Positions 1-64,000 of a DNA stretch of 64,000 bases are shown here, piece after piece (the stretch's first letter is position 1; each line of letters starts with the position of its first letter). The translations under genes and the position numbers were made by a program. The stretch covers positions 24,579 to 88,578 of the forward strand of contig DAOOIT010000017.1 of assembly GCA_035384565.1 (NCBI GenBank), in the 5' to 3' direction. The notes beneath the pieces were generated by a model, which was not told where the DNA came from, did not search any database, and saw nothing but the letters and a program-made list of their open reading frames with translations. This stretch comes from Planctomycetota bacterium (lineage in GTDB: Bacteria; Planctomycetota; PUPC01; DSUN01).

Positions 1-207
1 GGCTCTCAGCTCGCCAGCGTGCTGGCCTACTTCGAGAAGCTCGCCGAGCTGGACACCTCGGACGTGGCGCCGACGGCGCACGTCATGGGCCTGCGCAACG
101 TCTTCCGCGACGACGTGGAGCGCCCCTCGGCCCCTCGCGAGGCGATGCTGGCGAATGCCCCCGCGCAGGCCTGCGGCTGTTATGTGGTGCCCAAGATCCT
201 CGATTGA
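1..207 (+). CDS. gatC: Asp/Glu-tRNA amidotransferase subunit C, 3' end (5' truncated by window edge)
   Basis: C-terminal GatC-like sequence (...FEKLAELDTSDVAPTAHV...LRNVFRDD...). The frame is open from base 1. Confidence 0.65.
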   Translation, partial: GSQLASVLAYFEKLAELDTSDVAPTAHVMGLRNVFRDDVERPSAPREAMLANAPAQACGCYVVPKILD

Positions 208-728
208 GCGCCAGCGGGGCAGGCCCGCGCCCGTCACAGGAGAATCTCGCCGTGCCCAAGCCGCCCATCGTGGACCCCGCCTCGATTGACACGAGCCGCA
301 TCCAGTACGACATCGAGGCGATCCGCAAGTGCAACCGCCAGCGCTTCGAGATGGAGCAGCTCACGGCCATCGTGCACGTGGACACCGAGAAGCGCCTCAT
401 CATCGCCTACAAGGACGTCTCGGACCAGGAGTTCTGGGTCCGCGGCCACATTCCCGGCCGTCCGCTCATGCCCGGCGTGGTGATGTGCGAGGCGGTCGCC
501 CAGGCCGCCAGCTTCCTCATCGCCCAGTGCGTGAAGGACCTCAAGGACTTCGTCGGCTTCGGCGGGATGGACGAGGTGCGTTTCCGCGGCGAGGTGAAGC
601 CGGGCGACCGCTTCATCGTCGTGGGCCAGATCGAGAGCCTGCGCCGCGCCTATGCCGTCATGCAGGCCCAGGCCTTCGTCGGCACCAGAATGGTCTTCGA
701 GGGAAAGATCATCGGCGTCCCCATGTAG
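204..728 (+). CDS. FabA/FabZ-family 3-hydroxyacyl-ACP dehydratase (hotdog fold)
   Basis: Has the motif GHIPGRPLMPGVVMCEAVAQA typical of FabZ. The TTG/ATG start overlaps the gatC stop. An alternative GTG start near 252 is possible. Confidence 0.6.
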   Translation: MSASGAGPRPSQENLAVPKPPIVDPASIDTSRIQYDIEAIRKCNRQRFEMEQLTAIVHVDTEKRLIIAYKDVSDQEFWVRGHIPGRPLMPGVVMCEAVAQAASFLIAQCVKDLKDFVGFGGMDEVRFRGEVKPGDRFIVVGQIESLRRAYAVMQAQAFVGTRMVFEGKIIGVPM

Positions 729-767
729 GACTGCGGGTCGGCAGTCCGCGATTCGCCCCGGAATGCC

Positions 768-1850
768 ATGACGGGTCAACAGCGCTTCCTCAAAGCCCTC
801 CGCCGCCAGCAGCCCGACCGCGTGCCGGTGTGGGAACTCATCGTCAACGAGCCGATCATCCGCGCCCTCCACGGGCCGGGCGTCTCGTACCACGACTTCT
901 GCGACCGCGAGGACCTCGACGGCGTCACCACCTTCGAGAACCAGCGCGTCACCCGCCTCGACCCGCACACCGTGCGCGACGAGTGGGGCATCCTCTGGCG
1001 CACCGACGAGGCCACCGGCATCCCCTACCGGGTGGACGGCCCGATCAAGTCGCCCGCCGACCTCGACGCCTATCGCGCGCCCGACCCCGACGCCGACCAC
1101 CGCCTGCTCACCCTGGCCGAGGCCGTGCGCCGCTTCCAGGGCCGCCGCGCCATCGTCTTCCTCAGCCACGACGCCTTCGAGTTCTCCTGCTACCTCTACG
1201 GCATGGACCGCCTGCTCATGGCCTACGTGGCCGAGCCCCAGGTGGCCCACCGCCTCGCCCGCATCGTCACCGACTACAAGAAGCGCGTGTGCGAACGCGC
1301 CGCCGCGCTCGGCGCCGACGTGCTGCTCACGGGCGACGACTACGCCAACCGCAAGGCCCCCCTCATGTCGCCCGCCCACTTCCGCGAGTTCTGCCTGCCC
1401 TATCTCCAGGAGATGGTGGACACCGCGCACCGCCTGCGCAAGCCCTTCATCAAGCACACCGACGGCAACCTGTGGCCGATCCTCGACGACCTGGTGGGCG
1501 CGGGCATTGACGCGCTCGACCCCATCGAGCCGATCGCGGGGATGGACATCGGCGAGGTGAAGGCCCGGTACGGCCGCCGCATCGCCCTGTGCGGCAACGT
1601 AGACTGCGGCGAGCTGCTCTCGCGCGGCACGCCCGACGACGTGGTCGAGGCCGTCAAAGAGACCATCGCCAAGGCCAGCCCGGGCGGCGGCCACATCCTC
1701 GCCTCGTCCAACAGCATCCACCCCGCCGTCCGCCCCGCCAACTACCGGGCCATGCTCGCCGCCGCGCGCCGCTTCGGCCAATACCCGCTCGACCGACGCC
1801 TCGTCGCCGAGTACCGCGGCCGCCGCTACATCGAACGCTTCTTGGGCTGA
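768..1850 (+). CDS. Uroporphyrinogen decarboxylase (URO-D/MtaA-like) family protein
   Basis: N-terminal RFLKAL...QPDRVPVW and GDD...HTDGN...DPIEP pattern of the URO-D family. No tetrapyrrole gene context. Confidence 0.6.
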   Translation: MTGQQRFLKALRRQQPDRVPVWELIVNEPIIRALHGPGVSYHDFCDREDLDGVTTFENQRVTRLDPHTVRDEWGILWRTDEATGIPYRVDGPIKSPADLDAYRAPDPDADHRLLTLAEAVRRFQGRRAIVFLSHDAFEFSCYLYGMDRLLMAYVAEPQVAHRLARIVTDYKKRVCERAAALGADVLLTGDDYANRKAPLMSPAHFREFCLPYLQEMVDTAHRLRKPFIKHTDGNLWPILDDLVGAGIDALDPIEPIAGMDIGEVKARYGRRIALCGNVDCGELLSRGTPDDVVEAVKETIAKASPGGGHILASSNSIHPAVRPANYRAMLAAARRFGQYPLDRRLVAEYRGRRYIERFLG

Positions 1851-1929
1851 CGGCCGGGCCGCGGGCGCGGCGCCGCAAGACCCGCCGCCGGCCCCTGCGC
1901 GCCGGCGGCCTTGCCGGGGAGACCTGGGG

Positions 1930-3912
1930 ATGTGTGCCGAGGACCAAGCCCAACGGCTCCTGGAAAGCCAGGCCGACCTCCTGGGCGAGCAGGTGCTCGC
2001 CGGCGGCGGCGACCCGTCGCTCGCCGCCTGCGCGGCCCAGTTGCCGGAGCTCGTGGGCTACACCTTCCTCGGCAACGAGCTGTCGAGCCGCATCCTCTAC
2101 GTCGAGCCCGACGGCCGGCTCGGCGTCACCGCCGGCGAGTTCGGCCCCGTGCAATTCGACTCCGCGCTCTTCGACCCGCGCGAGCTCCTGCCGCCCGCGA
2201 CGTGCGACCGCGCCAAACGGCGCCTGTACGGCGGCTACCTGCCGGCCATTGACTACTCGTTCTTCGACAGCGCCCAGTCGCTGGCCTGGCAGGAGATCGC
2301 CTTCGTGCGCCCGACGAGGCCCGACCTCCTGGTCTTCCTGCGCATCGTGAGAGCCGGCGGGCGCGAGGCCGTGTTGCGCCTCCAGATCGGCGAGCGCGGC
2401 AAGATCCCCGTCTCCAGCGAGCGCTTCGAGGACTATCTGCGCGAGCTCGGCGCCCACTGGACGCGGGCCCTCGGCTCCGCCCTGCGCCTCGAGGGGCCCG
2501 AGGCCGCCGTGTCCAACGCCTGCCTCGCCTCGCTCGTGCGGGCCTTCATCACCCACGACGGCCCGCGCGCCCGCTACGGCGTGGGCCTCTACCGCGAGCC
2601 ACGCCACGACGCCTTCCCCCCCGCCACCCTGAGCACCGTGAACGCCTGCGTGGAGTGGAACCTGCTGGCCCGCGCCCGCGCCCATCTCGACGACTACCTC
2701 GATCGCCTCGTGCGGCCCGACGGCACCTTCGACTACTACGCCCCCGCCGTCTCCGAGTACGGCCAGATGCTCGACGCCATCGCCCGCTACGCGCGGCGCA
2801 GCCGCGACCACGCCTGGCTCCGCGAGCGCGTGCCCGTCGTCGAGCGCATCGCCGGCCACCTGCTGGCCCTGCGCCGCGCCGCGCAGGAGAAGTGGCCCCG
2901 CGACGACCCCCGCCACGGCCTGCTCTTCGGCCCGGCCGAGGCCGACACCGCCGCCGAGCCCGACTACTACTACTCCGGCAGCGGCTGGGCCTGGCGCGGC
3001 TGGCTCGAAACCGCGCGCGCCTACGCCGCGCTGGGCGACGACACCCTGAGCCGCCGCGCCGCCGAGCTCACGGCCGAGTGCCACGCCCTCCACGCCGACC
3101 TCGAGGCCAGCCTGCGCGCCTGCGTCGTGCCCATCACCGCGCCCCCGTTCGTGCCCCCCGTGGCCGGCCGCGGCGGCTTCTTCCACTCGATGACCGCCGA
3201 CCGCTTCGCCTCCTACACCAACTACCGCTACTGGCCCGAGATGCTCTCGGCCGGCTTCCTGCGCCCCGAATGGCACGACGCCCTCATCGCCTACCGCGCC
3301 GCCCACGGCGGCGAACTGCTCGGCACCACCCGCTTCCTCGACCGCCTGGACGACTGGCCCTACGCGGGCTACGCCTACGGCCTGCTGCTGCGCGACCGCG
3401 TGCGCCACTTCCTCCTCGGCTACTACGGCGACCTCGCCGTGCACCGCACCCCCGGCACCTACACCGCCTACGAGCAGGTGGCCATCCGCGGCGCCCCCAC
3501 CCGCCGGCCTGCCGCCGACTACTGCGTCCCGGCCCAGCTCGTCACCCCGCTGATGACGCGCTGGATGCTCGCCTTCGAGGAGCCCGACGCCGACCTGCTC
3601 TGGCTCGGCCGCGCCCTGCCCCGCGCCTGGCTGGCCGCAGGCCAGCGAATCAGCGTCGAGCGCGCCACCACGCGTTGGGGCCTTGCCGGCTTCGAACTCG
3701 AGGCGAAGAGCGGCGGCCTCGTCGCCGCCCGCGTGCACCTGCCCGACCAGGGCCGGCCCGCCGAACTGCGCCTGCGCCTGCGCCGCCCGGGCGCCCCCCC
3801 GCTCCAGAGCGTCACCGTCAACGGCCGCCCGCATGCCGACTTCGACCCGCAGGGCGAATTCATCCGCATCCGCCGCCCCGAGGGCCGCACGCTCGAGATC
3901 ACCGCCCAATAG
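1930..3912 (+). CDS. Hypothetical protein (660 aa)
   Basis: Long ORF with regular codon usage and non-low-complexity translation. No family recognised. Confidence 0.5.
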   Translation: MCAEDQAQRLLESQADLLGEQVLAGGGDPSLAACAAQLPELVGYTFLGNELSSRILYVEPDGRLGVTAGEFGPVQFDSALFDPRELLPPATCDRAKRRLYGGYLPAIDYSFFDSAQSLAWQEIAFVRPTRPDLLVFLRIVRAGGREAVLRLQIGERGKIPVSSERFEDYLRELGAHWTRALGSALRLEGPEAAVSNACLASLVRAFITHDGPRARYGVGLYREPRHDAFPPATLSTVNACVEWNLLARARAHLDDYLDRLVRPDGTFDYYAPAVSEYGQMLDAIARYARRSRDHAWLRERVPVVERIAGHLLALRRAAQEKWPRDDPRHGLLFGPAEADTAAEPDYYYSGSGWAWRGWLETARAYAALGDDTLSRRAAELTAECHALHADLEASLRACVVPITAPPFVPPVAGRGGFFHSMTADRFASYTNYRYWPEMLSAGFLRPEWHDALIAYRAAHGGELLGTTRFLDRLDDWPYAGYAYGLLLRDRVRHFLLGYYGDLAVHRTPGTYTAYEQVAIRGAPTRRPAADYCVPAQLVTPLMTRWMLAFEEPDADLLWLGRALPRAWLAAGQRISVERATTRWGLAGFELEAKSGGLVAARVHLPDQGRPAELRLRLRRPGAPPLQSVTVNGRPHADFDPQGEFIRIRRPEGRTLEITAQ

Positions 3913-3985
3913 CGCGCTTGCACGCCACGCCCGTTTCCTGTACCATTTCCCCCCAATCATCGGGCCCTTATAGGAGGCAAACGCC

Positions 3986-5008
3986 ATGCCCAAGAAGGTC
4001 GAAGGGAAAGTCCGTGTCGCCATCATCGGCTCGGGCGGCATCGCCGGCGCCCACTGCGCCGGCATGCTCAAGCACAAGGACAAGGTCGAGTGCGTCGCCC
4101 TGTGCGACATCTCGGAGAAAAACCTCAAGGCGCGCAACGACCAGCTCGGCGGCGAGCGCCCCTGGTTCACCGACTGGCGCAAGATGCTCAAGGACCTGGC
4201 CGACGGCCTCGACGCCGTGATCATCTGCCTGCCCCACCACCTGCACGCCAAGGCCATCGTAGACTCCGCCGCCGCCGGCAAGCACATCCTGTGCGAGAAG
4301 CCGATGTGCATGAGCCTCAAGGAAGCCGACACCATCGCCGCCGCCGTCCAGAAAGCCGGCATCACCTACATGTCCGCCCACAACCAGCTCTTCCTGCCCG
4401 CCGTGCAGGAGGCCAAGAAGCTGCTCGACGCCGGCGCCATCGGCGCCATCCGCTGGATCCGGTCGCAGGACTGCTTCCTGGCCGGCGTGCAGTGGTTCCC
4501 CGGCACCTGGCGCGCCAGCCTGAAGACCCAGGGCGGCGGCGAACTGATTGACACGGGCTATCATCCCACCTATCGCCTGCTCTATCTCGGCGGCTCGAAG
4601 GCCGTGGGCGTGCGCGGCAGCATGGGCCGCTTCGTGCAGCAGATCGAAGGCGAAGACACCGCGAGCGTCCAGGTGCGCTTCGCCAGCGGCGCGCTCGGCG
4701 AAATCCTCACCTCGTGGGCCTTCCCCAACCCCTACGGCACCCACCAGATCCACGTCGTGGGCGAGAAGGGCCAGCTCTTCGGCTCGGGCAACGACCTGTT
4801 CCTGCTGCCCGACGGCTTCCGCGAGCCGGCCAAGATGGTGCTCAGCGGCGGCGACACCTTCGCCGACCAGATCGCCCACTTCGCCACCTGCCTCCAGAAC
4901 GGCACCCGCCCGCTCCACTCGGTGGAGGAGGGCCGCGCCGTGCTCGAGATCATCCTGGCCGCCTCCAAGGACGCCCAGGGCTGGCAGGCCCTCGTCGCGA
5001 AGAAGTGA
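3986..5008 (+). CDS. Gfo/Idh/MocA family oxidoreductase
   Basis: N-terminal Rossmann motif VAIIGSGGIAGAH. RBS TAGGAGG upstream. Confidence 0.85.
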   Translation: MPKKVEGKVRVAIIGSGGIAGAHCAGMLKHKDKVECVALCDISEKNLKARNDQLGGERPWFTDWRKMLKDLADGLDAVIICLPHHLHAKAIVDSAAAGKHILCEKPMCMSLKEADTIAAAVQKAGITYMSAHNQLFLPAVQEAKKLLDAGAIGAIRWIRSQDCFLAGVQWFPGTWRASLKTQGGGELIDTGYHPTYRLLYLGGSKAVGVRGSMGRFVQQIEGEDTASVQVRFASGALGEILTSWAFPNPYGTHQIHVVGEKGQLFGSGNDLFLLPDGFREPAKMVLSGGDTFADQIAHFATCLQNGTRPLHSVEEGRAVLEIILAASKDAQGWQALVAKK

Positions 5009-5201
5009 CCCGTCGCGTCGGTTCCGTGGGCGGGACCTCTGCGTCCCGCCTCGGCAGATTCGCGGGACGCGGAAGCCCAGCCCGCACGAAGCAGGGCGGG
5101 CAGGCGATGACACGCTCGTCGCCTGCCCGCGTCCATGCGCGGGCCCCCGCCAGGCCCCTTGCATTCCTGCCGCCGCGCGCTATGGTATCTGAGCCGAACC
5201 A

Positions 5202-5299
5202 GGGTCTGTACGGGAATCCACACGGGACTGCGTCGCCGCGCCTTGCATCCGCCCCGCTGACGCCGGCAACGCAGCCCGCGTGGATTTCCGCACAGACCC
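5202..5299. repeat. Family 1 element, short (internal-deletion) form
   Basis: Same terminal inverted repeats and same first 70 bp as the long form (opposite orientation), with the roughly 180-bp internal segment missing. Confidence 0.7.
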
Positions 5300-5324
5300 C
5301 AGAGTCATGCCCAGGAGGCGAACC

Positions 5325-6416
5325 ATGCGAACGAGCCGGCGGCGGTTCCTGGCCTCGGCCACGGCTCTGGCCGCATTCCCCGGATGCTACTGGAGCGGGA
5401 CCATGAAGAGGCGACCGATTGTGCCCTGGCTGTCGGAAGTGCAGGCGGCCCCCGCCGACTTGCCGGCGGATACACCCCGGCTGGCGCCGCTGCTGGTGGA
5501 TGCACACGGGCGCCCCATCACCACGCTCGGGGCCTGGCGCACGCGACGGGCTGAGCTGCGCCAGGCCTGGCTCGACTTCCTCGGCACGGTGCGGGCCGAG
5601 CGCGCACGCCCCAAGCTCGAGGTGCTGGAGGAGGACCGCCCCGAGGGCTGCATCCGCCAGCTCGTGCGCTACGAGAGCGAGCCGGGAATCCCCGTCGAGG
5701 CCTACCTGCTCAAGCCCGCCAGGCAGACCGGCCCGCGGCCCGGCATCGTCGCCCTCCATTCCACCACCAACGCCACGATCCGCCAGACGGCCGGCCTCAC
5801 CGACACGCCCGAAAAGGCGTTCGGCCTCGGCCTCGCGCAGCGCGGCTTCGTGGCCTTCTGCCCCAAGTGCTTCCTGTGGGTGGGCGAGGGCGACTACCTC
5901 GCCCGCGTGGCCGCCTTCCACCAGCGCCACCCCGGCGCCAAGGGCATGGCCAAGATGCTCTTCGACGCCGCGCGCGCCCTGGACGTGCTCGAGACCCTGC
6001 CCGAGGTGGACGCCGCGCGCCTGGGCGCCGTGGGCCACTCGCTGGGCGGCAAGGAGGCGCTCTACCTCGCCGCCTTCGACGAGCGGGTCAAAGCCGCCGT
6101 CTCCAGCGAGGGCGGCATCGGCATCTCCTTCTCGAACTGGGACGCCCCCTGGTACCTCGGCCAGGAGGTGCGCGACCCGGGCTTCGCGCGCAGCCACCAC
6201 GAACTGGTCGGCCTGATCGCGCCGCGGGCCTTCCTGCTCCTGGGCGGCGACGACGCCGATGGGACGCGGAGCTGGCCCTACATCGAGGCGGCGCTGCCCG
6301 TCTACCGCCTCTACGGCGGCCCCGCCCGGGTCGGCCTGTTCAATCACCGCAAGGGGCACAGCGTGCCACCCGAGGCCGAGGAGCGCGTCCGCGAGTGGTT
6401 CGCTGCGTGCCTGTAG
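5325..6416 (+). CDS. Alpha/beta hydrolase (dienelactone hydrolase/esterase-like) with Tat signal
   Basis: Twin-arginine motif SRRRFLAS, then GHSLGG nucleophile elbow. AGGAGG RBS 7 nt upstream of the ATG at 5325. The ORF track start at 5280 lies inside a repeat element. Confidence 0.7.
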   Translation: MRTSRRRFLASATALAAFPGCYWSGTMKRRPIVPWLSEVQAAPADLPADTPRLAPLLVDAHGRPITTLGAWRTRRAELRQAWLDFLGTVRAERARPKLEVLEEDRPEGCIRQLVRYESEPGIPVEAYLLKPARQTGPRPGIVALHSTTNATIRQTAGLTDTPEKAFGLGLAQRGFVAFCPKCFLWVGEGDYLARVAAFHQRHPGAKGMAKMLFDAARALDVLETLPEVDAARLGAVGHSLGGKEALYLAAFDERVKAAVSSEGGIGISFSNWDAPWYLGQEVRDPGFARSHHELVGLIAPRAFLLLGGDDADGTRSWPYIEAALPVYRLYGGPARVGLFNHRKGHSVPPEAEERVREWFAACL

Positions 6417-6557
6417 CGGCGGGTTGCGGGCTCACCAGGGCCTGGCGATCGTGACCTGCCGACCGCCGGGAGCGCGGAACCGGTGCCGCGGCGCCGGCGA
6501 AACCACGCCATAACCGCCTATGTTGCAACACCTTACGCCCTCCCGCATTCCCCCCTT

Positions 6558-6671
6558 GCATACTTGCTCATCGCCCGGGTGAGCGAGTATGGCCGGAACC
6601 GCGAGAATCGCCAATCCTCGCCCTTCTGGCCTTGCTGTATCACTTTCCCCCTCACAGGGTTGATACAACAT
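6558..6671. repeat. Family 2 structured repeat, copy 1 (two hairpins sharing the CATACTTGCTCA arm)
   Basis: About 85% identical to 42598-42711, same orientation. Confidence 0.6.
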
Positions 6672-6937
6672 GGGCACGCTGCGCCCCCCAAGCACCCGGC
6701 TGCGCCCTCCCGAGGAACCACCAGGCCCGCCGAGCCAAGATCGCCAGACCATGAAGAACCGCGCTGTACCTCTCAAGTACCTGCTATATATACGCTTACA
6801 GCGAGCCATCCGTCTGGGGCAATGCGCACGGATTGACCGACCGGTCGCTTGACATCACTAATTTGCTGGGCTATACTATCCCGGAACTGTATTAGAAGCC
6901 GGTCCGTACTTTGGCCCGACTTTGGCGGGGCGGTGCC

Positions 6938-7651
6938 ATGGGACGCGGGGCGGTTGCAGCAGCGGTATCCCTCCTGTTGGCGTGCGGCTCGCGCGCCGAT
7001 GTTCTCCAACTCGCCGACCAGGGGCGCCTCCATGGCTCGCTCGAGGAACTCCTCGTGCGTGTGGACGGGGTTCCGCGCGCCTATGCCCGGTCAGTTCTCA
7101 AGTCCGCGGCGCTGTCGCGCGAGGGCGACGGCGTCGAGCTGGCCGACGGCTCCACGGTGCGCGGGGCGGTCATCTCGGTGACCTTCCGCTGCGCCGGCAA
7201 GCTCTATGCCATTGCCAGGTCGAAGGTTAGAGCGGTGACACTGGATGGGGTTCCCATCGCCCCAGAGGCGGCGCCCGCGGCGGCACCCCCCGAGAACCCA
7301 ACGCCCCGAGCGCGTCCCCTCACCCCCGACGAGGTGGAGGCCAAGAAACGCTCCCTCGCCCGCAACGAGGCCCTCTGCCAGCAGTTCCGGGCCAAGGCCC
7401 GCGAGGCCGGGGGCCGGGCCGGGCTGGTGCTGGCCATGGCCGAGCAGATCCGGCTCGAGGTGCAGGCGGGCCGCTTCCTCACCGACGGCCAGATGTTCCA
7501 GCGCTACGAGGCGGCCCTCGCGGGCAAGCCGTTCCGCGAGCCAACCGCCACCCAACTCCGTCCGCTCGCCGCGGGCGTGAAGATCAGGCAGGGAGCGGAC
7601 AGGGATACCCCGGAACTGGTGGTCGAGCCGTTCCCCGAGATGAAGTACTGA
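6938..7651 (+). CDS. Hypothetical lipoprotein
   Basis: Signal peptide with lipobox LLLACGS. Start chosen at the second ATG. Confidence 0.5.
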   Translation: MGRGAVAAAVSLLLACGSRADVLQLADQGRLHGSLEELLVRVDGVPRAYARSVLKSAALSREGDGVELADGSTVRGAVISVTFRCAGKLYAIARSKVRAVTLDGVPIAPEAAPAAAPPENPTPRARPLTPDEVEAKKRSLARNEALCQQFRAKAREAGGRAGLVLAMAEQIRLEVQAGRFLTDGQMFQRYEAALAGKPFREPTATQLRPLAAGVKIRQGADRDTPELVVEPFPEMKY

Positions 7652-7716
7652 CCTGAGGAGCAGCAGACTCTTCAGGCTGGCGGTTCTCGGCACGCGGAGG
7701 GTCAGGAGGCGCACAC

Positions 7717-8325
7717 ATGAGAGCGCTGTGGGCGGCGGTGCTGATGGTGGGGCTGGCGTCGCTGGCGCGGGCCGAGGGCCCGCGCGAGTACAAGCAGGGC
7801 CTCGTCGCGCACTACTACCAGGACCCCCAGTTCTGGGGCGGCAACTGGCCCGACGGCGTGAGCGTGCCGAAGGTGAATCCGGCCGACTGGACGTTCACGA
7901 CCTACGCCTACAGCCGCGTGGAGCCGCTCATCAACCACCTGTTCATCCGCAACGGCTGGTTCAGCATCCGGTGGGTCGGCTACATCAACATCGAGCCCGG
8001 CGCCTCGGGCGAACACAAGGCCTCGGACCCTGTGAACGTGGGCTTCGAGCTGTGGGCCGACGACGGCGCGCGGCTCTTCATTGATGGCCAGAAGCTCATT
8101 GACGACTGGCGCGCCCGCTGGGAGAAGACGCCCCAGTCGCGCCGCAAGGCCGCCGCGACCCTCACCCCCGGCTACCACCGCATCGTCATCGAGTACTTCC
8201 AGGGCCAGAGCCTGGAGAAGGACGACCACGATCCAGCGAAGCTCTACTGGACCATCGGGGGCCGCAGGCAGATCGTGCCCGCCTCACATCTGTTCCACAC
8301 CGACGAGGACCTCGAGACCCGCTAG
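7717..8325 (+). CDS. Secreted PA14 domain protein
   Basis: Signal peptide plus a PA14-like core (FSIRWVGYI...DDGARLFIDG). Confidence 0.6.
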   Translation: MRALWAAVLMVGLASLARAEGPREYKQGLVAHYYQDPQFWGGNWPDGVSVPKVNPADWTFTTYAYSRVEPLINHLFIRNGWFSIRWVGYINIEPGASGEHKASDPVNVGFELWADDGARLFIDGQKLIDDWRARWEKTPQSRRKAAATLTPGYHRIVIEYFQGQSLEKDDHDPAKLYWTIGGRRQIVPASHLFHTDEDLETR

Positions 8326-8405
8326 GAGCCTGTCCAAGAATCCGCGTGGGACTGCGACGCCCGCGATTCTGGCCGCACGCAAGGCGCGTGGAGGAGAGAA
8401 GGGCC

Positions 8406-9215
8406 TCAGTCCGCCGGCAGGCGCGTCAGCAGGTCCAGGAACTCGGCCAGGTGGTCGTCGGTGCCGAAGTCCAGCACCGCCCGCTGCTTGCCGCAGCCGC
8501 CCCAGGCGCTGCCCACGAGGCGCCAGCGCAACACCGACGGGTCGGCCGCCCCGGGCACCAGCTCGGGAGGCTCCGGGTACCGCACATTCACCGTCATCAG
8601 CCCGTCCTCCCAGCGCGCGTCCTGGGCGGCGATCTGGGCGTGCGCCGTGTCGGCCCTGCCGAACGACTGCTCGAGATACCACTCGAAGAACAGCTCGGCC
8701 CGCCGCGGCGAGAGCCAGGGGTTGGGCTCAGGCCGCGACACGATGGCGTAGAGCAGCCGAGCGATGTAGTCGGGGTGTTTGGTGCCGTGCTTGCGCACGT
8801 AGGCCAGCGTCTCGTCGAGGTTGCGAAAGCCGTGCGACTGGGCGTTCCTGAGGCCCTGCGCCCCCTCGCCGCGCGCGATGTCGCGCAGCTTCTCCTCCGC
8901 CGCGGCGAACCGCGCGGCATTGGCCCTGAAGTACTGCTCCACCGCCCCCGCATAGTCCTTCTGCGCCAGCAGGGCGAGCAGCCCCTGGGTCTGCTCGACG
9001 ACGACCTTCACCTCGGGGGCCGTGTCGCCCTTGCCCGGCCCCACGATCAGCAGGGCCGCCAGGCCGGCCAGCACCAGAGGGAGAACGAGGATGTGGAACC
9101 ACGGGATGGGCCGATGGTGCAGCCCCGCGGCGTAGAGGTCGAAGCCACAGTCGAGACAGAACTGCCCCTTCCTGGGAAGGGCCGCATGGCACTTCGGGCA
9201 CTCCTTGCGGCTCAT
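8406..9215 (-). CDS. Zinc-ribbon membrane protein (hypothetical)
   Basis: CPKC...CLDC zinc ribbon followed by a TM helix. AGGAGG RBS before the ATG at 9215. Confidence 0.5.
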   Translation of the reverse strand: MSRKECPKCHAALPRKGQFCLDCGFDLYAAGLHHRPIPWFHILVLPLVLAGLAALLIVGPGKGDTAPEVKVVVEQTQGLLALLAQKDYAGAVEQYFRANAARFAAAEEKLRDIARGEGAQGLRNAQSHGFRNLDETLAYVRKHGTKHPDYIARLLYAIVSRPEPNPWLSPRRAELFFEWYLEQSFGRADTAHAQIAAQDARWEDGLMTVNVRYPEPPELVPGAADPSVLRWRLVGSAWGGCGKQRAVLDFGTDDHLAEFLDLLTRLPAD

Positions 9216-9363
9216 GGCTCCTCCTGTGTCGCGGTCCCGTGTGGATTCCCGCACTGCCCCTAAGATACCAAGCATCCCGTGGATGTCAACACCGGAACCC
9301 GGTCGTCGGAACCGCGCGGCGTCGGCCAGGGCCTCACGTGTACCCGCAAACGGGTGTGGGCCA

Positions 9364-9465
9364 TCTCTGGAGGTAGTTTCCGTTGCGGACTCTCATAGCG
9401 ACGAGCGTCCCGCTTGTCGAACGGACGAAGCGAGCCGCTTCCCCTATTCCGGGGATTCCCGCAAT
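9364..9465. repeat. Family 3 repeat, copy 1
   Basis: Shares TCCGTTGCGACTC...AGCGAC.AGCGTCC.GCTTGTCGAACGG...TTCCGGGGAT with 43052-43180. Confidence 0.5.
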
Positions 9466-9479
9466 AGAAGCTGCCTGCG

Positions 9480-9760
9480 ATTCCGGCCTGCACCCCCGGA
9501 AAGGGGTGTGGGCCGGAGTTGTAGGTGGCTGCTGGAGCTCCGAAGGAGCGAAATGGGATAGCCCAGGGCAACGCCCTGGGAACCAGACCGCCCCGCGGCA
9601 GCCCTGACAGGGCGGAATAGAGAGCTTCTATCTCGCCCCTTCAGGGCTGGACCCGTGAATCCCACTGAACCCAGGGCGTTGCCCTGGGCTATCCCATGCG
9701 AGCCCTTCAGGCTCCAGAGAGAACCACCCTGCCTACAATTCCGGCCCACACCCCCCGGGA
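9480..9760. repeat. About 280-bp nested near-perfect palindrome
   Basis: Outer arms GGGGTGTGGGCCGGAGTTGTAGG / CCTACAATTCCGGCCCACACCCC. Inner arms GGGATAGCCCAGGGCAACGCCCTGGG and its reverse complement. Confidence 0.65.
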
Positions 9761-9948
9761 AACCTCGGCTTGAATTCGCGCGGGCAGGCCAATAGCATGG
9801 CGGTGGAGCGAGAGGCCACTTGGCTCGGCCGCCCCCCACTCCATCGCCGCCGCGGTCCGTGGGTGGGGCCGTGCTCTGCGGGGCTCACGCTCATTGCCGC
9901 AGGCGTTCCGGGACGGAGCGCCGAACCCACAGGCAGCGGGGCGCGCTC

Positions 9949-10911
9949 GTGAGCATCGCAGACCGGATTCGAGCCGCGTGCCAGGCTGTTGCGCAGTGCG
10001 CAACGCGCGTGCGCATCCGCGAGGCGCGGATCGCGGACTACGCCGCTTCGCTCCCGCTCGACCAGGCGGCGCGCCCGCAACACGACCCGGCCACGCACTA
10101 TCTCGGCCGCGGCGGCGAGACGGTGGCCTTCTTCCTCACGCTCGACACCGTGAACTTCGGCTCGGGCTACTTCCCCCACCTGCGGAAGCGGCCCGGCCAC
10201 TCCGGCTACTTCACCGTCGCGGCGTCGCTCGCCGATGCCTTTCGCGCCCGAGGGCCATTCGCCGCGGAGGAGCTGGCCCGGCTCACCGCGCCCGATTGCG
10301 CGGCCCTCTTCGGCCAGGAGGACGCCGCCGAGCCGATCGGCGAGCTGATGCGCCTGTTCGCCCGGGCGCTGAACGACCTGGGGCGGTTCCTGCTCGAGCG
10401 CTTCGGCGGCGACTTCCTGCGGCTGGTCGCGGCGGCCGAAGGCTCGGCCGAGCGGCTCGCCGCCCTGCTCGCCGAGATGGCGTACTTCCAGGACGTCGAG
10501 CCGTACGGCGCCTGGCAGGTGCCGTTCTACAAGCGGGCGCAGCTTGCGGCGGCCGACCTCGCGATCGCCTTCGGCGGCGAGGGGCCGGGCCGCTTCGGCG
10601 ACCTCGACCGCCTGACGATCTTCGCCGACAACCTGGTGCCCCACGTGCTGCGCGTGGACGGCGTGCTGGCCTACGACGAGGGCCTGGCCGCGCGCATTGA
10701 TGCCGGCGAGCTTGTCCCCGCCGGCTCGCCCGAGGAGGTGGAGATTCGCGCCTGCGCCCTTCATGCGGTGGAGCGGATGGTGGGCGCGCTCCGCGCGGCG
10801 GGCCGCGGCGACGTGACGGCGATGGGGCTGGACTACGTGCTCTGGAACCGCGGGCAGCAGCCGCACTACAAGGCGCAGCCGCGGCACCGCACCCGCACGG
10901 TGTTCTACTAG
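9949..10911 (+). CDS. Queuosine-salvage family protein (DUF2419/Qng1-like), tentative
   Basis: TLDTVNFGSGYF motif region. GTG start at 9949 chosen because the upstream part of the ORF overlaps a 280-bp palindrome. Confidence 0.45.
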   Translation: MSIADRIRAACQAVAQCATRVRIREARIADYAASLPLDQAARPQHDPATHYLGRGGETVAFFLTLDTVNFGSGYFPHLRKRPGHSGYFTVAASLADAFRARGPFAAEELARLTAPDCAALFGQEDAAEPIGELMRLFARALNDLGRFLLERFGGDFLRLVAAAEGSAERLAALLAEMAYFQDVEPYGAWQVPFYKRAQLAAADLAIAFGGEGPGRFGDLDRLTIFADNLVPHVLRVDGVLAYDEGLAARIDAGELVPAGSPEEVEIRACALHAVERMVGALRAAGRGDVTAMGLDYVLWNRGQQPHYKAQPRHRTRTVFY

Positions 10912-11191
10912 GGTCTGTGCGGAAATCCACGCGGGCTGCGTTGCCGGCGCCAGCGGGGCGGATGCAAGGCGCGGCGACGCAGGCGATGCTACGGAGCGCA
11001 TCGCTGAGGAGCCGCAACGCGGCAGACACCCCGCTGCCGCCGCAACCCGAAGGGAAGCCGCGACCTATGGCCTCGAGCTGTGTCGCTCGTCGTCAACGAT
11101 GCTCTCCGCCGCATCGCCTCCTCCGCGCTCCTTGCTCGCGGCCAGAATTCGCGGCGTCGCAGTCCCGCGTGGATTCCCGCACAGACCCTAG
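10909..11191. repeat. MITE-like palindromic element, long form (family 1), with about 30-bp terminal inverted repeats
   Basis: Left end TAGGGTCTGTGCGGAAATCCACGCGGGCTGCG and right end CGCAGTCCCGCGTGGATTCCCGCACAGACCCTAG are reverse complements. Confidence 0.7.
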
Positions 11192-11991
11192 AATTGGCCC
11201 TTGTTATCCGCCTCGGGCTTCTGGGGCTTCTCGCGCTTCTCCATCCCCCTGCGGGCGTCTTCCTCGGCGGCGCGGCGGCGCATGTCGGCCTCTCTCTGGA
11301 GCGCGCGCAGGCGTTCCTCCGTCTCCATGCGCATGCGGTGTTCCATCGCCTCGCGCAGCCGGGCGGCGCCCTCGGGGTCCTGCTTGGCCAGTTCGGCGAT
11401 GAGCTGGCGATGAAGCATTCGGAGCACGAGGGCGCGGATCTCCGGCCCCATGTCGTCCTCGTCGAGAGCGATCTCGAGCGTGCCGCCGTTGCCGATGGGC
11501 AGGCTCACCTTGCCGAAGGGCTGGCCCCCCTTGCGCATCATCTTCTCGTGGTCCGCCTTCAGCAGGGCCTTCTCCTGCTTCGGCTTCAGGGCGGCAAACT
11601 CGCGCTCGCCCTCCTTGGCCACCTCCACCACCACGGCGCCGTCGCGGACGTCCATCTTCCCGCCGGCGAGGCGCGCGATCCACTGGAGCGCCTGGCCCAC
11701 CGGCATCTCGTTCACCCGCAGCGTGAGCGGCATCTGCTTGTCGAGGCCGGGATCCACGATCAGGTTCACCCCGATGAGCTGCTGCATGAAGTTCATCACG
11801 TCCACAATCGGCGTCTCGACGAAGTCGAAGGTCACCTTCTTCGTCTTGAGGAGTTCCTTGATCTTCTTGTCGGCCTCGGGTTCCTCGGCGCCGGCGGCGG
11901 GCTTCGGCTTCTTGTCGGGCGCAGCCGGCTCGCCGCAGAGGCCCGCACGCATCCACAAGGCGGCCAGCAACGCCACGAGAGTGAGTCTCAT
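11188..11991 (-). CDS. Secreted protein with secretin/TonB N-terminal (STN)-like domain and KE-rich coiled-coil tail
   Basis: Signal peptide MRLTLVALLAALW. Last gene of the ECF sigma operon. Confidence 0.5.
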   Translation of the reverse strand: MRLTLVALLAALWMRAGLCGEPAAPDKKPKPAAGAEEPEADKKIKELLKTKKVTFDFVETPIVDVMNFMQQLIGVNLIVDPGLDKQMPLTLRVNEMPVGQALQWIARLAGGKMDVRDGAVVVEVAKEGEREFAALKPKQEKALLKADHEKMMRKGGQPFGKVSLPIGNGGTLEIALDEDDMGPEIRALVLRMLHRQLIAELAKQDPEGAARLREAMEHRMRMETEERLRALQREADMRRRAAEEDARRGMEKREKPQKPEADNKGQF

Positions 11992-12002
11992 TCTCCAGGC
12001 TC

Positions 12003-12458
12003 CTAGTCCAGGGTTTCGTAGCCCACGGTCGCTGCGAACGCGCGGGGCGACGGGGCCGGAGCATCGGCCCCGCGCACGTTGGGCCGTGCGAACACCACGA
12101 GCTTGTTGTCGAAGTGCCCCAGGATCACGCGATGGGCGGCCTCGCCGCTGGAGGCCAACACGGCGGCGAAAGCGGGCGAGGGCGTGGGCGCGGGGCTCAC
12201 CGGTTCGGGCTCGAGCGGCGCCCTCATCGCGTTCGTTGCGAGGGGTTTCGCGCCATCGGCTCCGCTCTCGAGCCCGAGGCGGACCGCGCCGCCCACGGCC
12301 AGCGCGGCCGCCGCGGCGGCGGCGAGGCGGATGAGCCGCCTGCGGGCGCGCCGGGCGCGCGTGGCGGCCACCACGCGGTGGGCCAGGCCGGCCGGCGCGG
12401 CGTCGGGCGCGGCCTGCCGCAGCAGGGCATCGAGTTGGGCGTCGTCGCGCTCGTCCAT
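12003..12458 (-). CDS. Anti-sigma factor (single TM)
   Basis: Immediately downstream of the ECF sigma gene. Central hydrophobic helix LIRLAAAAAAALAVGG. Confidence 0.5.
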   Translation of the reverse strand: MDERDDAQLDALLRQAAPDAAPAGLAHRVVAATRARRARRRLIRLAAAAAAALAVGGAVRLGLESGADGAKPLATNAMRAPLEPEPVSPAPTPSPAFAAVLASSGEAAHRVILGHFDNKLVVFARPNVRGADAPAPSPRAFAATVGYETLD

Positions 12459-12461
12459 CGC

Positions 12462-12989
12462 TCACTCCTCGAGGAAGGCGGCCAGGTGCCGCCGCATCTG
12501 CTGTCGGGCCTTGTGCAGCCTCACGCGATAGGCCTCGGGCGAGCAGCCCAGCAGCGTGGCGGCTTCGGCCGAGGTCAGCCCGCCCTCCATCGCCAGGGCC
12601 AATGCCTCGCGGCACAGGGGCGACAGCGCCGCGAGGGCACGGTCCACGCTCTGCCGCAACTCGACGCCGGCCAGCTCGGTCTCCGGCGTCCGATGGTGCT
12701 CTATCTCCTGCTCTGGCTGCCACTTGCGGTGCTCGCGGCGCCGCTGGGCGATTCGCACGGCCATCGTCCGCAGCCAGCCGCCGAACGCCTTGGGCTCGCG
12801 AAGCTGGCGGAGGCGGACGAAGGCCTCGACGAAGGCCTCCTGCGCCACGTCCGCGGCCAGCTCGCGGTCGCCCGTGAGCATCCAGGCCAGCCGCACGAGC
12901 GGCGCCTGGAACGCCTCGACCAGTTGCCGCCACGCCACCTCGGAGCCGGCCTTGGCTGCGGCCACCATGCTCGCCAGGTCGGGCTCCAT
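12462..12989 (-). CDS. RNA polymerase ECF-type sigma-70 factor
   Basis: Sigma70 region 2 and region 4 motifs. Confidence 0.85.
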   Translation of the reverse strand: MEPDLASMVAAAKAGSEVAWRQLVEAFQAPLVRLAWMLTGDRELAADVAQEAFVEAFVRLRQLREPKAFGGWLRTMAVRIAQRRREHRKWQPEQEIEHHRTPETELAGVELRQSVDRALAALSPLCREALALAMEGGLTSAEAATLLGCSPEAYRVRLHKARQQMRRHLAAFLEE

Positions 12990-13046
12990 GCTGCGACTCG
13001 CTCTATCCCTAAGTGCCGCGAGTGCGGCTCTTGTTAGCCATGGGTG

Positions 13047-13865
13047 TCATCTGAGGCTGCGAAGAGCCAGCCAGGCGGCCACGGCGAGGAACGCCAGGGT
13101 TGCGGCGGCCACGGCTGCGCACAAGCCCGGCCGCCGCCGGGCCAGGAACCCGAGGTGGCTGCCGATGGTGCCGCCGAGGCGCGCCTTCGACTTGCCGCGC
13201 GCCCGAGCGCGCAGGTGGCCGGGGATCTCTTCGATCCTCAGGCCACGCTCGAATGCCTGGCTGAGGATCTCCAGATGGATGTCCTTGCCATCCTCGGTGA
13301 GCGTCAGCCGCTCGAGCGCCTCGCGGCGATACCCGCGCACGATACAGGTGGAGGTGTAGATGCGCTCGGGCCACGCGAAGCGCAGCAGCCAGTTGCCCAG
13401 GCGGCTGGGCAGCAGGCGCTTCCACGGCACGCCCGCGCTCGTGCCGCCGGGCATGTAGGCCGAGGCCAGCACGATGTCGGGCCCGCCCGCGCGTCTCAGC
13501 GCTTCGTGCATGCGGAGGATGTGCGACGGCTCGTAACTCAGGTCGAAATCAACACTTACGACGAATGCTCCGCGCGCGGCTGCGAAGCCTGTGCGCAAAG
13601 CGCGGCCGCGGCCGGCGTTAGGCGTGTAGCCGACGACCCGCACGCGCGGGTCGCGCGCCGCCTCGGCCTCGGCCCGGGCGCGCGAGGCGTCGGTGCTCCC
13701 GTCGTCCACCATCACCAGTTCCCAGGAGCCGGCGAAGCCGGCCATCGCCTCGCGCACGCGGCGCGCCGTGTCGGCGATGCTCTCCTCCTCGTTGAACATC
13801 GGGGCGATGATCGAGAGGTCCACAGCGTCGGGCAAGGGTGCCGCTCCTTTGCTCCTCGCCGTCAT
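13047..13865 (-). CDS. Family 2 glycosyltransferase (dolichyl-phosphate mannose synthase-like)
   Basis: SIIAPMFNEE...VMVDDGSTD GT2 motifs. C-terminal TM. Confidence 0.8.
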   Translation of the reverse strand: MTARSKGAAPLPDAVDLSIIAPMFNEEESIADTARRVREAMAGFAGSWELVMVDDGSTDASRARAEAEAARDPRVRVVGYTPNAGRGRALRTGFAAARGAFVVSVDFDLSYEPSHILRMHEALRRAGGPDIVLASAYMPGGTSAGVPWKRLLPSRLGNWLLRFAWPERIYTSTCIVRGYRREALERLTLTEDGKDIHLEILSQAFERGLRIEEIPGHLRARARGKSKARLGGTIGSHLGFLARRRPGLCAAVAAATLAFLAVAAWLALRSLR

Positions 13866-13903
13866 TCTAGCATGGAGGGGGCGGGGCGCAAGAGAGCGCG
13901 AGG

Positions 13904-15685
13904 CTACAAGTTGCGAAACCTTCTACGTTGGCCCGGTCTCGGCTGCCCCGGTCTGCCGCCGCCCCACTTGCCGACCAGGATGGCATGCTGGCGCATCCGC
14001 TGGGCGTCGGTGCGGGCGACGGGAATGGGATGGCCATCGGGGTCAATGCCGGCGTAGTACATTGCGGTGGCCACGGTGCCGGGGGTGGGGATGAAGCACT
14101 GCACCTGTTGGGGCCTCCAGCCGCGGGCGCGCAGCCAGTGGGCCAGGGCGCGCATGTCGGCGTCGGTGCAGCCGGGGAAGGCGCTGAGGAGGTAAGGTAT
14201 CACGTATTGTTCCTTGCCCGCCTCGCGCGAGACACGCTCGAAGACGGTGAGGAACTGCTCGAAGGCGGCGAAGGCCGGCTTGCGCATCAGGCGCAGCACG
14301 TGGCCCACGCAATGCTCGGGCGCGAGCTTGAGTTGGCCGCCCGTGAATTCGCCCACCAGCGCCTCCACATAGCCGGGCTCGGTCAATGCGAGGTCGTGCC
14401 GCACCCCGCTCGAGGTTCGCACGTGCCTCACCCCCGGCACCTTGGCGAGGGCGCGAAGCAGCTCGGCCAGGGCCTGCTGGTCGGCCGCGAAGTTCGGGCA
14501 AATGCTTGGTGTAAGGCAACTTACGCGACAGCAACTCGCGGGGTCGCCCGCGCACGTGGCACCCCACATGTTGGCCGAGGGGCCACCGACGTCCGACAGG
14601 CTGTCGCGCCAGGCCGGGTGCGTCGTGAGGCGGGCAGCCTCGGCGAGGACCGACTCGCGGCTCCGCGAGCGGATGCGACGGCCCTGGTGCTGCGCCAGGG
14701 CGCAAAACGAGCAGCCGCCCGCACAGCCGCGGTGGGTGGTGAGGCTGAACTGCACCATCTCGACCGCGGGGATCGGCTCGCAGTACGAGGGGTGGGGCGC
14801 GCGCGAGAATGGGAGGGCGTAAAGCGCGTCGAGTTCAGCGGTTGTGAGGGGCTCGGACGGCGGGGCGAACACCAGTGTGCGGCCTTGCGTGCTCTGCGCG
14901 GCCCAGGCCGAGCCGCCATGCACCTGGCGCTCGAGGAGCAGCGTGGCGGCCATGAGTTTCGCCGGGTCCGCCTCCATTTCCTCGTGAGAGGGCAGCGTCA
15001 GCCAGACTCTACCAGACTCGTCAGACTCGTGGGGCTTGCCCGCGGCCACCACGGTGCCTCGGACGCCGCGCAGCGCGGCGTCTGGGCAGGCGGCACCCGG
15101 TCCGCGGCCCGCCAGCCGCTGGGCGATCTCCAGCACCGCCCGCTCGGCCATGCCGTAGACCAGCAGGTCAGCCTTGCTGTCGAGGAGCAGCGAGCGGCGG
15201 AGCCTGTCGGTCCAGAAGTCGTAGTGGCTCGCCCGGCGCATCGAGGCCTCGATGCCGCCGATGATCACGGGCAGGCCGGGAAACGCCTGCCGCACGAGGT
15301 TGGTGTAGACGATGGTCGCTCGGTTGGGCCGTGCCCCGGCCCGGCCGCCGGGGGTGTAGGCGTCGTCGTGCCGCTTCTTGCGGAAGGCGGTGTAGTGGGC
15401 GAGCATCGAGTCGAGGGCGCCCGCCGTCACGCCCGCGAAGAGGCGCGGGCGGCCCAGCGCGGCGATGCCCGCAGGAGTGTCCCACTGCGGCTGGGCGATG
15501 ATGCCCGTGCGAAAGCCATGGGCCACCAGCCATCGCCCCAGCAGCGCGGCGCCGAAGGCGGGGTGGTCCACATACGCATCCCCCGTCACCAGGAGAACAT
15601 CCAGCGTGTCCCACCCCAGCCGGTCCATTTCGGCGCGGCTCATGGGCAGGAAGGGGGGCTGGGGCAGTGTGGGGGGCTGGGCCAT
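13904..15685 (-). CDS. YgiQ family radical SAM protein (UPF0313)
   Basis: [15 protein letters not shown]...[10 protein letters not shown] matches the E. coli YgiQ N-terminus. Start ambiguous (15643, 15685 or 15781). Confidence 0.8.
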
Positions 15686-15841
15686 CGGACGCCTCGGCGG
15701 GGGCCTGTGCTCACAGAGGGCTGTTCTGCTATGAGAATACGGGATTGGGGGGCGAAGATCAAAGGATGCCCGGGCGCGCAACCAGGGTTGGGGTTCCTGC
15801 GCTGCCGGTGGAGCTCGATGCAGGAAGCCGTCGCCGAGGGG

Positions 15842-17196
<1,355 letters not shown>

Positions 17197-17200
<4 letters not shown>

Positions 17201-17931
17201 GGGCGGCCCTCCGGGGTGGCGGAACCGGGCGGGGCGAGCGGCAGGCGGACGGTGAAGTGGGTGCCCTTGCCCACGTCGCTCTCGACGGCGATGGAGCCGC
17301 CGTGGAGTTCGAGGATGCGCCGCGCGGTGCAGAGGCCCAGGCCGCTGCCGCCCTCTTTGGTGGAGAAGTAGAGGTCGAAGATCCGCCCGAGCTGGTGGTC
17401 GGGGATGCCGATGCCCGTGTCGGTGACGTCAATCTGCACGCCGGGCGGGCTGGCCGAGGTGGCGACGATGAGTTCGCCGCCCTTGGGCATGGCCTCTTCG
17501 GCGTTGATGAGCAGGTTGAGCAGGGCCTGCTTGAGCAGCTTGGGGTCGGCCTGGATCACGGGCAGGTCGGCGGCGAGCTGGCTGCGCACCCGGATGCCGA
17601 GCTGCGCGGCCTTGGGCGCGATGAAGTCGAGCAGCTCCTGGACCAGGAGATTCACTTCGCACGGCTGCGGGCTGGCGTGCGGGGTGCGGGCGTAGCGCAG
17701 GAAGTCCTCGAGGAGGCCGACGAGGCGGGTGGTCTCGCGCTCGAGGGTCTGAAGGCGCTTCAGGGTGCGGCGCTCGCGCGGGGTGGTGGCGTCGCGCTGC
17801 CAGTCCTCGAGCATGAGTTGCAGGTTGAGGCTGATGGTGCTCAGCGGGTTCTTGATCTCGTGGGCCAGGCCGGCGGCCAGGGTGACCACGTGGGACCAGG
17901 CGTTGTCGTGCGGAGCGGGGTGCGTGCTCAT
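17197..17931 (-). CDS. Sensor histidine kinase (cytoplasmic HisKA+HATPase)
   Basis: HEIKNPL H-box. 4-nt overlap with the regulator gene. Start at ATG 17931. Confidence 0.7.
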
Positions 17932-18025
17932 GGCCGTCCTGGCACCGGGCCGGGGGCGGAATCGGGCGGTCTCCGGGGCGATGGCCAGGGCCTGCCTCGG
18001 GGCCGGAGGCACTCGGCGCGGCGGC

Positions 18026-18232
18026 TCAGGCGAGGCGGATGACGTTCTCGGCAGCGAGGCCCTTGTTGCCCTGCACGATGTCGAGCTGCACCGCCTCGCC
18101 ATCCTCGAGGGTCTTGAAGTCCTCGGAGTCCTTGATGTTGCGCCAGTGGACGAAGATGTCGGGCTGCCCGTCCACCGTGATGAAGCCATAGCCCTTCTTG
18201 GGGTCGAACCACTTCACGATGCCTTGAGCCAT
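18026..18232 (-). CDS. Cold-shock protein (CspA family)
   Basis: GIVKWFDPKKGYGFI RNP motif. Confidence 0.9.
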   Translation of the reverse strand: MAQGIVKWFDPKKGYGFITVDGQPDIFVHWRNIKDSEDFKTLEDGEAVQLDIVQGNKGLAAENVIRLA

Positions 18233-18297
18233 CCGGGCGTCTCCCTGCGGGGGAAGCGGCGGCGCGCCCCCGGCGGGGCCGGGGGCGCGCCGCGCGA

Positions 18298-20424
18298 TCA
18301 GCGTCTGCCGCCGTTGGGGCTCGGGGGCGGCCCGTCGTCGCGCCCCACGGCCTTGCGGCTGAGTTTCACGCGGCCCTGGTCGTCAATGGAGATGACCTTG
18401 ACCTTCACCTCGTCGCCCACGCGCACCTCGTCCTCGACCCTCTCGACATAGCGGTCGGCGAGTTCGGAGATGTGGCAGAGGCCCTCCTGGCCGGGGAGGA
18501 ACTCGATGAAGGCGCCGAAGTTCTTGGTCGAGACGACGCGGCCGTTGTACACCTTGCCGATCTCGGCGGTGGCCACGAGGCCGAGGATCAGGTCGCGGGC
18601 GCGCTCGGCGGCCCGCACGTCGGGCGAGGCGATGGTGATCACGCCGCTGTCTTCGATCTCCACCTTGGCGCCGGATTCGGCCTCGATGCTGCGGATCATC
18701 TTGCCGCCGGGGCCGATCACGGTGCCGATCTTGGCGGGGTCGATCTGCACGCGGAGCAGGCGCGGCGCGTAGGGCGAGATGTCGTGCCGCGGGCGGTCGA
18801 GCGTGCGGAGCATCTCGCGCAGGATGTGGATGCGCGCCTCGCGCGCCTGCTCGAGGGCGGCTCGCATCACGCTGTCGCTCAGCCCGCCGATCTTGATGTC
18901 CATCTGCAACGCCGTCACGCCGTGCTGGGTGCCGGCCACCTTGAAGTCCATGTCGCCGAAGTGGTCCTCATCCCCCAGGATGTCGGTGAGGATGGCCACC
19001 TTGTCGCCTTCTTTGATCAGGCCCATGGCGATGCCGGCCACGGGGTCGCGGATGGGGATGCCGGCGTCCATCATCGAGAGCGTGGCGCCGCACACGGTGG
19101 CCATGGAGGAGGAGCCGTTGGATTCGAGGATTTCGGAGACGATGCGGATGGTGTAGGGGAAGTCCTCGCAGGAGGGCAGCACGGGCTCGAAGGCCCGCTC
19201 GGCGAGGGCGCCGTGGCCGATCTCGCGGCGGCCGGGGCCGCGCTCGGGCCGCACCTCGCCGACCGAGAAGCCGGGGAAGTTGTAGTGGAGCATGAACTTG
19301 CGCGTGTAGTCTTCGAAGAGGCTCTCGACCCATTCCTCGTCGGTCGAGGTGCCGAGCGTGGTGGCCACGAGGGCCTGGGTTTCGCCGCGGGTGAAGAGCG
19401 CCGAGCCGTGGGCGCGGGGCAGGACGGCGACCTCGCAGGCGATGGGGCGGATGTCCTTGGGGCCGCGGCCGTCGCAGCGGGTGCCCGAGGCCATCAGGCT
19501 GCGCATCACCTTGCCTTCGAGTTCCTCGAAGGCGGCCGCCACGTCGCCCTTCGGGTAGCCGTCTTCGTTCGTCTCGCTCTGGGCGAACTCCTCGAAGGCC
19601 TGTTGGCGTAACTGGATGACGGCGGCGCCGCGCTCGCGCTTGGCGCGGATCTGGAGGCGCTCCTGGAGCGGGCCGCGGTATTTCGCGTTCAGCTTGGCCT
19701 TGAGGTCCTCGGGCACGCCGGCGGCCTCGAAGAAGCGCGCGGTGACGCCGCAATCGCGCACCAGCTCCTCGATCATCTCGACGATCTGGCGGCAGGCGTC
19801 GTGCCCGAAGCGCAGGGCCTCGATGACGCTCGACTCGGGGATCTCCTTGGCGCCCGCCTCGACCATCACAATGGCGTCCTTCGAGGCGGCCATCACGAGG
19901 TCCAGGTCGCCGTCCGCCACCTGCTTGTAGGTGGGGTTGATGAGGAAGCGCCCGCCGATGCGCCCCACGCGCACGGCGCCCAGGGGGCCGAGGAAGGGGA
20001 TGGACGAGATGGACAGGGCGGCCGAGGAGCCGACCATGGCCAGGACGTCGGGGTCGTTGTCCTTGTCGGCCGACAGCACGATCGAGTGGATCATCACCTC
20101 TTCGCGGAAGCCCTTGGGGAAGAGGGGGCGCAGGGGGCGGTCGCACATGCGCGAGGTGAGGATTTCCTTGCGGCTCGGCCGCCCCTCGCGCTTCATGAAG
20201 CGTCCGCCGGGGATCTTGCCCGCCGCGTGGAACTTCTCGCGGTACTCCACCGTCAGCGGAAAGAAGTCGGTCTCGCGCCGCGCCTCGGCGCAGCTCACGG
20301 TGGACAGCACCACGGTGTCGCCGTAGCGCACCGTCACGGCGCCTTCCGCTTGCTTGGCGAGTTTGCCGGTCTCGATGATCAGGGGTCGGTCGCCGATGAC
20401 TCTCTCAACTCGATGAATGGCCAT
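18298..20424 (-). CDS. pnp: Polyribonucleotide nucleotidyltransferase (PNPase)
   Basis: Two RNase PH domains plus KH and S1 domains. 708 aa. Confidence 0.95.
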   Translation of the reverse strand: MAIHRVERVIGDRPLIIETGKLAKQAEGAVTVRYGDTVVLSTVSCAEARRETDFFPLTVEYREKFHAAGKIPGGRFMKREGRPSRKEILTSRMCDRPLRPLFPKGFREEVMIHSIVLSADKDNDPDVLAMVGSSAALSISSIPFLGPLGAVRVGRIGGRFLINPTYKQVADGDLDLVMAASKDAIVMVEAGAKEIPESSVIEALRFGHDACRQIVEMIEELVRDCGVTARFFEAAGVPEDLKAKLNAKYRGPLQERLQIRAKRERGAAVIQLRQQAFEEFAQSETNEDGYPKGDVAAAFEELEGKVMRSLMASGTRCDGRGPKDIRPIACEVAVLPRAHGSALFTRGETQALVATTLGTSTDEEWVESLFEDYTRKFMLHYNFPGFSVGEVRPERGPGRREIGHGALAERAFEPVLPSCEDFPYTIRIVSEILESNGSSSMATVCGATLSMMDAGIPIRDPVAGIAMGLIKEGDKVAILTDILGDEDHFGDMDFKVAGTQHGVTALQMDIKIGGLSDSVMRAALEQAREARIHILREMLRTLDRPRHDISPYAPRLLRVQIDPAKIGTVIGPGGKMIRSIEAESGAKVEIEDSGVITIASPDVRAAERARDLILGLVATAEIGKVYNGRVVSTKNFGAFIEFLPGQEGLCHISELADRYVERVEDEVRVGDEVKVKVISIDDQGRVKLSRKAVGRDDGPPPSPNGGRR

Positions 20425-20607
20425 GCGCGTCTCTTGCCTCCTGTGTGCCTTCTCCGCACGCCGGCCTACCCATAGGCCTGTCCTTGCCCGTCACACGTGG
20501 TGGGGAAAGCTCGTGTCGCTTGCCGATCTGCTCTCTCTTCCGTTCTCAGACCGCTCACCGGGCGGGGTTCGCTCTGGCTCGGAACAGGTTGCGAGTCGCC
20601 CGCGCGC

Positions 20608-20877
20608 CTACTTGCGGATCCCCAGCCGCTTCACCACCAACGTGTACCGGTCCGGACTGACGCGGTGCAGATACCGCAGCAGCCGGGTGCGCCGGCCCAC
20701 CATCAGCAGCAGGCCGCGTCGCGAGGTGTGGTCCTTGCGGTGGGACTTCAGGTGTTCGGCCAGATGGTTGATGCGTTCCGTCAGCAGCGCCACTTGCACC
20801 TCGGGCGACCCCGTGTCCTGGTCATGCACCCGATACGTGCCGATGAGTTCGCTCTTCTTCGTTCCGTCCATCGTCAT
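20608..20877 (-). CDS. rpsO: 30S ribosomal protein S15
   Basis: S15 signature ...[14 protein letters not shown].... Start may be 20877 or 20895. Confidence 0.9.
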
Positions 20878-21050
20878 AGACAGCGTGTCCTTCACCTAGC
20901 GCGGGGCTTCCACGCGCGCCCGCTCGTGCAGTGTTCGTCACATTATAGCGTTTCGGGGGGTGCCGATCAACTGCAAACAGCGTTCTTGAATCCAGCGATC
21001 CCTTCTGCTACCATCGGGGGTGGAGCATCGCGGGCGGAGGACTCACGCCG

Positions 21051-23417
21051 ATGGCACGCTGGATTCTGCTGCTGCTGGGGGCCGTGGGGGCGCTGGCGGC
21101 GCCGCGGGCCGGTGCCGCCGCCGAGGCCCCGCTGGCGCGGGTGGCCTGGCCCATTCCCGCGGCGGCCTGGCGCGTGCCCCTGGGCCGCTGCGAGCGGGGC
21201 GTGCCGCTGGGCGGCTTCGGGGCGGGGAGCTTCATGCTGAACTCCGGCGGCTCGTTCGGCCCCTGGCACTTCCAGCCGGGGGCGCCCGAGTCGGGCCGCC
21301 GGCTTGCCGGGGCCGCGTTCCACTTCTACGAGAGGCCCGAGGGCGGGGCCGCGCGCGTGGCCACCCTGGCCGCCCAGCCGCCGATGCCGGGATGGGCGCC
21401 GCTGCCGCCCGGCTCGGGCTCCTACGCCGCGCTCTATCCCAAGGGCTGGTTCACGTATTCGGGCTTCGCGGCCGACCTGGCGATGAAGTTCCTCAGCCCC
21501 ATCCTGCGCGGCAACGCGCGCGAGACGAGCTATCCCGTGGCCCTCTTCGAGTTCGCCATCGCCAACCCCACGGCGCGCAAACTCGATGTGGCCGTGCTCT
21601 TCACCTTTCCCAATGCCGCCGCGCACACGGCCGAGCTGCGCACCGGCTTCCTGAGCGTCGCCCGCGCCGCCCCCGAGAAGGGCATCGTGGGAGTCGTGCT
21701 CGGCGCCCGCCACGACCGCAACCCGCCGACCACGCAGGGCACCGAATGGTGCCTCGCCGCGCGGGCCGAGCGGGGCGGCGAGGTCTCCCACGCCGCCTCG
21801 TGGAACGCCATGGCCAGCGGGGGCGACGTGCTGGGCGCCTTCGCCGCCGACGGCCGGCTGCCCAACCAGCCCCTCGACGCCACGGCGAGCGCCGGGGCCG
21901 TGGCCTTCCGCGCCACGCTCGAGCCCAAGGCCTCCATCACCGTGCCGTTCGCCCTGAGCTGGGACTTTCCCCGCGTGGCCCTCGGGCCCACCCAGTGGCA
22001 GCGGCGCTACACCGAGTATTTCAGCCAGGCCGACGGCAACGCCTTCGCCCTGGCGTGCGAGGCCCTGACGCGCCACGCCGAGTGGGAGGCCGGGGTGGAC
22101 GCCTGGATGCGCCCCGTGCTCGACGAGCCGCTCTACCCCGACTGGCTCAAGCAGGCCGCCTTCAACGAGCTCTACTACGAGAGCTTCGGCGGCGCCTTCT
22201 GGGAGGCCGGCTGCCTCACCACGCCCGAGGAGTTCCGGGGCCTCCACCCTGAGGACAACAAGCACTTCCTCCTCGCCTGCCCCTCCGAGCCGTTCTGCGA
22301 GCCGCTGGCGTGGCGCTTCGCCGCCCAGCGCGCGCGGCTGGCCCTCTGGCCCCAGATCGAGCGCGACGTGCTCCTGGCCTACGCCGACCTGATTGACGCC
22401 ACCACCGCCTTCGCCTGCGACCTGGGCACGCCCAGCGGCAACCCTTTCCTGGCCGGCAACGCCTCGCCCGACGCGGCCCGCGAGGCCAAGGACCTGCCCG
22501 CCCTGTTCATCCTCCAGGCCTACGCCTACTACCGCGCCACGGGCGACCGGGACTTCCTCATCCACGTCTGGTCCGCCTGCAAGAAGTGCTTCGCCGCGCT
22601 GCGCGCCGCCGACACCTATGGCTACGGGTTGCCCGGCCACAATGGCGACGACACGCTCACCTCGCCCTGCCCGCTCCAGGGCGTGTCGCTGCTGGGCGGC
22701 GGCCTGTGCGCCGCCGCCCTCGAGGCCCTGGCGCAGCTCGCCACGGCCTGCGAGGACCGCGACGCCGATGCCATCCGCCGCCTGGCGTCCCTGGCCCGCG
22801 CCAACCTCGATCGCCAGCTCTGGCGCCCGCGGCTCGGCTACTACGCCATCGACACCCACTCGCGCCAGTCCGACGCCATCGCCGCCGGCGCCCTGTCGGG
22901 CATTCGCTTCGCCCAGGGGGCGGGCCTCCCCCCCCTGCTTCCCGCCGAGCGCCTCCAGCCGCACCTGCGGCAGGTCTACCTGCGCTGCGTCAAGCCGCTC
23001 CGCGACGCCACCGGCGACGGTGCGCCCGACGTGGGCGCCCTGAACGTCGTCGGCACCGACCGCTGCCCGCCCGGCATCGGGCGCTGCCTCGAGGTCTCGG
23101 TGGCCGACACCTACCGCCTCGCGGCCACGCTCTACCACGTCGGCCGCCAGCGTGGCGACCAGGAGCTCGTTGCCAATGCCCTTCAGACCGCTTTCGGCGC
23201 CTACTACCAGACCTGGGCCGTCGAGCCCGACAAGCCCTATTGGGCCTTCGAAACGCCCCAGGCCTGGCACGCCACCAACCCCGCCCACGCCCGCGCCACC
23301 CAGCACATCGAGCCGCGCGCCGTGTGGGACCTGCTGCTCGAGATCAAGGACCCCTACGCGCCGCCCCCCGAGGCGCCCGCCACGCCGGCCGCCGCCACGC
23401 CGGCCGTCAAGGAGTGA
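21051..23417 (+). CDS. GH116-like (GBA2-type beta-glucosidase/glucosylceramidase family) secreted protein
   Basis: Signal peptide, then the GH116 N-terminal motif VPLGGFGAGSF...GPWHF. Confidence 0.55.
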   Translation: MARWILLLLGAVGALAAPRAGAAAEAPLARVAWPIPAAAWRVPLGRCERGVPLGGFGAGSFMLNSGGSFGPWHFQPGAPESGRRLAGAAFHFYERPEGGAARVATLAAQPPMPGWAPLPPGSGSYAALYPKGWFTYSGFAADLAMKFLSPILRGNARETSYPVALFEFAIANPTARKLDVAVLFTFPNAAAHTAELRTGFLSVARAAPEKGIVGVVLGARHDRNPPTTQGTEWCLAARAERGGEVSHAASWNAMASGGDVLGAFAADGRLPNQPLDATASAGAVAFRATLEPKASITVPFALSWDFPRVALGPTQWQRRYTEYFSQADGNAFALACEALTRHAEWEAGVDAWMRPVLDEPLYPDWLKQAAFNELYYESFGGAFWEAGCLTTPEEFRGLHPEDNKHFLLACPSEPFCEPLAWRFAAQRARLALWPQIERDVLLAYADLIDATTAFACDLGTPSGNPFLAGNASPDAAREAKDLPALFILQAYAYYRATGDRDFLIHVWSACKKCFAALRAADTYGYGLPGHNGDDTLTSPCPLQGVSLLGGGLCAAALEALAQLATACEDRDADAIRRLASLARANLDRQLWRPRLGYYAIDTHSRQSDAIAAGALSGIRFAQGAGLPPLLPAERLQPHLRQVYLRCVKPLRDATGDGAPDVGALNVVGTDRCPPGIGRCLEVSVADTYRLAATLYHVGRQRGDQELVANALQTAFGAYYQTWAVEPDKPYWAFETPQAWHATNPAHARATQHIEPRAVWDLLLEIKDPYAPPPEAPATPAAATPAVKE

Positions 23418-23420
23418 GCC

Positions 23421-24230
23421 ATGGGCGCTCCCCTGAGCCGCGCGCGAGCCGCGATCAACGGAATGGGCGCCCTGCTGCGCGACCTGCTGCGCCCCACGAA
23501 CCTCCTGGCCGTCGTCGTGTTGCTCACCCTCTCGTACATCGGCATCACCTACCTGATGGCCAGCTACCGCCAGGCGCGGCTGGACCGCGAGCGGCGGGAG
23601 CTCGAGGAGGCCGTTGCCGACCTCCGGCAGCGCAACGACGCCCTGCGCCGCGCCGTGCGCCAGCTCGAGGCCCAGAACGCCGAGCTACGCACCTTCGTGG
23701 CGCGCCTGGGCGCCGAATCGCGCGTGGCGCAGGTGCGCGTGGTGGGCCAGCGCCTCGACTCGCAGAACGTGCCGCTCTGGACCTTCGAGTTCACCGAGAA
23801 CGACCGCGCGGGCAAGCCGCTGGCCGCCAAGGTGCTCACCGTGCGCGGCGCCGAGGTGTACTTCGACGCGCTCGTGATCAAGTTCACCGACGATCTCGTC
23901 AAGGTGGGGGACCCGCTGCGGGGGCGGTCGCTGCACTTCTTCCGCCGGGCCTTCGGCTCGGCCCAGGAGCCGCGCGAGGGCCCCATGCTCGCCGCCTCGG
24001 GCAGCGTGGTGCCCGACGCCTATCGTTCGGGTGCGGCGCCTTCGGCCTTCGAGCAGGCCCTGTGGCTGCGCTTCTGGCATTGGGCCGAGCACCCCGACGA
24101 GGCCGAGGCCGAGGGCATCCGCGTGGCCCAGATCGAGGCCGTGGGCATCCGCCCCGTGCCCGGCGCCACCTACCGCATCACGCTGGAGCACGACGGCGGG
24201 CTGAACATCAAACGAGAGCTGCCGCGATAG
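23421..24230 (+). CDS. Membrane-anchored coiled-coil protein (hypothetical)
   Basis: TM helix then a heptad-rich region. Start is 4 nt after the upstream stop. Confidence 0.5.
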   Translation: MGAPLSRARAAINGMGALLRDLLRPTNLLAVVVLLTLSYIGITYLMASYRQARLDRERRELEEAVADLRQRNDALRRAVRQLEAQNAELRTFVARLGAESRVAQVRVVGQRLDSQNVPLWTFEFTENDRAGKPLAAKVLTVRGAEVYFDALVIKFTDDLVKVGDPLRGRSLHFFRRAFGSAQEPREGPMLAASGSVVPDAYRSGAAPSAFEQALWLRFWHWAEHPDEAEAEGIRVAQIEAVGIRPVPGATYRITLEHDGGLNIKRELPR

Positions 24231-24301
24231 CGGAGACCAGTCGGCAGGCAGCGGTCAGCAGCAAGATCAAGAATGCATCCCTGACGGTAGGAGATGACCC
24301 G

Positions 24302-24688
24302 ATGCCTGAGCGAGGGAGCGCGGCGGGCTTCAGGGGTCTCAAGGTCTATCAGCGGGCATACCAACTGGCCATGGAGATCTTCCGAATCACCAAGAGGTTC
24401 CCGCCTGCGGAACGGTACTCGCTCACGGACCAGATTCGCCGAACGTCGCGAAGCGTGGCGGCCAACATCGCGGAAGGCTATCGCAAGCGCAGGTACGTGA
24501 ACGTCTTCGTGCTCAAGCTGACCGACTCGGATGGCGAGGCTGCCGAGACGCAAGTGTGGCTGGACTTCTTGCGCGATTGTGGCTACATCAGCGCGGAGCA
24601 GCGCAATGAACTGGTGACCGGCTACGAAGAGGTGGGCCGAATGCTGGGCGGCATGATCGAACGCCCGGAGCGCTTCTGCCCCCCGTAA
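24302..24688 (+). CDS. Four-helix-bundle protein (TIGR02436-like; 23S rRNA IVS protein family)
   Basis: 128-aa tail of a long GC-frame ORF. AGGAG RBS. LKVYQRAYQLAMEIF...SVAANIAEGY motifs. Confidence 0.7.
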   Translation: MPERGSAAGFRGLKVYQRAYQLAMEIFRITKRFPPAERYSLTDQIRRTSRSVAANIAEGYRKRRYVNVFVLKLTDSDGEAAETQVWLDFLRDCGYISAEQRNELVTGYEEVGRMLGGMIERPERFCPP

Positions 24689-24702
24689 CAGTGGTCCTTC
24701 TC

Positions 24703-25515
24703 TTACTGCCGACTGCCGGTCGCCTTCGCGAGTCGCTGCCAGGAGAACATCTGCGCCGCCCACTTGCGGAACCGGCCCCAGGCGGTCATTTCGTCGAGCG
24801 CCTCGAGTGCCGGCGCATAGCCCGGGCGGCGGGCCAGGGCCTGGCGGTAGGCGTCGCGCGCGGCGGCAAGGTGGCCCAGGGCGCGATGGCAGTCGCCCGT
24901 GAGCTTCCACACGAAGGGGTTGGCCGGCACGGCCTGGGCGGCGAGCGCGAGCCGCTCGAGCGCGCGCCCGTGGCGGCCCCATCGCATGAGGCAAAGGGCC
25001 GCGCGAAAGTCGGCCCGCCAGTGGCTCGGGTCGGCCTGGCGAGCCTTCTCGAAGCACGCCTCGGCGCTCTCGATCGTGCCCCAGACGCTGGTGGCCAGCA
25101 CCACCTCGGCGCGCGCGAGCCAGGTGAACAGGCCGGCGCCCTGGTGCTTCACGGCGATGTCGGAGTGGTGGTAGGCCGCCTCGAAGTGGCCCTGATGTGC
25201 CAGCACGAGGGCCTTGGCGGCGTAGAAGAGCGGCACCTTGCCGTACGAGGCCAGGGCCTCGGTCGCCACGGCGTCGGCGCGGGGCAGGTCGCCGGCGCGC
25301 AGGCAGGCGTCCGCCTCGGCCGCCCAGGCCTCGAAGAGCGAGGGGTCGTGGCGCCGCGCCGCGCGGAAGTCGCGGGCCGCCGCCTCGAACTCGCCCTCGT
25401 AGAACCGCCGCTCGCCCGAGCGCATCAGCCCGTCGGCAGGATGCGGGCTCGGGATCTCCTCGGTTGCCGTATCCTCTCTCGCGGGATCGGGTGGGAACTC
25501 AAGCCACGATGACAT
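24703..25515 (-). CDS. TPR repeat protein
   Basis: Repeated A/Y/L patterns typical of TPR repeats. Start at ATG 25515 (MSSWLEF). Confidence 0.6.
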   Translation of the reverse strand: MSSWLEFPPDPAREDTATEEIPSPHPADGLMRSGERRFYEGEFEAAARDFRAARRHDPSLFEAWAAEADACLRAGDLPRADAVATEALASYGKVPLFYAAKALVLAHQGHFEAAYHHSDIAVKHQGAGLFTWLARAEVVLATSVWGTIESAEACFEKARQADPSHWRADFRAALCLMRWGRHGRALERLALAAQAVPANPFVWKLTGDCHRALGHLAAARDAYRQALARRPGYAPALEALDEMTAWGRFRKWAAQMFSWQRLAKATGSRQ

Positions 25516-25592
25516 GATCTGGTCGCGCCTGCCTACAGCCGATGGGTCTCCAGCTCCCTGCCCTCCGCGCTGCCGACTGGTAGCTGCCGACT

Positions 25593-26843
25593 TCAGCCTT
25601 TCTCCGTCTTCCCCGCCACGCCCGCCCACACGCCCGCGATCGGGGTGCCGCAGCCCGGGCACTTGCCGTCCTTGAGCTCTACCGCGCCGATGCTGTAGCG
25701 CACGCGGCGGATGAGATAGCGGTCGCACTTGGGGCAGCGGGTGCTCTCGCCAGGATGGCCGCCGGGACGCGAGACGTTGCCGACGTAGACGTAGCGCAGG
25801 CCCTCCTTGCGGCTGACCTCCCAGAGGCGCTCAACGGTCTCGGGCGGGGTGCGCTCGAGGTCGCGCAGCTTGTAGGTGGGGAAGAAGGCGCTGTAGTGCA
25901 GCGGCACGTCGGGGCCCAGCTCGCCGCAGATCCATTTCGCCATCTCGCGCACTTCCTTCGGGTCATCGTTGTGCGTGGGGATGACGAGGTAGACGATCTC
26001 GAACCACATCTTCTTCTTCGCCAGGAGCTTGAGCGTGTCGAGCACGGGCTGGAGCTTGCCGTGGACGAGCTTCTTGTAGAACCTTTCGGTGTAGGCCTTG
26101 AGGTCAATCTTCACGGCGCTCAGCACGTCGCAGAGCTTCTCCATCGGCTCGGGCGTGATGTAGCCGTTGGAGATCATCACGCTCTCGATGCCCTTGGCGC
26201 GGGCCGCCTTGGCCGTATCGAACATGTACTCGTAGTAGACGACCGGCTCGGTGTAGGTGAAGGCGATGGTGCGGGCGCGCAGCGGGCCGTCGGTGAAGTA
26301 GCTGCGGCGCGGCAGCGCGGCGTCGGCCACGAGCGCGTCGGGCGGGAGGTTGAGGTTGCGCGTCTGCTCGGGCCGCACCTGCGAGATCTCCCAGTTCTGG
26401 CAGAACAGACACTCGACGTTGCAGCCGGCCGTGGCGATCGAGTAGGCCCAGGTGCCGGGCAGGAAGTGAAAGAGCGGCTTCTTCTCGATGGGGTCCACGT
26501 TGCGGGCGCAGGGGTTGCCGTAGACGAGCGTGTGGTAGACGCCGCCGCGGTTCTCGCGGACGCCGCAGTAGCCGCGCTCCTGGTCGCCCACTTCGCAGAG
26601 GTTGGGGCACAGGGTGCAGCGGACGCGCCCCTCGGGCAGCTTCTCGTAGAAGCGGGCCTCGGGCGCCTGCCAGATGCCGCCGAGCGTGGCGAGCCCAGGC
26701 TCGTCTTGGCCCGAGGCCGGGCGCAGCAGCGCAGTGGCGCCGGCCCCAGCGGCCAGCGCGCAGCCGCCCAGGGCGCAGTGCCGCACGAACTCGCGGCGGG
26801 ACAGATTGCGGACCGGTGATTGCGGGTTGCGGATTGCGGGCAT
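25593..26843 (-). CDS. Radical SAM enzyme (PflA-like, AmmeMemoRadiSam-type) with N-terminal Tat signal
   Basis: CNVECLFCQNWEIS rSAM cluster and upstream CTLCPNLC...YCGV Cys pairs. About 60-aa N-terminal extension with SRREFVRH plus a hydrophobic core. Confidence 0.7.
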   Translation of the reverse strand: MPAIRNPQSPVRNLSRREFVRHCALGGCALAAGAGATALLRPASGQDEPGLATLGGIWQAPEARFYEKLPEGRVRCTLCPNLCEVGDQERGYCGVRENRGGVYHTLVYGNPCARNVDPIEKKPLFHFLPGTWAYSIATAGCNVECLFCQNWEISQVRPEQTRNLNLPPDALVADAALPRRSYFTDGPLRARTIAFTYTEPVVYYEYMFDTAKAARAKGIESVMISNGYITPEPMEKLCDVLSAVKIDLKAYTERFYKKLVHGKLQPVLDTLKLLAKKKMWFEIVYLVIPTHNDDPKEVREMAKWICGELGPDVPLHYSAFFPTYKLRDLERTPPETVERLWEVSRKEGLRYVYVGNVSRPGGHPGESTRCPKCDRYLIRRVRYSIGAVELKDGKCPGCGTPIAGVWAGVAGKTEKG

Positions 26844-26876
26844 TTCGGTCCCTTCTCACGCGTCACACGTCACGCG

Positions 26877-27881
26877 TCAGACGGCCGCCCTCACTAGCTC
26901 GATGCGGTTCGGATCATTCGTCCCCAGCTTGGCCTCGGCGGCGAGGGCGATGTGCTTGGGCTCGCGCTTGGAGCCGAGGAGGGTTTCGAGGTTGTTGGCC
27001 TTGCGGAGTTCTTCGATCTTCTGCCAGGCCACCTGGTCGAGGGCCACGGGGTCGCGGCTGGCATAGAGGGTGCCCAGGCGCTCGATCCACTTGGGCGGCG
27101 GCGTGGGGCCGCCGTGGTAGCAGCCGAAGGTGGCGTCGCAGAGGTGCAGCACGGTCTTGCGGCGGATGTCGTCGTGGCGATTCACGTCGGCGATGGCCTG
27201 GTGGAGGTTGGCGAAGTGGTACTTGTTGGGGTTGTGGATGGCGCCGAAGAAGCTCTTGAGGCAGACGGTCACGCCGGCCAGGTCGTGGTCCTTGAGGACG
27301 GGGACGTTGATGATGACGGAGCAGGTGTCGGTGACGAGCTTGGAGAAGAACGAGCCGATCTCGCCGACCTCGATGAGGGGCGGGGCGAAGCCGAGCACGC
27401 GGTCGTCGTTGCCCACGAGGCGGAAGTCGTCGCCGCCTTCCGCGGGGTAGCCGGCGCGCGTGAGGTCGCTGAGCTTGCGGTCCCACACGAGGATGCGCTG
27501 CGGGCGCACCTCGGCGGCCTGGAGGCCGCGGGCGATGGCGCGGACGATTTCGATGCGGGTAGAGAGGCGCTCGCCGGCGAGGCAACTGGCCTTGATGCCC
27601 ACCGTGTCGTTAGGCTTCACGAAGTGCCGCCAGGCGGCCGCGGCGCTCTTCTCGCCCGTGAGCGAGCACACCGCGGCGTCCACCAGGTCCTGCGCCGCGT
27701 CCTGCTTGAGCGCATTGCCATCGCCGAATACCTTGCTGCTCGTGGCGGCGACGACGCGGCTCTTGTCATCCGCCGCGAGGCCCCAGGCGGGCAGTGCGGC
27801 GCCGACGGCGAGGCTGGTCTTGAGAAAGGCGCGGCGGCCTAGAGTGGGGAGTGGGGAGTGCGGAGTGCGGAATTCAGGCAT
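26877..27881 (-). CDS. DUF362 domain protein with Tat signal
   Basis: LGRRAFLKTSLAVGAALPAWGLAA twin-arginine signal. DUF362-like core. Confidence 0.6.
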   Translation of the reverse strand: MPEFRTPHSPLPTLGRRAFLKTSLAVGAALPAWGLAADDKSRVVAATSSKVFGDGNALKQDAAQDLVDAAVCSLTGEKSAAAAWRHFVKPNDTVGIKASCLAGERLSTRIEIVRAIARGLQAAEVRPQRILVWDRKLSDLTRAGYPAEGGDDFRLVGNDDRVLGFAPPLIEVGEIGSFFSKLVTDTCSVIINVPVLKDHDLAGVTVCLKSFFGAIHNPNKYHFANLHQAIADVNRHDDIRRKTVLHLCDATFGCYHGGPTPPPKWIERLGTLYASRDPVALDQVAWQKIEELRKANNLETLLGSKREPKHIALAAEAKLGTNDPNRIELVRAAV

Positions 27882-27914
27882 CTCTTGGGCTTCTCACGCG
27901 GGACACGGCACGCA

Positions 27915-29132
27915 TCACGTCTTGCGGATCTCCTCGTCGGTGAGGAAGCAGGCGGGGTCGTCGGCCCAGGGGTCGCCGTGGACGACTTCGGCGCGGATGC
28001 GGCAGCCGCCGCAGAGGCCGTTGTACTGGCAGCAACGGCACCGGGGACCTTTGAGGTGCTGCGTCTTGCGCCGCAGCATGGCGAGGAGTTCGTTCTTCTC
28101 GTCGGTCCAGATGGCGGAGAAGGGCCGCTCGCGGACGTTGCCGAGGGTGACGTGGCTCCAGAACTGGCAGGGGTGCACGTTGCCGCTGGCGTCCACGTTG
28201 GCCATCTTGGTGCCGGCGGAGCAGCCGCCGTGGCGGGCGAGGAGTTCGCGCACCTCGGGCAGGCGCGCGGGGGCCTCGGCGGCGAGGCGCTGCTCGATCA
28301 GGATGCCGTCGGCGTGGTTATCGGTGGTGAGCACCTCGGTTTCGATGCCGCGGCGGTGCCAGTCCTTCGTGCGGTCGAGCAGGTGCTCGATCACGCGGCG
28401 GGTCTGGGCGGGGTCGAGGTCGTCGGCGACCATTTCGCGGCCGCGGCCGGCGTAAACCAGGTGGTAGAGGCAGAAGCGCGGCACGCCGCGCTGTTCGACG
28501 AGGTCGAGCACGGCGTCGAGGTCGGCCACGTTGCGGCGGTTGAGGGTGAAGCGGATGCCGGCTTTCACGCCCGCGGCGAGGCAGTTCTGGATGCCGGTCA
28601 GCGCGGCCTCGAGCGCGCCCTTCTTGCGCCGCAGCTCGTCGTGGGTAGCCGCCGTGCCATCAATGGATACGCCGACGTAGGAGAAGCCGACGTCGGCGAT
28701 CTGGCGCGCCACTTCGGGCGTCACGAGGGTGCCGTTGGACGAGAGCACGGCTCGCAGGCCCTGCGCGATGGCGAAGCGGCCGAGTTCGAACACGTCGGGC
28801 CGCTGGAGCGGCTCGCCGCCGGAGAACAGCAGCACCGGGCAGCGCATCGCCGCGATGTCGGTGATGAAGGCCCGGGCCTCCTCGGTCGTCAGCTCGTCGC
28901 GGGCCGCGCGGTCGCTGGCATCAAGGTAGCAGTGGGCGCAGGCCAGGTTGCAGCGCCGCGTGGTGTTCCAGACGACGAGCGGGCGGTTCTCGGTGGTGAA
29001 CTGGAGCAGGTGCGCCTTCTGCCCGGCGTCGTGGCGCATCAGGTCGGCGATGGTGGCGGTGCCGCACAACAGCTTGGTACAACCGATCACGTGGTTCTCC
29101 GGCGTGGTAACCCGTCGGCCCTCATCATGCAT
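27915..29132 (-). CDS. Radical SAM/SPASM-domain protein (anSME-like maturase family)
   Basis: CNLACAHCY rSAM motif and C-terminal CQF...CRCCQYNGLCGGCR SPASM cysteines. Start at ATG 29132 or TTG 29159. Confidence 0.8.
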   Translation of the reverse strand: MHDEGRRVTTPENHVIGCTKLLCGTATIADLMRHDAGQKAHLLQFTTENRPLVVWNTTRRCNLACAHCYLDASDRAARDELTTEEARAFITDIAAMRCPVLLFSGGEPLQRPDVFELGRFAIAQGLRAVLSSNGTLVTPEVARQIADVGFSYVGVSIDGTAATHDELRRKKGALEAALTGIQNCLAAGVKAGIRFTLNRRNVADLDAVLDLVEQRGVPRFCLYHLVYAGRGREMVADDLDPAQTRRVIEHLLDRTKDWHRRGIETEVLTTDNHADGILIEQRLAAEAPARLPEVRELLARHGGCSAGTKMANVDASGNVHPCQFWSHVTLGNVRERPFSAIWTDEKNELLAMLRRKTQHLKGPRCRCCQYNGLCGGCRIRAEVVHGDPWADDPACFLTDEEIRKT

Positions 29133-29210
29133 TATAGCCGTGGGCGCGCGGGGGATCAAGGCGCAAGCCCGCCTGAAACGGGCAGTTAGGGCGAATCGGG
29201 CCGCGGCCGG

Positions 29211-29238
29211 TTGACAATCAGCCCGCGTGTGGTATGAT
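29211..29238 (+). promoter_or_regulatory. Sigma70-like promoter upstream of pspA
   Basis: -35 TTGACA (29211-16), 16-bp spacer, -10 TATGAT (29233-38). Read directly from the sequence. Confidence 0.4.
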
Positions 29239-29419
29239 TCTGATGGACGGCCGAGCCAAGCACTCCGTGCCCGGCCGCGGACACCACGCTTCGAGTGGGA
29301 GCGCAGCCACCGAGTGGTGCTCCAGGCGAGGGAGTGCGTAGCCGCGGCTAACCCCGCGGCGTGCAGGGGTGATCCCGGGATTAGCCTCCCAGGGAGCCCG
29401 GAAGAAAGGAGGAGCCGCC

Positions 29420-30148
29420 ATGGCTGCCGGATTTCTGAAGCGTGTGCGCCGCATTACCATGGGCAAGATCCATGCCTTCCTGGATGCGGTGGAGAACCCC
29501 GAAGAGATCTTCCCGCAGCTCGTGCAGGAGTTGCGCAACGAGTGCCGGAAGGCCGTGGACGCCGAGGCCATCGCGGTCGCGGCGCTCAAGCGGCGACAGC
29601 AGGAGTATGACGACCTCCAGGCCGAGATAGCCAAGTGGGAGCAGCGCGCCGAGCTGGCCGTGCGCGACGGCGACGACGCGCTGGCCCGCACGGCCATCGA
29701 GGGCCAGATGGCGGGCGAGAAGCGCGTGCCCGACCTCCAGCGGGCGCTCGAGCAGGCCCGCGTGGCCGCCAGCCGCGCGCGCGAGGCGCGACAGGACCTC
29801 CACGACAAGCTGCACACCCTCGAGCGCCGGCGCGACGAGATCCTCGCCCGCGCCCGCGCCGCCAAGAGCCAGGCCGAGGTCCAGAAGGTCCTCGCCGGCA
29901 TCGAGGCGGGCTCGGGGGCCAGCATCCTGGATGCCGTGGCTCGCATGGAGGACAAGGTCATCGAGGCCGAGGCCCGCGCCGGCGCCTACGCGGAGGTCGC
30001 CCTCGACCTCAGCGGCGGCGACGCCGAGGCCCGCTTCCGCGAGCTCGAACGCCGGCGGGCCGTCGAGAACCGCCTGCTCGAGCTCAAGCAACGCATCGCC
30101 GGCCGGCTGCCGGCGGGCGAGCCCGACGCGGAGACCCGCGAGTCCTGA
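29420..30148 (+). CDS. pspA: PspA/IM30 family protein
   Basis: Coiled-coil PspA/Vipp1 architecture. AGGAGG RBS. Confidence 0.85.
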   Translation: MAAGFLKRVRRITMGKIHAFLDAVENPEEIFPQLVQELRNECRKAVDAEAIAVAALKRRQQEYDDLQAEIAKWEQRAELAVRDGDDALARTAIEGQMAGEKRVPDLQRALEQARVAASRAREARQDLHDKLHTLERRRDEILARARAAKSQAEVQKVLAGIEAGSGASILDAVARMEDKVIEAEARAGAYAEVALDLSGGDAEARFRELERRRAVENRLLELKQRIAGRLPAGEPDAETRES

Positions 30149-30214
30149 AGTCCCATCGGCGGAAGACGCCGGCTGCGCTCCCACGCCTTCTGTCTCGGGG
30201 GACTCAGGACGGAG

Positions 30215-30958
30215 GTGCCCGGTATGCCCGAGATACTCCACTGGTGGAACCTGGTCTTCGTTCTGGCCGTGTTCTTCGCCTTCGTGTACGCGGCGCTCAA
30301 CGCCTTCGGCCTCGGCGGCCACGGCGGCATCCTGTCGGGCGCCGACCTGGAGGCGGACCACGACGTGGACCTCGGCGCCGCGGCCGGAGGGGCGAGCCTC
30401 GACGCCGAGCACCTGCCCGATCTGCACGTGGACCACGGCGTCCACGTGGAGAGCGCCCCGAGCCTGTTCGAGCAGGCATTGTCGTTCTTCGGCATCGGCA
30501 AGGTGCCGCTTTCGGTGATCCTGATGACGTTCCTGATCACCTTCGGCGTGGTGGGCTGGGCGGCCAACCAGCTCCTCGAGCCGGCGCTCGCCGCGCCGAT
30601 CGCGTTCTTCCCCATCTCGCTGGCGGCGGCCATCGCCTGCGGCCTGGGCAGCACGAAGGCCCTCGCCGCCACCGTGGGCCGCTACCTGCGGCCCATCGAG
30701 TCGGCGGCGCTCTGGCGCGGCGAGCTCGCGGGCCGCATCGCCACGGCCAGCCTCACGATCACGGCCCAGTTCGGCACGGCGCTGGTCCGCGACGAGTACG
30801 GCACCCTGCACAAGGTGCTCTGCCGCGCGCGCGAGGATGCCCCGCCCATCGCGAAGGGCAGCACCGTGCTCCTCGTGCGCTACGTGCCCGTGAAGGAGCC
30901 CGGCCGCCGGCCCGGCGGCTACTACGTCGTGGAGCCCTACCATGTCCCGGCCCCCTAG
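30215..30958 (+). CDS. NfeD/YqiJ-like membrane protein
   Basis: N-terminal TM helices and a C-terminal OB-like beta domain. Lies between pspA and the flotillin gene. Confidence 0.5.
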   Translation: MPGMPEILHWWNLVFVLAVFFAFVYAALNAFGLGGHGGILSGADLEADHDVDLGAAAGGASLDAEHLPDLHVDHGVHVESAPSLFEQALSFFGIGKVPLSVILMTFLITFGVVGWAANQLLEPALAAPIAFFPISLAAAIACGLGSTKALAATVGRYLRPIESAALWRGELAGRIATASLTITAQFGTALVRDEYGTLHKVLCRAREDAPPIAKGSTVLLVRYVPVKEPGRRPGGYYVVEPYHVPAP

Positions 30959-31133
30959 CTCCGCCCCCGGGCCGCCGGGCGGCCTGTCGCGTCGGCCGGC
31001 CCAGCGCCCGCCGCTGCCCGCCGCGGGCCAGGTCCAGAGGCCGGTGCCGGCGCAGCAGGTGTTTGTCCAGGACCGGCCCGACTCCCAGGCCCCCATCCCG
31101 TCCGGCCCCCACCGTCGCAAGGAAGGAGGAAGC

Positions 31134-33059
31134 ATGGCCGCCTTCATCGGCATCCTGATCGGCGCGGGCCTCGTCGCCGCCGGCTTCGCCGTCGAGAGGC
31201 TCGAGATCATGACCCGCATCATCCTGGTGAGCGCCGGCGCCGTCGTCGTCCTGCTCACCGGCATCCTCGTCGCCATCACCAAGCTCTACCGCAAGACGAC
31301 GGCCAACGAGGCCTTCGTCCGCACCGGCATGGGCAAGGCCAAGGTCGTGCTCGACGGCGGCGCGCTCGTCATCCCCATCGTCCATCGCGTCGTGCCCGTG
31401 TCGCTCGAGACCATGCGGCTCGACGTCTCGCGCCGCGGCGAGGACGCCCTGATCACCGGCGACAACCTGCGCGTGGACATCGCGGCCGAGTTCTACATCA
31501 AGGTGCAACCCGAGGCCGACGACATCCTCAACGCCGCCCGCTCGCTCGGCGAGAAGTCCGTCTCCGAGGAGGGCATCCGCGAGCTGGTGATGGAGAAGCT
31601 CATCTCGTCGCTGCGCACCGTCGCCGCCACCAAGCCCCTCATCGAACTCCACATGAAGCGCGACGAGTTCGCCTCCGCCGTCCAGAGCATCGTCACCCAG
31701 GACCTCCAGGAGAACGGCCTCACGCTGGAAACCGTGACCATCTCGAGCCTCGACCAGACGCCGCTGGACTTCCTCAAGGACGACAACGTCTTCGACGCGC
31801 AAGGCAAGCGGCGCATCACCGAGGTGACCCAGGATCAGCTCGTCAAGCGCAACGAGATCCAGCGCAACGCCGAGCGCGACATCCGCAAGAAGGACGTGGA
31901 CACGCGGAAACAGATTCTCGAGCTCGACAAGGACCGCGAGCTGGCCGAGGCCACCCAGGGCCGCGACGTGGCCAACGCCCACGCCGAGCGCCAGCGCGAG
32001 ACCCGCGAGTTCGCCATCCAGCAGGAACGCGAGGTCGAGCTGGCCCGCGTGCAGAAGGAGCTGACGGTCCAGAACGCCGAGATCGAGCGCGACCGGAACC
32101 TCTCGGTGGCGCAGGCCAAGCGCGAGGAGGCCGAGCGGCTGGCCCAGATCGAGCGCGACAAGGCCCAGCAGGAGGCCGACGTGGCGCGGGCCAAAGCCGT
32201 CGAGGTGGCCAAGCGCCTGGCCGAAGTGGCCGTGGCCGAGCAGGAGACCAAGCGCGCTCAGGCCCAGGCCCAGACCCGCGCCGCCGAGGCCAAGCGCGAG
32301 GAGGAAACCCAGCGCATCGAGACCATCAAGGTCACCACCGAGGCCGACCGGCGCGCCCAGCAGAAGATGATCACCGAGCGGCAGCAGGTGGACATCGGCC
32401 GCTACCAGGAGCAGGTGGACGCCGACGTGAAGGCCTACACGGCCGTGAAGCTGGCCGAGGGCGAGCTCACGGCAGCCGACAAGCGCAAGCAGGCCATGCT
32501 CATCCTCGCCGAGGGCGAATCCGAGGCCGCCAAGAAGATCGCCGAGGGCGAGCGCGCCAAGGAAATGGTCCCCGTCCAGGTGGACCGCGAGAAGGTCAAC
32601 GTCGAGGCCGCCCGCGTCGAAGTCCGCCGCCAGGACCTCGAGAACCAGGAGCGCTACAGCCGCGCCGCCCTCGAGTTCGAGCTCAAGAAGCAGCAGATCA
32701 TCGCCAACAAAGAAGTCCAGATCCAGATGGCCAATGCCGTGGGCACCATGCTCGCCAGCGCCAAGATGCAGCTCTTCGGCGACCCGAGCACCCTGGCCAC
32801 CATGTACGGCCAATTCCTCAAGAGCGTCGGCTGGGGCCTCACCGTCCAGGGCCTCGTCGAGTCCACCCCCGAAAACGTCCGCGAAGCCGCCATGAACCTC
32901 GTCCAGGGCACCGGCACCGCCCTCCGCGACGCCGTGGGCCGCCTCGCGGGCAAGAAGGTGGACGTAGATCCCAAGGTTCTCGAGGAGGCCCTCGTCGAGG
33001 CCCTCGCGACGGCGAAGGCCAAGACAGCCGCGCCCCCGCCGCCCGCCGAGGCGCAGTGA
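31134..33059 (+). CDS. Flotillin (SPFH/band-7, YqiK-like)
   Basis: TM, SPFH domain and a long EA-rich coiled coil. AGGAAGGAGG RBS. Confidence 0.85.
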   Translation: MAAFIGILIGAGLVAAGFAVERLEIMTRIILVSAGAVVVLLTGILVAITKLYRKTTANEAFVRTGMGKAKVVLDGGALVIPIVHRVVPVSLETMRLDVSRRGEDALITGDNLRVDIAAEFYIKVQPEADDILNAARSLGEKSVSEEGIRELVMEKLISSLRTVAATKPLIELHMKRDEFASAVQSIVTQDLQENGLTLETVTISSLDQTPLDFLKDDNVFDAQGKRRITEVTQDQLVKRNEIQRNAERDIRKKDVDTRKQILELDKDRELAEATQGRDVANAHAERQRETREFAIQQEREVELARVQKELTVQNAEIERDRNLSVAQAKREEAERLAQIERDKAQQEADVARAKAVEVAKRLAEVAVAEQETKRAQAQAQTRAAEAKREEETQRIETIKVTTEADRRAQQKMITERQQVDIGRYQEQVDADVKAYTAVKLAEGELTAADKRKQAMLILAEGESEAAKKIAEGERAKEMVPVQVDREKVNVEAARVEVRRQDLENQERYSRAALEFELKKQQIIANKEVQIQMANAVGTMLASAKMQLFGDPSTLATMYGQFLKSVGWGLTVQGLVESTPENVREAAMNLVQGTGTALRDAVGRLAGKKVDVDPKVLEEALVEALATAKAKTAAPPPPAEAQ

Positions 33060-33102
33060 CCGAGCTGCGGGTGGAGCCTCCGCGCCCCGCGAGTCGGCCC
33101 CA

Positions 33103-33161
33103 ACTGTGGGCGGGACCCCCTGTGCCCCGCGATTCGCGGGGCAGAGACGTCCCGCCCACAA
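33103..33161. repeat. Family 5 hairpin (ACTGTGGGCGGGAC...GACGTCCCGCCCACAA)
   Basis: 12-bp stem. Located 3' of the flotillin gene. Confidence 0.55.
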
Positions 33162-33341
33162 CGCCCACCGGGGTCGCCCTCGCCGTCTCACGCGGATTCT
33201 CGGATAGACTCCCAGGGCGGCCGCGCCGTGCACATGCCGATGTGGTGGAGCCCCTACAGGCCGGCATGTTCGCCGCAAGAGCTTCTGATCAGGCGCGCAG
33301 GGTGCGCGCGATGCGCGCGCGGGGCCTCATCTCGCCCCGCC

Positions 33342-34307
33342 TCAGCGGAAGTAGGCGCGGTACTTCTCCAGGGCGGCGCAGATGGCCTCGACGTTTTCGA
33401 GGGGCACGTCGGGACCGATCTCGGCGGTGATCCACAGCCCGCCCTCGGGCGTGCCCAGGCGCGAGACGCACTCGCGAATGTGCGCGTCCAGCTCCGCCGG
33501 ACCCACGAAGGGCATCATCTGCCGGTCGAGGTCGAGGTTCACGCAGATGTTCCCCTTGCAGGTGAGCACCAGGTTGTCGAGGCCGTTGGCGCGGAACTGC
33601 GGGTTGATCACGTCCACCCCGCACTCCTTGAGGTCGGGGATGATCTCCCAGCAGTGGCCGTCGGTGTGCATGTAGACCCACCAGCCGACTTCCTTGCAGC
33701 GGCGGTAGAGCTTCATGAAGCAGGGCTTGAGGTACTTGCGCCACTTGTAGGGGCCCATGGGCAGCGCGTGCTGCATCCCGAGGTCGTCGCCGAAGTAGAC
33801 GAACTTCTCGCCCGGCCCCATCTGCTCGATCTTGTATTCCAGCTCGCGCACGTTGTAGTCGAGCACGATGTCAATGAGCATTTGGAGCTCGGGCGGCTCC
33901 TCGGCGAAGTCGAGCATCAGCTCCTCGAAGCCTCGGAGGTAGAACAGGCGCATGTACATGAAGCCGTGCGGCATGCCGTCGTGGACCTCGGGGGCCTTGA
34001 GCCTGTGCACGTCGGCCCGCGTGGGCACATTGTGCACGGCGGGGTAGGCGTCCATCCCCTCGCACACGTTCTCCCACACATAGCCCCAGGGGTCCACGTG
34101 GCGGCCCTGGACGTAGAGTCCGCCCACCTTGTCGTAATCGCGCTCGCCGACCTTCACCTCGCCGAAGATGGCGGGGTGGCGGGCGAGGATGCGGTCGAGC
34201 TTCTCGCGGTGGCGCTTCCACGCCGCGGGCAGAATGCCCACGCCGACCGGGATGTACTCGGGGTGCTGGAACTTCATGGCTTTGACACGGTCGTCTTGCG
34301 CACTCAT
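33342..34307 (-). CDS. URO-D family protein (paralog of the 768-1850 gene)
   Basis: Shares the GDD...HTDGH.W.I.PDL pattern with the first URO-D-like gene. Confidence 0.5.
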   Translation of the reverse strand: MSAQDDRVKAMKFQHPEYIPVGVGILPAAWKRHREKLDRILARHPAIFGEVKVGERDYDKVGGLYVQGRHVDPWGYVWENVCEGMDAYPAVHNVPTRADVHRLKAPEVHDGMPHGFMYMRLFYLRGFEELMLDFAEEPPELQMLIDIVLDYNVRELEYKIEQMGPGEKFVYFGDDLGMQHALPMGPYKWRKYLKPCFMKLYRRCKEVGWWVYMHTDGHCWEIIPDLKECGVDVINPQFRANGLDNLVLTCKGNICVNLDLDRQMMPFVGPAELDAHIRECVSRLGTPEGGLWITAEIGPDVPLENVEAICAALEKYRAYFR

Positions 34308-34327
34308 GGGTTTGCCCTTCTAGGAAG

Positions 34328-34427
34328 CGGTGTTGGGCGGCAGGTGTCAGGTGTTGGGGGTAAGAGGACGCCAACGGAGCTTCTTCCTCCGTACCCCGAC
34401 ACCTAACACCCAACACCTAACACCTGT
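34328..34427. repeat. Family 4 palindromic leader element (GGTGTCAGGTGTTGGGGG ... CCCCGACACCTAACACC)
   Basis: Inverted repeat with reiterated AGGTGTT units, immediately upstream of a minus-strand gene. Confidence 0.55.
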
Positions 34428-35575
34428 CTTGCTGCGGCCTTGACCTTGGCGATGGTCGCCGCCACGTCCTTCGCCTTCCGGTCGGGGTGGTTGCCAATCA
34501 TCACGGTGCGGTTGAGAATGTCGAGCGAGCGGGCGCACATGTCCTTCGTGTACTTCTTGCGGCAGCCGCGGTTCTGGGGCAGCGTGAAGGGGTTGAGGGC
34601 GGGATGGTGCGCGCCCTGGTGGCTGAAGATCTGGTCCCACTCGGTGTAGACGTGGCGCCCGGTCTTGCCGCAGATGGTGCCGCCGACGAGCTCGCGGAAC
34701 TTCTCGGCCTGCTCGAGGGTGGGCAGGGTCCACATCACGTGGGTGCCGCACTCCCAGTCGAGGCTGTGGGCGCGGATGGGCTGGAGGCCCGTCTGCGCCG
34801 TGGCGGCGAGGATGCGCTTCTTCTGCCGACGGAGCGTGCGGATCATGGCGGGCAGGCGGTCGAGCTGGGCGTTCATCATCGCGCCCTCGAGCTCCGAGGC
34901 GCGCGAGCCGTTGGAGAGGAAAGGCACCACGCCCTCTTTGCGCCCGGTCCAGTAGAAGTTGCAGCAGTCAATCATGCAGCGGGCGCGCTCCGAGGCGTTG
35001 GGGTCGCTGGTCGCCACGGCGCCGCCTTCGCCGCAGGTCATGTTCTTGTAGTAGTTGAAGCTGAAGGCGGCGGCCTGGCCGAACGAGCCGAGCATGCGGC
35101 CCCGGTAGGCCCCGCCCACGCCCTGGCAGCAGTCCTCGACGACCAGCAGCTCGTGCTTGCGGGCGACCGCCCGGATCGCGTCCATATCGCAGCACAGGCC
35201 CCACATGTGGACGGGGATGACGGCGCGGGTGCGCGGCCCGACGGCCTCGTCAATCGCATCGGGCGAGATCGTGATCGAGTCGTCAATGTCCACGATCACG
35301 GGGATGGCGCCGACGGCGACGACGGAGACCGCGGTGGCCATGTAGGTGCAGGCGGGCACGAGCACCTCGTCGCCGGGCCCGAGGCCGAGCGCGCCCAGGG
35401 CGGCGGTGAGGGCCGTGGTGCCGCTGGAGGTCATCCAGACGTGCTGGACGCCGAGGAACCTGGCGTAGCGCTGCTCGAAGCGCGCGCACTCGCCGCCGAT
35501 GTTGTAGCGGAACACCTTGCCGCTGAGGAGCACCTTCGCGATCGCGTCCACTTCCTTCTGGCCGACTCGCAGCAT
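34403..35575 (-). CDS. DegT/DnrJ/EryC1/StrS family PLP-dependent sugar aminotransferase
   Basis: Typical DegT motifs and length. Confidence 0.85.
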   Translation of the reverse strand: MLRVGQKEVDAIAKVLLSGKVFRYNIGGECARFEQRYARFLGVQHVWMTSSGTTALTAALGALGLGPGDEVLVPACTYMATAVSVVAVGAIPVIVDIDDSITISPDAIDEAVGPRTRAVIPVHMWGLCCDMDAIRAVARKHELLVVEDCCQGVGGAYRGRMLGSFGQAAAFSFNYYKNMTCGEGGAVATSDPNASERARCMIDCCNFYWTGRKEGVVPFLSNGSRASELEGAMMNAQLDRLPAMIRTLRRQKKRILAATAQTGLQPIRAHSLDWECGTHVMWTLPTLEQAEKFRELVGGTICGKTGRHVYTEWDQIFSHQGAHHPALNPFTLPQNRGCRKKYTKDMCARSLDILNRTVMIGNHPDRKAKDVAATIAKVKAAARQVLGVGC

Positions 35576-35616
35576 GGCTTCGTCCTCCAGGGGTTGCGCG
35601 TGCAGGTTTGCACGCC

Positions 35617-36351
35617 TTACCTGTGTTTCTCGACATGCGCGCCGATCGCAGCGACGGTGTCAATCCACACCCCGTTCGCCGGGTCTTTGCAGTAGCGGCA
35701 CAGGGCGTCAACCGCCGAGGCGAGAGTGACCTGGAACCCGCTGTCGCCGATCTCGTGGCCGCACAGGATCAGCCAGCCGCCGTCGGCCACGGCGCGGTCC
35801 ACCATCGCCCGCAGTTGCTCGAAGCTCTTGCCGTCGGAGCCCAGGCTGGCGGCCTGCGCGAGATCGCAGAAGGCGGGGTCGTTGTGAATCTCGTTGCCCG
35901 CGCTGCGCCCCACGAGGAAATGCTGGGCGACGAGCGGCACGTAGCTCGCCGTATCGCGCCCGCGGCCCACATAGGCCTGCCCGCACGGGTAGGCGAACGT
36001 GACGGGCGTGACGCCCAGCGTCTCGGCGACGAATCGGTTGGCGTCGAGCAGCTCGCGCTCCATCCGCTCGAGCGAGTAGTCCTCGAGCGCCTTCTGGCGC
36101 GACCAGGCGAAGTTGCCGCTGCACGGGTGGTGGACCGTGTGGTTGCCGATCTCGTGGCCGGCGGCGACCGCGCGCTTCCAGCCGTCCAGGCGCGCCGTCA
36201 CGCCGCCGGGCGAGACGTAGAAGGTGGCCCGCACGCCGTGCGCGTCGAAGAGGGCCATGCCGCGGTCAACCTGGCTCAGCCGCGCGTCGTCGAAGCTCAG
36301 GCTCACCGCCGCGCGACGGCCCTTGGGCCATGTGAAGCGGTCTGATCCCAT
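35617..36351 (-). CDS. Polysaccharide deacetylase family protein
   Basis: FDDA...HEIGNHTVHH NodB motifs. AGGAG RBS at the 36351 start. Confidence 0.75.
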   Translation of the reverse strand: MGSDRFTWPKGRRAAVSLSFDDARLSQVDRGMALFDAHGVRATFYVSPGGVTARLDGWKRAVAAGHEIGNHTVHHPCSGNFAWSRQKALEDYSLERMERELLDANRFVAETLGVTPVTFAYPCGQAYVGRGRDTASYVPLVAQHFLVGRSAGNEIHNDPAFCDLAQAASLGSDGKSFEQLRAMVDRAVADGGWLILCGHEIGDSGFQVTLASAVDALCRYCKDPANGVWIDTVAAIGAHVEKHR

Positions 36352-36666
36352 AGTCCTCTCCTGTCGCCCGAGCCCTGCGGGCGCACACTCGTGTGGCGGA
36401 ACGAATGTGGAACACCGAACACCGAATGTCGAATGTCGAATGGAAGCCCAGGAGAGCCAGGCGCGCCCACCCTTCCACTTCGTCATTCGGCATTCCGCGC
36501 TCTGCCAGCGGCCCCGTGCCGCCACGGGGCCTTCGTGTTCGCATCACTGTACGCGCCGCGCCGCTTCCGTGCAAGAGGCCCTGGGCTTGATCGCGCCGCG
36601 GCCTCATGATAGGCTGCTCGGCGCGAGTGGCGTTGGCCCGACACCTCTGTGGCGAGGAGAGTGGCG

Positions 36667-37515
36667 ATGATCGAACTGAGCATGCACACCGACAACTGGC
36701 GCTGCCTCAGCGGCTCGTTCAAGCAGGCCTGCGAGGCCGCCAAGAAGTTCGGCCTCAAACACATCGAGTTCGGCGTGGTGGACGGGCAGGACTTCATCGA
36801 GGGCCTGGGCTACAGCCCCGCCGTGTCGCTCGACACCAACCCGATCAAGCTGCGCCGCTACCTCGACTCGATGGGCCTCCGGCCCTCGCAGATTGACGCC
36901 GCCTATCCCATCACCGGACCGCTCGGCTCCACGTTCGCCGTCCGCTACGCCCAGCGCGCCATCGAGTTCGCCCACCTGATCGGCTGCCCGCGGGTGGACA
37001 CCACGGACGGCCAGTTCAAGCCCGCCGGCTACACCGACGACGAGGTGCTGGCCATCACGAAGGAAAACTACCGCCAGATTCTCGAGTGGGCCGAGGACTT
37101 CCAGGTCATCGTGAATATCGAAACCCACGGCCCCTACACCACCAACCCCGACATCCTCGACCGCATGCTCAACTTCTTCGACACGCCGTACCTGCGGTTC
37201 AACCTCGACACCGGCAACACCTTCATCTCGGGCGGCAACCCGGTGGACTTCCTGCGGCGCTTCCTGCCGAAGCTGAGCTACATGCACATCAAGGACGTGA
37301 GCCCGGCGCTCGCCGCGGCCGCGCGGGGCGAGGAGACCGGCATCGCGATGAGCGAATCGCCCATCGGCAAGGGCGTGAACGCGAAGAACATCCGCGAGTG
37401 CATCAAGCTTCTCAAGAAGGCCAAGTGGAGCGGCGTGCTCTCGATCGAGTGCAGCGGCACCGACGCCAACCTCAAGGCCAGCATCGCCTGGCTGAGGAAG
37501 CAGCTTCAGGCCTGA
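36667..37515 (+). CDS. Sugar phosphate isomerase/epimerase (xylose isomerase-like TIM barrel)
   Basis: TIM-barrel motif pattern. GAGGAG RBS. Confidence 0.8.
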   Translation: MIELSMHTDNWRCLSGSFKQACEAAKKFGLKHIEFGVVDGQDFIEGLGYSPAVSLDTNPIKLRRYLDSMGLRPSQIDAAYPITGPLGSTFAVRYAQRAIEFAHLIGCPRVDTTDGQFKPAGYTDDEVLAITKENYRQILEWAEDFQVIVNIETHGPYTTNPDILDRMLNFFDTPYLRFNLDTGNTFISGGNPVDFLRRFLPKLSYMHIKDVSPALAAAARGEETGIAMSESPIGKGVNAKNIRECIKLLKKAKWSGVLSIECSGTDANLKASIAWLRKQLQA

Positions 37516-37598
37516 GCGAGGCCGCCCGGCCGCTGGCCCGCGCAGGAAAGCCCCCGAGCGTCGGTGCGCCTGCGATCCTGCCGGAAAGGGAAAGCCCC

Positions 37599-38561
37599 AT
37601 GCGTCAGTTGACGGGAAGCACCGTGGCCGTGCTGATGGCTGTGGCCGCGCTGGCCGCCGCCGCGCAGGTCGAGCTGAAGCGCGACGACGCGCAACACCAG
37701 CTCGCCATCCTGGCCGACGGCAAGGCCGCGCTCGTCTACCACTTCGAGCCCGAGAGCTTCCTGCCCTACTTCCATCCGGTCAACAGCCCCTCGGGCAAGG
37801 AACTGACGATCAAGCAAACGGACCCGTATCCCCACCACCGCAGCTTCTGGTTCGCCGACACCGTGCTGCTCGAGGGCGAGAAGGCGCCGGCCAGCTTCTA
37901 CAATGCCTTCTACAGCTTCAAGGACGGCAAGGGCCCCTGCATCCGCCACGCGAGGTTCGCCGCCGAGAAGGCCGAGGGCGACTCCGCGGCGCTCGGCATG
38001 GAGCTGCTCTGGGAGCTTGCCCCCGACAAGCCCGTGCTCAAGGAGGCCCGCGACGCCCGCTTCCTCGCGCTCGGCAACGGCGAGTGGTTCCTCGACATTC
38101 GCTTCACCGTCACGGCCGAGTGGGGCGACGTGCATTTCCGCAGCGACGCCGCCCACTACGCCTGGCCCTACATCCGCATCCACCCGCAGTTCTCCGTCGA
38201 GAGGGGCGGCACGCTGCTCAACTCCGAGGGCGGCCTCAAACAGGCCGGCACCCACGGCAAGCCCGCCAAGTGGTGCGACTACACGAACACGCTCGACGGC
38301 AAGACCGAGGGCCTGGCCTTCTTCTCCCACGCCGAAAACGAGCACCCGCACACCTGGCTCACGCGCGACTACGGCACCTTCGGCCCGCGCCGCGCCGACC
38401 CGAAGAATGGCAAGCCGTTCACGCTGAAGAAAGGCGAATCGCTGGCCATGCGCGTCGGCGTCCTCGTCCACAACGGCGACGCGAAGGAGGCGAAGATCGC
38501 CGAGCGCTACAACGAGTACGTCACGGGCAGACTCTCGCTTCTCCCCCCACTGGGCAAGTGA
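37599..38561 (+). CDS. PmoA-family (DUF6807-like) secreted protein, tentative
   Basis: Signal peptide. PYPHHRSFWFA motif region. Confidence 0.45.
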   Translation: MRQLTGSTVAVLMAVAALAAAAQVELKRDDAQHQLAILADGKAALVYHFEPESFLPYFHPVNSPSGKELTIKQTDPYPHHRSFWFADTVLLEGEKAPASFYNAFYSFKDGKGPCIRHARFAAEKAEGDSAALGMELLWELAPDKPVLKEARDARFLALGNGEWFLDIRFTVTAEWGDVHFRSDAAHYAWPYIRIHPQFSVERGGTLLNSEGGLKQAGTHGKPAKWCDYTNTLDGKTEGLAFFSHAENEHPHTWLTRDYGTFGPRRADPKNGKPFTLKKGESLAMRVGVLVHNGDAKEAKIAERYNEYVTGRLSLLPPLGK

Positions 38562-38576
38562 CGAGGAGGCCGAGCG

Positions 38577-40040
38577 ATGGCATCGAGACTGAACCGCCGC
38601 GAGTTCCTGGGCGTGGCCGGGGCGGCGGCCGCCGCCGCCGCACAGGCCGCGCACGGCGCCGAGGCGCCCGCCGCGCCGCGCCCGCCGAACTTCATCCTCA
38701 TCTTCACCGACGACCAGGGCTACCAGGACCTCGGCTGCTTCGGCTCGCCCGACATCCAGACCCCCTGCATTGACCGAATGGCCGCCGAGGGCACGCGGTT
38801 CACCGACTTCCACGTCGCCGCGCCCGTGTGCACGCCCTCGCGCGCCGCGCTCCTCACCGGCTGCTACCCCCAACGCGTCTCCCTGCCCGCCGTGGTCTTC
38901 CCCAGCTCGAAGATCGGCTTCGCCGACAGCGAGGTCACCCTCCCCGAACTCCTCAAGGCCCGCGGCTACGCCACCGCCTGCATCGGCAAGTGGCACCTCG
39001 GCCACCTGCCCCCCTTCCTCCCCACCCGCCACGGCTTCGACGCCTATTTCGGCGTCCCCTACAGCAACGACATGGCCGTGGACCCGACCATGGAGGTGGC
39101 CGACAATGTGGCCTGGCGCGACGGCATGACCCTGGAAAAGATGCGCACGGACAAGCCGCTCAAGCACACCGTGCCCCTCTTCCGCGACAGCAAGCTCATC
39201 GAGTACCCCGTAGACCAGTCGCAGCTCACCACGCGCTACACCGAAGAAGCGATCCGGTTCATCACGGCGAACAGGGACAAGCCCTTCTTCCTCTACCTCC
39301 CGCACTCGATGCCGCACATCCCGCTCTTCGTCTCCGACCGGCACAAAGGCAAGTCCAGGCGCGGCCTCTACGGCGACGTCATCGAGGAGATCGACTGGAG
39401 CACGGGCCAGATCCTCGACACCGTGCGCACCCTCGGCCTCGCCGAGAACACCTGCGTCCTCTACACCTCCGACAACGGCCCGTGGCTCATCATGGGAGAG
39501 CACGGCGGCTCGGCCCTCCCGCTGCGCGACGGCAAGGGCACCACCTACGAGGGCGGCATGCGCGTGCCGTGCGTCCTCTGGTGGCCCGGCCGCATCCCCG
39601 CGGGGCGAACCTGCGCCGAGTTCGCCTCCACCCTCGACATCCTGCCCACCTTCGCCCGGCTCGCCGGCACCGAGGCCCCCACCGACCGCCTCATTGACGG
39701 CAAGGACATCTCGCCCCTGATGCTGGGCGCGCCCGGCGCCAAGAGCCCCACCGAGGCGTTCTTCTACTACAGCGGCTACGCGCTCCAGGCGGTCCGCAGC
39801 GGCAAGTGGAAGCTCCACCTCGCCCGCAACGTCGCCGCCACCAAGGCCAAGGCCGCACACGAGCGCCCCGCCGAACTCTACGATCTCGACGCCGACATCG
39901 GCGAAAAGAACAACGTCGCCGCCGCCAACCCCGACGTCGTCCAGCGCCTCGAGGACCTGGCCCAGCGCTGCCGCGAGGACCTCGGCGACGCCACCCGCGG
40001 CATGACCGGCAAGAACCGCCGACCCTGCGGAACCGCCTGA
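38577..40040 (+). CDS. Arylsulfatase (Cys-type, Tat signal)
   Basis: RREFLGV Tat motif. CTPSR formylglycine motif. Confidence 0.9.
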   Translation: MASRLNRREFLGVAGAAAAAAAQAAHGAEAPAAPRPPNFILIFTDDQGYQDLGCFGSPDIQTPCIDRMAAEGTRFTDFHVAAPVCTPSRAALLTGCYPQRVSLPAVVFPSSKIGFADSEVTLPELLKARGYATACIGKWHLGHLPPFLPTRHGFDAYFGVPYSNDMAVDPTMEVADNVAWRDGMTLEKMRTDKPLKHTVPLFRDSKLIEYPVDQSQLTTRYTEEAIRFITANRDKPFFLYLPHSMPHIPLFVSDRHKGKSRRGLYGDVIEEIDWSTGQILDTVRTLGLAENTCVLYTSDNGPWLIMGEHGGSALPLRDGKGTTYEGGMRVPCVLWWPGRIPAGRTCAEFASTLDILPTFARLAGTEAPTDRLIDGKDISPLMLGAPGAKSPTEAFFYYSGYALQAVRSGKWKLHLARNVAATKAKAAHERPAELYDLDADIGEKNNVAAANPDVVQRLEDLAQRCREDLGDATRGMTGKNRRPCGTA

Positions 40041-40090
40041 CGCCGGCGCACCGGTCGCCCCATCGGTCCGATCAGTTCAAGGGGTCCGCC

Positions 40091-41485
40091 ATGAATCGCC
40101 GCTCCTTCCTCCACCAGGCCGCCATTGCCTCCCTGAGCGCGCTCGGCTGCGCGCGGCGCCTGGCCGGCGCCCCGCCGAAGCCCAGGCCCAACTTCGTCTT
40201 CATCCTCATTGACGACATGGGCTGGGCCGACGTGGGCTGCTACGGCAGCACCTTCCACGAGACCCCCAACATTGACCGCCTGGCCACCCAGGGCATGCGC
40301 TTCACCGACGGCTATGCCGCCTGCCCCGTCTGCTCGCCCACCCGCGCGAGCGTGATGACGGGCAAGTACCCCGCGCGCCTCCACCTCACCAACTTCCTCG
40401 TCGGGAAACGCTGGCCCAAGAACCCCCCCATCCTGCCCGTCAACTGGCAGCTCCACCTCCCCCTCGAAGAGGTCACGCTCGCCGAGGCCCTCCAGGCCGC
40501 CGGCTACGCCACCTGCCACGTCGGCAAGTGGCACCTCAACGAGGGCAAACTCTCCACCCCCGACCAGCAGGGCTTCCAGGTCTGCCCCACCAAGATGCCC
40601 AACCGCACCGACAAGCAGGCTTCCGCCATCACCGACGAAGCCCTCAAGTTCATCGAGGCCAGCAAGGACAAGCCCTTCTTCCTCTACCTCTGCCACCAAT
40701 CCGTCCACATCCCCCTTGAGGCCACCGAAGACCTGGTGGCCAAGTACACCGCGCGCGCCAAGCCCGACGCCCCGCAGAACAACCCCCTCTACGCCGGCAT
40801 GGTCGAGTGCGTGGACGCCAGCGTCGGCCGCGTGATGGCCAAGCTGGACGAACTGGGCATTGCCGGCCACACGGTCCTCGTCTTCACCTCCGACAACGGC
40901 GGCCTCTCCGTCAAGGAAGGCCCCAACACCCCCGCCACCTCCAACGCCCCGCTGCGGGCCGGCAAAGGCCACCTCTACGAGGGCGGAATCCGCGAACCCC
41001 TCATCATCCGATGGCCAGGCGTCATCCAGCCAGGCTCCACCTGCTCCATCCCCGTCTGCTCCCAGGACTTCTACCCCACCTTCCTCGAACTCGCAGGCGT
41101 CCCCGCCGACCCCAAGCACGTGGTGGACGGCGAGAGCCTCGTGCCGCTCCTCAAGCAGGCCGGCGGCCTCCAGCGCGACGCCCTCTACTGGCACTACCCC
41201 CACTACAGCAACCAGGGCGGCCGGCCCGGCGGCGCCGTGCGCCAGGGCGACTGGAAGCTCATCGAGTTCTACGACGACGGCGCGCTCGAACTCTATAACC
41301 TCAAGGACGACTTGGGCGAAGCCTCCAACCTCGCCCCCAAGCTGCCCGAGAAGGCCGCCGAGCTGCGCAAGAAACTCGACGACTGGCGGCGCGCCGTCGG
41401 CGCACAGATGCCCGCGCGCAACCCCGACTACGACCCGAAGCTGCCCTCCGGCTGGACCGAACGCCCTCAGCCCGCGCCGAAGTAG
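40091..41485 (+). CDS. Sulfatase (Cys-type, Tat signal)
   Basis: RRSFL motif. CSPTR formylglycine motif. Confidence 0.9.
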   Translation: MNRRSFLHQAAIASLSALGCARRLAGAPPKPRPNFVFILIDDMGWADVGCYGSTFHETPNIDRLATQGMRFTDGYAACPVCSPTRASVMTGKYPARLHLTNFLVGKRWPKNPPILPVNWQLHLPLEEVTLAEALQAAGYATCHVGKWHLNEGKLSTPDQQGFQVCPTKMPNRTDKQASAITDEALKFIEASKDKPFFLYLCHQSVHIPLEATEDLVAKYTARAKPDAPQNNPLYAGMVECVDASVGRVMAKLDELGIAGHTVLVFTSDNGGLSVKEGPNTPATSNAPLRAGKGHLYEGGIREPLIIRWPGVIQPGSTCSIPVCSQDFYPTFLELAGVPADPKHVVDGESLVPLLKQAGGLQRDALYWHYPHYSNQGGRPGGAVRQGDWKLIEFYDDGALELYNLKDDLGEASNLAPKLPEKAAELRKKLDDWRRAVGAQMPARNPDYDPKLPSGWTERPQPAPK

Positions 41486-41497
41486 TGAGGAGCGCGC

Positions 41498-42505
41498 ATG
41501 CCCCGCAAGAAGGCCACCTTCCTGGCGCCTGCCGCCAACGTCGAGCTGGTCTTCGGCCCCGAGCTCATCGCTCGGGCGCAAGCCCTCTGCGATGTCGCAG
41601 CAACCGCCCTCCCCCACAACGACCCCGCCACCGTCAAGGCCGCACTCCGCGGCGTCGAAATCGTCCTCTCCACCTGGGGCATGCCCAGGATGACCCCCGA
41701 CATCCTCGACGCCGCGCCCGACCTCCGCGTCATCCTCTACGGCGCCAGCTCCGTCAAAGGCTTCGTCACCGAAGCCGTCTACGACCGCGGCATCACCGTC
41801 ACCACCGCGGCCCTCGCCAACGCCACCGCCGTGGCCGAGTTCACCGTCGCACTCATCACCCTCTCGCTCAAGAACGCCTGGGCCCACCTGGCCGCGCTGC
41901 GCCGCGAAGGCCGCCGTGCCTGGCGCCGAGCCGACCTCGGCCCCTCCCGTGGCACCCATCGCGCCGTGGTCGGCATCATCGGTGCCAGCGCCACGGGGCG
42001 CGAAACAATCCGTCTTCTGAAAAGCTACACTTGCCCGATCCTCGTCGCAGACCCGTTCCTCACCCTCGACGAGGCCCGCACCCTCGGCGTTGAGAAGACC
42101 GAACTCGACGACCTCATCGCCCGCAGCGACGTGGTCTCCCTCCACGCCCCAAACCTCCCCCACCTCCGACACATGATTGGCGCCACGCAACTGCGGTGCA
42201 TGAGGGACGGCGCGGTCTTCATCAACACCGCGCGCGGCGCACTCGTGGATGAAGAGGCCCTCGTCGCCGAGCTCCGCACGGGCCGCCTCCTCGCCTGCCT
42301 CGATGTCACCGACCCCGAGCCGCCCGCCGAGGGCAGCCCGCTCTACTCCCTCCCCAACGTCATCCTCACCCCCCACCTCGCCGGCGCCACGGGCGCCGAC
42401 TGCCGACGCATGGGCGAGCTGTGCATCCAGGAACTCGAACGCTACCTTGCCGGCCTGCCGCCACTCCATCCCGTCACCCGCGAGCGGCTTCCCTTCACGA
42501 GCTAG
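41498..42505 (+). CDS. D-isomer-specific 2-hydroxyacid dehydrogenase family protein
   Basis: NAD-binding GxxGxxG and catalytic domain pattern. Confidence 0.85.
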   Translation: MPRKKATFLAPAANVELVFGPELIARAQALCDVAATALPHNDPATVKAALRGVEIVLSTWGMPRMTPDILDAAPDLRVILYGASSVKGFVTEAVYDRGITVTTAALANATAVAEFTVALITLSLKNAWAHLAALRREGRRAWRRADLGPSRGTHRAVVGIIGASATGRETIRLLKSYTCPILVADPFLTLDEARTLGVEKTELDDLIARSDVVSLHAPNLPHLRHMIGATQLRCMRDGAVFINTARGALVDEEALVAELRTGRLLACLDVTDPEPPAEGSPLYSLPNVILTPHLAGATGADCRRMGELCIQELERYLAGLPPLHPVTRERLPFTS

Positions 42506-42545
42506 GGTCTGTGCGGAGACCCCCGTGGGCTGCGCTGCGGGGCCA
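42503..42545. repeat. Family 1 element fragment (left arm) starting at a gene stop codon
   Basis: TAGGGTCTGTGCGGAGACCCCCGTGGGCTGCG. A further right-arm fragment lies at 9229-9256. Confidence 0.5.
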
Positions 42546-42597
42546 AAGGGGGCCCAACGTCCCGCAATGACTTACGATCCCCGGGCATGCCCCCTCC

Positions 42598-42711
42598 CAT
42601 ACTTGCTCATCCCGGAATTGAGCGCGAATGGCCGGAACCGCGAGAATCGTCAATCCTCGGCCATCTGCCCATACTTGCTCACCTGCCCCCTCTCAGGGTT
42701 GAGCAAGTATG
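42598..42711. repeat. Family 2 structured repeat, copy 2
   Basis: Perfect 12-bp stem CATACTTGCTCA/TGAGCAAGTATG around the loop CCTGCCCCCTCTCAGGGT. Confidence 0.6.
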
Positions 42712-43051
42712 AGCAGGCCGCTCGCGGGCACTCGCCAGGGCCTTCCCCACGAACCGCCAGGGCCGCAAGGAGCAGGAACGTCTGCACCCCGCACTAGGCC
42801 AACCGAGGCAAGCCCGCCCACCCCCGAGGCACTAGGCGCTCCCTCAGAACCCGCGTCGCCTGCGGCCAGTGGAAGCAGCATGCTCCAGAGACCACCCTCC
42901 CGAAGGTTCCAATACCCTCGGGAGGGTAACGGGAGGGGCGGGCGCTGGGGGGCGCACCCTCCCGAACGCATTGGAACGTTCGGGAGGGGGGGCTCGCTGG
43001 CCGATTCCAGGCGCAGTCTCCCCCCCAAGGACGGCATTCTCGGGCGTGGAC

Positions 43052-43180
43052 TATCTCTGTAGGCCGTCTCCGTTGCGACTCCCCGCAGCGACAAGCGTCC
43101 AGCTTGTCGAACGGCCAAGGGTAACCGCAAGCGGGACGCTCGCGGCTGCCTGGCAGGGGGCACCCTGTTCCGGGGATCTC
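43052..43180. repeat. Family 3 repeat, copy 2
   Basis: See copy 1. Confidence 0.5.
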
Positions 43181-43228
43181 GGCGGCTACAACTACCCGCC
43201 ATTCAAGTCAACTCTCGCGATTTTCCTC

Positions 43229-43256
43229 TTGCACTCTCATGGTGAAGCGCTATAAT
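43229..43256 (+). promoter_or_regulatory. parA promoter (TTGCAC-N16-TATAAT)
   Basis: Read from the sequence. A parS-like site abuts the -10 box. Confidence 0.45.
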
Positions 43257-43271
43257 GTTTCACGTGGAACA
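43256..43271. promoter_or_regulatory. parS-like site TGTTTCACGTGGAACA (15/16 to consensus)
   Basis: Palindrome matching the parS consensus TGTTTCACGTGAAACA with one mismatch. Confidence 0.6.
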
Positions 43272-43444
43272 CGACGCCTGCCGGCCGCCCCGCCAGTGTC
43301 GCGCCTGCGGCCAAGCCAAGCGTCTGGCGCTGGACCCCTGTGCATGATATCCCTCCCCGTTCCGGCGGCGTCTCCCCGATCCACATGCCACGACTCGAGG
43401 CCGCGTGAGACTGCGCGACGCGGCTCCAGGCGGGACCCCTCACG

Positions 43445-44203
43445 ATGAAGGTCGTCGCAATCGCAAATCAGAAGGGCGGCGTGGGCAAGACCACTACCGC
43501 CATGAACCTCGCCGCCTGTGTCGCACTCTCGGGAGCGAGGACCCTCCTTGTAGATATAGACCCCCAGGGGAATGCCACCAGCGGGCTGGGGCATCTGCGG
43601 GCACGCAACGGCGGCGCCCACGATGTCCTCTTCGCGCCCGACAAGACACCCGCGGCTGTCAAAGCCACGGACGTCCCCAACCTCTCGCTCTGTCCCGCCA
43701 GCCGCCTCCTCGGCGGCGCCGAGACCGAGCTGGCCCATCACCCCGACCGGGTCACCCGCTTCCGCAAAGCAGTCGCAGCCATAAGTTCTGATTACGACTA
43801 TGTTTTCGTCGACTGCCCGCCGTCGCTAGGCCTCTTGCCCACCAACGCCCTGGCGGCCGCCGACGGCCTCCTAATCCCCATCCAGTGCGAGTACTACGCC
43901 ATGGAGGGGCTGGCGCAGATGCTCGAGCTCTTCCAGCATGTGCGCGACCACTACAACCCCAAGCTGCGTCTCGAGGGCATCCTCTTCACCATGTACCAGC
44001 CCGGCCTCCCGTACGCCGATGAAGTCGCCAACGAGGTGCGCTACCACTGTGGACAACATGTCTACGAGACCTCGATCCCTCGGGACACGCTGCTCAGTGA
44101 AGCGCCCTCGCACGGCAAGCCGATCATTTACTACGCTCCACGCTCGATCGGAGCCTGGAGCTACGTCGCACTGGCAAAGGAGATTCTCTCCGATGAAGAG
44201 TAG
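43445..44203 (+). CDS. parA: Chromosome partitioning ATPase ParA/Soj
   Basis: KGGVGKTT deviant Walker A. Confidence 0.95.
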
Positions 44204-45080
44204 CCATTTGGGCCGCGGCCTAGGCGCCCTCCTCGGCAACGCCGAGGAACTCCAGCCCGAACCTCAGCAGACCCTCGAAATCCCTGTCGCCAAGGTCAGA
44301 CCCAACCCCAACCAGCCGCGGCACGAATTCGACCAGGACTCCCTCGGCGAGCTCGTCGAGTCGGTCACACGCAACGGAGTGATCCAACCGATCATCGTGC
44401 GCGCACTGGAGGACGGCTACGAGCTCATTGCGGGCGAGCGCCGTTGGCGCGCCGCGCAACTGGCGGGCCTGGCCACCATCCCAGCCATCGTGCGGCCAGC
44501 GAGCGAGAACGAGAGCCTCGAGCTGGCGCTCATCGAGAACATCCAGCGCCAGGACCTCAACCCCATGGAGCAGGCCAGGGCGTACAAGAACCTCATCGAA
44601 CGCTTCAGCCTGACGCAGGAGGAGGCTGCCGCGCGCCTCGGCAAGAAACGCTCCTCGGTGGCTAACATCTTGCGACTATTGGACTTACCAACCGACATCC
44701 AGGACGCTGTTTCACGTGGAACATTGTCCATGGGGCATGCGCGCGCCCTTCTAGCCCTGCCCGACAGAGCCGAGCAAGTGCGCCTCGCCGCGCGCATCCA
44801 GCGCGACGACCTCTCCGTGCGCCAGACTGAGCAGATCGTGAATGACCGACTCAAGCGGGCACGCTCGCACCAATCTACAACCGAGCCCAAGCCTGCCTAC
44901 ATCACGGACCTCGAGGGCAAACTCCGCGAAGCATTGGCCACCCGTGTCACCATCCTGCCCCACAAGCACGACGAGGGGGGACGAATCGTCGTGGACTTCT
45001 TCACGAAGGATGACTTCCAGCGCCTCCTGGAGCGCCTGCTGCCGAGGGCGGGCCGTCCGGAGGAGGCGACCGCGACTTAG
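44193..45080 (+). CDS. parB: Chromosome partitioning protein ParB/Spo0J
   Basis: GERRWRAA ParB box and HTH. 11-nt overlap with parA. Confidence 0.9.
44708..44723. promoter_or_regulatory. Second parS-like site (identical 16-mer) inside parB
   Basis: Identical TGTTTCACGTGGAACA. Confidence 0.55.
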
Positions 45081-45960
45081 AGAGGGGTGGGGGCGACGAG
45101 TGGCTAGTTCCGTAGAGGTGCCGAGTCATGATAGTTCCCGGCGAGTAGGTTACGGGTGTGGCAGAAAGCGAGGTGGCGGCACAGGGGGCAGGTTGGGTAC
45201 AGAGGTAGTCTGGGGCTAGGGAGCAGTTCCTGGGCTGATGGGGGGGCATGGTGGGTGATGCATGAACGCCGGTAGTGTGGTGTAGAACCTCTGGTGCGAT
45301 GAAATCTCGTGGAACCGCGTTGGGTGGGCGGATCGAAATAGGGTCTTGGTGCGAAGGTGGGTGGAGAAGGAACACGAATTGAGTAAAGAGGTGTGAAGCG
45401 AGAGCATAGCGTAGCAAGATGGCTATGGTGAGACGAGTGAAGCAACATCGGAAAGTGCAAGGGTTAGTAAAGCGGAAAGCCACTCTTGGGCGTCGAGGGA
45501 GCATCGTGTAGTAAGGGACAGCGGTATGCTTGGCTCGTGCGGGACTGTGGCATCCTCGGGTGGGTGGCTTGGCTGGGAGATGCCGGGTCAGGTGCGCTAT
45601 GCAAGATGCTTGGGGCTTGGGGGTACCTCGGTCCGTGGGAACGCGGGGTGATGACTGCGCCGCAGCTTTTGTTAGTGGAGCGGCGGGCGATGATGCGGAC
45701 GGTCGCGCAGGCAGCCCCAACCTCCCGCAGGTTCGCAAGCCGCGGGAGGTTCCCGACCCGTCGCCCTTTGTTCCGCGAAGGCGAGGGGCCTCTGAACGGC
45801 CAAGAGGCTCGCCCCACGCAGGGCGTAGGGACGAAAAGAGGGAGCAGAGCGTAAGGACGAGAGGGCGTTGCGCTAAGTGTATGACGGCTGTAGAATCAGA
45901 CGGGTGTGCGCGCGGTGTGGCTGGCGGCCGGGGGCGGGTGGACGATGTAGGAGAGCGCAG
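45081..45960. other. 880-bp non-coding, C-depleted, G-tract-rich, lower-GC island
   Basis: No credible ORF on either strand. Strong strand asymmetry with many GGG/GGGG tracts. Confidence 0.5.
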
Positions 45961-46491
45961 ATGAGGACGGGGTCATGGGTCATGGCGGTGTGCCTGGTGG
46001 GTGCCGCTGCCTGTGAGAGGGGGGAGGGGCCGAAGGCGCGACCGAGTGAGGGGGCGGCGACGAAGCCGAAGGCCGTGGGGCCGCCGGCGCTGCGGATTGC
46101 GCAGTGGTACGGGACGGAGCCTTTGACTCTGGAGGGTCTCAAGGGGAAGGTGGTGTTGTTGGACTTCTGGAACACGATGTGTGGGCCGTGCCGGAAGCTG
46201 ATGCCGCATCTCGATGAGCTGTATCGGAGGCATAAGGCGGAGGGCCTGGTGGTGATTGGGGTGACGGAGGATGAGAAGAACGATCTCGAGGAGTACGTGA
46301 AGGGGACTCCGGTGGGGTATCCGCTGGCTATAGATGAGATGAAGGGAGGGTCGGGGGTGACATTCGACGCGTACAAGATCGTTGCGGTGCCGACGGTGGT
46401 GCTGATCGGCCGCGATGGTGCCGTGGTGTGGCGAGGGACGGGCGAGAAGCTGACGGATGCGATGGTGCTTGCGGAATTGGCGAAGAAGTGA
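45961..46491 (+). CDS. TlpA/redoxin-family thiol-disulfide oxidoreductase lipoprotein
   Basis: Lipobox LVGAAAC. WNTMCGPC thioredoxin motif. AGGAG RBS. Confidence 0.8.
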   Translation: MRTGSWVMAVCLVGAAACERGEGPKARPSEGAATKPKAVGPPALRIAQWYGTEPLTLEGLKGKVVLLDFWNTMCGPCRKLMPHLDELYRRHKAEGLVVIGVTEDEKNDLEEYVKGTPVGYPLAIDEMKGGSGVTFDAYKIVAVPTVVLIGRDGAVVWRGTGEKLTDAMVLAELAKK

Positions 46492-46551
46492 GTGTTCCGG
46501 CGCCGCGATCGGAGTATCATGAGGAGGGAGGCAAGCGGCCGGGCAGGGGGA

Positions 46552-47445
46552 ATGGCCATGATTGCAGGAAGAGCGTTATTCGGTGCGGTGCTGGGCGTGG
46601 CCGTTTGGACCAGTGGATGCGCCTGGCTGGATCCGAGCGTCTACCAGGGGCGCGGGAGCGGTCCGCCCTTTAGCGGGTCGCCAAGGGTTGCCGCGGCGCC
46701 GCAGGGGGCGCAGGGGACCCAGGCGGAAGGGAAGTTGCCGTTCGGCGCCACGCCGCGGAGGGACGAGGGGCTCTGGGGCGTGCCGAAGGAGGGCGATGTC
46801 CTCGGGCGGTCGCCGGACAACGTGGCGATCGTGGTGGAGAAGCTGGACGCGGGCACGGCGTCGGCGATGGACCTGAGCGGGAGCTTCCGTGCGCGCAGCG
46901 GCGAGCGAGTGATCTCGGGTGGGGACCCGGGGGCGGCGCGCGGCGGGCTCAATGTGCGGGTTGTGTCGGGCTCGTTTGCCGGGCGCCTCGGCGGCTCGGT
47001 GAGTCGCACGCGGTCCGGCAGCCGCGACCAGATGTTCATCGTGGTGAGGAGCGGGACGGAAGGCGCGCTGGCGATGGGGAGCGACATCTGGCTGACGCGC
47101 CTGGGCTACTGGACGCCGCGCGGGTATCTGCTGATTGCGGAGCGGGAGTTCGTGGGCCGCCAGCTCGTGGTGCGGCCGACGATTCTGGGCGGCGGGCAGA
47201 TTGCGATCGAGCTCTGGCCGCGCTTCAGCACGCGGCGCGGGAGCGTGGTGGATGTGACGCAGCTCGCGACGCGCGTGACGGTGCGCGACGGGCAGTCGCT
47301 GGTGATCGGCGGGCTGAACACGGCGGACAGCGAGATGACCCTGGCGCTGTTCGGCGTGGGCGGCCGCGAGTCGAGCGGCATGACGGCCATCGTGCTGACC
47401 GCGCAGATCGGCGGTCTGGACATTGACTGGCCCAAGGTGCGGTGA
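46552..47445 (+). CDS. Lipoprotein with secretin-like C-terminal domain (tentative)
   Basis: Lipobox WTSGCAW. C-terminal TRVTVRDGQSLVIGGL...AIVLTAQI resembles a secretin domain. Confidence 0.45.
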   Translation: MAMIAGRALFGAVLGVAVWTSGCAWLDPSVYQGRGSGPPFSGSPRVAAAPQGAQGTQAEGKLPFGATPRRDEGLWGVPKEGDVLGRSPDNVAIVVEKLDAGTASAMDLSGSFRARSGERVISGGDPGAARGGLNVRVVSGSFAGRLGGSVSRTRSGSRDQMFIVVRSGTEGALAMGSDIWLTRLGYWTPRGYLLIAEREFVGRQLVVRPTILGGGQIAIELWPRFSTRRGSVVDVTQLATRVTVRDGQSLVIGGLNTADSEMTLALFGVGGRESSGMTAIVLTAQIGGLDIDWPKVR

Positions 47446-47486
47446 GATCGTGACCCGCGGGCGGACTCTTGAGAAAGGAGCGCGGC

Positions 47487-48134
47487 ATGGTGCAACGGGG
47501 GTCGTGGGGCAGGGCGGTGGCGTGTGCGCTGGCGGCGTTGGCGGCGGGCGCCGCCGGGGCAGGGGAGGGGGAGCGGCCGAGCGAGGCGTTCCGCCGCGAG
47601 TTTCTCGCAGGGATGCCGAAGAGCGCGCTCAGCACGACGCCCGAGGACGCGACGCTGCTGCGCATCCTGGTGGAGGCGCGGCACGCGCAACGCGGGGTGG
47701 AGGTGGGCTCGTACATCGGGTTCGGCGCCTGCCACATGGGAATCGGCTTCGAGCGCACGGGCGGGCATCTCACGACCATCGAGATTGACCCCGCGACGGC
47801 GGAGCAGTGCCGCGAGAACATCCGCAAGATGGGCCTCGAGAAGAGCGTGACGTGTGTGACGGGCGATGCGCTGAAGGTGCTGACCACGCTCGAGGGGCCC
47901 ATTGATTTCCTGTTCATTGACGCCGCGAAGAGCGATTACTTCAAGTACCTGAAGGCCGTGGAGGCGAAACTCAAGGCGGGCGCGGTGATCGTGGCGGACA
48001 ACACGATCCAGTCGGCCGGCGCGATGAGGGACTTCCTGGATTACCTGGCGAACAGCCCGGACTACGAGAGCGTGACGGTGCGTGCGTCGGACGCCAAGCG
48101 CGACGGGATGACGATTGCGTACAAGGTGCGTTGA
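47487..48134 (+). CDS. Class I SAM-dependent O-methyltransferase (family 3) with signal peptide
   Basis: VEVGSYIGFGA SAM-binding motif and FIDA motif. N-terminal signal-like segment. Confidence 0.75.
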   Translation: MVQRGSWGRAVACALAALAAGAAGAGEGERPSEAFRREFLAGMPKSALSTTPEDATLLRILVEARHAQRGVEVGSYIGFGACHMGIGFERTGGHLTTIEIDPATAEQCRENIRKMGLEKSVTCVTGDALKVLTTLEGPIDFLFIDAAKSDYFKYLKAVEAKLKAGAVIVADNTIQSAGAMRDFLDYLANSPDYESVTVRASDAKRDGMTIAYKVR

Positions 48135-48185
48135 GGGACGGGGGAGGGGGCCGTGTGCGCCGGGTGGCGGTGCGCGCGCAGGCGG

Positions 48186-49733
48186 CTACTTGAGTTCGCG
48201 CTTGAGCACCTTGCCGCCGGGGTTGCGCGGGAGCGCGTCGCGGAACTCGACGATGCTGGGCACCTTGTAGCTGGCGAGGCGCTCGGCGCAGTGGCGCTTG
48301 ATGTCGAGCTCGGTGACCTTGTGGCCCTCGCGGGGCACGACGACGGCCTTGACGAGTTCGCCGAGGTAGGCGCTGGCGCCGGTGGCCTCGACGCCGACGA
48401 CGGCGGCCTCCATCACGGCCTCGTGGGTGAGGATGGTGTTCTCGATCTCCATGGCGTAGACGTTTTCGCCGCCGACGATGATCATCTCCTTCTTGCGGCC
48501 GCGGAGGTAGACGTAGCCGTCGGGGTCGGCCATCGCGAGGTCGCCGGTGTTGAAGTACTCCTCGCCCTCGTGGGTGAAGCAGGCCTGCTCGATGAGGCCG
48601 GGGCGCTTCCAGTAGCCGCGCACGATGTTCGAGCGGTGGAAGCAGAGCTGGCCCACGGTGCCGGGGGGCACGGGCTGGAGGTCGTCGCCCACGATGAGCT
48701 GGTGGACCTCGGGCAGCAGTTTGCCGATGGAGTCGGCGTGGGTCGTGGCATCGCAGTTGGGCAGCACGTGGGTGGCCGAGATGGTCTCGGTGAGGCCGAA
48801 GAAGTTGTGGAGGGCGACGCCGGGGAAGCGCTCGCGGAGCTTGTAGATGGTCTGGGGAGGCATCATGGAGCCGGCGTAGGCGATGAGGCGGAGGGACGCG
48901 AGGTCGTGCTTCTCCAGGCCGCGGGCGGTGGCGAGCCAGTAGAAGAGCGTGGGCACGCCGAAGAAGGTGGTGCAGCGGTGGCGCTCGATGAGAGCGACGA
49001 GCTCGGGCACGTGCGGCCGCGGGGCGACGACGATGGTGGAGCCGAGGTAGGCCGAGGCGGGGAGCATCGAGTAGAGCGCGGTGGCGTGGAACATGGGCAC
49101 CACGAGCAGGTGGACGTCCTCGTGGCGCCAGCCGTGGGCGAGGAGGGACATGCGGACGTTGAACAGGAGGTCGGCGTGGTGCATCACGGCGCCCTTGGGC
49201 TGGCCCGTGGTGCCGGAGGTGTGCATGATGATGGCCAGGTCGTCGGGCTGGATGTCGGGCGGGGTGTAGGGCTGGGGCTCGGTGGCGAGGAGTTCGTCGT
49301 AGGGGATCAGCCCGTCCTCCTCGAAGCCGACGCTGACGATGTGGCGGATGTTCGGGCAATCGGGCAAGGCGGCCTGGGCGGTCTTCCAGAGGGTCTTGTG
49401 GGCGAGGAGGGTCGAGCCGTCGGTGGTGCGGAGGATGTGGTGCATCTCCTCGGCGCGCAGGCGGGTGTTGACGGGCACGACCACGGCACCGAGCTTGACG
49501 AGCGCCCAGTAGACGAGAAAGTAGTCGAGGCAGTTGGGCAGGAGGACGGCCACGTTCTCGTGCTGCTTGATCCCGAGGCGATTGACGAATGCCGTGCGGA
49601 GGCGCTCGATCTTGTCGTTGGCCTCGGCGAACGAGAGCGCCACGTCGCCCTCCACGATGGCCGTCTTGCGGGGGAAGCGGGGGAGGTTGTTCTCCCACAT
49701 GTCGCGGGTGCTTCGGATCTCACGGTAGGCCAT
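48186..49733 (-). CDS. AMP-dependent synthetase/ligase (acyl-CoA ligase)
   Basis: MHTSGTTGQPKG AMP-binding motif. Confidence 0.85.
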   Translation of the reverse strand: MAYREIRSTRDMWENNLPRFPRKTAIVEGDVALSFAEANDKIERLRTAFVNRLGIKQHENVAVLLPNCLDYFLVYWALVKLGAVVVPVNTRLRAEEMHHILRTTDGSTLLAHKTLWKTAQAALPDCPNIRHIVSVGFEEDGLIPYDELLATEPQPYTPPDIQPDDLAIIMHTSGTTGQPKGAVMHHADLLFNVRMSLLAHGWRHEDVHLLVVPMFHATALYSMLPASAYLGSTIVVAPRPHVPELVALIERHRCTTFFGVPTLFYWLATARGLEKHDLASLRLIAYAGSMMPPQTIYKLRERFPGVALHNFFGLTETISATHVLPNCDATTHADSIGKLLPEVHQLIVGDDLQPVPPGTVGQLCFHRSNIVRGYWKRPGLIEQACFTHEGEEYFNTGDLAMADPDGYVYLRGRKKEMIIVGGENVYAMEIENTILTHEAVMEAAVVGVEATGASAYLGELVKAVVVPREGHKVTELDIKRHCAERLASYKVPSIVEFRDALPRNPGGKVLKRELK

Positions 49734-49764
49734 GGCATTCTCCTGAGCGGAGGGAACACCGGAG

Positions 49765-49873
49765 GCGGTGCTGGGTGTCAGGTGTTAGGGGGTGGGGGCA
49801 GGTTGGGAGCCAGGCCTGCCACTCTTGCCGGTCTCTTGTACCCCAACACCTATCCCCGAACACCTAACACCGC
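49765..49873. repeat. Family 4 palindromic leader element, copy 2
   Basis: Same arms as 34328-34427. Upstream of the acyl-CoA ligase gene. Confidence 0.55.
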
Positions 49874-49879
49874 CTGCCT

Positions 49880-51121
49880 TCACAGCGTCCAGGGCTCGCG
49901 CTTCGGGCGGTCCACCCAGCGGCTGGCGTCGGGGTCGCCGATGAAGTCCTCCTTCACGGGGTCCCACTTGAGCGGGCGGCCGAGCCAGTAGGCGAGGTTG
50001 CCGAGGTGGCAGACGGTGACAGCGCGGTGGCAGAACTCCACGTCGCGGAAGGGCCGCTCGCGGGTGACGACGCAGTGGAGGAAGTCGCCGGCCAGGCCGC
50101 CGTTGCCCTTGTAGCCGAGCATTTCGACGGGGCGGAGGGGCTGGCCCATCCTGCCGCGCGAGGCCTCGCCCGCGGTGCCTTTGTAGGTGATGTCGGGCGC
50201 GCCGCCGTGGTACATGCGGAAGCCGTTGGCGTAGACGTAGGTGAGCAGCTTCACGTCCTTGCCGTCGGGCGGGAGGATCTCGACGGGGCCGGTCTCCTGG
50301 AGGTCCATGGCGAACACCACGGCGCCGAACTTGTGCGCGCCCCAGTCGGTCATGCCGCCGCCCGAGTAGTCCTTCCAGGCGCGGAAGCCGAGGCGGCCCT
50401 TGTTGTAAGGCGCCCAGGGCGCGGGGCCGAGCCAGAGGTCCCAGTCGAGGCCGGGCGGCACGGGTTCGGGCGGCAGATCGCAATCGCGCGAGGGGCCGCC
50501 GACGCCGACGAAGGCCTCCTTGACCTCGCCGATGGCGCCGCTGCGGATGTAGCGCGCGAGCGCCCCATAGTCGCCCAGCACGCGCTGGCTGCCGCCGGAG
50601 AAGACGCGGCCGAAGCGGCGCGCCGTCTCCACCATCTTCCGCCCCTCGCGGATCGTCAGCGTCTCGGGCTTCTCGCAGAAGACGTCCTTGCCGTTCTTCA
50701 TCGCCTCGCAAGCGATGATCGCGTGCCAGTGGTCGGGCGTGCCGATCATCACGGTGTCAATGCGCGGGTCGCCCGTGATCTCGCGGAAGTCGTTGATGGA
50801 CGCGCAGTCGGTGTTTCCGTACTTACGGTCCATGGCCGCCTTCATGTTTTCGCGCTTGGACTTCACCACGTCGCAGACGGCGAGCACCTGCACCTGGGGG
50901 AAGTTGGAGAAGCCGGTGAGGTCGCCGCTGCCGCGTCCTCCCATGCCGATGCCGCCCATCGTGATGCGGTCGCTGGCGGGGGGCCGCGGGGCTTCCTCGG
51001 GCGTCCGCGCGGGCCGGCGCGCGCCGCCGAGGGCGCTGGAGGTGAGGAAGTAGGGCCCCGCCGCCAGGGCGACCGATCCCATGAAGCCGCGGCGGGAGGT
51101 GACTCGCATATGTCGCGCCAT
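49880..51121 (-). CDS. Gfo/Idh/MocA family oxidoreductase with Tat signal
   Basis: SRRGFMGS Tat motif. AGGAG RBS. Rossmann-fold N-terminus. Confidence 0.8.
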   Translation of the reverse strand: MARHMRVTSRRGFMGSVALAAGPYFLTSSALGGARRPARTPEEAPRPPASDRITMGGIGMGGRGSGDLTGFSNFPQVQVLAVCDVVKSKRENMKAAMDRKYGNTDCASINDFREITGDPRIDTVMIGTPDHWHAIIACEAMKNGKDVFCEKPETLTIREGRKMVETARRFGRVFSGGSQRVLGDYGALARYIRSGAIGEVKEAFVGVGGPSRDCDLPPEPVPPGLDWDLWLGPAPWAPYNKGRLGFRAWKDYSGGGMTDWGAHKFGAVVFAMDLQETGPVEILPPDGKDVKLLTYVYANGFRMYHGGAPDITYKGTAGEASRGRMGQPLRPVEMLGYKGNGGLAGDFLHCVVTRERPFRDVEFCHRAVTVCHLGNLAYWLGRPLKWDPVKEDFIGDPDASRWVDRPKREPWTL

Positions 51122-51192
51122 CGCTGACTCCTTTCCTCGAGCGTTCGGGCGACACCGGCTCTCTGCATTATAGCCCGGCGGATGACAGGCTC

Positions 51193-52389
51193 CTAGCGGC
51201 GCCGCCTGGGGCCGGCGACGCGGCGGGTCGAGGCGAGGGGGCGGAGGCGCGCGAAGCGCGCGAGCAGGCACCGGGTGCGCTGCCGATGTCGCCGCCTGAG
51301 GGCGAGGGCCGCCGCGGGGGCGATGGGCGTCGCCCGGGCCTTGCGTTTCCTGACACGTGGCGCGGGCTCGGGCCGAAGCGGGATCACGGGCACCGCGTCC
51401 TCGACCACCGCGTGCGTCTCCTCGCCGGCGGCCGGCGGCGGCTCGCCGTCCGTGTCGCCCAGGGCGGCGACCTCGGGCACCGCGATGTCCTCGACCTCGG
51501 TGTCGGCGGCGGCGTCCTCGTCGCTGGCTGCCGCGGCGGGCGGCGGGGCCGGCTCGGGGGGCGTAGCCTCGGGCGCCTCGGGCTCCGGGGGCGGGGGCGT
51601 GGGCGCCACGAGTTCGGTCTCGCTGAGCGGCGTGTCGTCGAGGAGCACGATGCGGATGTCGCCGTGGGCGCCGGCTTGCTCGGCGCGCACGCGGCGGCGG
51701 CGGATCAGCTCGAGGAGGGCCATGAAGGCGTGGATGAGCCCGAGGCGGCCGTCGGCCGGGTTGAACAGCTCGCGCAGCGTGGCGTGGCGGCGCGAGCGCA
51801 GCTCGTCGAGCAGGTCGTTGCAGTAGGCGCTGGCCGGGCGCTCGTCCAGCACGATGTGGCGGGTCGGGTCCAGCGTCGTCTGGCTCAGGATCACCTTGAA
51901 GGCGGCCACGAGGTCCCACACGGTCACCTCGCCGAGGAGGATGGGCAGGTTCTCCTCGGGGGCGCGCTCGGGCAGGCCGAGCGCGGCGGCGGCGCCGCGG
52001 GTGAACTTGAGGGCCTGCTCGTCGGCCCGGGCGGCGAGCGCGCGGGCGGCGTCCTTGAAACGCTTGTACTCGATCAGTTGGCGGATGAGGTCGGCCCGCG
52101 GGTCCTCCTGCTCCTCGTCGCCCTCGCGTTCGGGCTGGGGCAGGAGCATGCGCGACTTGATCTCCATCAGCGTGGCGGCCATGACCAGGAACTCGCCCGC
52201 GAGGTTCACGTTGACCTGCTGCATCACCTCGAGGTGCTGGAGGTACTGGTCGGTGATGCGTGCGATGGGGATGTCGGCGATCTCGACCTCCTCCTGGCGA
52301 ATCAGGTACAGGAGGAGATCGAGGGGGCCGCTGAAGGCCTCCAGGTCCACCTTGTAGCCGTAGCTTTCCTCTTCGTAGGACGACACCAT
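51193..52389 (-). CDS. scpA: Segregation and condensation protein A with long Pro/Glu-rich C-terminal extension
   Basis: FSGPLDLLLYLIRQEEVEI ScpA N-terminus. About 170-aa low-complexity tail. Confidence 0.75.
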   Translation of the reverse strand: MVSSYEEESYGYKVDLEAFSGPLDLLLYLIRQEEVEIADIPIARITDQYLQHLEVMQQVNVNLAGEFLVMAATLMEIKSRMLLPQPEREGDEEQEDPRADLIRQLIEYKRFKDAARALAARADEQALKFTRGAAAALGLPERAPEENLPILLGEVTVWDLVAAFKVILSQTTLDPTRHIVLDERPASAYCNDLLDELRSRRHATLRELFNPADGRLGLIHAFMALLELIRRRRVRAEQAGAHGDIRIVLLDDTPLSETELVAPTPPPPEPEAPEATPPEPAPPPAAAASDEDAAADTEVEDIAVPEVAALGDTDGEPPPAAGEETHAVVEDAVPVIPLRPEPAPRVRKRKARATPIAPAAALALRRRHRQRTRCLLARFARLRPLASTRRVAGPRRRR

Positions 52390-52396
52390 GCGCGCC

Positions 52397-53011
52397 TCAG
52401 GAGCCAAGCAGGAGACGGACGAGGAACGTGTGCGGCGGGAGGAGGACGAGGTCAATCGCTCGCGAGACGATCAGCACGAGGAAGACGACGGACATCGCGG
52501 GCGCGAGGCGCTCGTAGGCGATGGCCTGCTCGCGCGGCAGCAGGTTGCGCAGCACGTGGGAGCCGTCGAGCGGCGGGATCGGGATGAGGTTGAAGAGGGC
52601 CAGCCCCACGCTGATCTGGAGCAGGATGAAGAGCATGATCCAGAAGTACCGCCCGATCTCGGACGCTGGAGCGGCGGGGAACGCGCGCAGCAGGAGGGCC
52701 ACCACCACCGCCGTCGCCAGGTTGGCCGCCACGCCGGCGAGCGAGACCAGAATGTCGTCGCGGCGCGGATGGCGGAAGTTGTAGGGATTCACCGGCACCG
52801 GCTTGGCCCAGCCGAAGGGCGCGAAGAGCAGGCACAGCGCGCCGATCGGGTCGAGGTGCGCGAGGGGGTTGAACGTCAGCCGGCCCAGGTGCTTCGCCGT
52901 GGGGTCGCCGCACAGGTAGGCCGACCAGCCGTAGGCGAACTCGTGGATCGTCAGGGCGAAGAGCAGCGGGGGAATCCGCAGCACGAACAGCGTCAGGTCG
53001 AAATCCGGCAT
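52397..53011 (-). CDS. Site-2 protease family membrane protein (HExxH degenerate)
   Basis: Close match to YwhC-type S2P (TIHEFAYGW...GWAKPVPVNP), but the second His of HExxH is Tyr. Confidence 0.7.
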   Translation of the reverse strand: MPDFDLTLFVLRIPPLLFALTIHEFAYGWSAYLCGDPTAKHLGRLTFNPLAHLDPIGALCLLFAPFGWAKPVPVNPYNFRHPRRDDILVSLAGVAANLATAVVVALLLRAFPAAPASEIGRYFWIMLFILLQISVGLALFNLIPIPPLDGSHVLRNLLPREQAIAYERLAPAMSVVFLVLIVSRAIDLVLLPPHTFLVRLLLGS

Positions 53012-53158
53012 GGGGCGACACCCGTGGGACTTGTGGTTGGCCGTGTTTGTACCACAGGCGTGCCGGCAAGTCAAGCTCGCTTGACTTCCACGGGCCGGAT
53101 CACTATCATGAGTCGAGAATCGCCGAGAGCAGAGACCCGAGGCCGCTGGAGGCGAACC

Positions 53159-53578
53159 ATGCCGGAAGCCGACCACAGCGAAGCGCCGGTGAGGCGCAAG
53201 CGCACGAGTCACGACGACCTCGACTTCGAGATAGCCTTCTACGAGCGAATCCTCAAGCGATTGCCCGATTCCGTGGATGTGCTGATGGCGCTCGGCAACG
53301 ACTACACCGAGCGCGGCCTCCACGAGAAGAGCCTGCCGGTGGACGAGCGCCTCTGCCGCCTCCGGCCCAACGACCCGATCATCCATTACAACCTTGCCTG
53401 CTCCTACTCGCTCGTCGGCCGGGTGGACCAGGCCATCGAGACCCTCGAGCACGCCATCGGCCTCGGCTACCACGACTGCACCTACCTTCAGCGCGACCCC
53501 GACCTCGAGGGCATCCGCCGCGACCCGCGCTTCCAGGCCCTCCTCGGGCGCGTGATGCGGCAACAGGTCACCTCCTGA
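53159..53578 (+). CDS. TPR-like repeat protein
   Basis: GGAGG RBS. An alternative start at 53108 is possible. Confidence 0.5.
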   Translation: MPEADHSEAPVRRKRTSHDDLDFEIAFYERILKRLPDSVDVLMALGNDYTERGLHEKSLPVDERLCRLRPNDPIIHYNLACSYSLVGRVDQAIETLEHAIGLGYHDCTYLQRDPDLEGIRRDPRFQALLGRVMRQQVTS

Positions 53579-53611
53579 CCTTGTCGCCCGCGCCGGCACC
53601 AGGGAGCCGAC

Positions 53612-54529
53612 ATGGACGAGCCGCTCTCCTCCTACGCGCGCGTCGGCATCATCCACTTCATGCTCTGGCCCCAGACGATGAGCGGCGAGGGCCCCATCGC
53701 CGAAACCTTCGAGCGCCTCGCCGCCGACGCCGCCTTCGACGCCGTCGAGGTCACCCGCATCCACGACCCCGCCGCGCGGCGCCGCGTGCGCGACATCGCC
53801 CAGACCGCCCGCCTCACCCTCGCCTTCGGCGCCCAGCCGATCCTGCTCGGGGGCAGGCTCGACCTCAACGCCCCCAGCGACACCGACCGCACCGCCGCCA
53901 TCGAGGCCGTCCAACGGGCCATTGACCAGGCCATCGAGCTGGGCGCGGCCGGCTGCGCCGTCCTCAGCGGCCCCGACCCCGGCGAGGGCGGGCGCAAGGC
54001 CGCGACCGACCGGCTCGTGGACTCGCTCAAGTGGCTGTGCGACTATGCCGCGCACAGGGGCGGACCGCCCATCGTGCTCGAGACCTTCGACCGCGTGCCC
54101 TTCGGCAAGAACTGCCTCATCGGCCCCAACGCCGAGGCCGCCGAGGTGGCCCGCCGCGTGCGGCGCGACTTCCCGTCGTTCGGCCTGATGATCGATCTCA
54201 GCCACCTGCCGCTCCAGGGCGAAACCCCGCAGCAGGCGGTGAGCGCCGTGCGCGACTACCTCGTCCACGCCCACATGGGCAACTGCGTGATGCGCGACGC
54301 GGCCCACGAGGCCTACGGCGACAGCCATCCCCGCTTCGGCGTGCCCGGCGGCGAGAACGACGTGCCGCAGCTCGCCGACTACCTGCGCGCGCTGCTCGAC
54401 GCCGGCTTCCTCAGCACCACGTGGCGCCCGATCCTCAGCTTCGAGGTCAAGCCGCTCCAGGGCGAATCCGTCGAGGCCCTCCTCGCCGGCTCCAAACGCA
54501 CCCTCGCCGCCGCCTGGGCCGCTGCCTGA
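53612..54529 (+). CDS. Sugar phosphate isomerase/epimerase (TIM barrel)
   Basis: TIM-barrel family pattern. Confidence 0.8.
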   Translation: MDEPLSSYARVGIIHFMLWPQTMSGEGPIAETFERLAADAAFDAVEVTRIHDPAARRRVRDIAQTARLTLAFGAQPILLGGRLDLNAPSDTDRTAAIEAVQRAIDQAIELGAAGCAVLSGPDPGEGGRKAATDRLVDSLKWLCDYAAHRGGPPIVLETFDRVPFGKNCLIGPNAEAAEVARRVRRDFPSFGLMIDLSHLPLQGETPQQAVSAVRDYLVHAHMGNCVMRDAAHEAYGDSHPRFGVPGGENDVPQLADYLRALLDAGFLSTTWRPILSFEVKPLQGESVEALLAGSKRTLAAAWAAA

Positions 54530-54548
54530 ACCCCCTTGAGGGGGCCGC

Positions 54549-56318
54549 ATGCCCGTGGGAATCGTGCTCTTCTCCCTCGCGCTCTCGCTTGCCGCCGCAC
54601 AGGAGCCTGCCATGCCCCAGCCCGCGCTCGTCAGCCTCGACCCGCCCGTGCTCCTGCCCGACGGCTCGGAGTTCAAGACCTGGCAGCCCGTGCTTGAGTT
54701 CTCAAGGACGTACTACGTGGACGGCTCGGCGGGTTCGGACGAGAACGCGGGCACAAAGGAGGCGCCGTTCAAGACCATTCAACGCGCGGCGATGGTGCTC
54801 GAGCCCGGCGAGCGCGCGATCGTGGCGGCGGGGGTCTACCGCGAATGGGTGCAGCCGCGCCGCGGCGGCACCGGGCCCGACAAGATGATCAGCTACCAGG
54901 CCGCCCCCGGGGCCGACGTGGTCATCCGCGGCTCCCGCGTGGTGACCGAGAAGTGGACCTCCCTCAGCTCGCTCCGAGGGGTCTGGGCGCTGAAGATCGA
55001 GGCCAGGTGGTTCCGGCACGGTTACAACCCATTCCTCATCCCCAACATCACGCCCGAGCAGTTCGAGCCGATGGACTGGGCTCACGGCTGGCGCGGCAAG
55101 AAGCCCTACACGCTGCCCCGCGGCCTCGTGTTCCAGGATGGCCGCCGCCTGCGCCAGGTGAACGAGCGCGACGACCTGGCGAGGGAGGCGGGCACCTATT
55201 GGGTCGCGTTGGAGACAGGCGGCCCCGCCATCCTGGTCCGCCCCTTCGGCGACGCCGACCCCAACCGGGCCACGATGGAGATCACCACGCAGCAATGCGT
55301 CTTCGCCCCCGGAGAGACGGGCCTCGGCTACATCCACGCCAAGGGCTTCACCATCGAGCACGCGGGCAACCCCTTCCCCTTCCCGCAGTACGGCGCGCTC
55401 TCCACCTGGCGCGGCCACCACTGGCTCATCGAGCATAACACGGTGCGCCAGGCCAACGGCGTGGGCATTGACATCGGCGACCAGTTCTGGGGCCTGCCGC
55501 AGCCCAAGACGAAGCCCGCCTGGCACATCGTCCGCCGCAACGCGGTCACCGACTGCGGCGTGTGCGGCATCCAGGGCCTCGCCGCCACCCACTGCCTGGT
55601 CGAGGAGAACCTCCTCTGCAACAACGCCTTCCACCCCGTCGAGCAGTACTGGGAGACGGGCGCAATCAAGCTCCACTGCAACAACGGCACCCTCATCCGC
55701 CGCAACCGCATCTTCGACACCCACCACGGCTGCGGCATCTGGATGGACTTCGCCAACGTGAACTCGCGCTGCACGCAGAACCTCGTGGTCGGCTCGCGCA
55801 CCGTGCACGGCGGCATCTTCCTCGAGGCCTCGCTGCGGCCCAACCTCATTGACCGCAACGTCATCTGGGACACCCAGGGCGCCGGCCTCTACGAGCACGA
55901 TAGCCGCGGCCAGACCTTCGCCCACAACTTCATCGGCCGCAGCTCCGGCCCGGCCATCCTGCTCCGCGGCAAAGTCACCGACCGCAAGGTACACGGCGAG
56001 CCGGTCGGCAACGGCGGCCACGTCGCCGTCAACAACGTCTTCTTTGCCAACAAGGAGGGGATCAGCACGAAGTGCGAGCAGGCCGACGTGAGCCACAACC
56101 TCAGCGACGGCGTCGTGGCCAGCTTCGACCGCGAGTCGCTCACCCTCACCTGGCACGTGACGGGGCCGGCGCCCTGGTGTCAGGCCCTCGCCCCGATCAC
56201 CCACGACTTCTTCGGGCGGGTCTGGCCGCCCGACACGCGGCTCCCCGGCCCCTTCCGCGACGTGCCCTCGAAGCCGACGGCCCTGCGCCTCTTCGGCCCC
56301 GAGGCCGCCGCGCCCTGA
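54549..56318 (+). CDS. Secreted right-handed parallel beta-helix repeat protein
   Basis: Signal peptide. Repeated NxxG/beta-helix coil pattern. Confidence 0.6.
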   Translation: MPVGIVLFSLALSLAAAQEPAMPQPALVSLDPPVLLPDGSEFKTWQPVLEFSRTYYVDGSAGSDENAGTKEAPFKTIQRAAMVLEPGERAIVAAGVYREWVQPRRGGTGPDKMISYQAAPGADVVIRGSRVVTEKWTSLSSLRGVWALKIEARWFRHGYNPFLIPNITPEQFEPMDWAHGWRGKKPYTLPRGLVFQDGRRLRQVNERDDLAREAGTYWVALETGGPAILVRPFGDADPNRATMEITTQQCVFAPGETGLGYIHAKGFTIEHAGNPFPFPQYGALSTWRGHHWLIEHNTVRQANGVGIDIGDQFWGLPQPKTKPAWHIVRRNAVTDCGVCGIQGLAATHCLVEENLLCNNAFHPVEQYWETGAIKLHCNNGTLIRRNRIFDTHHGCGIWMDFANVNSRCTQNLVVGSRTVHGGIFLEASLRPNLIDRNVIWDTQGAGLYEHDSRGQTFAHNFIGRSSGPAILLRGKVTDRKVHGEPVGNGGHVAVNNVFFANKEGISTKCEQADVSHNLSDGVVASFDRESLTLTWHVTGPAPWCQALAPITHDFFGRVWPPDTRLPGPFRDVPSKPTALRLFGPEAAAP

Positions 56319-56341
56319 CAGGTGCGCCCGCGTATGGCGGA

Positions 56342-56400
56342 CACTGTGGGCGGCGTGTCCCACGCCGCGGTACGCGCGACAGGGACGTCCCGCCCACAAG
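56342..56400. repeat. Family 5 hairpin, copy 2
   Basis: Same stem sequence. Located 3' of the beta-helix protein gene. Confidence 0.55.
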
Positions 56401-56610
56401 CGCAGCCGAGCGCGGCTGTGCCACATGCTGCCTGGGCCGCATTCCACGCAACAGTCATTCCCAGTGCGGGCTCTCACCCGTATGCATTCGGACATGGTCT
56501 GGCTCGAGGCCGCGTTTCCCAAACCGCCTCGTCTCGAGTAGAATAGCCAGGTCGTCGGGCCGCGCCCCGCGGCCCCACGGCCTCTCACCCAACCGGACCG
56601 GAGCGCGCCT

Positions 56611-57705
56611 GTGAAAGCTGCTGCCGCTGTTCTCGAGAGGTTCAACGAGCCGCTCGTGTATCGCGAGTTCGAGGTTCAGCCACTCGCGGAGGGCGAGGTG
56701 CTGGTGAAGATCGCCGCCGCCGGCGTGTGCGGATCGGACGTGCACATGTGGCGCGGCAAGGACCCCCGTACGCCGCTGCCGATGATCCTCGGCCACGAGG
56801 CCGTCGGCACCGTCGCCGACACGGGCGGCGAGAAACGCGACCTGCTCGGCCGCGTGCTGCGGCCCGGCGACACAGTGATGTGGGAGCGCGGCGTGATGTG
56901 CGGGCGATGCTACTACTGCGTCGTGCGCAAGGAGCCGTCGCTATGCCCCCACCGCCGCACCTACGGCATCTCATTCTCGTGCGCCGAGCCGCCGCACCTG
57001 CGCGGCTGCTACGCCGAGTATCTGCACGTGAAAGCGGGCGCGCCCTTCCTCCGCATTGACGACGCGATGGACCCCGCGGTGCTCGTGGCCGCGTCGTGCT
57101 CGGGCGCCACGGCGGCGCACGCCATCGAGGTCTCGCGCATCCGCCCGGGCGACGTGGTGCTCGTCGTCGGCCCAGGCCCTGTCGGCCTGTTCTGCCTGGC
57201 CTTCGCGCTCAAGGCGGGGGCCAGCCGCGTCTACGTGGCGGGCACGCCGGCCGACGCCTCCCGCCTCGACATGGCCCGGGCCTTCGGCGCGGCCGGCACG
57301 ATCAACGTCGGCGAGATGAGCGCCGACCAGCGCAGGCAGTATCTCCTCGACGCCACCGGCGGCTTCGGGCCGAACGTGGTCCTCGATTGCACCGGCTCGG
57401 TGCGCGCACTCGAGGAGAACATCGCATTGGTTGCCCCCGGCGGCACGTATGCCATCCCCGGCATCGCCGAGCCGCGCGAGCGGTTCCCCATTGACCTCTT
57501 CGCCTGGATCGCCCGCAAGAATGTGGCGTTGCAGGGCGTGTGGGTGAGCGACACGAATCACCTGTGGCAGGCGGTCCAGCTCGTGCTCTCGCGCCAGTTT
57601 CCCTTCGAGCAGCTCGTCACCCACACGTTCCCGCTGGCCGAGGCGATGGCCGGCCTGGCGGCGGTGGAGAAGTGCGAGGCGGTGAAAGCCGTACTAAGGC
57701 CGTGA
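56611..57705 (+). CDS. Zinc-binding alcohol dehydrogenase (MDR family)
   Basis: GVCGSDVH...GHEAVG motifs. GTG start. Confidence 0.85.
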   Translation: MKAAAAVLERFNEPLVYREFEVQPLAEGEVLVKIAAAGVCGSDVHMWRGKDPRTPLPMILGHEAVGTVADTGGEKRDLLGRVLRPGDTVMWERGVMCGRCYYCVVRKEPSLCPHRRTYGISFSCAEPPHLRGCYAEYLHVKAGAPFLRIDDAMDPAVLVAASCSGATAAHAIEVSRIRPGDVVLVVGPGPVGLFCLAFALKAGASRVYVAGTPADASRLDMARAFGAAGTINVGEMSADQRRQYLLDATGGFGPNVVLDCTGSVRALEENIALVAPGGTYAIPGIAEPRERFPIDLFAWIARKNVALQGVWVSDTNHLWQAVQLVLSRQFPFEQLVTHTFPLAEAMAGLAAVEKCEAVKAVLRP

Positions 57706-57816
57706 TACGTGAAACGTGACGCGTGAGAAGACGCAGAGCGCCCGAGGCATCCGGCATTTGTCTCTTCTCACGTATCACGCATCACGTACCACGCATCACG
57801 CAACAGGAGTCTGCGA

Positions 57817-59826
57817 ATGCTGGACCATGGCGAACAGCCCTTCGGCAACGTGAAGGCCCGCGTGCTCTCGGTGCAGACGCTGATCATCGGCAGCGGGGCG
57901 GCGGGGCTGAATTGCGCCGAACACCTGCACGAGCTGGGCATGAGCGACCTGCTCGTCGTCACCGACCAGCTCGGCGGCGGCACGTCGTACAACTCGGGCT
58001 CCGATAAGCAAACCTACTACAAGATCGGCGTCTTCGGCGACGTGCCCGACAGCCCGATGGAGTTCGCCCGCACGCTCACGGCCGGCGGCATGATGCACGG
58101 CGACCTCGCCTACATCGAGGGCCTCGGCTCGGCCCCCGAGTTCTTCCACCTCGTGCGCAACGGCGTGCCCTTCCCCTTCAACGCCTACGGCGCCTTTGTG
58201 GGCTACAAGACCGACCACGACCCGCGCCAGCGGGCGACGAGCGCCGGCCCCAAGACCTCACAATTCATGGTCGCCCGCTCCCTCGCCCAGGTGCGCCGCA
58301 ACGCCACGCCGGTCCTCGACCGCGTCGAAGTCATCCGCCTGCTCACGGCTGGCGAGGGCACCGAGAAGCGGGTGATCGGCGCCGTGGCGTTGGAGCTGGA
58401 CAAGCTGGACGCCCCGAACTTCGGCCTCCTCGTGCTCAACGCCGAGAACGTGGTCATGGCCACGGGCGGGCCGGGCGAGATGTACCGCATCTCGGTCTAC
58501 CCCCACGGCCAGATCGGCAACCACGGCCTCGCCCTCGAGATCGGCGCCGTGGCCAACAACCTCGCCGAAAGCCAGTTCGGCCTCGCCTCCACGAAGTTCC
58601 GCTGGAACCTCTCCGGCACCTACCAGCAGGTGATCCCCTGCTACTTCTCGACCGACGCCGCCGGGCGCGACCGCCGCTACTTCCTCAACGACTACTTCGA
58701 GACGACACGCCAGGTGGCGGCCAACACCTTCCTCAAGGGCTACCAGTGGCCCTTCCACGCCGCGCGGCTCCAGAACCTCGGCTCGTCGGTGGTGGACATC
58801 GCGGTGGCCAACGAAGTGGCCGCGGGCCGGCGCGTGTTCATGGACTTCCTGTCGAACCCCGTGCCGGGCGAGGGGATGGGCGAGTTCTCGCTGGCCGACG
58901 TGGGCGACGAGGCCCGCCGCTACCTCGAGCGCTCGGGCGCCCTCCAGGCCACGCCCTACGAACGCCTCGCCCACATGAACCCCGAGAGCATCGAGCTCTA
59001 CGCCGAGCATGGCATTGACCTCCGCGAGCCGCTCGAGTGCGCCGTGTGCGCCCAGCACAACAACGGCGGCCTGCGCGGCTCGATCTGGTGGGAGTCGAAC
59101 ATCCGCCACCTGTTCCCCATCGGCGAGTTGAACGGCGCGCACGGCGTGCGCCCGGGCGGCAGCGCGCTCAACAGCGGCCAGGTGGGCGGCCTGCGCGCCG
59201 CCCAGCGCATCCAGGCCGTCTACCACGCCGGCCCGATGCCGCTGGCCGAGTTCCGCAAGCTCGCCGCGGCCCAAGTGAAGGACGAGGCGAAGGAGATCCG
59301 CCGCCTCCTCAAGTCGCCCGCCTCGGCCCCCACGCCCGCCCAGGTGCGCGGCGAGATCCAGGACCGCATGAGCGCCGACGCCGCGTTCCTGCGTTCGGCC
59401 GCGGGAATCGGCGACGCCGTGAGCGGGGCCAAGGCCCTCTGGGCGGCAGTGTCGGCCCACGGCATGCGGCTCGACGGGCGCGCCGACCTGCCCGCCGCCA
59501 TCCAGAACGTCCACCTCACCCTCACCCACGTCGCCTTCCTCCAGACCATCCAGGCCCTCATCGAGCGGGGCGGCGGCAGCCGCGGCGGCTACATGATCCT
59601 CGACGAGAAGGGCGACCTCGCCGTCAAGACCAAGCGCGGCAGCGAACTGCCTCATCGCAGCGAGAACATGGCCCTGCGCGGCGAAATCCTCGAAACCCGC
59701 CTCGCCGGCGACGGCGATTTCGCGGTTGCCCCCGTCCCCGTCCGTCCCCTCCCCAACGACGATTCGTGGTATGAAACCACCTGGCGGCAGTGGCTGAGGG
59801 GCGAGATCTTCAAAGTGGGTGAGTAG
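57817..59826 (+). CDS. FAD-binding oxidoreductase (SdhA/FrdA/L-aspartate oxidase-like flavoprotein)
   Basis: IIGSGAAGL FAD motif and flavoprotein core pattern. Confidence 0.7.
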   Translation: MLDHGEQPFGNVKARVLSVQTLIIGSGAAGLNCAEHLHELGMSDLLVVTDQLGGGTSYNSGSDKQTYYKIGVFGDVPDSPMEFARTLTAGGMMHGDLAYIEGLGSAPEFFHLVRNGVPFPFNAYGAFVGYKTDHDPRQRATSAGPKTSQFMVARSLAQVRRNATPVLDRVEVIRLLTAGEGTEKRVIGAVALELDKLDAPNFGLLVLNAENVVMATGGPGEMYRISVYPHGQIGNHGLALEIGAVANNLAESQFGLASTKFRWNLSGTYQQVIPCYFSTDAAGRDRRYFLNDYFETTRQVAANTFLKGYQWPFHAARLQNLGSSVVDIAVANEVAAGRRVFMDFLSNPVPGEGMGEFSLADVGDEARRYLERSGALQATPYERLAHMNPESIELYAEHGIDLREPLECAVCAQHNNGGLRGSIWWESNIRHLFPIGELNGAHGVRPGGSALNSGQVGGLRAAQRIQAVYHAGPMPLAEFRKLAAAQVKDEAKEIRRLLKSPASAPTPAQVRGEIQDRMSADAAFLRSAAGIGDAVSGAKALWAAVSAHGMRLDGRADLPAAIQNVHLTLTHVAFLQTIQALIERGGGSRGGYMILDEKGDLAVKTKRGSELPHRSENMALRGEILETRLAGDGDFAVAPVPVRPLPNDDSWYETTWRQWLRGEIFKVGE

Positions 59827-59833
59827 GCGCTTG

Positions 59834-60541
59834 ATGAGCGATTCGCTGCTGCCCGCCGACGCGAATCGGCGGATGTTCGATGGCCTCGCGCCGCGGTACG
59901 ATCGGCTCAACCGCTTGCTGTCGCTGGGCCTGGACCGCGGCTGGCGACGCCGCGAGGCGGCGGCGCTGGCGCCGCGCGACGGCGAGCACTACCTCGACAT
60001 CGGCTGCGGCACGGGCGATGTGGCGCTGGAGGTTCTGCGCCGGGCTCCTGGCTGTCGTGTGACGGGCCTCGACCCCTCGCGGCAGATGCTCGCCGTAGCA
60101 GCGGCCAAGGCGGCCCGAGCAGGTGTGACGGATCGGCTGACGCTGGTGTCGGGCAGCGTGGCCGCCTTGCCTTTCGCCGAGGGGGTGTTTCATGGCATCA
60201 CGAGTGCGTTTGCGCTGCGCAGCTTCGCCGATCGCGCGCGGGCCTTCGCCGAGATGCGGCGGGTGCTGGCGCCCGGCGGGCGGGTGTCGCTGCTCGAGCT
60301 CACGGGGCCGAGCCACCGCCTGTCGCGCGCCGGCTACTGGCTCTACACGCGCACCTTCGGGGCGCTCATGTGCTGGCTCGTGTGCGGCGTGGTGAGCCCG
60401 TACCGCTTCCTGTGCCAGTCGGTAGATCGCTTCCCCGCCGCGGGCATCCCCGCCGAGTTGGGTACCGCGGGGTTCCAGGGCGCGTGCCGCCGGAGCCTGT
60501 CGGGCGGCATTGCCACGCTCTATCTCGCGCACGCGCCGTGA
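59834..60541 (+). CDS. UbiE/MenG-like SAM-dependent methyltransferase
   Basis: DIGCGTGD motif I. N-terminal FD..A..YD..N motif. Confidence 0.7.
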   Translation: MSDSLLPADANRRMFDGLAPRYDRLNRLLSLGLDRGWRRREAAALAPRDGEHYLDIGCGTGDVALEVLRRAPGCRVTGLDPSRQMLAVAAAKAARAGVTDRLTLVSGSVAALPFAEGVFHGITSAFALRSFADRARAFAEMRRVLAPGGRVSLLELTGPSHRLSRAGYWLYTRTFGALMCWLVCGVVSPYRFLCQSVDRFPAAGIPAELGTAGFQGACRRSLSGGIATLYLAHAP

Positions 60542-60624
60542 TGCCTCTGCCCCACCAAGGATGCCAACAGGTATTGCGCGCGTTGGCATTCTTGGTCGGC
60601 GCCCTTGTTGTCCCCGGCCGGCGC

Positions 60625-61962
60625 TCAGTGGTACTGCGGCAGCATGGGGCCGTGGGCCTCGATGAGGTCGTCGCAGAGGGCCTTGATCTGGTCGAGGGTC
60701 AGTTCGGCGCTGGTGTGCGGGTCCAGATAGGCGGCGTGGTAGATGGCGTCCTTGCGGCCGGTCAGGGCGGCCTCGATGGTGAGCAACTGCACGTTGATGT
60801 TCGTGCGGTTGAGTGCGGCGCACTGCTCGGGCAGGTCGCCCACGTAGGTGCCCTGCACGCCGTTGCGGTCCACCATGCAGGCGACCTCAACGCAGGCCTT
60901 GGCCGGCAGGTTGGTGATGAGGCCGGTGTTGAGCACGTTGCCGCCCACGCGGATCGGCACGTCGGTCTCCATCGCGTTCATGATGTACGAGCCGTATTCG
61001 TGGCTCTTGGTGTGGGTGAGGGCCTTGTTGGCGACGATCTCGTCGCGCTGCTTCTTCCAGCCGGCGATCTGGGCGATGCAGCGGCGCGGATACTCGTCGA
61101 GCGGGATGTTGAACTCCTCGATCAGCTCGGGGGCCGTGCTCTTGATCCAGTAGGGCTGGTACTCGGCGGTGTGCTCGGAGGATTCGGTGACGTAGTAGCC
61201 GAACTTGAGCATGAGCTCGAAGCGCACCATGTCCCAGTGCTTCTTGGCGCCCTTCTTGCGGGCCTCCTCATTCATCTTCGCGGCGCGGCGCTTGATCTCG
61301 GGGTAGAGGTCCACCCCGCCGTCGGTGATCTCGAGCAGCCAGCCCTGGTGGTTGATGCCGGCGATCTTCCACTGGAGCTTCTTGACCTGGTCGCGCAGGC
61401 CCACGTGGCGCAGCAGCCCCTCGGCGCAGCCCTGGACGGAGTGGCAGAGACCGACGATCTTCACGGGGGTGCCGAGGAGCACGGCCCCGGTGATCATCGC
61501 CATGGGGTTCGTGTAGTTGAGCATCCAGGCGTCGGGGCAGACCTTTTCCATGTCGCGGGCGAAGTCGAGCATGACAGGGATGGTGCGGAGCGCGCGGAAG
61601 ATGCCGCCGATGCCGAGCGTGTCGGCGATGGTCTGCCGCAGGCCGTACTTCTTCGGCACCTCGAAGTCAATGACGGTGCTCGGCTCGTAGCCGCCCACCT
61701 GGATGGCGTTGATCACGTAGTGGGCGCCCTTGAGGGCCTTGCGGCGGTTCTCGACGCCCAGGTGCGCGGTGATCTTCGCGCGGCCCGCGTTGATGTTGGC
61801 GTTGAGGGTGTCGAGCATGAGCTTCGACTCCTCGAGCCGCGTGGCGTCAATGTCGTAGAGCGCGATATGCGAGTCGCGCAGCGACTCGGTCAGCATCGCA
61901 TCGCCGAGGACGTTCTTGGCGAAGATCGTACTGCCTGCGCCCATGAAAGTGATCTTCGGCAT
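60625..61962 (-). CDS. Glycoside hydrolase family 4 (alpha-galactosidase/alpha-glucosidase, NAD-dependent)
   Basis: KITFMGAGSTIFAKNVLGD N-terminus typical of GH4. Confidence 0.85.
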   Translation of the reverse strand: MPKITFMGAGSTIFAKNVLGDAMLTESLRDSHIALYDIDATRLEESKLMLDTLNANINAGRAKITAHLGVENRRKALKGAHYVINAIQVGGYEPSTVIDFEVPKKYGLRQTIADTLGIGGIFRALRTIPVMLDFARDMEKVCPDAWMLNYTNPMAMITGAVLLGTPVKIVGLCHSVQGCAEGLLRHVGLRDQVKKLQWKIAGINHQGWLLEITDGGVDLYPEIKRRAAKMNEEARKKGAKKHWDMVRFELMLKFGYYVTESSEHTAEYQPYWIKSTAPELIEEFNIPLDEYPRRCIAQIAGWKKQRDEIVANKALTHTKSHEYGSYIMNAMETDVPIRVGGNVLNTGLITNLPAKACVEVACMVDRNGVQGTYVGDLPEQCAALNRTNINVQLLTIEAALTGRKDAIYHAAYLDPHTSAELTLDQIKALCDDLIEAHGPMLPQYH

Positions 61963-62077
61963 CCCACGGACTCCTTCGAAACGGGGGTGGACGGCTGCTC
62001 AAGGGCGTCCAGGATAGCCGAGAGCGGCGGAAAAGACAAGTGTTGACAGGCCTTTGCCGCGGGGGTATCCTCTGGGC

Positions 62078-63844
62078 ATGTCTCGCGCCGCGCGTCTGGC
62101 GAAGCTGCTGCTGTCGGTGGCCGGCCTCGTGCTGGGCGGCGAGGGCGCGCCCGAGGCGAAAGCGCCCCCGGCGCCCTCGTTCCCGCCCGTGTCGGGGCTG
62201 GAGGCCCTGCGCGGCGGCCTGCGGCCTCTGCCCGACGGGCGGGTGGAGCTGTACTACGACGGGTCCGACCCGGCGCAACTCGGCGACTGGCGCGTCGAGG
62301 CGGGCCCGGCGCCGCAGATGGCCGAGGGCGAGCTGCGCCTCGGCTCGGACGAGAGCCACACGCTGCGGCACGTGATGGACTTTCTGGGCGCGGTGGACGT
62401 TGCGGGCGCGTGCCGCATCGTGGAGCCGCTCGGCAGCCACGGGCATTGCTCGGTGGCCCTGCACGCCGGCCCGGGGCGCGGCTACTGGCTGAACCTGCGC
62501 GAGTGGCACCCGGAACTCTACCGCGAGGACGGACAGGCCGCCGTGCTGGCCGCAGCCGAGGCCCGGCTGCGCCAGGGCCTTACCCACACGTTTCACGTGG
62601 CGCGCGCAGGCAACCAGTTGCGCGCGTGGCTCGGCCAGGGGGTGCGGCTGCGCGCGCCCGACAGCGCCTACCACCAGGGCTCGGTGCTGCTCCGGGCCTG
62701 GCGCGTGCGGGCGGGGTTCCGCGGCCTGTGGCTGATGGGCCGGCCCGACCCGCAGTGGCTGGCCGCCAACCCGGGCGTGGCAGGCCAGCTCGAGGCCCTG
62801 CGCCTCTACCACGGCGGCGTGGCCGCGGTGCAGCCGCTCTGGGCGAGCGGGCAGCGCGCCGAGGCCCTTGCCAGGGCGAAGGCGCTCGCTGCCGAAGAAC
62901 CGTTTGCCAAGGCGCCCGCCGCTGCGAAGTGGCTCGTGGAGGATGCCCAGGCCGTGGCCGACTTCTGGCAGGCCGTCGAGACGGCCCTCGCCCGTCTCAA
63001 GCCGGGCGACGCGCTTCAGGCAGAGGGCGCCCAGGCCACGTTCCAGAGGTACGAGCAGGGCCTGCTCATCGTGCGGGCCGGCGGCGCCGACGTGCCGAAG
63101 AAGCCTGCCAGCCTTGCCGACGGCGAGCTTCTCGCCCTGGCCGCCCGCGTGCGGCAGGCCGAGGGGGGGCGCGATCACCTCGCCCTGGCGCTCCCGCGGC
63201 TGGGCGGCGACGGGGCCGACGCGGCCGCGGCGCTCGCGGAGCTCGAGCTGGCCCGGAAGGCGGGAGCGGATGTCGCCCGCCATCGCGGCCTGTTGATCCC
63301 ACGGCCGCCGACGGCCGAGAAGAGCGGCCTGCCGTCGCCGGCAGCCGGGCCGCGGGTGGCCTACGAGGGCAAGCCGCTCTACATCGAGGCCGAGGCGGCG
63401 GTCGCGCGGGTCGGCGCGATGGAGGTGGGGCGCGACGAGGCCGCCTCCGGCGGGCGCTTCGTGTGGGAGCCGCCCGATGAGGACGGCGGCCAGTACGGCA
63501 AGCCGTCGTCGCGGGTCGTGTTCCACGTGCTCGCGAACGAGCCCGCCACCGTCTACCTGTGGGCGCGGGTGCGGCCGCCCTCGTCCAGCGCCAACTCCTT
63601 CTTCGTCGCCGTGGCGCCCGAGGGGGTGGAGAGCCCGAGCCTGAAGGCGTGGCACCTCGCCCCAAAGGCCGGGTGGCACTGGGAGCCGTTCAACCTGGCT
63701 TCGGCCGTGGACGAGGGCAGCACGAGGCCCAGCCCGGTGCCGCTTCAGCCGGGGGTGAATGCTCTCGTCTTCGCGGTGCGTGAGCGCGCGGTGGGCCTCG
63801 ACAGGCTCTACCTCAGCAATGGCCCCGAGCCGCCGAGTCAGTAG
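62078..63844 (+). CDS. Secreted hypothetical protein with C-terminal carbohydrate-binding-like domain
   Basis: Signal peptide. C-terminal beta-sandwich-like pattern. The TTG at 62054 is an alternative start. Confidence 0.5.
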   Translation: MSRAARLAKLLLSVAGLVLGGEGAPEAKAPPAPSFPPVSGLEALRGGLRPLPDGRVELYYDGSDPAQLGDWRVEAGPAPQMAEGELRLGSDESHTLRHVMDFLGAVDVAGACRIVEPLGSHGHCSVALHAGPGRGYWLNLREWHPELYREDGQAAVLAAAEARLRQGLTHTFHVARAGNQLRAWLGQGVRLRAPDSAYHQGSVLLRAWRVRAGFRGLWLMGRPDPQWLAANPGVAGQLEALRLYHGGVAAVQPLWASGQRAEALARAKALAAEEPFAKAPAAAKWLVEDAQAVADFWQAVETALARLKPGDALQAEGAQATFQRYEQGLLIVRAGGADVPKKPASLADGELLALAARVRQAEGGRDHLALALPRLGGDGADAAAALAELELARKAGADVARHRGLLIPRPPTAEKSGLPSPAAGPRVAYEGKPLYIEAEAAVARVGAMEVGRDEAASGGRFVWEPPDEDGGQYGKPSSRVVFHVLANEPATVYLWARVRPPSSSANSFFVAVAPEGVESPSLKAWHLAPKAGWHWEPFNLASAVDEGSTRPSPVPLQPGVNALVFAVRERAVGLDRLYLSNGPEPPSQ

Positions 63845-64000
63845 GAAAGAACTGCCTGTAGGGGGTTTCCCCCCAGGCCCTGGGTGAGATTTCCCGGGAG
63901 GGCGGGGGTGCGGGGGAGGGAGCCCCTCTCGAAAGAGGGGTTCCCTCCCCCGCAGGCTCGCGCCAGAATCTCATCGCTCTTCTGTCATGCGTCGAAGAAT

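Follow-up and report, generated by a model that had tools for sequence, protein, structure and literature searches.

A probable ISL3-type MITE family with a conserved three-hairpin core, represented by two copies in a Planctomycetota contig

Prokaryotic MITEs typically show TIRs, direct repeats that fade, a preference for AT-rich intergenic targets, stable stem-loops and mutual nesting (PMC10969869). The described systems closest to the element reported here belong to the ISL3 family. ISArsp7, an ISL3 member, has inverted repeats GGCTCTTCGCGG... and an 8-bp direct repeat (PMC6305408), and the ISL3 elements of Microcystis aeruginosa PCC 7806, together with an ISL3-derived MITE, have the ends GGCTCTTCG and 8-nt direct repeats (PMC11448079). 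The present element likewise has ends starting with GGCTCTTC(G) and 8-bp duplications, as do ISArsp7 and the Microcystis elements (PMC6305408, PMC11448079), and it shares with the Microcystis MITE the properties of being short, non-coding, dispersed and in need of being moved in trans (PMC11448079). Similarity to the ISL3 elements does not reach beyond the first 8-9 bases of the TIR, and no partner ISL3 transposase was found here. The host here is an uncultured Planctomycetota, and a core of three hairpins is conserved above the ends.

Other families of small repeats resemble the element in part. QMITE1 and QMITE2 of Coxiella burnetii, as summarized in a secondary account, also combine a direct repeat with TIRs of 23-29 bp and a core of about 113-145 bp, their transcripts are predicted to fold stably and the core can yield small RNAs (PMC5896051 via PMC10969869). 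The present element is unrelated to them in sequence, in host and in its likely parent IS. The pneumococcal BOX, RUP and SPRITE elements cluster, insert into one another in intergenic DNA and form stable stem-loops, as is the case here (PMC10969869). BOX lacks the classical signature of TIRs and target-site duplications, whereas the present element has 25-bp TIRs and 8-bp duplications. BOX elements are of modular build, and a comparable modularity is seen in two of the metagenomic loci discussed below, L034 and L082, in which a hairpin-plus-spacer module is duplicated. The Correia elements of Neisseria are MITEs with TIRs of about 26 bp and many intergenic copies that are co-transcribed with their neighbours, and their hairpins are substrates of RNase III and affect mRNA stability. 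They duplicate TA and measure about 100-155 bp, and their hairpin is formed by the TIRs themselves. In the present element, by contrast, it is internal hairpins that are conserved, and there is no covariation in the TIRs. Finally, the REP/REPIN sequences mobilised by RAYT are likewise conserved, multi-copy extragenic palindromes able to fold as single strands, although REPs measure 20-40 bp, carry a GTAG or CGTC tag and have neither TIRs nor target duplications, none of which fits (PMC3733652). A REP/RAYT reading was therefore rejected: the stems start with CAT, there is no GTAG or CGTC tag, and the unit has TIRs and duplications.

The window, that is, the whole stretch of 64,000 nucleotides that was analysed, had been given a preliminary description in which a structured element of about 115 bp occurs twice, at 6558-6671 and 42598-42711, with an identity of about 85%. 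Both copies were found on the plus strand, the second exactly at 42598-42711 and the first displaced by one base, its correct start being 6559, so that the corrected register is 6559-6672 versus 42598-42711. Over the span described, identity amounted to 88 of 115 positions (77%) and was thus lower than proposed. The block said to be common to the copies, the 22-nt ATGGCCGGAACCGCGAGAATCG, is indeed identical at 6589-6610 and 42628-42649 (plus strand), followed in both by N and CAATCCTCG; a 20-mer inside it occurs twice in the window, as against 0.04 times in shuffles. Neither BLAST nor a covariance model of the core revealed a third copy in the window. The extent of about 115 bp was too short, similarity between the copies continuing outward to approximately 6429-6760 and 42506-42832.

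Copy 1 is a complete element of 332 nt (6429-6760, plus strand), as delimited by TIR search, BLAST and alignment with the consensus of the family; compared with copies of 364-371 nt, it lacks about 37 nt internally in its 3′ part. Its 5′ TIR GGCTCACCAGGGCCTGGCGATCGTG (6429-6453, plus strand) has 3 mismatches to the family TIR consensus, and its 3′ TIR CAAGATCGCCAGACCATGAAGAACC (6736-6760, plus strand; reverse complement GGTTCTTCATGGTCTGGCGATCTTG) matches its own 5′ TIR at 19 of 25 positions. Copy 2 (plus strand, approximate bounds 42506-42832 from the consensus alignment and BLAST to the full-length copy L071) is degenerate. Its 5′ part, adjoining the stop codon of a 2-hydroxyacid dehydrogenase gene, has decayed or been truncated, its core is intact and its 3′ part is still recognisable, with identities to the family consensus of 41, 90 and 65%, respectively; a remnant of the 3′ TIR, CAAGCCCGCCCACCCCCGAGGCAC (42809-42832, plus strand), matches the consensus at about 15 of 25 positions. 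BLAST with L071 covered 6429-6730 in copy 1 and 42562-42818 in copy 2. The stop codon TAG of the dehydrogenase gene (41498-42505) lies inside TAGGGTCTG (42503-42511), which resembles positions 8-16 of the 5′ TIR, so that insertion of the MITE may have contributed the end of this gene or displaced it. A homologue of the same length (335 aa) at L131 is 87% identical and has a different gene 16 nt downstream.

Further copies were collected by a metagenome scan with the 18-mer CCGGAACCGCGAGAATCG, whose invariance in the resulting set is by construction. The scan returned at least 114 loci, at least 37 of them carrying the element, and at least 30 distinct copies were listed where the preliminary description had counted two. 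With the covariance model of the core, one further copy lacking the exact 18-mer was recovered from related contigs; a match of 23.7 bits in L127 was dismissed because it lies inside a called gene (GNAT acetyltransferase). A single group of sample series, which also contains the strain of the window itself, supplied most of the listed copies, and the element is scattered through uncultured Planctomycetota from anaerobic digesters. In the GTDB species genomes, a scan with the exact 20-mer gave only two chance matches in unrelated DNA. Among the matches listed all copies are intergenic, their orientation with respect to left and right neighbours is near even (13:11 and 13:9), and the adjoining ORFs read as ordinary host genes. 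The insertion sites are AT-rich and often follow directly on stop codons, about half of the copies abut gene starts and not gene ends, and many sit at contig ends.

The 115-nt piece had been described as a two-copy element. In 28 of the 30 distinct copies listed, it was found inside a larger repeat unit bounded by TIRs, intact or truncated, which is the outcome that the preliminary description had named as refuting it. Pairwise identity among copies is 0.28 in the 5′ flank and rises abruptly to 0.75 precisely at the first base of the TIR. The TIRs measure 25 bp (consensus GGCTCWTCAGGGTYTGGCGATCCTG), the 5′ TIR being GGCTCATCAGGGTCTGGCGATCCTG and the reverse complement of the 3′ TIR GGCTCTTCAGGGTTTGGCGATCCTG; the 3′ end of the unit is an inverted CAGGATCGCCAAACCCTGAAGAGCC. 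Within one copy the two TIRs match at 18-21 of 25 positions. Since 28 of their differences were one-sided and 3 shared, the TIRs do not covary and behave as ends recognised by a protein, and a role as closing stem of an RNA was ruled out on the same count. Direct repeats flank four of the seven complete copies, namely AATATTCT at L070 (8/8), TGAAATAG/TGAGATAG at L118 (7/8), AGATGA at L071 (6/6) and GCGGAAT at L035 (7/7, with a 2-nt offset). At window copy 1 and at L121 there was no recognisable target-site duplication; direct repeats of prokaryotic MITEs fade over time (PMC10969869).

Complete copies measure 332-371 nt, and a variant of 768 nt at L095, a locus with two element copies head to tail, holds other nested repeats. 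The sole recurrent frame (24 codons, MAGTARIA...SQG) is broken in 4 of 29 copies and its variation by codon position (66/34/53) shows no third-position excess. A small-ORF reading, based on this frame or on the ATG at the end of hairpin 2, was ruled out on these grounds, and the local ORFs gave no Pfam matches. The reverse complement of the 3′ TIR, GGCTCTTCA, matches the ISL3 tip GGCTCTTC(G) at 8 of 9 positions, and the 5′ TIR, GGCTCATCA, at 7 of 9. Together with the 8-bp duplication, the TIR tip GGCTCTTC/GGCTCATC thus points to a probable assignment to ISL3. An autonomous element combining these TIRs with a transposase was not found in the window or in 415 kb of related contigs, the window and the element-bearing loci contained neither a TIR pair 1-3 kb apart nor a transposase-like neighbour, and no autonomous partner was found in viral, plasmid and phage collections (viral scan; plasmid and phage BLAST). 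Searches through the homologues of both flanking genes (66-87% identity) yielded no empty insertion site, because the relatives of these genes sit in non-syntenic contexts.

The copies are many, their TIR boundaries sharp, target-site duplications present, their position intergenic and their orientation random. We therefore consider it probable that each of the two stretches in the window is the central core of a MITE copy, the element being non-coding, 330-370 bp long, with 25-bp TIRs and inserted in AT-rich intergenic 8-mers that are duplicated, and most likely moved in trans by an ISL3-family DDE transposase encoded elsewhere. The copies show that a TIR-bounded, non-coding unit present many times produced 8-bp duplications when it inserted; its movement by an ISL3-type transposase is likely. 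A relic of an IS200/IS605-type element or of an omega-RNA was ruled out by the TIRs and 8-bp duplications, and there was no HEARO match in Rfam. An attC-like reading was rejected on anatomy.

The core contains three hairpins. Hairpin 1, absent from the preliminary description, lies at 6559-6591 in copy 1 and at 42598-42630 in copy 2 (both plus strand), and its 12-nt arm is the same as that of the 3′ hairpin of copy 2. In copy 1 it reads CATACTTGCTCATC, loop GCCCG, GGTGAGCGAGTATG, with 14 pairs including two T.G wobbles (-21.1 kcal/mol); in copy 2 (CATACTTGCTCATC ... TTGAGCGCGAATG) it is decayed, with two mismatches (-7.2 kcal/mol). The block ATGGCCGGAACCGCGAGAATCG and the middle hairpin occupy 6589-6631 of copy 1 (plus strand), the outer helix pairing GGCCGGAA (6591-6598) with TTCTGGCC (6624-6631) and the inner one GCGAG (6601-6605) with CTCGC (6617-6621), all on the plus strand. 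Hairpin 2, the one originally noticed, was confirmed in both copies. At 42668-42711 (plus strand) in copy 2 the stem CATACTTGCTCA (42670-42681) / TGAGCAAGTATG (42700-42711) is a perfect 12-bp helix (-23.2 kcal/mol), assigned to stem type B. In copy 1 (6634-6669, plus strand; stem type A, partly decayed) TGTATCA (6636-6642) pairs with TGATACA (6661-6667), and the stem extends as (GC)TGTATCA/TGATACA(AC) to GCTGTATCA/TGATACAAC with one mismatch, around a loop with a CCC..GGG mini-stem. Four stem pairs of this hairpin differ on both sides between the copies with pairing kept, which bears out the compensatory changes first described. The 136-nt segments fold more stably than their shuffles, with z = -4.3 and -4.2 on the plus strand and -2.8 and -4.8 on the minus strand.

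Maintenance of the stems and statistical covariation, the checks proposed for more copies, could be assessed on 29 distinct copies. In the three core hairpins 90.7% of the pair cells are standard pairs, compared with 32-39% in the same copies when the partner columns are slid by 1-3; 14 pairs show double-sided changes, and the covariation score was reached by none of 500 shuffles. RNAalifold independently predicted the same three hairpins, and a helix GTGGCC...GGCCAC in the 5′ part, for which it gave no support, was dropped. Hairpin 2 occurs with three stem types, A (CATGCTGTATCA, n = 20), B (CATACTTGCTCA, n = 7) and C (CCAACTGTATCA, n = 2), type B having the same arm as hairpin 1. The two copies in the window represent types A and B, so that the covariation seen between them is a difference between subfamilies; the number of independent covariation events is small. 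Compensated stem changes between subfamilies indicate that a single-stranded fold is under constraint. The proposal of selection on secondary structure held in part, in that the hairpins are kept by compensatory change across the 29 copies, whereas an independent small RNA or attenuator did not find support.

That the copies are free-standing small RNA genes or cis-regulatory leaders, with the TIRs as closing stem of the RNA, is the earlier proposal and now appears improbable. The hairpins are conserved with covariation, the loop of hairpin 2 carries a C-rich run resembling an anti-Shine-Dalgarno sequence (UCCCCCUC or UCCUCCUC), and MITE-derived small RNAs are known from Coxiella (PMC10969869), all of which would suit an RNA gene. 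Against this, no sigma-70-like promoter was found inside copy 1, with the reservation that promoters of Planctomycetota may differ, a good TTGACA-N17-TATACT site lying outside it at 6849-6877. Nor does copy 1 contain a good intrinsic terminator, its sole terminator-like site being weak and on the minus strand. No Rfam 15 family reached the gathering threshold at either copy, and at E<=10 both loci gave only low-scoring hairpin noise of the microRNA or CRISPR-repeat type. Moreover, neither the orientation of the copies nor their neighbours follow a pattern, the unit is flanked by target-site duplications, and the ends, with their preponderance of one-sided differences, do not covary. Finally, G.U and A.C mismatches were equally common (45 versus 48), so that no strand is singled out as the RNA.

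The last of the original suggestions, a cruciform recognised by a protein in a sequence-specific manner, also fits poorly. The palindromes would then be operators for a dimeric DNA-binding protein, a host regulator or a transposase binding internal sites, spread by the element. In favour of such sites are the 12-nt arm CATACTTGCTCA, present up to four times per element (two direct and two inverted), and the positions CAT.CT...TCA, common to all hairpin-2 stem types. However, three stem sequences coexist that differ at 3-4 of 12 positions, the arms are spaced by 5 nt in hairpin 1 and by 18 nt in hairpin 2, and complementary changes in the two arms suit a fold, whereas a protein would need unchanged half-sites. 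We hold this reading to be highly improbable; together with the free-standing small RNA it fits the data least well.

The conservation of the core relative to the remainder of the element was quantified in type A copies. Divergence from the subfamily consensus was 0.6-1.2% in the stems of hairpin 2 (3 changes in 336 sites), of which half of the 5′ arm columns, and none of the 3′ arm, had been used to define the stem type. The corresponding values were 6-8% for the hairpin-1 stems, 20% for the hairpin-1 loop, 15% for the 5′ TIR and 13-19% for the remaining parts. The core thus diverges 3-15 times less than TIRs and flanks. The flanks carry about 4% of private changes, as against about 1% for the core. 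As two thirds of the variation in the flanks is common to several copies, this contrast reflects in part constraint in the spreading lineages and not decay after insertion. A MITE, whether moved by cut-and-paste or copy-out, needs only its ends, and the stronger conservation of the core is therefore not explained by the MITE model alone. Within that model we prefer, with somewhat less than even confidence, a reading in which the parent IS had a structured 5′ leader, with CAT...ATG stems burying start codons, and the core would descend from this leader and persist in the spreading MITE lineages. Such a leader relic would explain the compensation between subfamilies.

The same contrast within individual copies could indicate that an RNA hairpin module has been exapted by the host, acting in either orientation in read-through transcripts as 3′-end protector, terminator or insulator, or processing site, and kept after decay of the TIRs. 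Perfect hairpin 2 stems were found in dead copies, namely window copy 2, the 5′-truncated L046, L055, L074, L092 and L018. The palindromes fold equally in either transcript orientation, and the random orientation and the equal wobble counts on the two strands are as expected for such a module. Exaptation would account both for the retention in dead copies and for the absent strand bias. Many copies directly follow stop codons, and roles of this kind have been reported for the transcripts of MITEs, BOX and SPRITE (PMC10969869). Yet no U-tract follows the hairpins, leaving the one weak terminator-like site, about half of the copies abut gene starts, and a purely structural role should tolerate G.U and compensated changes within a subfamily, whereas the type A stems are near-invariant. 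On balance, exaptation is possible but doubtful.

A second group of observations bears on recombination. Locus L079 (4700-5847) and L095 (1726-2875) share the 3′ half of one MITE copy and the whole of the next at about 97% identity, while the 5′ halves and flanks are unrelated; the breakpoint adjoins hairpin 1, which shows recombination between copies inside the core and is evidence that MITE copies mediate recombination or rearrangement. Low divergence and pairing of the core might accordingly have arisen at the DNA level, by gene conversion or recombination between dispersed copies, started at the fragile palindromes, or by templated correction of quasi-palindromes, and not by selection. The equal frequency of G.U and A.C, which gives no sign of RNA-specific selection, and the flank variation that is mostly shared and not private would agree with this. 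However, stem types A and B coexist without homogenisation in one genome, the window having both. Moreover, correction within quasi-palindromes would carry roughly half of new mutations over to both arms and so leave many compensated changes within a subfamily, of which there are none in hairpin 2 of type A. We regard a DNA-level origin as quite unlikely and place it, for the core, behind the relic of a parent-IS leader, which comes first, and the exapted hairpin.

At L034 and L082 the core is found on a different repeat backbone of about 290 nt that does not have these TIRs. The backbone (L034 780-1160; L082 2950-3260, minus strand) is 73% identical between the two loci, lacks the GGCTC TIRs and carries beside the core an extra module of a hairpin plus GGCCGGAACC(A/G)CGAGAA. 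Read coverage of L034 is similar to that of contigs in the same assembly with the TIR-bounded form, and both forms are thus probably from the same genome. The presence of the core on a second backbone suggests that it may have a life of its own. In the strongest form of this idea, the core of about 115 nt, consisting of hairpin 1, the GGCCGGAACCGCGAGAAUCG middle hairpin and hairpin 2 with its C-rich loop, would be a functional structured module, recognised as a fold plus CAT.CT...TCA, riding at least two backbones and maintained, once the ends had decayed, by purifying selection at dozens of loci; it might be a regulatory RNA carried by a MITE, for example, or a hairpin to which some protein binds. 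We consider this form unlikely.

Several other repeats and sites were observed in the surroundings of the two copies. Hairpins that are GC-rich and REP-like (CCCTCCCGAAGG and CCTTCGGGAGGG around a loop of about 8 nt) lie at 42885-42935 and 42950-43000 and recur in L055, L095, L078, L033, L021, L119 and L039, often nested in or adjoining the MITE, as in the 768-nt variant of L095. Another two-copy repeat, at 9351-9438 and 43041-43128, is 75% identical over 88 nt and has a third relative at L119 520-594; in L031, L074, L055 and L119 a segment similar to it stands in place of the 3′ part of the MITE. Its second copy (43041-43128) shares an intergenic region of 940 nt with MITE copy 2. Upstream of parA (43445-44203) and parB, this region contains at 43229-43272 a promoter close to consensus (TTGCAC-N17-TATAAT) and, directly after it, the parS-like palindrome TGTTTCACGTGGAACA, the rest of the region consisting of MITE copy 2 and the two other repeat families.

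The only Rfam match at the gathering threshold in the window was the Acido-Lenti-1 RNA (44.1 bits), at 9536-9580 on the minus strand and 9670-9697 on the plus strand, with the inverted partner about 165 nt away. This inverted pair recurs at L021 1687-1850, L039 3650-3813, L013 4502-4665 and L093 3780-3943, and the motif acts here like the two arms of a further dispersed element with inverted repeats, located in L021 just 3′ of the MITE core. A 28-nt motif CCCGCGTGGATTYCCGCACAGACCC forms inverted pairs at 5201-5230 (minus) / 5275-5299 (plus) and 10908-10935 (minus) / 11160-11200 (plus), and was also seen at 9236-9264 and in L027 (1178-1277). Its pairs lie in intergenic regions that apparently separate divergent genes, at a similar upstream distance, and resemble a shared promoter or operator element.

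In summary, the element is probably a MITE with an unusually well-preserved internal hairpin core, which could be left over from the leader of the parent IS, be an RNA hairpin exapted by the host or result from gene conversion. For annotation, what appeared to be a structured RNA in two copies becomes a defined family of repeats, carried by uncultured Planctomycetota of high GC content that come from anaerobic digesters. The family breaks assemblies, is found nested with other repeats and offers a substrate on which different loci recombine. It also carries a warning, since compensatory changes that look clean between two copies may stem from subfamilies of a mobile element and do not necessarily point to an RNA gene. 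If selection explains why the core is conserved 3-15 times above the ends and why it occurs on a second backbone, the family would clearly exemplify, in bacteria, how a structured module can be spread by a MITE and then kept for its fold.

What the first reader, a model, noticed from the sequence alone, without database searches (positions are those of the whole stretch)
10909..11191. MITE-like element exactly filling a convergent intergenic gap, with both flanking genes using its terminal CTAG as stop codon
This is a 283-bp non-coding element bounded by about 30-bp terminal inverted repeats (TAGGGTCTGTGCGGAAATCCACGCGGGCTGCG ... CGCAGTCCCGCGTGGATTCCCGCACAGACCCTAG). It contains an internal hairpin (GCGATGCTACGGAGCGCATCGC). 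Its two ends coincide with the TAG stop of the plus-strand DUF2419 gene (10909-10911) and the TAG stop of the minus-strand STN-domain gene (11188-11190). A second family member at 42503 also begins at the TAG stop of the 2-hydroxyacid dehydrogenase gene. Either the element targets TAG/CTAG at gene 3' ends, or insertion has re-defined the gene termini.
Basis: seen in the sequence. Interest (0 to 1): 0.62.

Follow-up and report, generated by a model that had tools for sequence, protein, structure and literature searches.

The report
CTAG-targeting MITE sitting on stop codons
This is a small non-coding jumping-DNA element (a MITE) in an uncultured planctomycete; it inserts into the rare sequence CTAG, often a gene's stop codon, and rebuilds that stop codon so the protein is unchanged, which makes it a tidy but essentially ordinary case.

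Summary
Window 10911-11188 is a 278-bp non-coding element with 28-nt terminal inverted repeats. It is flanked by TA/TA inside CTAG/CTAG, and those two CTAGs supply the TAG stops of the Q_salvage gene (+) and a convergent 267-aa gene (-).

It belongs to a multi-copy MITE family. There are 8 ends in the window and 16 independent two-ended copies in related metagenome contigs, with copies 93-96% identical to the window copy.

The flanks read C-TA-[G...C]-TA-G, so the target is CTAG with a TA duplication. A clean filled/empty pair proves insertion into the stop codon of a patatin-like gene without changing the protein. Relatives lacking the element show that the 267-aa gene already ended TTC-TAG.

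CTAG is 5-9 fold depleted in this 70% GC genome. About a quarter of the free non-coding CTAGs are stop codons, and roughly half of the element ends sit on stops.

No transposase partner was found. IS630/Tc1-mariner-type and IS5/IS427-type mobilisation remain equally open.

Verdict: a new member of a known kind, of modest interest.

The parts
10911..11188 (.). MITE core, 278 bp (canonical length of the family). Termini are GGGTCTGTGCGG...CCGCACAGACCC.
   Evidence: It is 93-96% identical to copies at unrelated loci. It folds far better than shuffled sequence.
10909..10910 (.). Left copy of the duplicated target TA. With the element's first G (10911) it forms the TAG stop of the Q_salvage gene.
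   Evidence: duplication logic from the empty site.
11189..11190 (.). Right copy of the duplicated target TA. With the element's last C (11188) it forms CTA, which is the TAG stop of the minus-strand 267-aa gene.
10911..10940 (+). Left terminal inverted repeat (presumed transposase-binding end).
11159..11188 (-). Right terminal inverted repeat.
10009..10911 (+). Queuosine-salvage gene (Q_salvage, PF10343). Its start may instead be at 9949. Its stop is the TAG at 10909-10911.
   Evidence: profile 6-285 of 285 aligned through the last residue; gene calls.
11188..11991 (-). 267-aa lineage-specific gene with no Pfam family, downstream of ECF sigma and anti-sigma-like genes. Its stop is the CTA at 11188-11190.
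5202..5299 (.). 98-bp internally deleted copy of the same family, flanked by CA/CA instead of TA/TA. It lies just upstream of an esterase-like gene.
   Evidence: 75 nt, 97% match to 10908-10982.
8325..8396 (+). Truncated subfamily-B copy (end GGAGCCTGTCCAAGAATCC). Its CTAG at 8322-8325 is the stop of the PA14-domain gene. It nearly fills the gap to the convergent 269-aa gene.
9224..9260 (-). Solo end of the family, flanked by TTAG on its own strand, directly upstream of the 269-aa gene's ribosome-binding site.
33176..33212 (-). Degenerate solo end (subfamily-B-like) in a convergent intergenic region.
42505..42541 (+). Solo or diverged end. Its CTAG at 42502-42505 is the stop of the 2-hydroxyacid dehydrogenase gene.

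Best explanation
The feature is a non-autonomous DNA transposon (a MITE) of an uncultured Planctomycetota bacterium.

Shown:
- The family has a canonical length of 278 bp and about 28-nt terminal inverted repeats that begin with G and end with C.
- It inserts into the TA of the palindrome 5'-CTAG-3' and duplicates the TA.
- Because the ends are G...C, a full CTAG is rebuilt on each side. A gene that ended ...C-TAG keeps a TAG stop at exactly the same codon, with the third base now supplied by the element. The protein is unchanged.
- CTAG is 5-9 fold depleted in this 70% GC genome, and many of the surviving non-coding CTAGs are stop codons.

Inferred:
- Insertions into coding CTAGs are lost to selection. 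Together with the scarcity of CTAG this explains why about half of the element ends sit on gene stops.
- At the finding's locus the element was present before the window species and its 90%-identical relative split. The relative has since deleted the interior, leaving a 34-bp hairpin.
- Mobilisation is in trans by a DDE transposase that makes TA duplications, either IS630/Tc1-mariner type or IS5/IS427 type. This enzyme was not found.
- Any role of the long hairpin as a terminator or RNA-stability element is speculation.
For: Real TIR, above chance.

Family size: 8 ends in the window; 35 further loci in metagenome contigs; 53 unique ends and 16 unique two-ended copies.

Size classes: 28, 59, 71, 98, about 185, 268, 278, 279, 296 and 323 bp. 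Copies of the 278- and 296-bp classes are 93-96% identical to the window copy at unrelated loci.

Flanks among the 16 copies: 15 have TA/TA. The outer left base is C in 14 of 16. The outer right base is G in 16 of 16.

Filled/empty pair at the patatin-like gene:
- Filled: ...CCG CTC TA[G..323 bp..C]TA GCC.
- Empty in the window species: ...CCG CTC TAG CCC.
- Empty in a third species: ...CCG CTC TGA CCG.

Gene termini are native:
- The Q_salvage profile aligns to the last residue.
- The 267-aa gene's orthologue ends ...GQF-TGA in L009.
- It ends ...TQF TTC-TAG followed by unrelated sequence in L010.
- It ends ...GQF TTC-TAG-CAG with no element in L056.

CTAG scarcity: 19 observed in the window against 94 expected (Markov) or 178 (base composition).

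Census over about 400 kb: element ends are 20 on gene stops, 23 elsewhere and 0 in coding sequence. Free CTAGs are 20 on stops, 62 other non-coding and 14 coding. Fisher p = 0.016.

Only this one site is shared between the two sister species. All other copies are species-specific among the fetched loci.

Literature:
- IS630 inserts at TA within CTAG (reference list of PMC2170065).
- IS870 and ISMt1 use the CTAG target as a stop codon (PMC13630536).
- IS5/IS427 elements make 2-bp duplications (PMC3281130).
Against: No autonomous partner or transposase with matching ends was found. Nothing turned up in the window, in about 400 kb of related contigs, in reference genomes or in viral contigs.

A TA duplication cannot be formally separated from a CTAG duplication, because the element ends in G...C. 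The preference for TA rests on two discordant pairs (TTAG...CTAG and ATAG...CTAG) and on variation at the outer base only.

Two copies have mutated or odd flanks: CA/CA in the window copy at 5202 and TG/CA in L030.

No unoccupied CTAG shared by two convergent genes was seen among 147 CTAGs. The simple single-insertion history for this particular double-stop locus is therefore not directly supported.

The census loci were chosen because they carry elements, and gene calls were a crude ORF-plus-GC3 rule, so the enrichment figure is rough.
Confidence: 0.85

Rival explanations
1. History of this particular locus. The element did not insert once into a CTAG shared by two overlapping convergent stop codons. 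Instead, two separate copies sat on the stop codons of the 267-aa gene and of Q_salvage. Recombination or deletion between them then brought the two genes together around one hybrid copy.
For: - No free CTAG is shared by two convergent genes among 147 CTAGs, yet two elements have a gene stop at both ends (window 10911-11188, and L024 7797-7867).
- Q_salvage is not the neighbour of this gene in more distant relatives.
- Synteny breaks immediately beyond Q_salvage.
- A 59-bp chimera with a subfamily-B left end and a subfamily-A right end (L031) shows that copies do recombine or collapse.
Against: - The window copy is a canonical 278-bp member with no visible junction.
- Numbers are small: 0 of 20 free stop CTAGs against 2 of 9 stop-associated elements.
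- Short tail-to-tail overlaps on CTAG are a known gene arrangement (own knowledge).
Confidence: 0.4
2. The family is an IS5-group derivative, like MITEPsy1. It duplicates all four bases of CTAG, so the element proper would be GGTCTG...CAGACC.
For: - MITEPsy1 and IS5-group elements duplicate CTAG (PMC3189936; PMC9241763).
- The ends GGTCTG and GAGCCTGTCC resemble IS5-family termini. MITEPsy1 starts GGAAGGTCTG. The wider resemblance is from memory only.
Against: - Two two-ended copies have unequal 4-mers: TTAG...CTAG in L017 and ATAG...CTAG in L024.
- Among about 50 ends the outer base varies in 5 and the inner G never varies, apart from one degenerate hit, L021. This fits the G being part of the element.
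Confidence: 0.15
3. It is a REP/REPIN-type palindromic repeat spread by a RAYT (IS200/IS605-like tyrosine transposase), not a TIR/DDE MITE.
For: - REP termini (GTAG-tagged) are known to supply TAG stops to flanking ORFs, and REPs occur in Planctomycetes (PMC3733652).
- The 34-bp remnant in the sister species has the size and shape of a REP.
Against: - The element is 278 bp with 28-nt TIRs. It has CTAG, not a GTAG or CGTC tag, at both ends.
- The filled site has an extra TA relative to the empty site, which fits a staggered-cut duplication.
- The short forms are nested deletion derivatives of the long one.
- No RAYT gene was noticed among the called genes of the loci. This was not searched specifically.
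Confidence: 0.04
4. The insertion re-defined the gene ends. On this view the flanking proteins were truncated or extended, and now stop on element-derived TAGs.
For: Only the coincidence of both stops with the element ends.
Against: - The Q_salvage profile is matched to its last position at the last residue.
- ...GQF* is conserved in relatives without the element; a more distant relative ends ...TQF*.
- The patatin-like protein is identical in length in the filled and empty states.
- The 2-Hacid_dh profile also reaches its end.
Confidence: 0.02
5. The hairpin has been co-opted as a bidirectional terminator or RNA-stability element between convergent genes. This would be in addition to its being a MITE, and would explain why even the deleted form keeps a 12-bp stem.
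For: - Very stable fold on both strands.
- The sister species retains a 12-bp stem with a 10-nt loop exactly between the two stops.
- Bacterial MITEs such as Correia/NEMIS are co-transcribed and processed (PMC2229807; PMC3733652).
Against: - No terminator-like hairpin with a T-run, and no promoter consensus.
- No Rfam family.
- Compensatory changes are concentrated in the TIRs, and the covariation term is only -0.56 kcal/mol.
- Many copies lie upstream of genes or in other contexts.
Confidence: 0.15

Closest known systems
IS630 and IS630-derived MITEs (for example RUP of Streptococcus pneumoniae, mobilised by IS630-Spn1)
   Same: TA duplication. IS630 itself prefers the TA inside 5'-CTAG-3'. 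These are short non-coding elements with TIRs, spread in trans.
   Different: No IS630-type transposase with matching ends was found, and there is no sequence similarity to any annotated plasmid IS. The host is a 70% GC planctomycete, where CTAG is rare, so insertions pile up on stop codons.
IS870 (Agrobacterium vitis) and ISMt1
   Same: Both insert into CTAG, and the junction TAG is used as a stop codon.
   Different: In those ISs the TAG terminates the element's own transposase ORF. Here it terminates the host gene that was hit, and the element has no ORF.
IS5-family elements: the IS427 group (2-bp duplications), and MITEPsy1 and the IS5 group (4-bp CTAG duplication)
   Same: CTAG or TA-centred palindromic targets. 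Their ends begin GG.../GAG... with a CTG core.
   Different: A 4-bp duplication is disfavoured by two discordant copies. The IS427 type cannot be excluded. No partner was found.
GTAG-tagged REPs (Di Nocera et al. 2013)
   Same: Their termini often supply the TAG stop codon of flanking ORFs. They are small palindromic intergenic repeats and are also present in the PVC superphylum.
   Different: REPs are 20-40 bp, carry a GTAG or CGTC tag at one end, are associated with RAYT enzymes and make no target duplication. This element is 278 bp with long TIRs and TA flanks.
Correia/NEMIS elements of Neisseria
   Same: MITEs often found next to genes, able to form a long stem-loop when transcribed. That they are also TA-flanked is from own knowledge.
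   Different: Correia elements carry promoter and IHF motifs and have proven RNase III processing. None of this was shown here, and no consensus promoter or terminator was found.

Membership tests
Bacterial MITE | Terminal inverted repeats of about 15-30 bp | tested here: met
   28 nt, 96% complementary. The same ends occur on all copies.
Bacterial MITE | Target-site duplication flanking each copy | tested here: met
   TA/TA in 15 of 16 two-ended copies. The filled site has one extra TA relative to the empty site.
Bacterial MITE | Small, non-coding and multi-copy at unrelated loci | tested here: met
   59-323 bp, plus a 28-bp remnant in the sister species. There are 53 unique ends and 16 two-ended copies in different gene contexts, and copies of the two main size classes are 93-96% identical to the window copy. 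Coding capacity was judged only from size and palindromic make-up.
Bacterial MITE | Presence/absence polymorphism between related genomes | tested here: met
   Filled in species R, empty in the window species and in a third species. Only one site is shared between the sister species.
Bacterial MITE | A cognate autonomous IS with the same TIRs | tested here: inconclusive
   None in the window, in about 400 kb of related contigs, in reference genomes or in viral contigs. The complete genomes could not be scanned.
IS630/Tc1-mariner-derived element | TA duplication, with the CTAG preference described for IS630 | tested here: met
.
IS630/Tc1-mariner-derived element | Mobilised by an IS630-family DDE transposase whose IS shares the TIRs | not testable with these tools
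   No partner was found, and whole-genome access to the MAGs is lacking.
IS5/IS427-group-derived element | 2-bp duplication and IS427-like ends | tested here: inconclusive
   A 2-bp duplication is compatible. The similarity of the ends rests on memory and on MITEPsy1 only.
IS5-group MITE (MITEPsy1-like) | Identical 4-bp CTAG direct repeats | tested here: not met
   L017 has TTAG...CTAG and L024_1702 has ATAG...CTAG. The inner G never varies. This is a weak test, with only two informative copies.
REP/REPIN (RAYT-associated) | 20-40 bp palindrome with a GTAG or CGTC tag, no target duplication, RAYT gene in the genome | tested here: not met
   278 bp with 28-nt TIRs, CTAG at both ends and a TA duplication. 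A RAYT gene was not specifically searched for.
Known RNA family (Rfam) | Match to a covariance model | tested here: not met
   No hit at gathering threshold in the window for this region. No hit at E <= 1 for 10850-11250.
Intrinsic (rho-independent) terminator | GC-rich hairpin followed by a T-run | tested here: not met
   0 terminator-like sites in 10700-11400.

The most novel reading that the evidence does not exclude
The family may be more than a passive CTAG-seeker. On this reading it is a stop-codon-homing MITE. Its CTAG specificity and its G...C termini together act as a safe-harbour strategy. In a CTAG-depleted, GC-rich genome this directs insertions onto gene stop codons without changing proteins. 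The hairpins left behind, even 34-bp remnants, would be kept by selection as insulators or terminators between convergent genes. The roughly 3-4 fold excess of stop-codon targets over other free non-coding CTAGs, and the retention of a perfect mini-hairpin between the two stops in the sister species, do not exclude this.
Probability: 0.12. Interest if true: 0.55.

Novelty: new member of a known kind. Interest (0 to 1): 0.3.

Why it matters
It gives a clean, base-by-base example of how a transposon can land inside a stop codon and leave the gene product untouched. It also shows how strong avoidance of one tetranucleotide, CTAG, funnels a mobile element to gene ends in a GC-rich genome.

For annotators, it explains why many intergenic gaps in these planctomycete MAGs begin and end exactly at TAG stops. 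It also flags a repeat family, one of several, that will fragment assemblies and may drive rearrangements.

It does not reveal a new kind of system.

Tried and rejected
- **Reference genomes.** Two scans (GTDB representatives) with a specific and a degenerate TIR pattern gave 0 hits. The lineage is not represented there.
- **Viral contigs.** One scan, 0 hits.
- **Annotated plasmids.** A blastn of the element found no match.
- **Autonomous partner.** Weak-TIR pairs 0.6-3.5 kb apart gave only one plausible pair, window 8324+/9263-, 939 bp. It brackets a 269-aa zinc-ribbon/membrane-type protein, not a transposase, so it was rejected as an IS. An all-against-all search for IS-like multi-copy segments found none.
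- **Empty-site attempt at L017.** This is the copy with TTAG/CTAG flanks. The orthologous intergenic regions carry different repeats in each species and cannot be aligned beyond a conserved promoter.
- **Apparent empty site for L028.** It turned out to be another ~120-bp repeat that ends in CTAG.
- **VSP-repair explanation for CCAG/CTGG flanks.** Considered and dropped, because the observed changes do not fit CTWGG to CCWGG at both ends.
- **Covariation as evidence for a functional RNA.** Uninformative. The double changes sit mostly in the TIRs and come from only two subfamily-B sequences.
- **First fuzzy-regex scan.** It timed out and was replaced by nhmmer.
Full report
**What is there**

The window is 70% GC. 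At 10908-11191 the sequence reads CTAG-GGTCTGTGCGGAAATCCACGCGGG ... CCCGCGTGGATTCCCGCACAGACC-CTAG. The arms 10908-10935 and 11164-11191 are 28 nt long and 96% complementary. The 25-nt core occurs four times in the window and never in 100 shuffles. The + ORF ends with TAG at 10909-10911 and the - ORF ends with CTA at 11188-11190.

The + gene is a queuosine-salvage protein. The Pfam Q_salvage profile aligns from position 6 to 285 of 285, ending on the protein's last residue.

It is part of a very stable overall fold, with RNA MFE of -179 and -198 kcal/mol on the two strands and z-scores of -10 and -12.

**A repeat family, not a one-off**

A profile of the ends finds eight ends in the window: 5201+/5302-, 8322+, 9264-, 10908+/11191-, 33215- and 42502+.

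- The 5202-5299 copy is a 98-bp internal-deletion form. Over 75 nt it matches the left part of the main element at 97%.
- The 8322 copy belongs to a second subfamily with a different end (GGAGCCTGTCCAAGAATCC). It is truncated after about 72 bp.

The source is an uncultured Planctomycetota bacterium seen in several assemblies and one NCBI MAG.

An exact-pattern scan of JGI metagenome contigs returned 35 more loci. Pooling everything gives 53 unique ends and 16 unique two-ended copies. Lengths range from 59 to 323 bp, with 278 bp as the canonical class. A roughly 185-bp copy (L030) and a 28-bp remnant in the sister species extend the series.

Copies of the 278- and 296-bp classes at unrelated loci are 93-96% identical to the window copy. 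The 323-bp class has its centre replaced by a different nested hairpin repeat. Subfamily B shares the interior at 80-84% but has different ends.

**Target and duplication**

In the 16 two-ended copies the flanks read C-TA-[G...C]-TA-G. Fifteen have TA on both sides. The outer left base is C in 14 and the outer right base is G in all 16. The target is therefore CTAG.

Because the element begins with G and ends with C, a TA duplication and a CTAG duplication give the same sequence at a CTAG target. Two copies at imperfect targets are informative: TTAG...CTAG in L017 and ATAG...CTAG in L024. Among about 50 ends the outer base varies in five, while the inner G never does apart from one degenerate hit (L021). 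This favours a 2-bp TA duplication, with G and C belonging to the element, but only weakly.

**Direct proof of insertion into a stop codon**

A patatin-like gene in the sister species (R) is followed by a 323-bp copy. The window species and a third species have only 16 bp before the next gene. The alignment reads:

- R (filled): ...TAC CCG CTC TA[GGGTCTGTG...CACAGACCC]TA GCC AGC GGAGG
- Window species (empty): ...TAC CCG CTC TAG CCC GC GGAGG
- Third species (empty): ...TAC CCG CTC TGA CCG GC GGAGG

So the element entered the TA of a CTAG whose TAG was the stop codon, and it duplicated the TA. The stop was rebuilt from the target's TA plus the element's own first G. The protein end (...YPL*) is unchanged.

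Among the fetched loci, only the Q_salvage site is shared between the two sister species. All other copies are species-specific. This fits transposition after their split.

**The finding's own locus**

In the sister species (90% protein identity) the same two convergent genes are separated by CTAGGGCCTGTGTGGATTCCCGCACAGACCCTAG. This is the first 12 and last 22 bases of the unit, forming a 12-bp stem with a 10-nt loop. Both genes still stop on the two CTAGs. The simplest reading is that the element was present in the common ancestor and later lost its interior by deletion at a GTG microhomology.

More distant relatives lack the element, and the orthologue of the 267-aa gene ends as follows:

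- ...GQF-TGA in L009
- ...TQF TTC-TAG followed by unrelated sequence in L010
- ...GQF TTC-TAG-CAG in L056

So the CTAG stop predates the element, and the C-terminus was not altered. In those relatives the downstream neighbour is not Q_salvage.

**Why both ends are stops here**

Removing the element and one TA restores ...TTC TAC TAG AAT TGG.... In that sequence the two convergent genes would share one CTAG, with stop codons overlapping by TA. That is possible, but no unoccupied CTAG shared in this way was seen among 147 CTAGs.

A second double-stop case exists. It is a 71-bp copy between a sigma-54-type regulator gene and a Nif3-like gene (L024). A 59-bp chimera of the two subfamilies (L031) shows that copies recombine or collapse.

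An alternative history is therefore realistic: two copies on two stop codons, joined by recombination or deletion. I give it about 0.4.

**Why stop codons**

CTAG occurs 19 times in the window, against 94 expected from a Markov model and 178 from base composition. Seven of the 19 are gene stops, and four of those seven are element ends. TAG is a common stop here, 18 of 44 in a crude gene map.

The census over about 400 kb gives:

| CTAG class | Element ends | Free CTAGs |
|---|---|---|
| On a gene stop | 20 | 20 |
| Other non-coding | 23 | 62 |
| Coding | 0 | 14 |

The odds ratio is 2.7 per end (p = 0.016). Counting insertion events instead, 9 of the 16 two-ended copies have at least one end on a gene stop, giving an odds ratio of 4.0 (p = 0.016).

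Target specificity, the scarcity of CTAG and the loss of coding insertions explain most of the pattern. The residual excess fits weaker selection against insertions at 3' ends than at promoters. The census is biased and the gene calls are crude.

**Mechanism and family**

IS630 inserts at the TA of CTAG (Tenzen and Ohtsubo 1991, cited in PMC2170065). IS870 and ISMt1 use the CTAG target as a stop codon for their own ORF (PMC13630536). However, IS5/IS427 elements also make 2-bp duplications (PMC3281130), and IS5-group elements and MITEPsy1 duplicate CTAG.

No autonomous partner was found. Searches covered the window, the related contigs, reference genomes, viral contigs and plasmids. The only IS-sized inverted pair, 8324/9263, encloses a zinc-ribbon membrane-type protein and not a transposase.

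I therefore commit to a TIR-bearing MITE moved in trans by a TA-duplicating DDE transposase, and leave IS630 versus IS427 open.

A REP/RAYT origin is unlikely given the length, the TIRs and the duplication. REP termini are, however, already known to supply TAG stops (PMC3733652).

**Function**

No Rfam family matches. No sigma-70 promoter or hairpin-plus-T-run terminator is present.

The consensus fold is a TIR stem with two internal hairpins. Twelve of 102 predicted pairs show double changes. Seven of those twelve lie in the TIRs and separate the two subfamilies, and the covariation term is -0.56 kcal/mol. That is what matched transposase-binding ends would give, and it is not evidence for a selected RNA. 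A terminator or insulator role remains speculation.

**Verdict**

This is a previously undescribed member of a well-known kind of element. It shows neatly how an insertion can be neutral to a stop codon. Interest is modest.

Noticed in passing
window 9536-9714: A symmetric unit of about 180 bp. The arm 9536-9580(-) matches the Rfam family Acido-Lenti-1 (RF01687) at 44.1 bits, above the gathering score of 37. The mirror arm 9670-9714(+) matches at 24.7 bits. The two arms include a perfect 28-nt inverted repeat (9553-9580 / 9670-9697). In this planctomycete the 'sRNA' motif therefore looks like the arms of a palindromic repeat element.
   Followed up: partly
window 42890-42990; also L010 5840-5950, L018, L026, and nested inside the 323-bp MITE variants of L017, L023 and L043: A second hairpin-repeat family, CCCTCCCGAAGGTTCCAATACCTTCGGGAGGG. 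It usually occurs in inverted pairs and sometimes in tandem arrays, and it is found inserted inside copies of the MITE.
   Followed up: no
window 6525-6682 and 42564-42721; also L044 and L047 3480-3600: A third repeat family built on CCCATACTTGCTCA...TGAGCAAGTATGG. The two window copies are 74% identical over 158 nt. One of them follows directly after the solo MITE end at 42502.
   Followed up: no
window 43445-46500: parA-like (43445-44203) and parB (43938-45080) genes are followed by about 1.4 kb without a convincing gene. That stretch has GC of 0.60-0.66 and a strongly positive GC skew (+0.3 to +0.4). Seven of the window's 19 CTAGs cluster at 42.8-45.2 kb. This could be an origin-proximal or foreign segment.
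   Followed up: partly
window 9351-9438 and 43041-43128: An 88-nt direct repeat (75% identity) lies in two long non-coding regions, each of which also carries a MITE end nearby.
   Followed up: no
L027 2250-2365, L028 1-119, L042 11730-11803: A repeat of about 120 bp, ending ...TTGACGAACTTGGGCTAG, is present at three unrelated places. One copy has the MITE inserted in its terminal CTAG.
   Followed up: partly
window 5200-5301 and L030 1741-1930: Two copies have non-TA flanks: CA...CA for the 98-bp window copy, and TG...CA for L030. In each case both flanks have changed, although the window copy is otherwise 97% identical to the main element. It is unclear whether this reflects non-canonical targets, mutation pressure on CTAG, or conversion between the arms.
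   Followed up: partly
L017 5560-5600, L047 3910-3945, L050 1375-1410: A conserved promoter-like sequence, GTTGACTCCCC(N8-9)ACTCATATAGAATG, lies upstream of a HEAT-repeat gene in three species. Upstream of it, each species carries a different set of small repeats.
   Followed up: no
window 8322-9264: A subfamily-B end (8322+) and a family end (9264-) lie in inverted orientation 939 bp apart. They bracket one 269-aa gene (zinc-ribbon motif plus a hydrophobic helix, no transposase domain). The flanks are C-TA...TA-A. This is probably two independent remnants, but a gene captured between two ends is not excluded.
   Followed up: partly

What the first reader, a model, noticed from the sequence alone, without database searches (positions are those of the whole stretch)
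25593..29159. Radical SAM/SPASM + DUF362 + second radical SAM cluster with Tat export signals on the DUF362 protein and one rSAM enzyme
Four co-directional minus-strand genes run SPASM-rSAM, DUF362, rSAM, TPR protein, with 33-bp gaps between the first three. The downstream rSAM (AmmeMemoRadiSam/PflA-activase-like) carries an approximately 60-aa N-terminal extension that reads as a twin-arginine signal (SRREFVRH plus a hydrophobic stretch and an AxA-like site). The DUF362 protein also starts with a clear Tat signal (GRRAFLKTSLAVGAALPAWG). Radical SAM enzymes are normally cytoplasmic, since they need SAM and a reducing system. Tat-routed FeS radical SAM enzymes would imply a periplasmic or membrane-compartment modification system, possibly in the planctomycetal paryphoplasm. 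The usual AMMECR1 and Memo partners are absent. No precursor-peptide ORF is evident, so the substrate is unknown.
Basis: partly seen in the sequence, partly recalled or inferred. Interest (0 to 1): 0.72.

Follow-up and report, generated by a model that had tools for sequence, protein, structure and literature searches.

The report
Exported radical SAM and DUF362 pair
A radical SAM enzyme, a class normally thought to work only inside the cell, and the LarA-like DUF362 protein next to it both carry conserved twin-arginine export signals. In many other phyla the enzyme's partner proteins carry export signals too, so this looks like radical SAM chemistry outside the cytoplasm that I found described nowhere.

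Summary
Four co-directional minus-strand genes sit at 24703-29090, with exact 33-nt spacers between the first three.

- **Export signals.** The AmmeMemoRadiSam-type radical SAM enzyme (rSAM, 25593-26843) and the DUF362 protein (26877-27881) both start with canonical Tat leaders. The rSAM leader is not a start-codon artefact. No start codon exists between codons 21 and 62, and 109 of its 120 best homologs keep RRxF.
- **Conserved core.** Tat-DUF362 followed by Tat-rSAM recurs across phyla. Where Memo-AMMECR1 partners lie nearby, their signal peptides track the rSAM's (18 both, 4 neither, 2 mixed).
- **Extra membrane partner.** A polytopic "fused MFS/spermidine synthase" protein accompanies 32 of 56 loci with an exported rSAM, against 2 of 27 without.
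The "SPASM rSAM" is an AhbC-like heme-synthesis enzyme. Homologs about 60% identical sit inside complete ahb operons, so it is not a peptide maturase. Its true start is GTG 29090.

Best reading: a Tat-exported, two-protein periplasmic radical enzyme module, part of an undescribed extracytoplasmic branch of the AmmeMemoRadiSam system. Substrate and SAM supply are unknown. Interest is high.

The parts
29131..29159 (-). Sigma-70-like promoter (TTGATC, 17 nt, TATAAT) about 40 nt upstream of the operon's first start codon
   Evidence: 10 of 12 matches. Two such sites were found in the region, against 0.2 expected from shuffles. This is a consensus match only, not proof of function.
27915..29090 (-). 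AhbC-like radical SAM/SPASM enzyme (391 aa, no signal peptide). Probably Fe-coproporphyrin III synthase of the siroheme-dependent heme pathway. First gene of the operon.
   Evidence: - Pfam Radical_SAM plus SPASM.
- NCBIfam AhbC 485.8 bits and NirJ1 455 bits, both below the equivalog cutoff of 650.
- Start at GTG 29090 from orthologs and PGAP HPD14982.1.
- Homologs 59-60% identical lie inside ahb/hem operons.
26877..27881 (-). DUF362 protein (334 aa) with a LarA-like fold, predicted to be Tat-exported
   Evidence: - PF04015, 77.5 bits against a cutoff of 24.
- AF2 model with pLDDT 91.7.
- Foldseek E = 5e-6.
- Pfam clan CL0471 joins DUF362 and DUF2088/LarA_N (PMC11770544).
27774..27881 (-). Tat signal peptide of DUF362 (residues 1-36; RR at 16-17; likely cleavage after G-L-A36)
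   Evidence: - Sequence.
- TIGR01409 15.9 bits against 16.7.
- Pfam TAT_signal 15.1 bits.
- 110 of 120 homologs carry the RR motif.
- The model shows a detached low-confidence helix over residues 16-28.
- The cleavage site is my reading of the sequence.
27216..27293 (-). Most conserved DUF362 segment, K197-D198-H199 ... K209 ... H216-N217-P218 ... Y221-H222. Candidate cofactor or metal site.
   Evidence: Invariant or nearly invariant columns in a 50-sequence alignment. The role is inferred from the LarA fold and was not tested.
25593..26843 (-). AmmeMemoRadiSam-type radical SAM enzyme (416 aa) with a PflA-like core, predicted to be Tat-exported
   Evidence: - TIGR04337, 366 bits against a cutoff of 220.
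- AF2 model with pLDDT 84.9.
- PGAP name HPD14980.1.
26709..26843 (-). Tat signal peptide of the rSAM (residues 1-45; S-R-R-E-F-V-R at 15-21; h-region CALGGCALAAGAGATALL; likely cleavage after A-S-G45)
   Evidence: - TIGR01409 18.6 and 23.4 bits against 16.7.
- R16, R17 and F19 are invariant.
- 109 of 120 homologs carry the motif.
- The model shows a helix over residues 16-44, and residues 39-49 have pLDDT below 50; the confidently folded core follows.
- The cleavage site is my reading of the sequence.
26400..26423 (-). CX3CX2C radical SAM cluster motif (C141, C145, C148)
   Evidence: Invariant in alignment A1. Coordinates checked.
26565..26618 (-). N-terminal invariant Cys set (C76, C79, C83, C93), a candidate auxiliary metal or FeS site
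   Evidence: Invariant columns. The role is inferred.
25650..25736 (-). C-terminal invariant Cys set (C370, C373, C395, C398), zinc-ribbon-like, a candidate second auxiliary site
   Evidence: Invariant columns. Weak zinc-ribbon Pfam matches in 3-5 of the 27 family members scanned, depending on the zinc-ribbon family.
24703..25515 (-). TPR protein (270 aa, no signal), last gene of the operon, lineage-restricted
   Evidence: TPR Pfam hits. Gene call and PGAP name HPD14979.1. Present in L001/L002 and L086/L087 but absent from L088, L089 and L091.
27842..27871 (-). Heptanucleotide tandem repeat (4.3 copies) that encodes the n-region of the DUF362 leader
   Evidence: The repeat belongs to the duplicated spacer-plus-leader module.
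26820..26840 (-). Heptanucleotide tandem repeat (3 copies) that encodes the n-region of the rSAM leader
   Evidence: Within the window the motif occurs only in these two leaders, apart from one 2-mismatch match at 17675-17689.

Best explanation
**What it is.** The finding is a four-gene operon: AhbC-like heme enzyme, DUF362, rSAM, TPR. Its conserved functional core is the DUF362-rSAM pair.

**How it most likely works.**
- Both core proteins fold and receive their cofactors in the cytoplasm. The rSAM holds a [4Fe-4S]/SAM site plus two further Cys4 sites. DUF362 holds an unknown cofactor or metal in a LarA-type pocket.
- Both are then exported by the Tat pathway, and their leaders are removed by signal peptidase I.
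- Outside the cytoplasm, the PflA-like rSAM acts either as a radical-generating activase or maturase of its partner protein(s), or directly on an envelope substrate held by them.

**Wider context.** The pair belongs to a broad, previously undescribed extracytoplasmic branch of the AmmeMemoRadiSam system. In other phyla that branch also includes a Sec- or lipoprotein-exported Memo-AMMECR1 fusion and a polytopic membrane protein of the "fused MFS/spermidine synthase" type.

**Shown here:** family assignments, leader conservation, synteny, covariation of export signals, and folds.

**Inferred:** actual export and cleavage, periplasmic catalysis, and how SAM is obtained. SAM could be carried out bound to the enzyme for a single turnover, or supplied through the membrane spermidine-synthase-like protein that is encoded elsewhere or absent in this genome. 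The substrate is unknown. AhbC is probably the organism's housekeeping heme enzyme, co-transcribed in this lineage.
For: 1. **Leaders are real.**
   - TIGR01409 is above cutoff for the rSAM.
   - RRxF is invariant in 27 diverse homologs and present in 109 of 120.
   - 110 of 120 DUF362 homologs carry it.
   - No alternative start codon exists that would remove the hydrophobic region.
   - AF2 shows a detached helix followed by a stretch of very low confidence ahead of the confident core.
   - The genome uses similar RR leaders elsewhere in the window.
2. **The pair is conserved.** It occurs in Planctomycetota, Brocadiia, KSB1, Latescibacteria, Acidobacteriota, Eisenbacteria, deltaproteobacterial and Abyssobacteria MAGs, often with gene gaps or overlaps of 0-5 nt. 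DUF362 is adjacent in 13 of 46 loci with a Tat-like rSAM and in 0 of 37 others (Fisher p = 0.00036).
3. **Export signals covary between partners.** Memo-AMMECR1 has a signal peptide or lipobox in 18 of 18 loci where the rSAM has an export signal. It has none in 4 of 6 loci where the rSAM has none (p = 0.0014).
4. **Leader types differ but point the same way.** RR, KR/RK (Bacteroidota, Ignavibacteriota) and Sec- or lipoprotein-like leaders (Omnitrophota and others) all place the catalytic domain outside. They follow the rSAM phylogeny, and signal-less enzymes form their own clade.
5. **A membrane partner tracks export.** A membrane MFS/spermidine-synthase-like protein (PF01564, NF037959) occurs in 32 of 56 exported-rSAM loci against 2 of 27 others (p = 1e-5). 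In 19 loci it lies within 400 bp on the same strand.
8. **The two genes share a duplicated start module.** The 33-nt spacer plus the leader start of one gene aligns ungapped with the other, so ATG 26843 is a genuine start.
Against: - There is no experimental evidence of export, cleavage or activity.
- No route is known that supplies SAM and low-potential electrons to the periplasm.
- The DUF362 leader scores just below the TIGR01409 cutoff (15.9 against 16.7). Pfam's short TAT_signal model hits only 3 of 27 rSAMs.
- Two loci (L032, L082) have a signal-bearing Memo-AMMECR1 but a signal-less rSAM. L030 and L006 also carry a signal-less AMMECR1.
- Neither the window nor its closest relatives (L001, L088, L091) contain Memo, AMMECR1 or the spermidine-synthase-like membrane gene within reach. 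The extended system may therefore not apply to this genome.
- The operon also encodes two proteins without signals (AhbC-like, TPR).
- The contingency counts come from related genomes and are not phylogenetically independent.
- The one paper likely to have discussed these contexts (Burroughs et al. 2019, J Biol Chem 294:10211) could not be read.
Confidence: 0.6

Rival explanations
1. The chemistry happens in the cytoplasm. The rSAM modifies or activates DUF362, or another client, before translocation. It is then exported only as a passenger or assembly factor, or it stays tethered by an uncleaved leader as a membrane anchor.
For: - Known rSAM maturases of exported proteins act before export. 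Examples are anSME/AtsB on sulfatases (my knowledge) and the HXS effector maturase (PMC13128918, found).
- SAM and reductant are available only in the cytoplasm.
- Tight translational coupling of DUF362 and the rSAM (gaps of 0-5 nt) suits a 1:1 complex.
- In Latescibacteria, signal-less ApbE-like and NIL-ferredoxin genes lie between the two.
Against: - A purely cytoplasmic maturase needs no leader of its own, yet leaders are conserved across whole clades and three leader types.
- Memo-AMMECR1 partners use Sec or lipoprotein signals. They cross unfolded and can only meet a folded partner outside.
- An N-in signal anchor would still place the catalytic domain outside.
Confidence: 0.2
2. The leader is a vestigial Tat-like sequence, as in NarG. 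It binds a cytoplasmic chaperone during cofactor loading and does not drive export, so the enzyme is cytoplasmic.
For: Remnant Tat leaders exist on cytoplasmic-facing redox enzymes (my knowledge). The operon encodes a signal-less TPR protein with weak similarity to chaperone-type TPR families, which could be such a chaperone.
Against: - The leader has a full n/h/c organisation with small residues at -3 and -1, and it passes TIGR01409.
- Related clades carry plain Sec or lipoprotein signals instead.
- Partner proteins carry signals.
- The TPR gene is missing from most loci.
Confidence: 0.07
3. The cluster is a peptide (RiPP) or cofactor maturation cassette. The SPASM rSAM and the second rSAM together modify an unannotated precursor peptide.
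For: SPASM enzymes often mature peptides. The SPASM protein gives weak hits to many peptide-maturase models.
Against: - Its best matches are AhbC, NirJ1 and NirJ (486, 455 and 398 bits), far above any peptide maturase.
- Homologs 59-60% identical lie inside complete heme operons.
- The spacers are 33, 33 and 77 nt, which leaves no room for a precursor ORF.
- The SPASM gene is absent from most DUF362-rSAM loci.
Confidence: 0.03
4. The N-terminal extension is an annotation artefact. The true start lies downstream, near ARFYEKL.
For: Signal-less family members begin about 12 residues before the core.
Against: - No ATG, GTG or TTG lies in frame between codons 21 and 62.
- The extension and its RR motif are conserved in 109 of 120 homologs.
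- Independent gene callers use ATG 26843.
- The spacer-plus-leader module is duplicated upstream of DUF362.
Confidence: 0.01

Closest known systems
AmmeMemoRadiSam system radical SAM enzyme (NCBIfam TIGR04337; classically a three-gene AMMECR1 + Memo + rSAM system, function unknown)
   Same: Full-length match above the family cutoff (366 against 220 bits). The CX3CX2C motif and both flanking Cys4 sets are conserved. In other phyla the exported clade still sits next to Memo-AMMECR1.
   Different: It carries a cleavable Tat leader. In the window it is paired with a Tat-DUF362 protein, with no Memo or AMMECR1 within 64 kb. The exported clades also associate with a membrane MFS/spermidine-synthase-like protein. 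The system as classically described is cytoplasmic, as it is in archaea and eukaryotes.
Pyruvate formate-lyase activating enzyme PflA and other glycyl-radical enzyme activases
   Different: - PflA model score is 65 against a cutoff of 232.
- It has extra N- and C-terminal Cys4 modules.
- No glycyl-radical enzyme gene was seen nearby (not searched systematically).
- It is exported.
LarA / DUF2088 lactate-racemase superfamily (nickel-pincer nucleotide enzymes)
   Different: - No sequence-level similarity was detected.
- DUF362 is about 130 residues shorter.
- Whether the NPN-binding residues are present is unknown.
- It is Tat-exported.
AhbC (12,18-didecarboxysiroheme deacetylase / Fe-coproporphyrin III synthase) and NirJ1
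   Same: Best family matches over the full length. Homologs 59-60% identical occupy the AhbC position in hem/ahb operons.
   Different: It falls below the equivalog cutoff (486 against 650). Here it stands apart from other heme genes, as the first gene of the DUF362-rSAM operon.
Tat-exported FeS redox enzymes (NiFe hydrogenase small subunits, formate dehydrogenase FdnG)
   Same: FeS proteins are exported folded. The leader type RRxF(L/M)KxC, with Cys at RR+7, is seen in 50 of 109 rSAM leaders. There is a weak hit to the formate-dehydrogenase TAT-target model TIGR02811. The hydrogenase and FdnG leader pattern is from my memory.
   Different: Those are electron-transfer subunits. None needs SAM.
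Cytoplasmic rSAM maturases of exported proteins (anSME/AtsB; HXS antiphage maturase, PMC13128918)
   Same: They link rSAM chemistry to a periplasmic end product.
   Different: In those systems only the substrate carries the export signal. Here the rSAM enzyme carries one itself.

Membership tests
AmmeMemoRadiSam rSAM (TIGR04337) | Family HMM score above the curated cutoff | tested here: met
   366.1 bits against a cutoff of 220, covering residues 63-412.
AmmeMemoRadiSam rSAM (TIGR04337) | Radical SAM CX3CX2C cluster motif | tested here: met
   C141, C145 and C148 are invariant. Pfam Radical_SAM 64.8 bits.
AmmeMemoRadiSam rSAM (TIGR04337) | Genomic association with AMMECR1 and Memo homologs | tested here: not met
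   No Memo or AMMECR1 ORF was found in the 64-kb window or in L001, L088 and L091 (gene tables). The rest of the genome could not be searched. The association is met in many related exported-clade loci.
Tat (twin-arginine) substrate | S/T-R-R-x-F-L-K motif followed by an uncharged h-region and a small-x-small c-region | tested here: met
   rSAM: S15-R-R-E-F-V-R, then CALGGCALAAGAGATALL, then A-S-G|Q. DUF362: G15-R-R-A-F-L-K, then TSLAVGAALPAWGLA|A. The motif is conserved in 109 of 120 and 110 of 120 homologs.
Tat (twin-arginine) substrate | TAT signal HMM (TIGR01409) above cutoff | tested here: inconclusive
   The rSAM passes (18.6 and 23.4 bits against 16.7). DUF362 is just below (15.9). Pfam TAT_signal is below its gathering score for DUF362 and absent for the rSAM.
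Tat (twin-arginine) substrate | Tat-dependent export and leader cleavage | not testable with these tools
   Needs reporter fusions, tat mutants or N-terminal proteomics.
DUF362 (PF04015) | Pfam model above the gathering score | tested here: met
   77.5 bits against 24.
LarA superfamily (NPN-dependent racemases) | LarA fold | tested here: met
LarA superfamily (NPN-dependent racemases) | NPN-binding and catalytic residues, and LarB/C/E cofactor genes | not tested
   No residue-level structural alignment was available. There is no sequence-level match to LarA. The lar genes were not searched for.
AhbC (TIGR04546) | Equivalog HMM cutoff | tested here: not met
   485.8 bits against a cutoff of 650. 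PGAP names it only "radical SAM protein".
AhbC (TIGR04546) | Position in a siroheme-dependent heme operon (with AhbA/B/D and HemA-L) | tested here: inconclusive
   Not met in the window: no other hem or ahb gene was found. Homologs 59-60% identical (P0347, P0336) sit exactly there.
Glycyl-radical enzyme activase (PflA, TIGR02493) | Family HMM cutoff | tested here: not met
   65.4 bits against 231.75. Whether a glycyl-radical enzyme partner is encoded was not tested. No large glycyl-radical-type gene appears among the window genes listed, but this was not searched for specifically.
rSAM/SPASM peptide (RiPP) maturase | Adjacent precursor peptide gene; best match to a maturase family | tested here: not met
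   Spacers of 33, 33 and 77 nt leave no room for a small ORF. The best matches are heme enzymes, by more than 300 bits.

The most novel reading that the evidence does not exclude
Radical SAM chemistry operates outside the cytoplasm in many bacterial phyla. A complete envelope-located AmmeMemoRadiSam pathway would consist of a Tat- or Sec-exported rSAM, an exported Memo-AMMECR1, a Tat-DUF362 with a LarA fold, and a polytopic spermidine-synthase-like membrane protein that binds or delivers SAM or decarboxylated SAM. This pathway would modify a cell-envelope molecule. The window encodes a reduced two-protein version of it. If so, the conserved but enigmatic Memo and AMMECR1 proteins would be tied to a tractable bacterial envelope process.
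Probability: 0.4. Interest if true: 0.9.

Novelty: new variant of a known kind. Interest (0 to 1): 0.77.

Why it matters
- **It challenges an assumption.** Radical SAM enzymes are treated as strictly cytoplasmic, because they need SAM, FeS assembly and a low-potential reductant. A large, phylogenetically coherent set of them carries Tat, KR-variant or Sec-type export signals. Their partners' signals covary, and a SAM-fold membrane protein accompanies them. This makes extracytoplasmic radical SAM chemistry a concrete, testable proposition.
- **It raises a direct question.** How do SAM and electrons reach the periplasm?
- **It gives uncharacterised families a context.** DUF362 (LarA fold), AMMECR1, Memo (both with disease-linked human homologs) and the "fused MFS/spermidine synthase" family all gain a shared, experimentally approachable setting.
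- **It matters for annotation.** The "SPASM rSAM" beside such pairs should be read as an AhbC-like heme enzyme, not as a peptide maturase.

Tried and rejected
- **Start-codon artefact.** Rejected: no downstream start codon exists and the leader is conserved.
- **RiPP cassette.** Rejected: the SPASM gene is AhbC-like and there is no room for a precursor.
- **Sequence search of PDB for DUF362.** Neither the single sequence nor the profile gave a meaningful hit. Only fold search revealed LarA.
- **Pfam TAT_signal model as a counter of Tat leaders.** Too insensitive: it hit 3 of 27 and 16 of 50 sequences that visibly carry RR motifs. I relied on motif conservation and TIGR01409 instead.
- **Search of the window and L001 for other heme genes, TatA/C, Memo, AMMECR1 and the spermidine-synthase-like membrane protein.** None found.
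- **Topology of the membrane spermidine-synthase-like protein by crude hydropathy.** Inconclusive: 5-8 helices before the soluble domain.
- **Literature.** Ten full-text searches found nothing on Tat-targeted or periplasmic radical SAM enzymes, DUF362 function, or exported Memo/AMMECR1. Burroughs et al. 2019 (J Biol Chem 294:10211), the paper most likely to have covered Memo-AMMECR1-rSAM contexts, is not held. Prior description there cannot be excluded.
- **Heptamer leader repeat as a genome-wide element.** In this window it occurs only in the two leaders, and the total match count is not above chance.

Full report
**1. What is in the sequence**

On the minus strand there are four co-directional genes:
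- a radical SAM/SPASM gene (ORF 27915-29159);
- a DUF362 gene (26877-27881);
- a second radical SAM (rSAM) gene (25593-26843);
- a TPR gene (24703-25515).

The first two spacers are exactly 33 nt and the third is 77 nt. The first ORF is over-extended. Orthologs and the PGAP protein HPD14982.1 (391 aa) begin at GTG 29090 with VIGCTKLLCG. A sigma-70-like promoter (TTGATC, 17 nt, TATAAT) lies at 29159-29131. No terminator-like site separates the genes (the one site reported lies inside the DUF362 coding sequence), so they read as one operon.

The same four genes, with identical proteins, occur on metagenomic contigs of up to 272 kb assigned to a Planctomycetota MAG.

**2. The two export signals are real**

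*The rSAM.* It matches TIGR04337, the AmmeMemoRadiSam rSAM family (366 bits, cutoff 220). Residues 14-43 match the TAT-signal model TIGR01409 at 18.6 bits, or 23.4 bits when the N-terminus is scored alone, against a cutoff of 16.7. The leader has:
- an n-region ending in S-R-R-E-F-V-R;
- an uncharged h-region (CALGGCALAAGAGATALL);
- a small-x-small site, A-S-G, before Q46.

*The start codon.* Downstream of ATG 26843 the only in-frame start codon before codon 62 is GTG at codon 20. That start would still encode the hydrophobic segment.

*Conservation.* Of the 120 best homologs, 109 carry RRxF ahead of the core. They come from Planctomycetota, Brocadiia, KSB1, Latescibacteria, Aminicenantes, Abyssobacteria, Fidelibacterota and others. 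In an alignment of 27 diverse members, R16, R17 and F19 are invariant.

*Structure.* The AF2 model has mean pLDDT 84.9. It shows the leader as a helix over residues 16-44, with pLDDT below 50 over residues 39-49, ahead of a confident core.

*DUF362.* Its leader (GRRAFLKTSLAVGAALPAWGLA|A) scores 15.9 bits, just below the cutoff. It is textbook in form, and 110 of 120 homologs share it. Two other proteins in the window carry similar RR leaders.

*A shared start module.* The 33-nt spacer plus the first 55 nt or so of the DUF362 gene aligns without gaps to the corresponding stretch of the rSAM gene. The two genes thus share a duplicated translation-start and leader module.

**3. What the proteins are**

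*The SPASM enzyme.* It is not a peptide maturase.
- Its best family matches are AhbC (486 bits), NirJ1 (455) and NirJ (398), all below the equivalog cutoffs.
- Homologs 59-60% identical from Syntrophomonadaceae and Acidobacteriota sit inside complete siroheme-dependent heme operons. The order there is SirC, HemA, HemC, CobA/HemD, this gene, HemB, a second smaller rSAM/SPASM (AhbD-like), two AhbA/B-type genes, HemL.
- I therefore read it as an AhbC-like Fe-coproporphyrin III synthase that is cytoplasmic and has no signal.
- No other heme gene lies in the window or in L001.

**4. Synteny**

The order AhbC-like, DUF362, rSAM is kept in a Brocadiia MAG (L001, which also has the TPR gene and the GH116 neighbour) and in L088 and L091. 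There the AhbC-like protein is 58-79% identical to the window's. It is not kept outside that lineage.

The DUF362-rSAM pair is much more widespread:
- KSB1 (L006);
- delta-proteobacterial MAGs (L007, L019);
- Acidobacteriota (L009, L010, L014, L022);
- Eisenbacteria (L012);
- Thermoanaerobaculales (L016);
- Latescibacteria (L003);
- L018, L089 and L090.

The two genes are usually separated by 0-5 nt or overlap. In the genome scan, DUF362 is adjacent in 13 of 46 loci with a Tat-like rSAM and in 0 of 37 others (p = 0.00036).

**5. Independent support for an extracytoplasmic location**

I classified the rSAM N-termini in 86 loci, then reclassified three by hand (L034, L035, L044). This gave roughly 49 Tat-like leaders, 10 Sec-, lipoprotein- or anchor-like hydrophobic N-termini, and 27 with none.
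- The Tat-like group includes RR leaders and a KR/RK variant typical of Bacteroidota and Ignavibacteriota.
- The hydrophobic group comes mainly from Omnitrophota and Chlamydiae-like MAGs.

A neighbour-joining tree of the cores puts almost all the signal-less enzymes in one clade. The window's enzyme falls in a clade made up entirely of Tat-like leaders (one of them the KR variant).

Where a Memo-AMMECR1 gene with an intact N-terminus lies in the locus, the counts are:

| rSAM export signal | Memo-AMMECR1 signal peptide or lipobox | Loci |
|---|---|---|
| yes | yes | 18 |
| no | no | 4 |
| no | yes | 2 (L032, L082) |
| yes | no | 0 |

Fisher's exact p = 0.0014.

Sec-exported partners cross the membrane unfolded. 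A folded-state interaction with the rSAM must therefore occur outside, which explains why the FeS enzyme needs its own Tat leader. The counts are not phylogenetically independent, but they span many phyla.

**6. An unexpected extra component**

I clustered the neighbours of the DUF362-rSAM loci. This revealed a 700-780 aa polytopic membrane protein with a central Spermine_synth domain (PF01564). It passes the NCBIfam "fused MFS/spermidine synthase" model NF037959.
- It occurs in 34 of 83 non-redundant loci: 32 of 56 with an exported rSAM against 2 of 27 without (p = 1e-5).
- The two exceptions are again L032 and L082.
- In 19 loci it lies on the same strand within 400 bp of the rSAM.
- It is not in the window, nor in L001, L003 or L006.
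- Which side of the membrane its soluble domain faces could not be resolved.

A SAM/dcSAM-fold domain embedded in a transporter-like membrane protein is the obvious candidate to connect the cytoplasmic SAM pool with an exported rSAM. That is a hypothesis, not a result.

**7. Most likely mechanism**

*Shown:* the families, folds, leaders, synteny and covariation.

*Inferred:*
- Both core proteins are loaded with cofactors in the cytoplasm, exported by Tat and cleaved.
- Outside, the PflA-like rSAM acts on, or together with, DUF362, and in other phyla with Memo-AMMECR1.
- Tight translational coupling suggests 1:1 stoichiometry. That would fit a single-turnover activase exported with SAM and reduced clusters already bound.
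- The AhbC-like gene is probably the housekeeping heme enzyme, co-transcribed in this lineage. A functional tie to a tetrapyrrole cofactor cannot be excluded.
- The TPR protein has no signal and is lineage-restricted. A chaperone role is speculation.

**8. Rivals**

- *Cytoplasmic action before export, or the rSAM as a passenger or anchor.* This is the main alternative (about 0.2). It explains the SAM problem. It does not explain why the enzyme has its own conserved leader of three interchangeable kinds, nor why partners use Sec.
- *A vestigial NarG-type leader.* Unlikely, given the complete leader, the Sec-type replacements and the partner signals.
- *A RiPP cassette, or a start-codon artefact.* Both are rejected (sections 2 and 3).

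**9. Comparison with what is known, and novelty**

The genes belong to named families: TIGR04337, PF04015, AhbC-like. PGAP already labels them. None of the names implies export.

Ten full-text searches found no description of Tat-targeted or periplasmic radical SAM enzymes, of DUF362 function, or of exported Memo/AMMECR1 systems.

The nearest published concepts are rSAM maturases that act in the cytoplasm on substrates exported later, such as the HXS system (PMC13128918). As I recall it, the Memo-AMMECR1-rSAM context analysis of Burroughs et al. 2019 tied Memo to nucleotide-base and isoprenoid modification. I could not read that paper, so it may have noted secreted versions.

I rate this a new variant of a known kind: an extracytoplasmic, DUF362-coupled branch of the AmmeMemoRadiSam system.

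**10. Verdict**

The Tat-export interpretation is well supported by comparative evidence, though unproven experimentally. The reading of the SPASM gene as a maturase is wrong. Interest is high, because it challenges the cytoplasm-only view of radical SAM enzymes and gives several uncharacterised families a testable setting.

Noticed in passing
Related loci, e.g. L051:9126-11369, L014:10727-13060, L034:3498-5795, L021:4571-6817; not in the window: A polytopic "fused MFS/spermidine synthase" membrane protein (PF01564, NF037959) accompanies 32 of 56 loci with an exported rSAM, against 2 of 27 with a signal-less rSAM. It is often directly adjacent. It may be the link to SAM or dcSAM at the membrane. 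Its topology is unresolved.
   Followed up: partly
L028, L029, L015, L033, L034, L035, L038, L049, L054, L077 (rSAM N-termini): In Omnitrophota, Chlamydiae-like and Auribacterota MAGs the same rSAM family starts with Sec-type or lipoprotein-type hydrophobic leaders with no RR motif, for example MKKSLLLLILLLSVLFPAIGADQS and MKLKFIVPILLLFSLVTC. This would be odd for an FeS enzyme.
   Followed up: partly
window 26820-26840, 26856-26883 and 27842-27871; aligned stretches 26762-26882 and 27800-27920: The n-regions of both Tat leaders are encoded by heptanucleotide tandem repeats (3 and 4.3 copies). The 33-nt spacer plus the leader start of the two genes align without gaps. Relatives differ by 7-aa (21-nt) units in this region (e.g. 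P0004 against P0005). Slippage of a 7-nt unit would shift the reading frame, so phase variation is conceivable.
   Followed up: partly
rSAM leaders of P0001-P0120 (window residues C23 and C28; window 26759-26777): Cys is frequent inside the Tat h-region: at RR+7 in 50 of 109 rSAM leaders, at RR+12 in 45 of 109, and at RR+7 in 27 of 110 DUF362 leaders. From memory, this resembles the RRxFxKxC leaders of NiFe hydrogenase small subunits and FdnG. There is a weak hit to the formate-dehydrogenase TAT-target model TIGR02811.
   Followed up: partly
L037, L051, L052, L060, L061, L065, L073, L075, L078 (Bacteroidota/Ignavibacteriota); L044 (RK): These lineages use S-K-R-E-F-(L/I)-K, or R-K, in place of the twin arginine in the rSAM leader. 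The rest of the leader is the same.
   Followed up: no
L003:8836-9986 (also L004, L005): In Latescibacteria two signal-less genes lie between Tat-DUF362 and Tat-rSAM: an ApbE-like protein (PF27030) and a NIL-domain 2x[4Fe-4S] ferredoxin. They are candidate cytoplasmic maturation or electron-donor factors.
   Followed up: no
L090:8926-9438: In an Abyssobacteria MAG a PD-(D/E)XK (PDDEXK_3) gene is inserted between DUF362 and the rSAM. The rSAM as called there lacks the Tat leader, so this may be a disrupted locus.
   Followed up: no
L032 and L082: These two loci break the covariation. The rSAM has no N-terminal extension (stop codons lie just upstream). Yet the Memo-AMMECR1 fusion has a lipoprotein signal and the spermidine-synthase-like membrane gene is present.
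   Followed up: partly
window 24302-24688 (+): A four-helix-bundle bAvd / 23S rRNA intervening-sequence family protein (128 aa) lies convergent with the TPR gene. Such proteins sometimes accompany diversity-generating retroelements.
   Followed up: no
window 29369-33059 (+): A PspA/IM30, YqiJ-like and Band-7 (flotillin-like) membrane-stress module is transcribed divergently from the operon. A near-consensus promoter (TTGACA, 16 nt, TATGAT) lies at 29211-29238.
   Followed up: no
window 768-1850 (+) and 33342-34307 (-); L003:187-1293: One URO-D (uroporphyrinogen decarboxylase family) gene (33342-34307) lies near the cluster in the window and another near it in the Latescibacteria locus. The ORF at 768-1850 looked URO-D-like only from its N-terminus and was not scanned. 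It is unclear whether these relate to the AhbC-like gene or are the sugar- or methyl-transfer type.
   Followed up: no
L006:10614-11171 and L030:575-1141: Stand-alone AMMECR1 genes with no signal peptide lie next to exported-type systems. They are either cytoplasmic paralogues or hitch-hikers.
   Followed up: no

Follow-up and report, generated by a model that had tools for sequence, protein, structure and literature searches.

The locus analysed here belongs to a metagenome-assembled genome (MAG) of an uncultured member of the Planctomycetota, recovered from digester metagenomes, and all positions refer to a stretch of 64,000 nucleotides, hereafter the window. A gap of 939 bp (42506-43444) separates a dehydrogenase gene from the partition gene parA, which is followed by parB. 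The features identified in and around this gap are the following:

41498-42505, plus strand: D-isomer-specific 2-hydroxyacid dehydrogenase gene (Pfam 2-Hacid_dh_C, E=3e-44)
42502-42551, plus strand: left arm ('A arm') of repeat family 1, solo and diverged; over 51 nt, its identity to arms of complete MITEs, taken from the window and from 19 metagenome loci, is 78-82%
42553-42776 (core about 42553-42725), plus strand: structured repeat of family 2 (nhmmer, E=4e-49)
42794-42835, no strand assigned: two CTAG sites 38 bp apart, each within GCACTAGGC (listing of CTAG sites)
42885-42900, minus strand: fragment of a fourth type of repeat arm (GGGTGTGGGCC...TCTCTGGAG), reading CTCCAGAGACCACCCT (string match)
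42888-42995, no strand assigned: REPIN-like inverted doublet of a 32-nt hairpin, self-complementary (blastn, E=2e-11)
42895-42926: doublet unit 1, CCCTCCCGAAGG-loop-CCCTCGGGAGGG
42957-42988: doublet unit 2, CCCTCCCGAACG-loop-CGTTCGGGAGGG
43041-43066, plus strand: arm-like piece CGGGCGTGGACTATCTCTGTAGG, matching 9351-9376 and akin to arms at 9504 and 9743
43083-43151, plus strand: core of family 3, two hairpin units of the GTAG-tagged REP type joined as an inverted dimer (nhmmer, E as low as 3e-18)
43220-43256, plus strand: putative sigma-70-type parAB promoter (ATTTT tract; -35 element TTGCAC, 43229-43234; spacer of 16 nt; -10 element TATAAT, 43251-43256)
43256-43271, no strand assigned: parS site TGTTTCACGTGGAACA, agreeing on the minus strand with TGTTNCACGTGAAACA at every position
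43272-43444, plus strand: putative 5' leader of parA, unique sequence with no repeat matches
43445-44203, plus strand: parA, Walker-type partition ATPase (Pfam AAA_31, E=5e-54; CbiA, E=6e-27)
44193-45080, plus strand: parB (Pfam ParB_N, E=1e-35; HTH_ParB, E=1e-38; ParB_C)

Five independent metagenome assemblies have the same gap sequence, differing by 0-1 SNP, and the gap is therefore not an assembly artefact. Four Logan assemblies break at position 42962, within the hairpin doublet; the repeats account for such short-read assembly breaks. The open reading frames within the gap do not show the GC3 signature of coding sequence. A conserved small gene in the gaps was considered and rejected, since tblastn matches appeared in all frames and in the closest relatives only, as expected from nucleotide rather than protein similarity.

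A preliminary description of this DNA, made from the sequence alone, had proposed that the gap is a mosaic of pieces which also occur singly elsewhere, followed by a promoter overlapped by parS. When the region 42480-43460 was compared to the window by blastn, every listed repeat piece was recovered at or near its proposed position with significant matches elsewhere, and a repeat search agreed with this result. The mosaic is supported by these matches and by further ones on 28 other contigs. Taken as a whole, the locus is best explained, with good confidence on our side, by a gap made of two parts differing in nature, namely a spacer of about 720 bp filled with repeats (42506-43219) and a parAB control region (approximately 43220-43444).

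The control region follows the family 3 segment, and both of its proposed elements, TTGCAC-N16-TATAAT and a parS-like 16-mer overlapping the -10 box, can be read directly from the sequence. The overlap amounts to one base, the last T of TATAAT, and the parS site would span the expected transcription start. A scan for parS returned two minus-strand sites with 0 mismatches, at 43256-43271 and at 44708-44723, while shuffled sequences gave a mean of 0.00 matches. The second site is identical to the first and lies within parB, where it is kept in all eight related lineages. A consensus promoter scanner made no call on this region: the -10 element is perfect and the spacer measures 16 nt, but the -35 element TTGCAC matches the E. 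coli consensus TTGACA at 3 of 6 positions and falls below the scanner threshold. The leader that would separate parS from parA, about 175-190 nt long, shows no notable structure (fold z=-0.03); it is 74-79% identical to the leaders of lineages L039 and L048 and cannot be aligned to those of remoter relatives.

The comparison with relatives makes the putative parAB promoter abutting parS convincing. In six lineages whose ParB identities range over 71-100%, the fusion of TATAAT to parS and the TTGCAC-N16 spacing do not vary, while the adjoining bases do. The promoter layout is kept in L039, L048, L045, L041 and L046 despite diverged spacer and flanks, and the pattern TTGCAY-N16/17-TATAAT is conserved in six or seven lineages. 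In two lineages with ParB identities of 55% and 53%, the position of parS relative to TATAAT is shifted by 2 nt. One further lineage, L043 (ParB 69%), has the promoter and lacks parS, which indicates that the fusion is not indispensable.

The fixed spacing in six lineages points to autoregulation of parAB by ParB through the parS site at the -10 element. Specifically, ParB loaded at parS would cover the DNA from about -7 to beyond the start site and would hinder RNA polymerase, so that plentiful ParB would repress parAB (negative autoregulation). The promoter parS and the parB-internal parS would also jointly load the partition complex. In Pseudomonas aeruginosa, parS-bound ParB beside a promoter represses that promoter, and chromosomal ParA is without the DNA-binding domain by which plasmid ParA autoregulates (review PMC7022226). 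According to a 2026 preprint, the mechanisms that set the abundance of ParA and ParB are still unresolved (PMC13371061). The conserved parS/-10 fusion is a concrete candidate, open to test, for feedback at the level of transcription in a chromosomal parAB operon, and none of the papers searched describes such a fusion as a chromosomal parAB operator.

Like other chromosomal parS/ParB systems, this one has a perfect 16-bp site by parAB, a second copy in parB and a ParB protein with N-terminal, HTH and C-terminal domains. It differs in that one site is fused to the -10 element of parAB at fixed spacing across a planctomycete clade. A search of genome contigs with a ParB profile, in which the closest match was 53% identical, served as a cross-phylum sample of parS positions: parS lies inside parB in 45 of the 80 ParB loci sampled and just upstream of parA in 13, so that the latter position is not rare. 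Plasmid partition operons are known to be repressed via a centromere that overlaps the promoter, as with parC/ParR of R1, the type Ib proteins ParG and omega, and the KorB operators of RK2 (in part from review PMC7022226). The likeness is that a centromere-binding protein would occupy the promoter of its own gene, which would link its level to the occupancy of the site. The plasmid operons, however, use other DNA-binding folds or KorB, whereas here a chromosomal ParB of the CTP-clamp type would act at a single 16-bp site, the repression being deduced from the layout.

Upstream of this control region, the spacer starts where the dehydrogenase gene ends: the CTAG at 42502-42505, with which the repeat mosaic and its family 1 arm begin, includes the TAG stop codon (42503-42505). 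The left arm of family 1 was placed by the preliminary description at 42503-42545; it is indeed present, with a slightly larger extent. In the window, it matches 10908-10958 (82%, E=5e-7, blastn) and, in inverted orientation, 5302-5252 and 11191-11158. The arm is carried by 28 contig stretches, a biased sample since the contigs of the repeat survey were fetched via family 1. There are ten distinct complete copies of 104-329 bp (284, 302 and 329 bp among the sizes), with matching ends (GGGTCTGTGCGGRAATCC), long inverted ends, no ORF and high mutual similarity over the alignment. Family 1 thus shows the terminal inverted repeats, small size, lack of an ORF and many similar copies of a MITE family. 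The copy in the gap, judged from its sequence, is a one-armed MITE remnant with only one of the two ends, and alignment to the complete MITEs revealed no right arm for it.

In nearly all complete copies both ends carry CTAG, a few ends having TTAG instead. The documented target of IS5 is Py-T-A-Pu, mostly CTAG (PMC5493358). Family 1 resembles IS5-derived MITEs in being short (284-329 bp) and ORF-free, with long inverted ends and CTAG/TTAG termini; it differs in that the gap copy is a single diverged arm and in that the variants of the family swap inner modules. The CTAG pairs of the complete copies may mark a target-site duplication; no empty site was seen among the loci. No pair of arms 1-2 kb apart, as in an autonomous family 1 element, was present in the fetched loci, and a family 1 25-mer found no match in a collection of genome contigs, from which the lineage or the repeats are thus missing. 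CTAG is rare in the window (19 sites versus 96 expected), and 3 of the 19 sites fall in the gap. By inspection alone, the CTAG pair at 42794-42835 may represent remnants of MITE ends or target sites, and CCCCGCACTAGG at 42786-42797 may be a decayed MITE end.

The second piece, the family 2 hairpin element, is likewise present and extends beyond the 42598-42711 initially assigned to it. It is a repeat of about 175 nt with three hairpins (approximately 42605-42623, 42628-42664 and 42666-42715), and the stretch 42564-42766 matches 6525-6730 of the window with 73% identity over 208 nt (E=2e-32, blastn). Family 2 copies were found at seven independent loci. Their consensus fold comprises 42 pairs; in the 3' helix, 9 of 19 pairs carry changes on both sides and 93% of the cells are paired. 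The covariation score of the whole structure was reached by 0 of 500 shuffles, and controls with slid partners all scored lower. The fold of the DNA has z=-4.9, and many G-U pairs occur on the strand co-oriented with the upstream gene.

The hairpin doublet folds as a single long hairpin (-43 kcal/mol, z=-7.1). In the family 1 MITE, the variant of 329 bp has the same doublet as its inner module, and elsewhere the doublet occurs in solo copies and as a threefold tandem array in L016. Overlapping it is the fragment of the fourth arm type at 42885-42900, which is matched by CTCCAGAGAGAACCACCCT at 9712-9730; the string, plus an insertion of 3 nt, sits inside an arm at 9712-9753, and related arms lie at 9352, 9504 and 43042. 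The hairpin pair had been said to share a string with 9690-9720; both the pair and the shared string exist, but the true site is 9712-9730, slightly to the right.

What had been described as a family 3 segment at 43052-43180 resolves into the arm-like piece, which forms its 5' end, and the family 3 core, both of which precede the promoter. Together they are represented in the window by 9351-9438, with which 43041-43128 shares 78% identity (E=5e-13, blastn). Family 3 copies occur in L017, L026, L032 and L038 and at 9396-9438 of the window. In these copies the unit reads GTAG-CGACAAGCG-TCC-CGCTTGTCG and is accompanied by an inverted partner; the GTAG tag is intact in 6 of 11 units and 1 nt off in the rest. 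In the gap copy both tags are mutated (GCAGC...GCTGC) and the fold is weak (z=-1.8). As a family, these repeats are palindromic units of 20-40 nt with an unpaired GTAG at one end, as expected of REPs. REPs with a GTAG tag have been described from the PVC group (Planctomycetes, Verrucomicrobia, Chlamydiae), where they lie mostly 3' of genes and often as inverted dimers (PMC3733652).

Both families of small hairpins share features with the REP, REPIN and BIME elements described so far, namely palindromic hairpins of 25-32 nt and inverted dimers able to fold as one hairpin (PMC3733652, PMC3337134). In addition, family 3 carries its GTAG 5' of the stem, and the units of both cluster with other motifs in post-gene gaps. 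A pair of units in inverted orientation with a short spacer, the hallmark of a REPIN, is found in the doublet as well as in family 3. The CCCTCCCGAAGG doublet differs in having its GTAA and GTAG motifs on the 3' and not the 5' side of the stems, and in that one doublet is borne within a MITE with terminal inverted repeats.

The distribution of these repeats was then compared with the idea that they are gathered at parAB or serve partition. Repeats cover 58% of the gap, versus 45-100% of seven other gaps of the window (5009-5326, 6417-6910, 8326-8405, 9216-9819, 10912-11187, 33060-33341 and 57706-57816), so that there is no enrichment at parAB; this fulfils the second half of the refutation that the preliminary description had set for itself. 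The repeat families are absent from the gaps upstream of parA in L041, L043 and L045-L048. The mosaic contains no further parS and no parS half-site, contrary to the suggestion that it supplies additional ParB-spreading or nucleoid-organising sites. Given the coverage of the seven other gaps, the absence from most relatives and the lack of half-sites, the repeats look like passengers without a specific role in partition.

The copies in the gap are decayed, being 71-82% identical to others, one-armed or mutated in their tags. In the closest relative, L039 (ParB 92%), the family 1 arm and an orthologous family 2 element (71% identity) occupy the same position, while the doublet and family 3 are replaced by 220 bp of unrelated sequence that includes a different, inverted MITE fragment. 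Insertion and turnover have thus taken place at this site. An attempt to reconstruct the order of insertion from L039 foundered on the different MITE fragment at the matching place. A plausible course of events is that a MITE end targeting CTAG, as IS5 does, went into the CTAG that contains the dehydrogenase stop codon. The spacer 42506-43219 is filled with old, partly broken non-coding repeats of the kind scattered through the intergenic DNA of this genome. Transposition, or else recombination between copies, would have brought them in, and they have since decayed and been partially exchanged.

One piece may be more than a passenger. The compensatory changes of family 2 and its G-U pairs on the co-oriented strand suggest that it may act as RNA, either as a 3' UTR of the dehydrogenase gene that stabilises or processes the mRNA or as the source of a small RNA; the REP-type hairpins could perhaps behave alike. 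At five of the seven independent loci the element lies 50-135 nt 3' of the stop codon of a co-oriented gene, and REPs have been reported mostly downstream of coding regions, acting as RNA elements (PMC3733652). Yet this orientation bias is not significant, one copy lies upstream of a divergent gene, and the set consists of only seven, mutually related sequences. Moreover, hairpins specific to one strand and bearing compensatory changes are also to be expected of elements mobilised as single-stranded DNA. The hairpin is not followed by a T-tract, a terminator scan 3' of the dehydrogenase gene called none, and an Rfam scan of 42300-43600 returned nothing at either the gathering or a permissive threshold, for family 2 or otherwise, the hairpins giving weak matches to microRNA models only. 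We regard an RNA function as possible but doubtful; it would be compatible with the passenger view of the remaining pieces.

The length of the gap and its place on the chromosome allow two further readings. With 939 and 880 bp, the gaps flanking parAB exceed all others among the 51 of the window (median 66 bp), and in relatives with ParB identities of 69-92% the upstream gap spans about 600-1400 bp and the downstream one 570-1400 bp or more. It may be observed that the accumulation of junk at any site does not, taken alone, predict that parAB has a long gap on either side in the window as well as in the relatives. Long gene-free DNA on either side could have been selected, as room for ParB clamps and the partition complex or as insulation, with repeats merely filling the spacer. 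The relatives with long gaps differ in their neighbour genes and their gap sequences are unalignable, as such selection on length would have it. In L047 (ParB 55%), however, the gaps measure 165 and 148 bp; in the species reviewed, loss of ParB alters the expression of few genes, which lie in or near the ParB-bound zone (PMC7022226); and rearrangement breakpoints plus repeat insertion could yield long gaps too. We consider such selection unlikely. A composite version is a little less probable still: parAB would stand on a gene-free platform of about 1 kb per side, conserved in length and not in sequence, with ParB entering at the parS/-10 site, the clamps both setting transcription and spreading over the buffer, and the hairpin repeats being tolerated or acting as sliding boundaries. 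Finally, the mosaic had been proposed to mark an origin-proximal recombination or insertion hot spot, or might be part of oriC itself. Sites for ParB usually lie close to the origin; the neighbour genes on both sides of parAB vary between relatives; the plus-strand GC skew changes sign precisely where parB ends, and 45 kb is the point at which the cumulative skew is lowest within the window. Over the rest of the window, though, the skew tracks gene orientation and not position, and synteny with remoter relatives is apparently lost across the fetched loci and not at parAB alone. TTWTNCACA has no match in the window, while TTATCCACA with at most one mismatch has three, a chance level, none of them in the gaps, and dnaA, dnaN and rsmG are missing from those window genes that were scanned or carried annotation. 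The 64-kb window thus shows neither a cluster of DnaA boxes nor the dnaA/dnaN/rsmG neighbourhood of an oriC, and we hold this reading to be very improbable, so that of the proposed hot spot the insertion and turnover stand and the proximity to the origin is not supported.

The bipartite gap, with a repeat-filled spacer in front of a parAB control region, therefore remains the account that we favour, and no feature of the locus suggests a new kind of system. The repeats themselves belong to so far uncharacterised families of MITE and REP type in an uncultured lineage of Planctomycetota, which is useful for annotation, and their copies document the exchange of modules with one another.

The gap between the 2-hydroxyacid dehydrogenase gene and parA lies in a window of about 70% G+C, in the following setting.

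Features of the parAB locus
near the gap, two sulfatase genes
41498-42505, 2-hydroxyacid dehydrogenase gene
42506-43444, gap with repeats and promoter
43229-43234 and 43251-43256, TTGCAC and TATAAT
43256-43271 and 44708-44723, parS sites at the promoter and inside parB
43445-44203, parA
44193-45080, parB
45081-45960, second gap, without ORFs, after parB
after the second gap, thioredoxin-like gene

Alignment of the gap to the window with blastn recovered all the repeat pieces listed in the preliminary description, namely a family 1 arm, family 2, family 3 and a hairpin pair complementary to itself; E-values ranged between 5e-7 and 2e-32, and a repeat finder agreed. TTGCAC-N16-TATAAT and the parS site TGTTTCACGTGGAACA were likewise found where they had been placed; the latter matches the consensus perfectly, is absent from shuffled sequence and, as described, overlaps the -10 box, with one base in common. 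A consensus promoter scanner did not call the parAB promoter, because TTGCAC agrees with TTGACA at only three positions. The gap is the same, or one SNP apart, in five independent assemblies, and four short-read assemblies stop at 42962, within the hairpin pair, which is what a repeat would be expected to cause. G+C in ORFs of the gap is about 0.65 irrespective of codon position, compared with 0.7/0.5/0.88 in the real genes here, whose third-position signal these ORFs lack. The window ParB is identical to a protein that NCBI assigns to a Planctomycetota MAG; the contigs read include 18 with this protein, drawn from metagenome assemblies of JGI, ENA/NCBI and Logan. Overall, the composite make-up of the gap is real and had been observed correctly.

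The control region next to parA was compared across eight related lineages. Six lineages (ParB identity 71-100%) have a common layout of ATTTT tract, TTGCAY, 16 nt, TATAAT and parS, in which the last T of TATAAT is the first parS base, while the promoter spacer and flanks vary. In two more distant lineages (ParB 55% and 53%) parS is offset by two bases, and one lineage (ParB 69%) has the promoter without parS. The distance from promoter to parA start codon ranges from 69 to 241 nt among lineages, fold analysis detected no structure in the parA leader, and the parS inside parB is retained in 8/8 related lineages. The conservation of the layout among lineages is good evidence for a real promoter and for a parS whose position matters. 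Bound ParB would then hinder RNA polymerase, providing feedback on parAB expression. Chromosomal ParA lacks the DNA-binding domain used by plasmid ParA in autoregulation, and in P. aeruginosa a promoter is repressed by ParB at an adjoining parS (PMC7022226); according to a 2026 preprint, it is still unresolved by what mechanisms the abundance of ParA and ParB is controlled (PMC13371061). In other phyla, parS sites immediately upstream of parA are not rare (13 of 80 sampled loci). The promoter-parS fusion is the probable functional feature of the gap, and a modestly interesting one.

The repeats, in turn, belong to ordinary classes of dispersed element, MITE and REP-type, and have decayed in a permissive spacer. 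They are not special to parAB, since the families make up 58% of the parA gap and 45-100% of seven other window gaps, and none was found upstream of parA in six relatives (L041, L043 and L045-L048, all related metagenome loci). The idea that the mosaic supplies additional ParB sites finds no support either, as it contains no extra parS or half-site. In the closest relative, locus L039 (ParB 92%), the dehydrogenase-parA junction is retained and the family 1 arm and family 2 are orthologous (71% identity), whereas the 354-bp stretch with the hairpin pair and family 3 corresponds to 220 unrelated bp, including a different, inverted MITE fragment. From this comparison, the mosaic spacer turns over fast and the adjoining control region does not.

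Family 1 is a MITE. A 23-nt pattern taken from its arm was used to scan contigs of metagenomes and gave 28 stretches; the survey contigs, being collected via family 1, are a biased sample. Complete copies measure 284, 302 or 329 bp, are highly similar to each other over the alignment and have long inverted ends, flanked almost always by CTAG and at a few ends by TTAG; the documented IS5 target is Py-T-A-Pu, mostly CTAG (PMC5493358). The window has five times fewer CTAG sites than expected (19 against 96), and 9 of the 19 fall within 42502-45219. Four window arms start at a CTAG overlapping a gene's TAG stop codon (8322, 10908, 11188 and 42502). The piece in the gap is a single diverged arm (78-82% identity), for which alignment to the MITEs revealed no partner.

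Complete family 1 copies in the window
5199-5302, minimal MITE of 104 bp
10908-11191, MITE of 284 bp occupying the entire gap between two convergent genes, whose stop codons are contained in its two flanking CTAGs

The hairpin pair, a doublet made of two 32-nt hairpins in inverted orientation, is predicted in the gap to fold into one long hairpin (z=-7.1). In the 329-bp MITE variant it serves as the inner module, in place of that of the 284-bp and 302-bp variants; it also occurs by itself and, in locus L016, as a tandem array of three (6910-7279, head to tail, period 125 bp). The family 2 repeat, about 175 nt long and comprising three hairpins, occurs at seven independent loci; in five of these it lies 50-135 nt past the stop codon of a gene in the same orientation, and in three directly after a family 1 arm. 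In its 3' helix, 9 of 19 pairs show compensatory changes, and the structure as a whole has a covariation score that was matched by 0/500 shuffles and exceeded all slid-partner controls. The family 3 core, an inverted dimer of hairpins with a GTAG tag on the 5' side, has the layout of the GTAG-type REPs reported from the PVC group, mostly after genes and often as inverted dimers (PMC3733652); in the gap copy both tags are mutated and the fold is weak.

In addition, a fourth arm type, GGGTGTGGGCC...TCTCTGGAG, accounts for the string common to the gap and 9712-9730. A palindromic element of about 260 bp with GGGTGTGGGCC-type ends (within 9480-9760) encloses a perfect inverted doublet of 28 nt (9553-9580 and 9670-9697). 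One arm of this doublet is the sole Rfam match at gathering threshold in the window, Acido-Lenti-1 (9536-9580, minus strand), a motif whose behaviour in this genome is that of a REP-type repeat. In locus L034, a family 2 copy and hairpin doublet are followed by a tandem repeat of about 27-bp period, CGCTCCCCTCCTTCTTCTCGTCCCTG (9660-9800), and a related stretch lies in reverse orientation in the gap after parB (45685-45864). A near-consensus promoter (6850-6880; TTGACA, 17 nt, TATACT) lies about 170 nt past the second copy of family 2 and precedes the gene at 6911, a repeat-then-promoter layout resembling the parA gap.

As to the gap as a whole, an origin-proximal location had been proposed; the window contains no DnaA boxes and, among its genes scanned or with precomputed annotation, no dnaA, dnaN or rsmG, which argues against it, and GC skew tracks gene orientation over most of its length. 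A recombination hot spot had also been suggested. The neighbours of parAB do vary among relatives on either side, but no shared neighbours were seen at all in the fetched loci of more distant relatives, so that these differences are no evidence of a local hot spot. A further possibility is that gap length itself is under selection, for example as room for ParB. The 939- and 880-bp gaps flanking parAB are the two longest of 51 in the window (median 66 bp), and relatives with ParB identity of 69-92% have gaps of about 600-1400 bp on both sides, with differing neighbours, unalignable sequence and several pipeline-called ORFs devoid of coding signature. Locus L047 (ParB 55%), the most distant lineage with flanks examined, has short gaps, and we consider such selection improbable.

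Gaps after parB in relatives, equally long and unalignable with the window gap
L039, 8886-10116
L048, 4796-6022
L041, 8889-10975
L043, 8889-10278

On its plus strand the window gap after parB is rich in G (skew +0.36), and its G+C falls to 54% at 45250-45500. About 6 kb beyond parB, the opposite strand carries the gene for ScpA, a partner of SMC condensin (51193-52389). Plus-strand skew changes sign exactly at the parB stop codon, and three plus-strand genes at 45961-48134 (thioredoxin-like, secretin-like and methyltransferase) have G-rich third codon positions (GC3 skew +0.20 to +0.65); values for the remaining 45 genes in the window run from -0.57 to +0.14 and are mostly negative. L048 and L039 have thioredoxin and secretin orthologues that are likewise G-rich.
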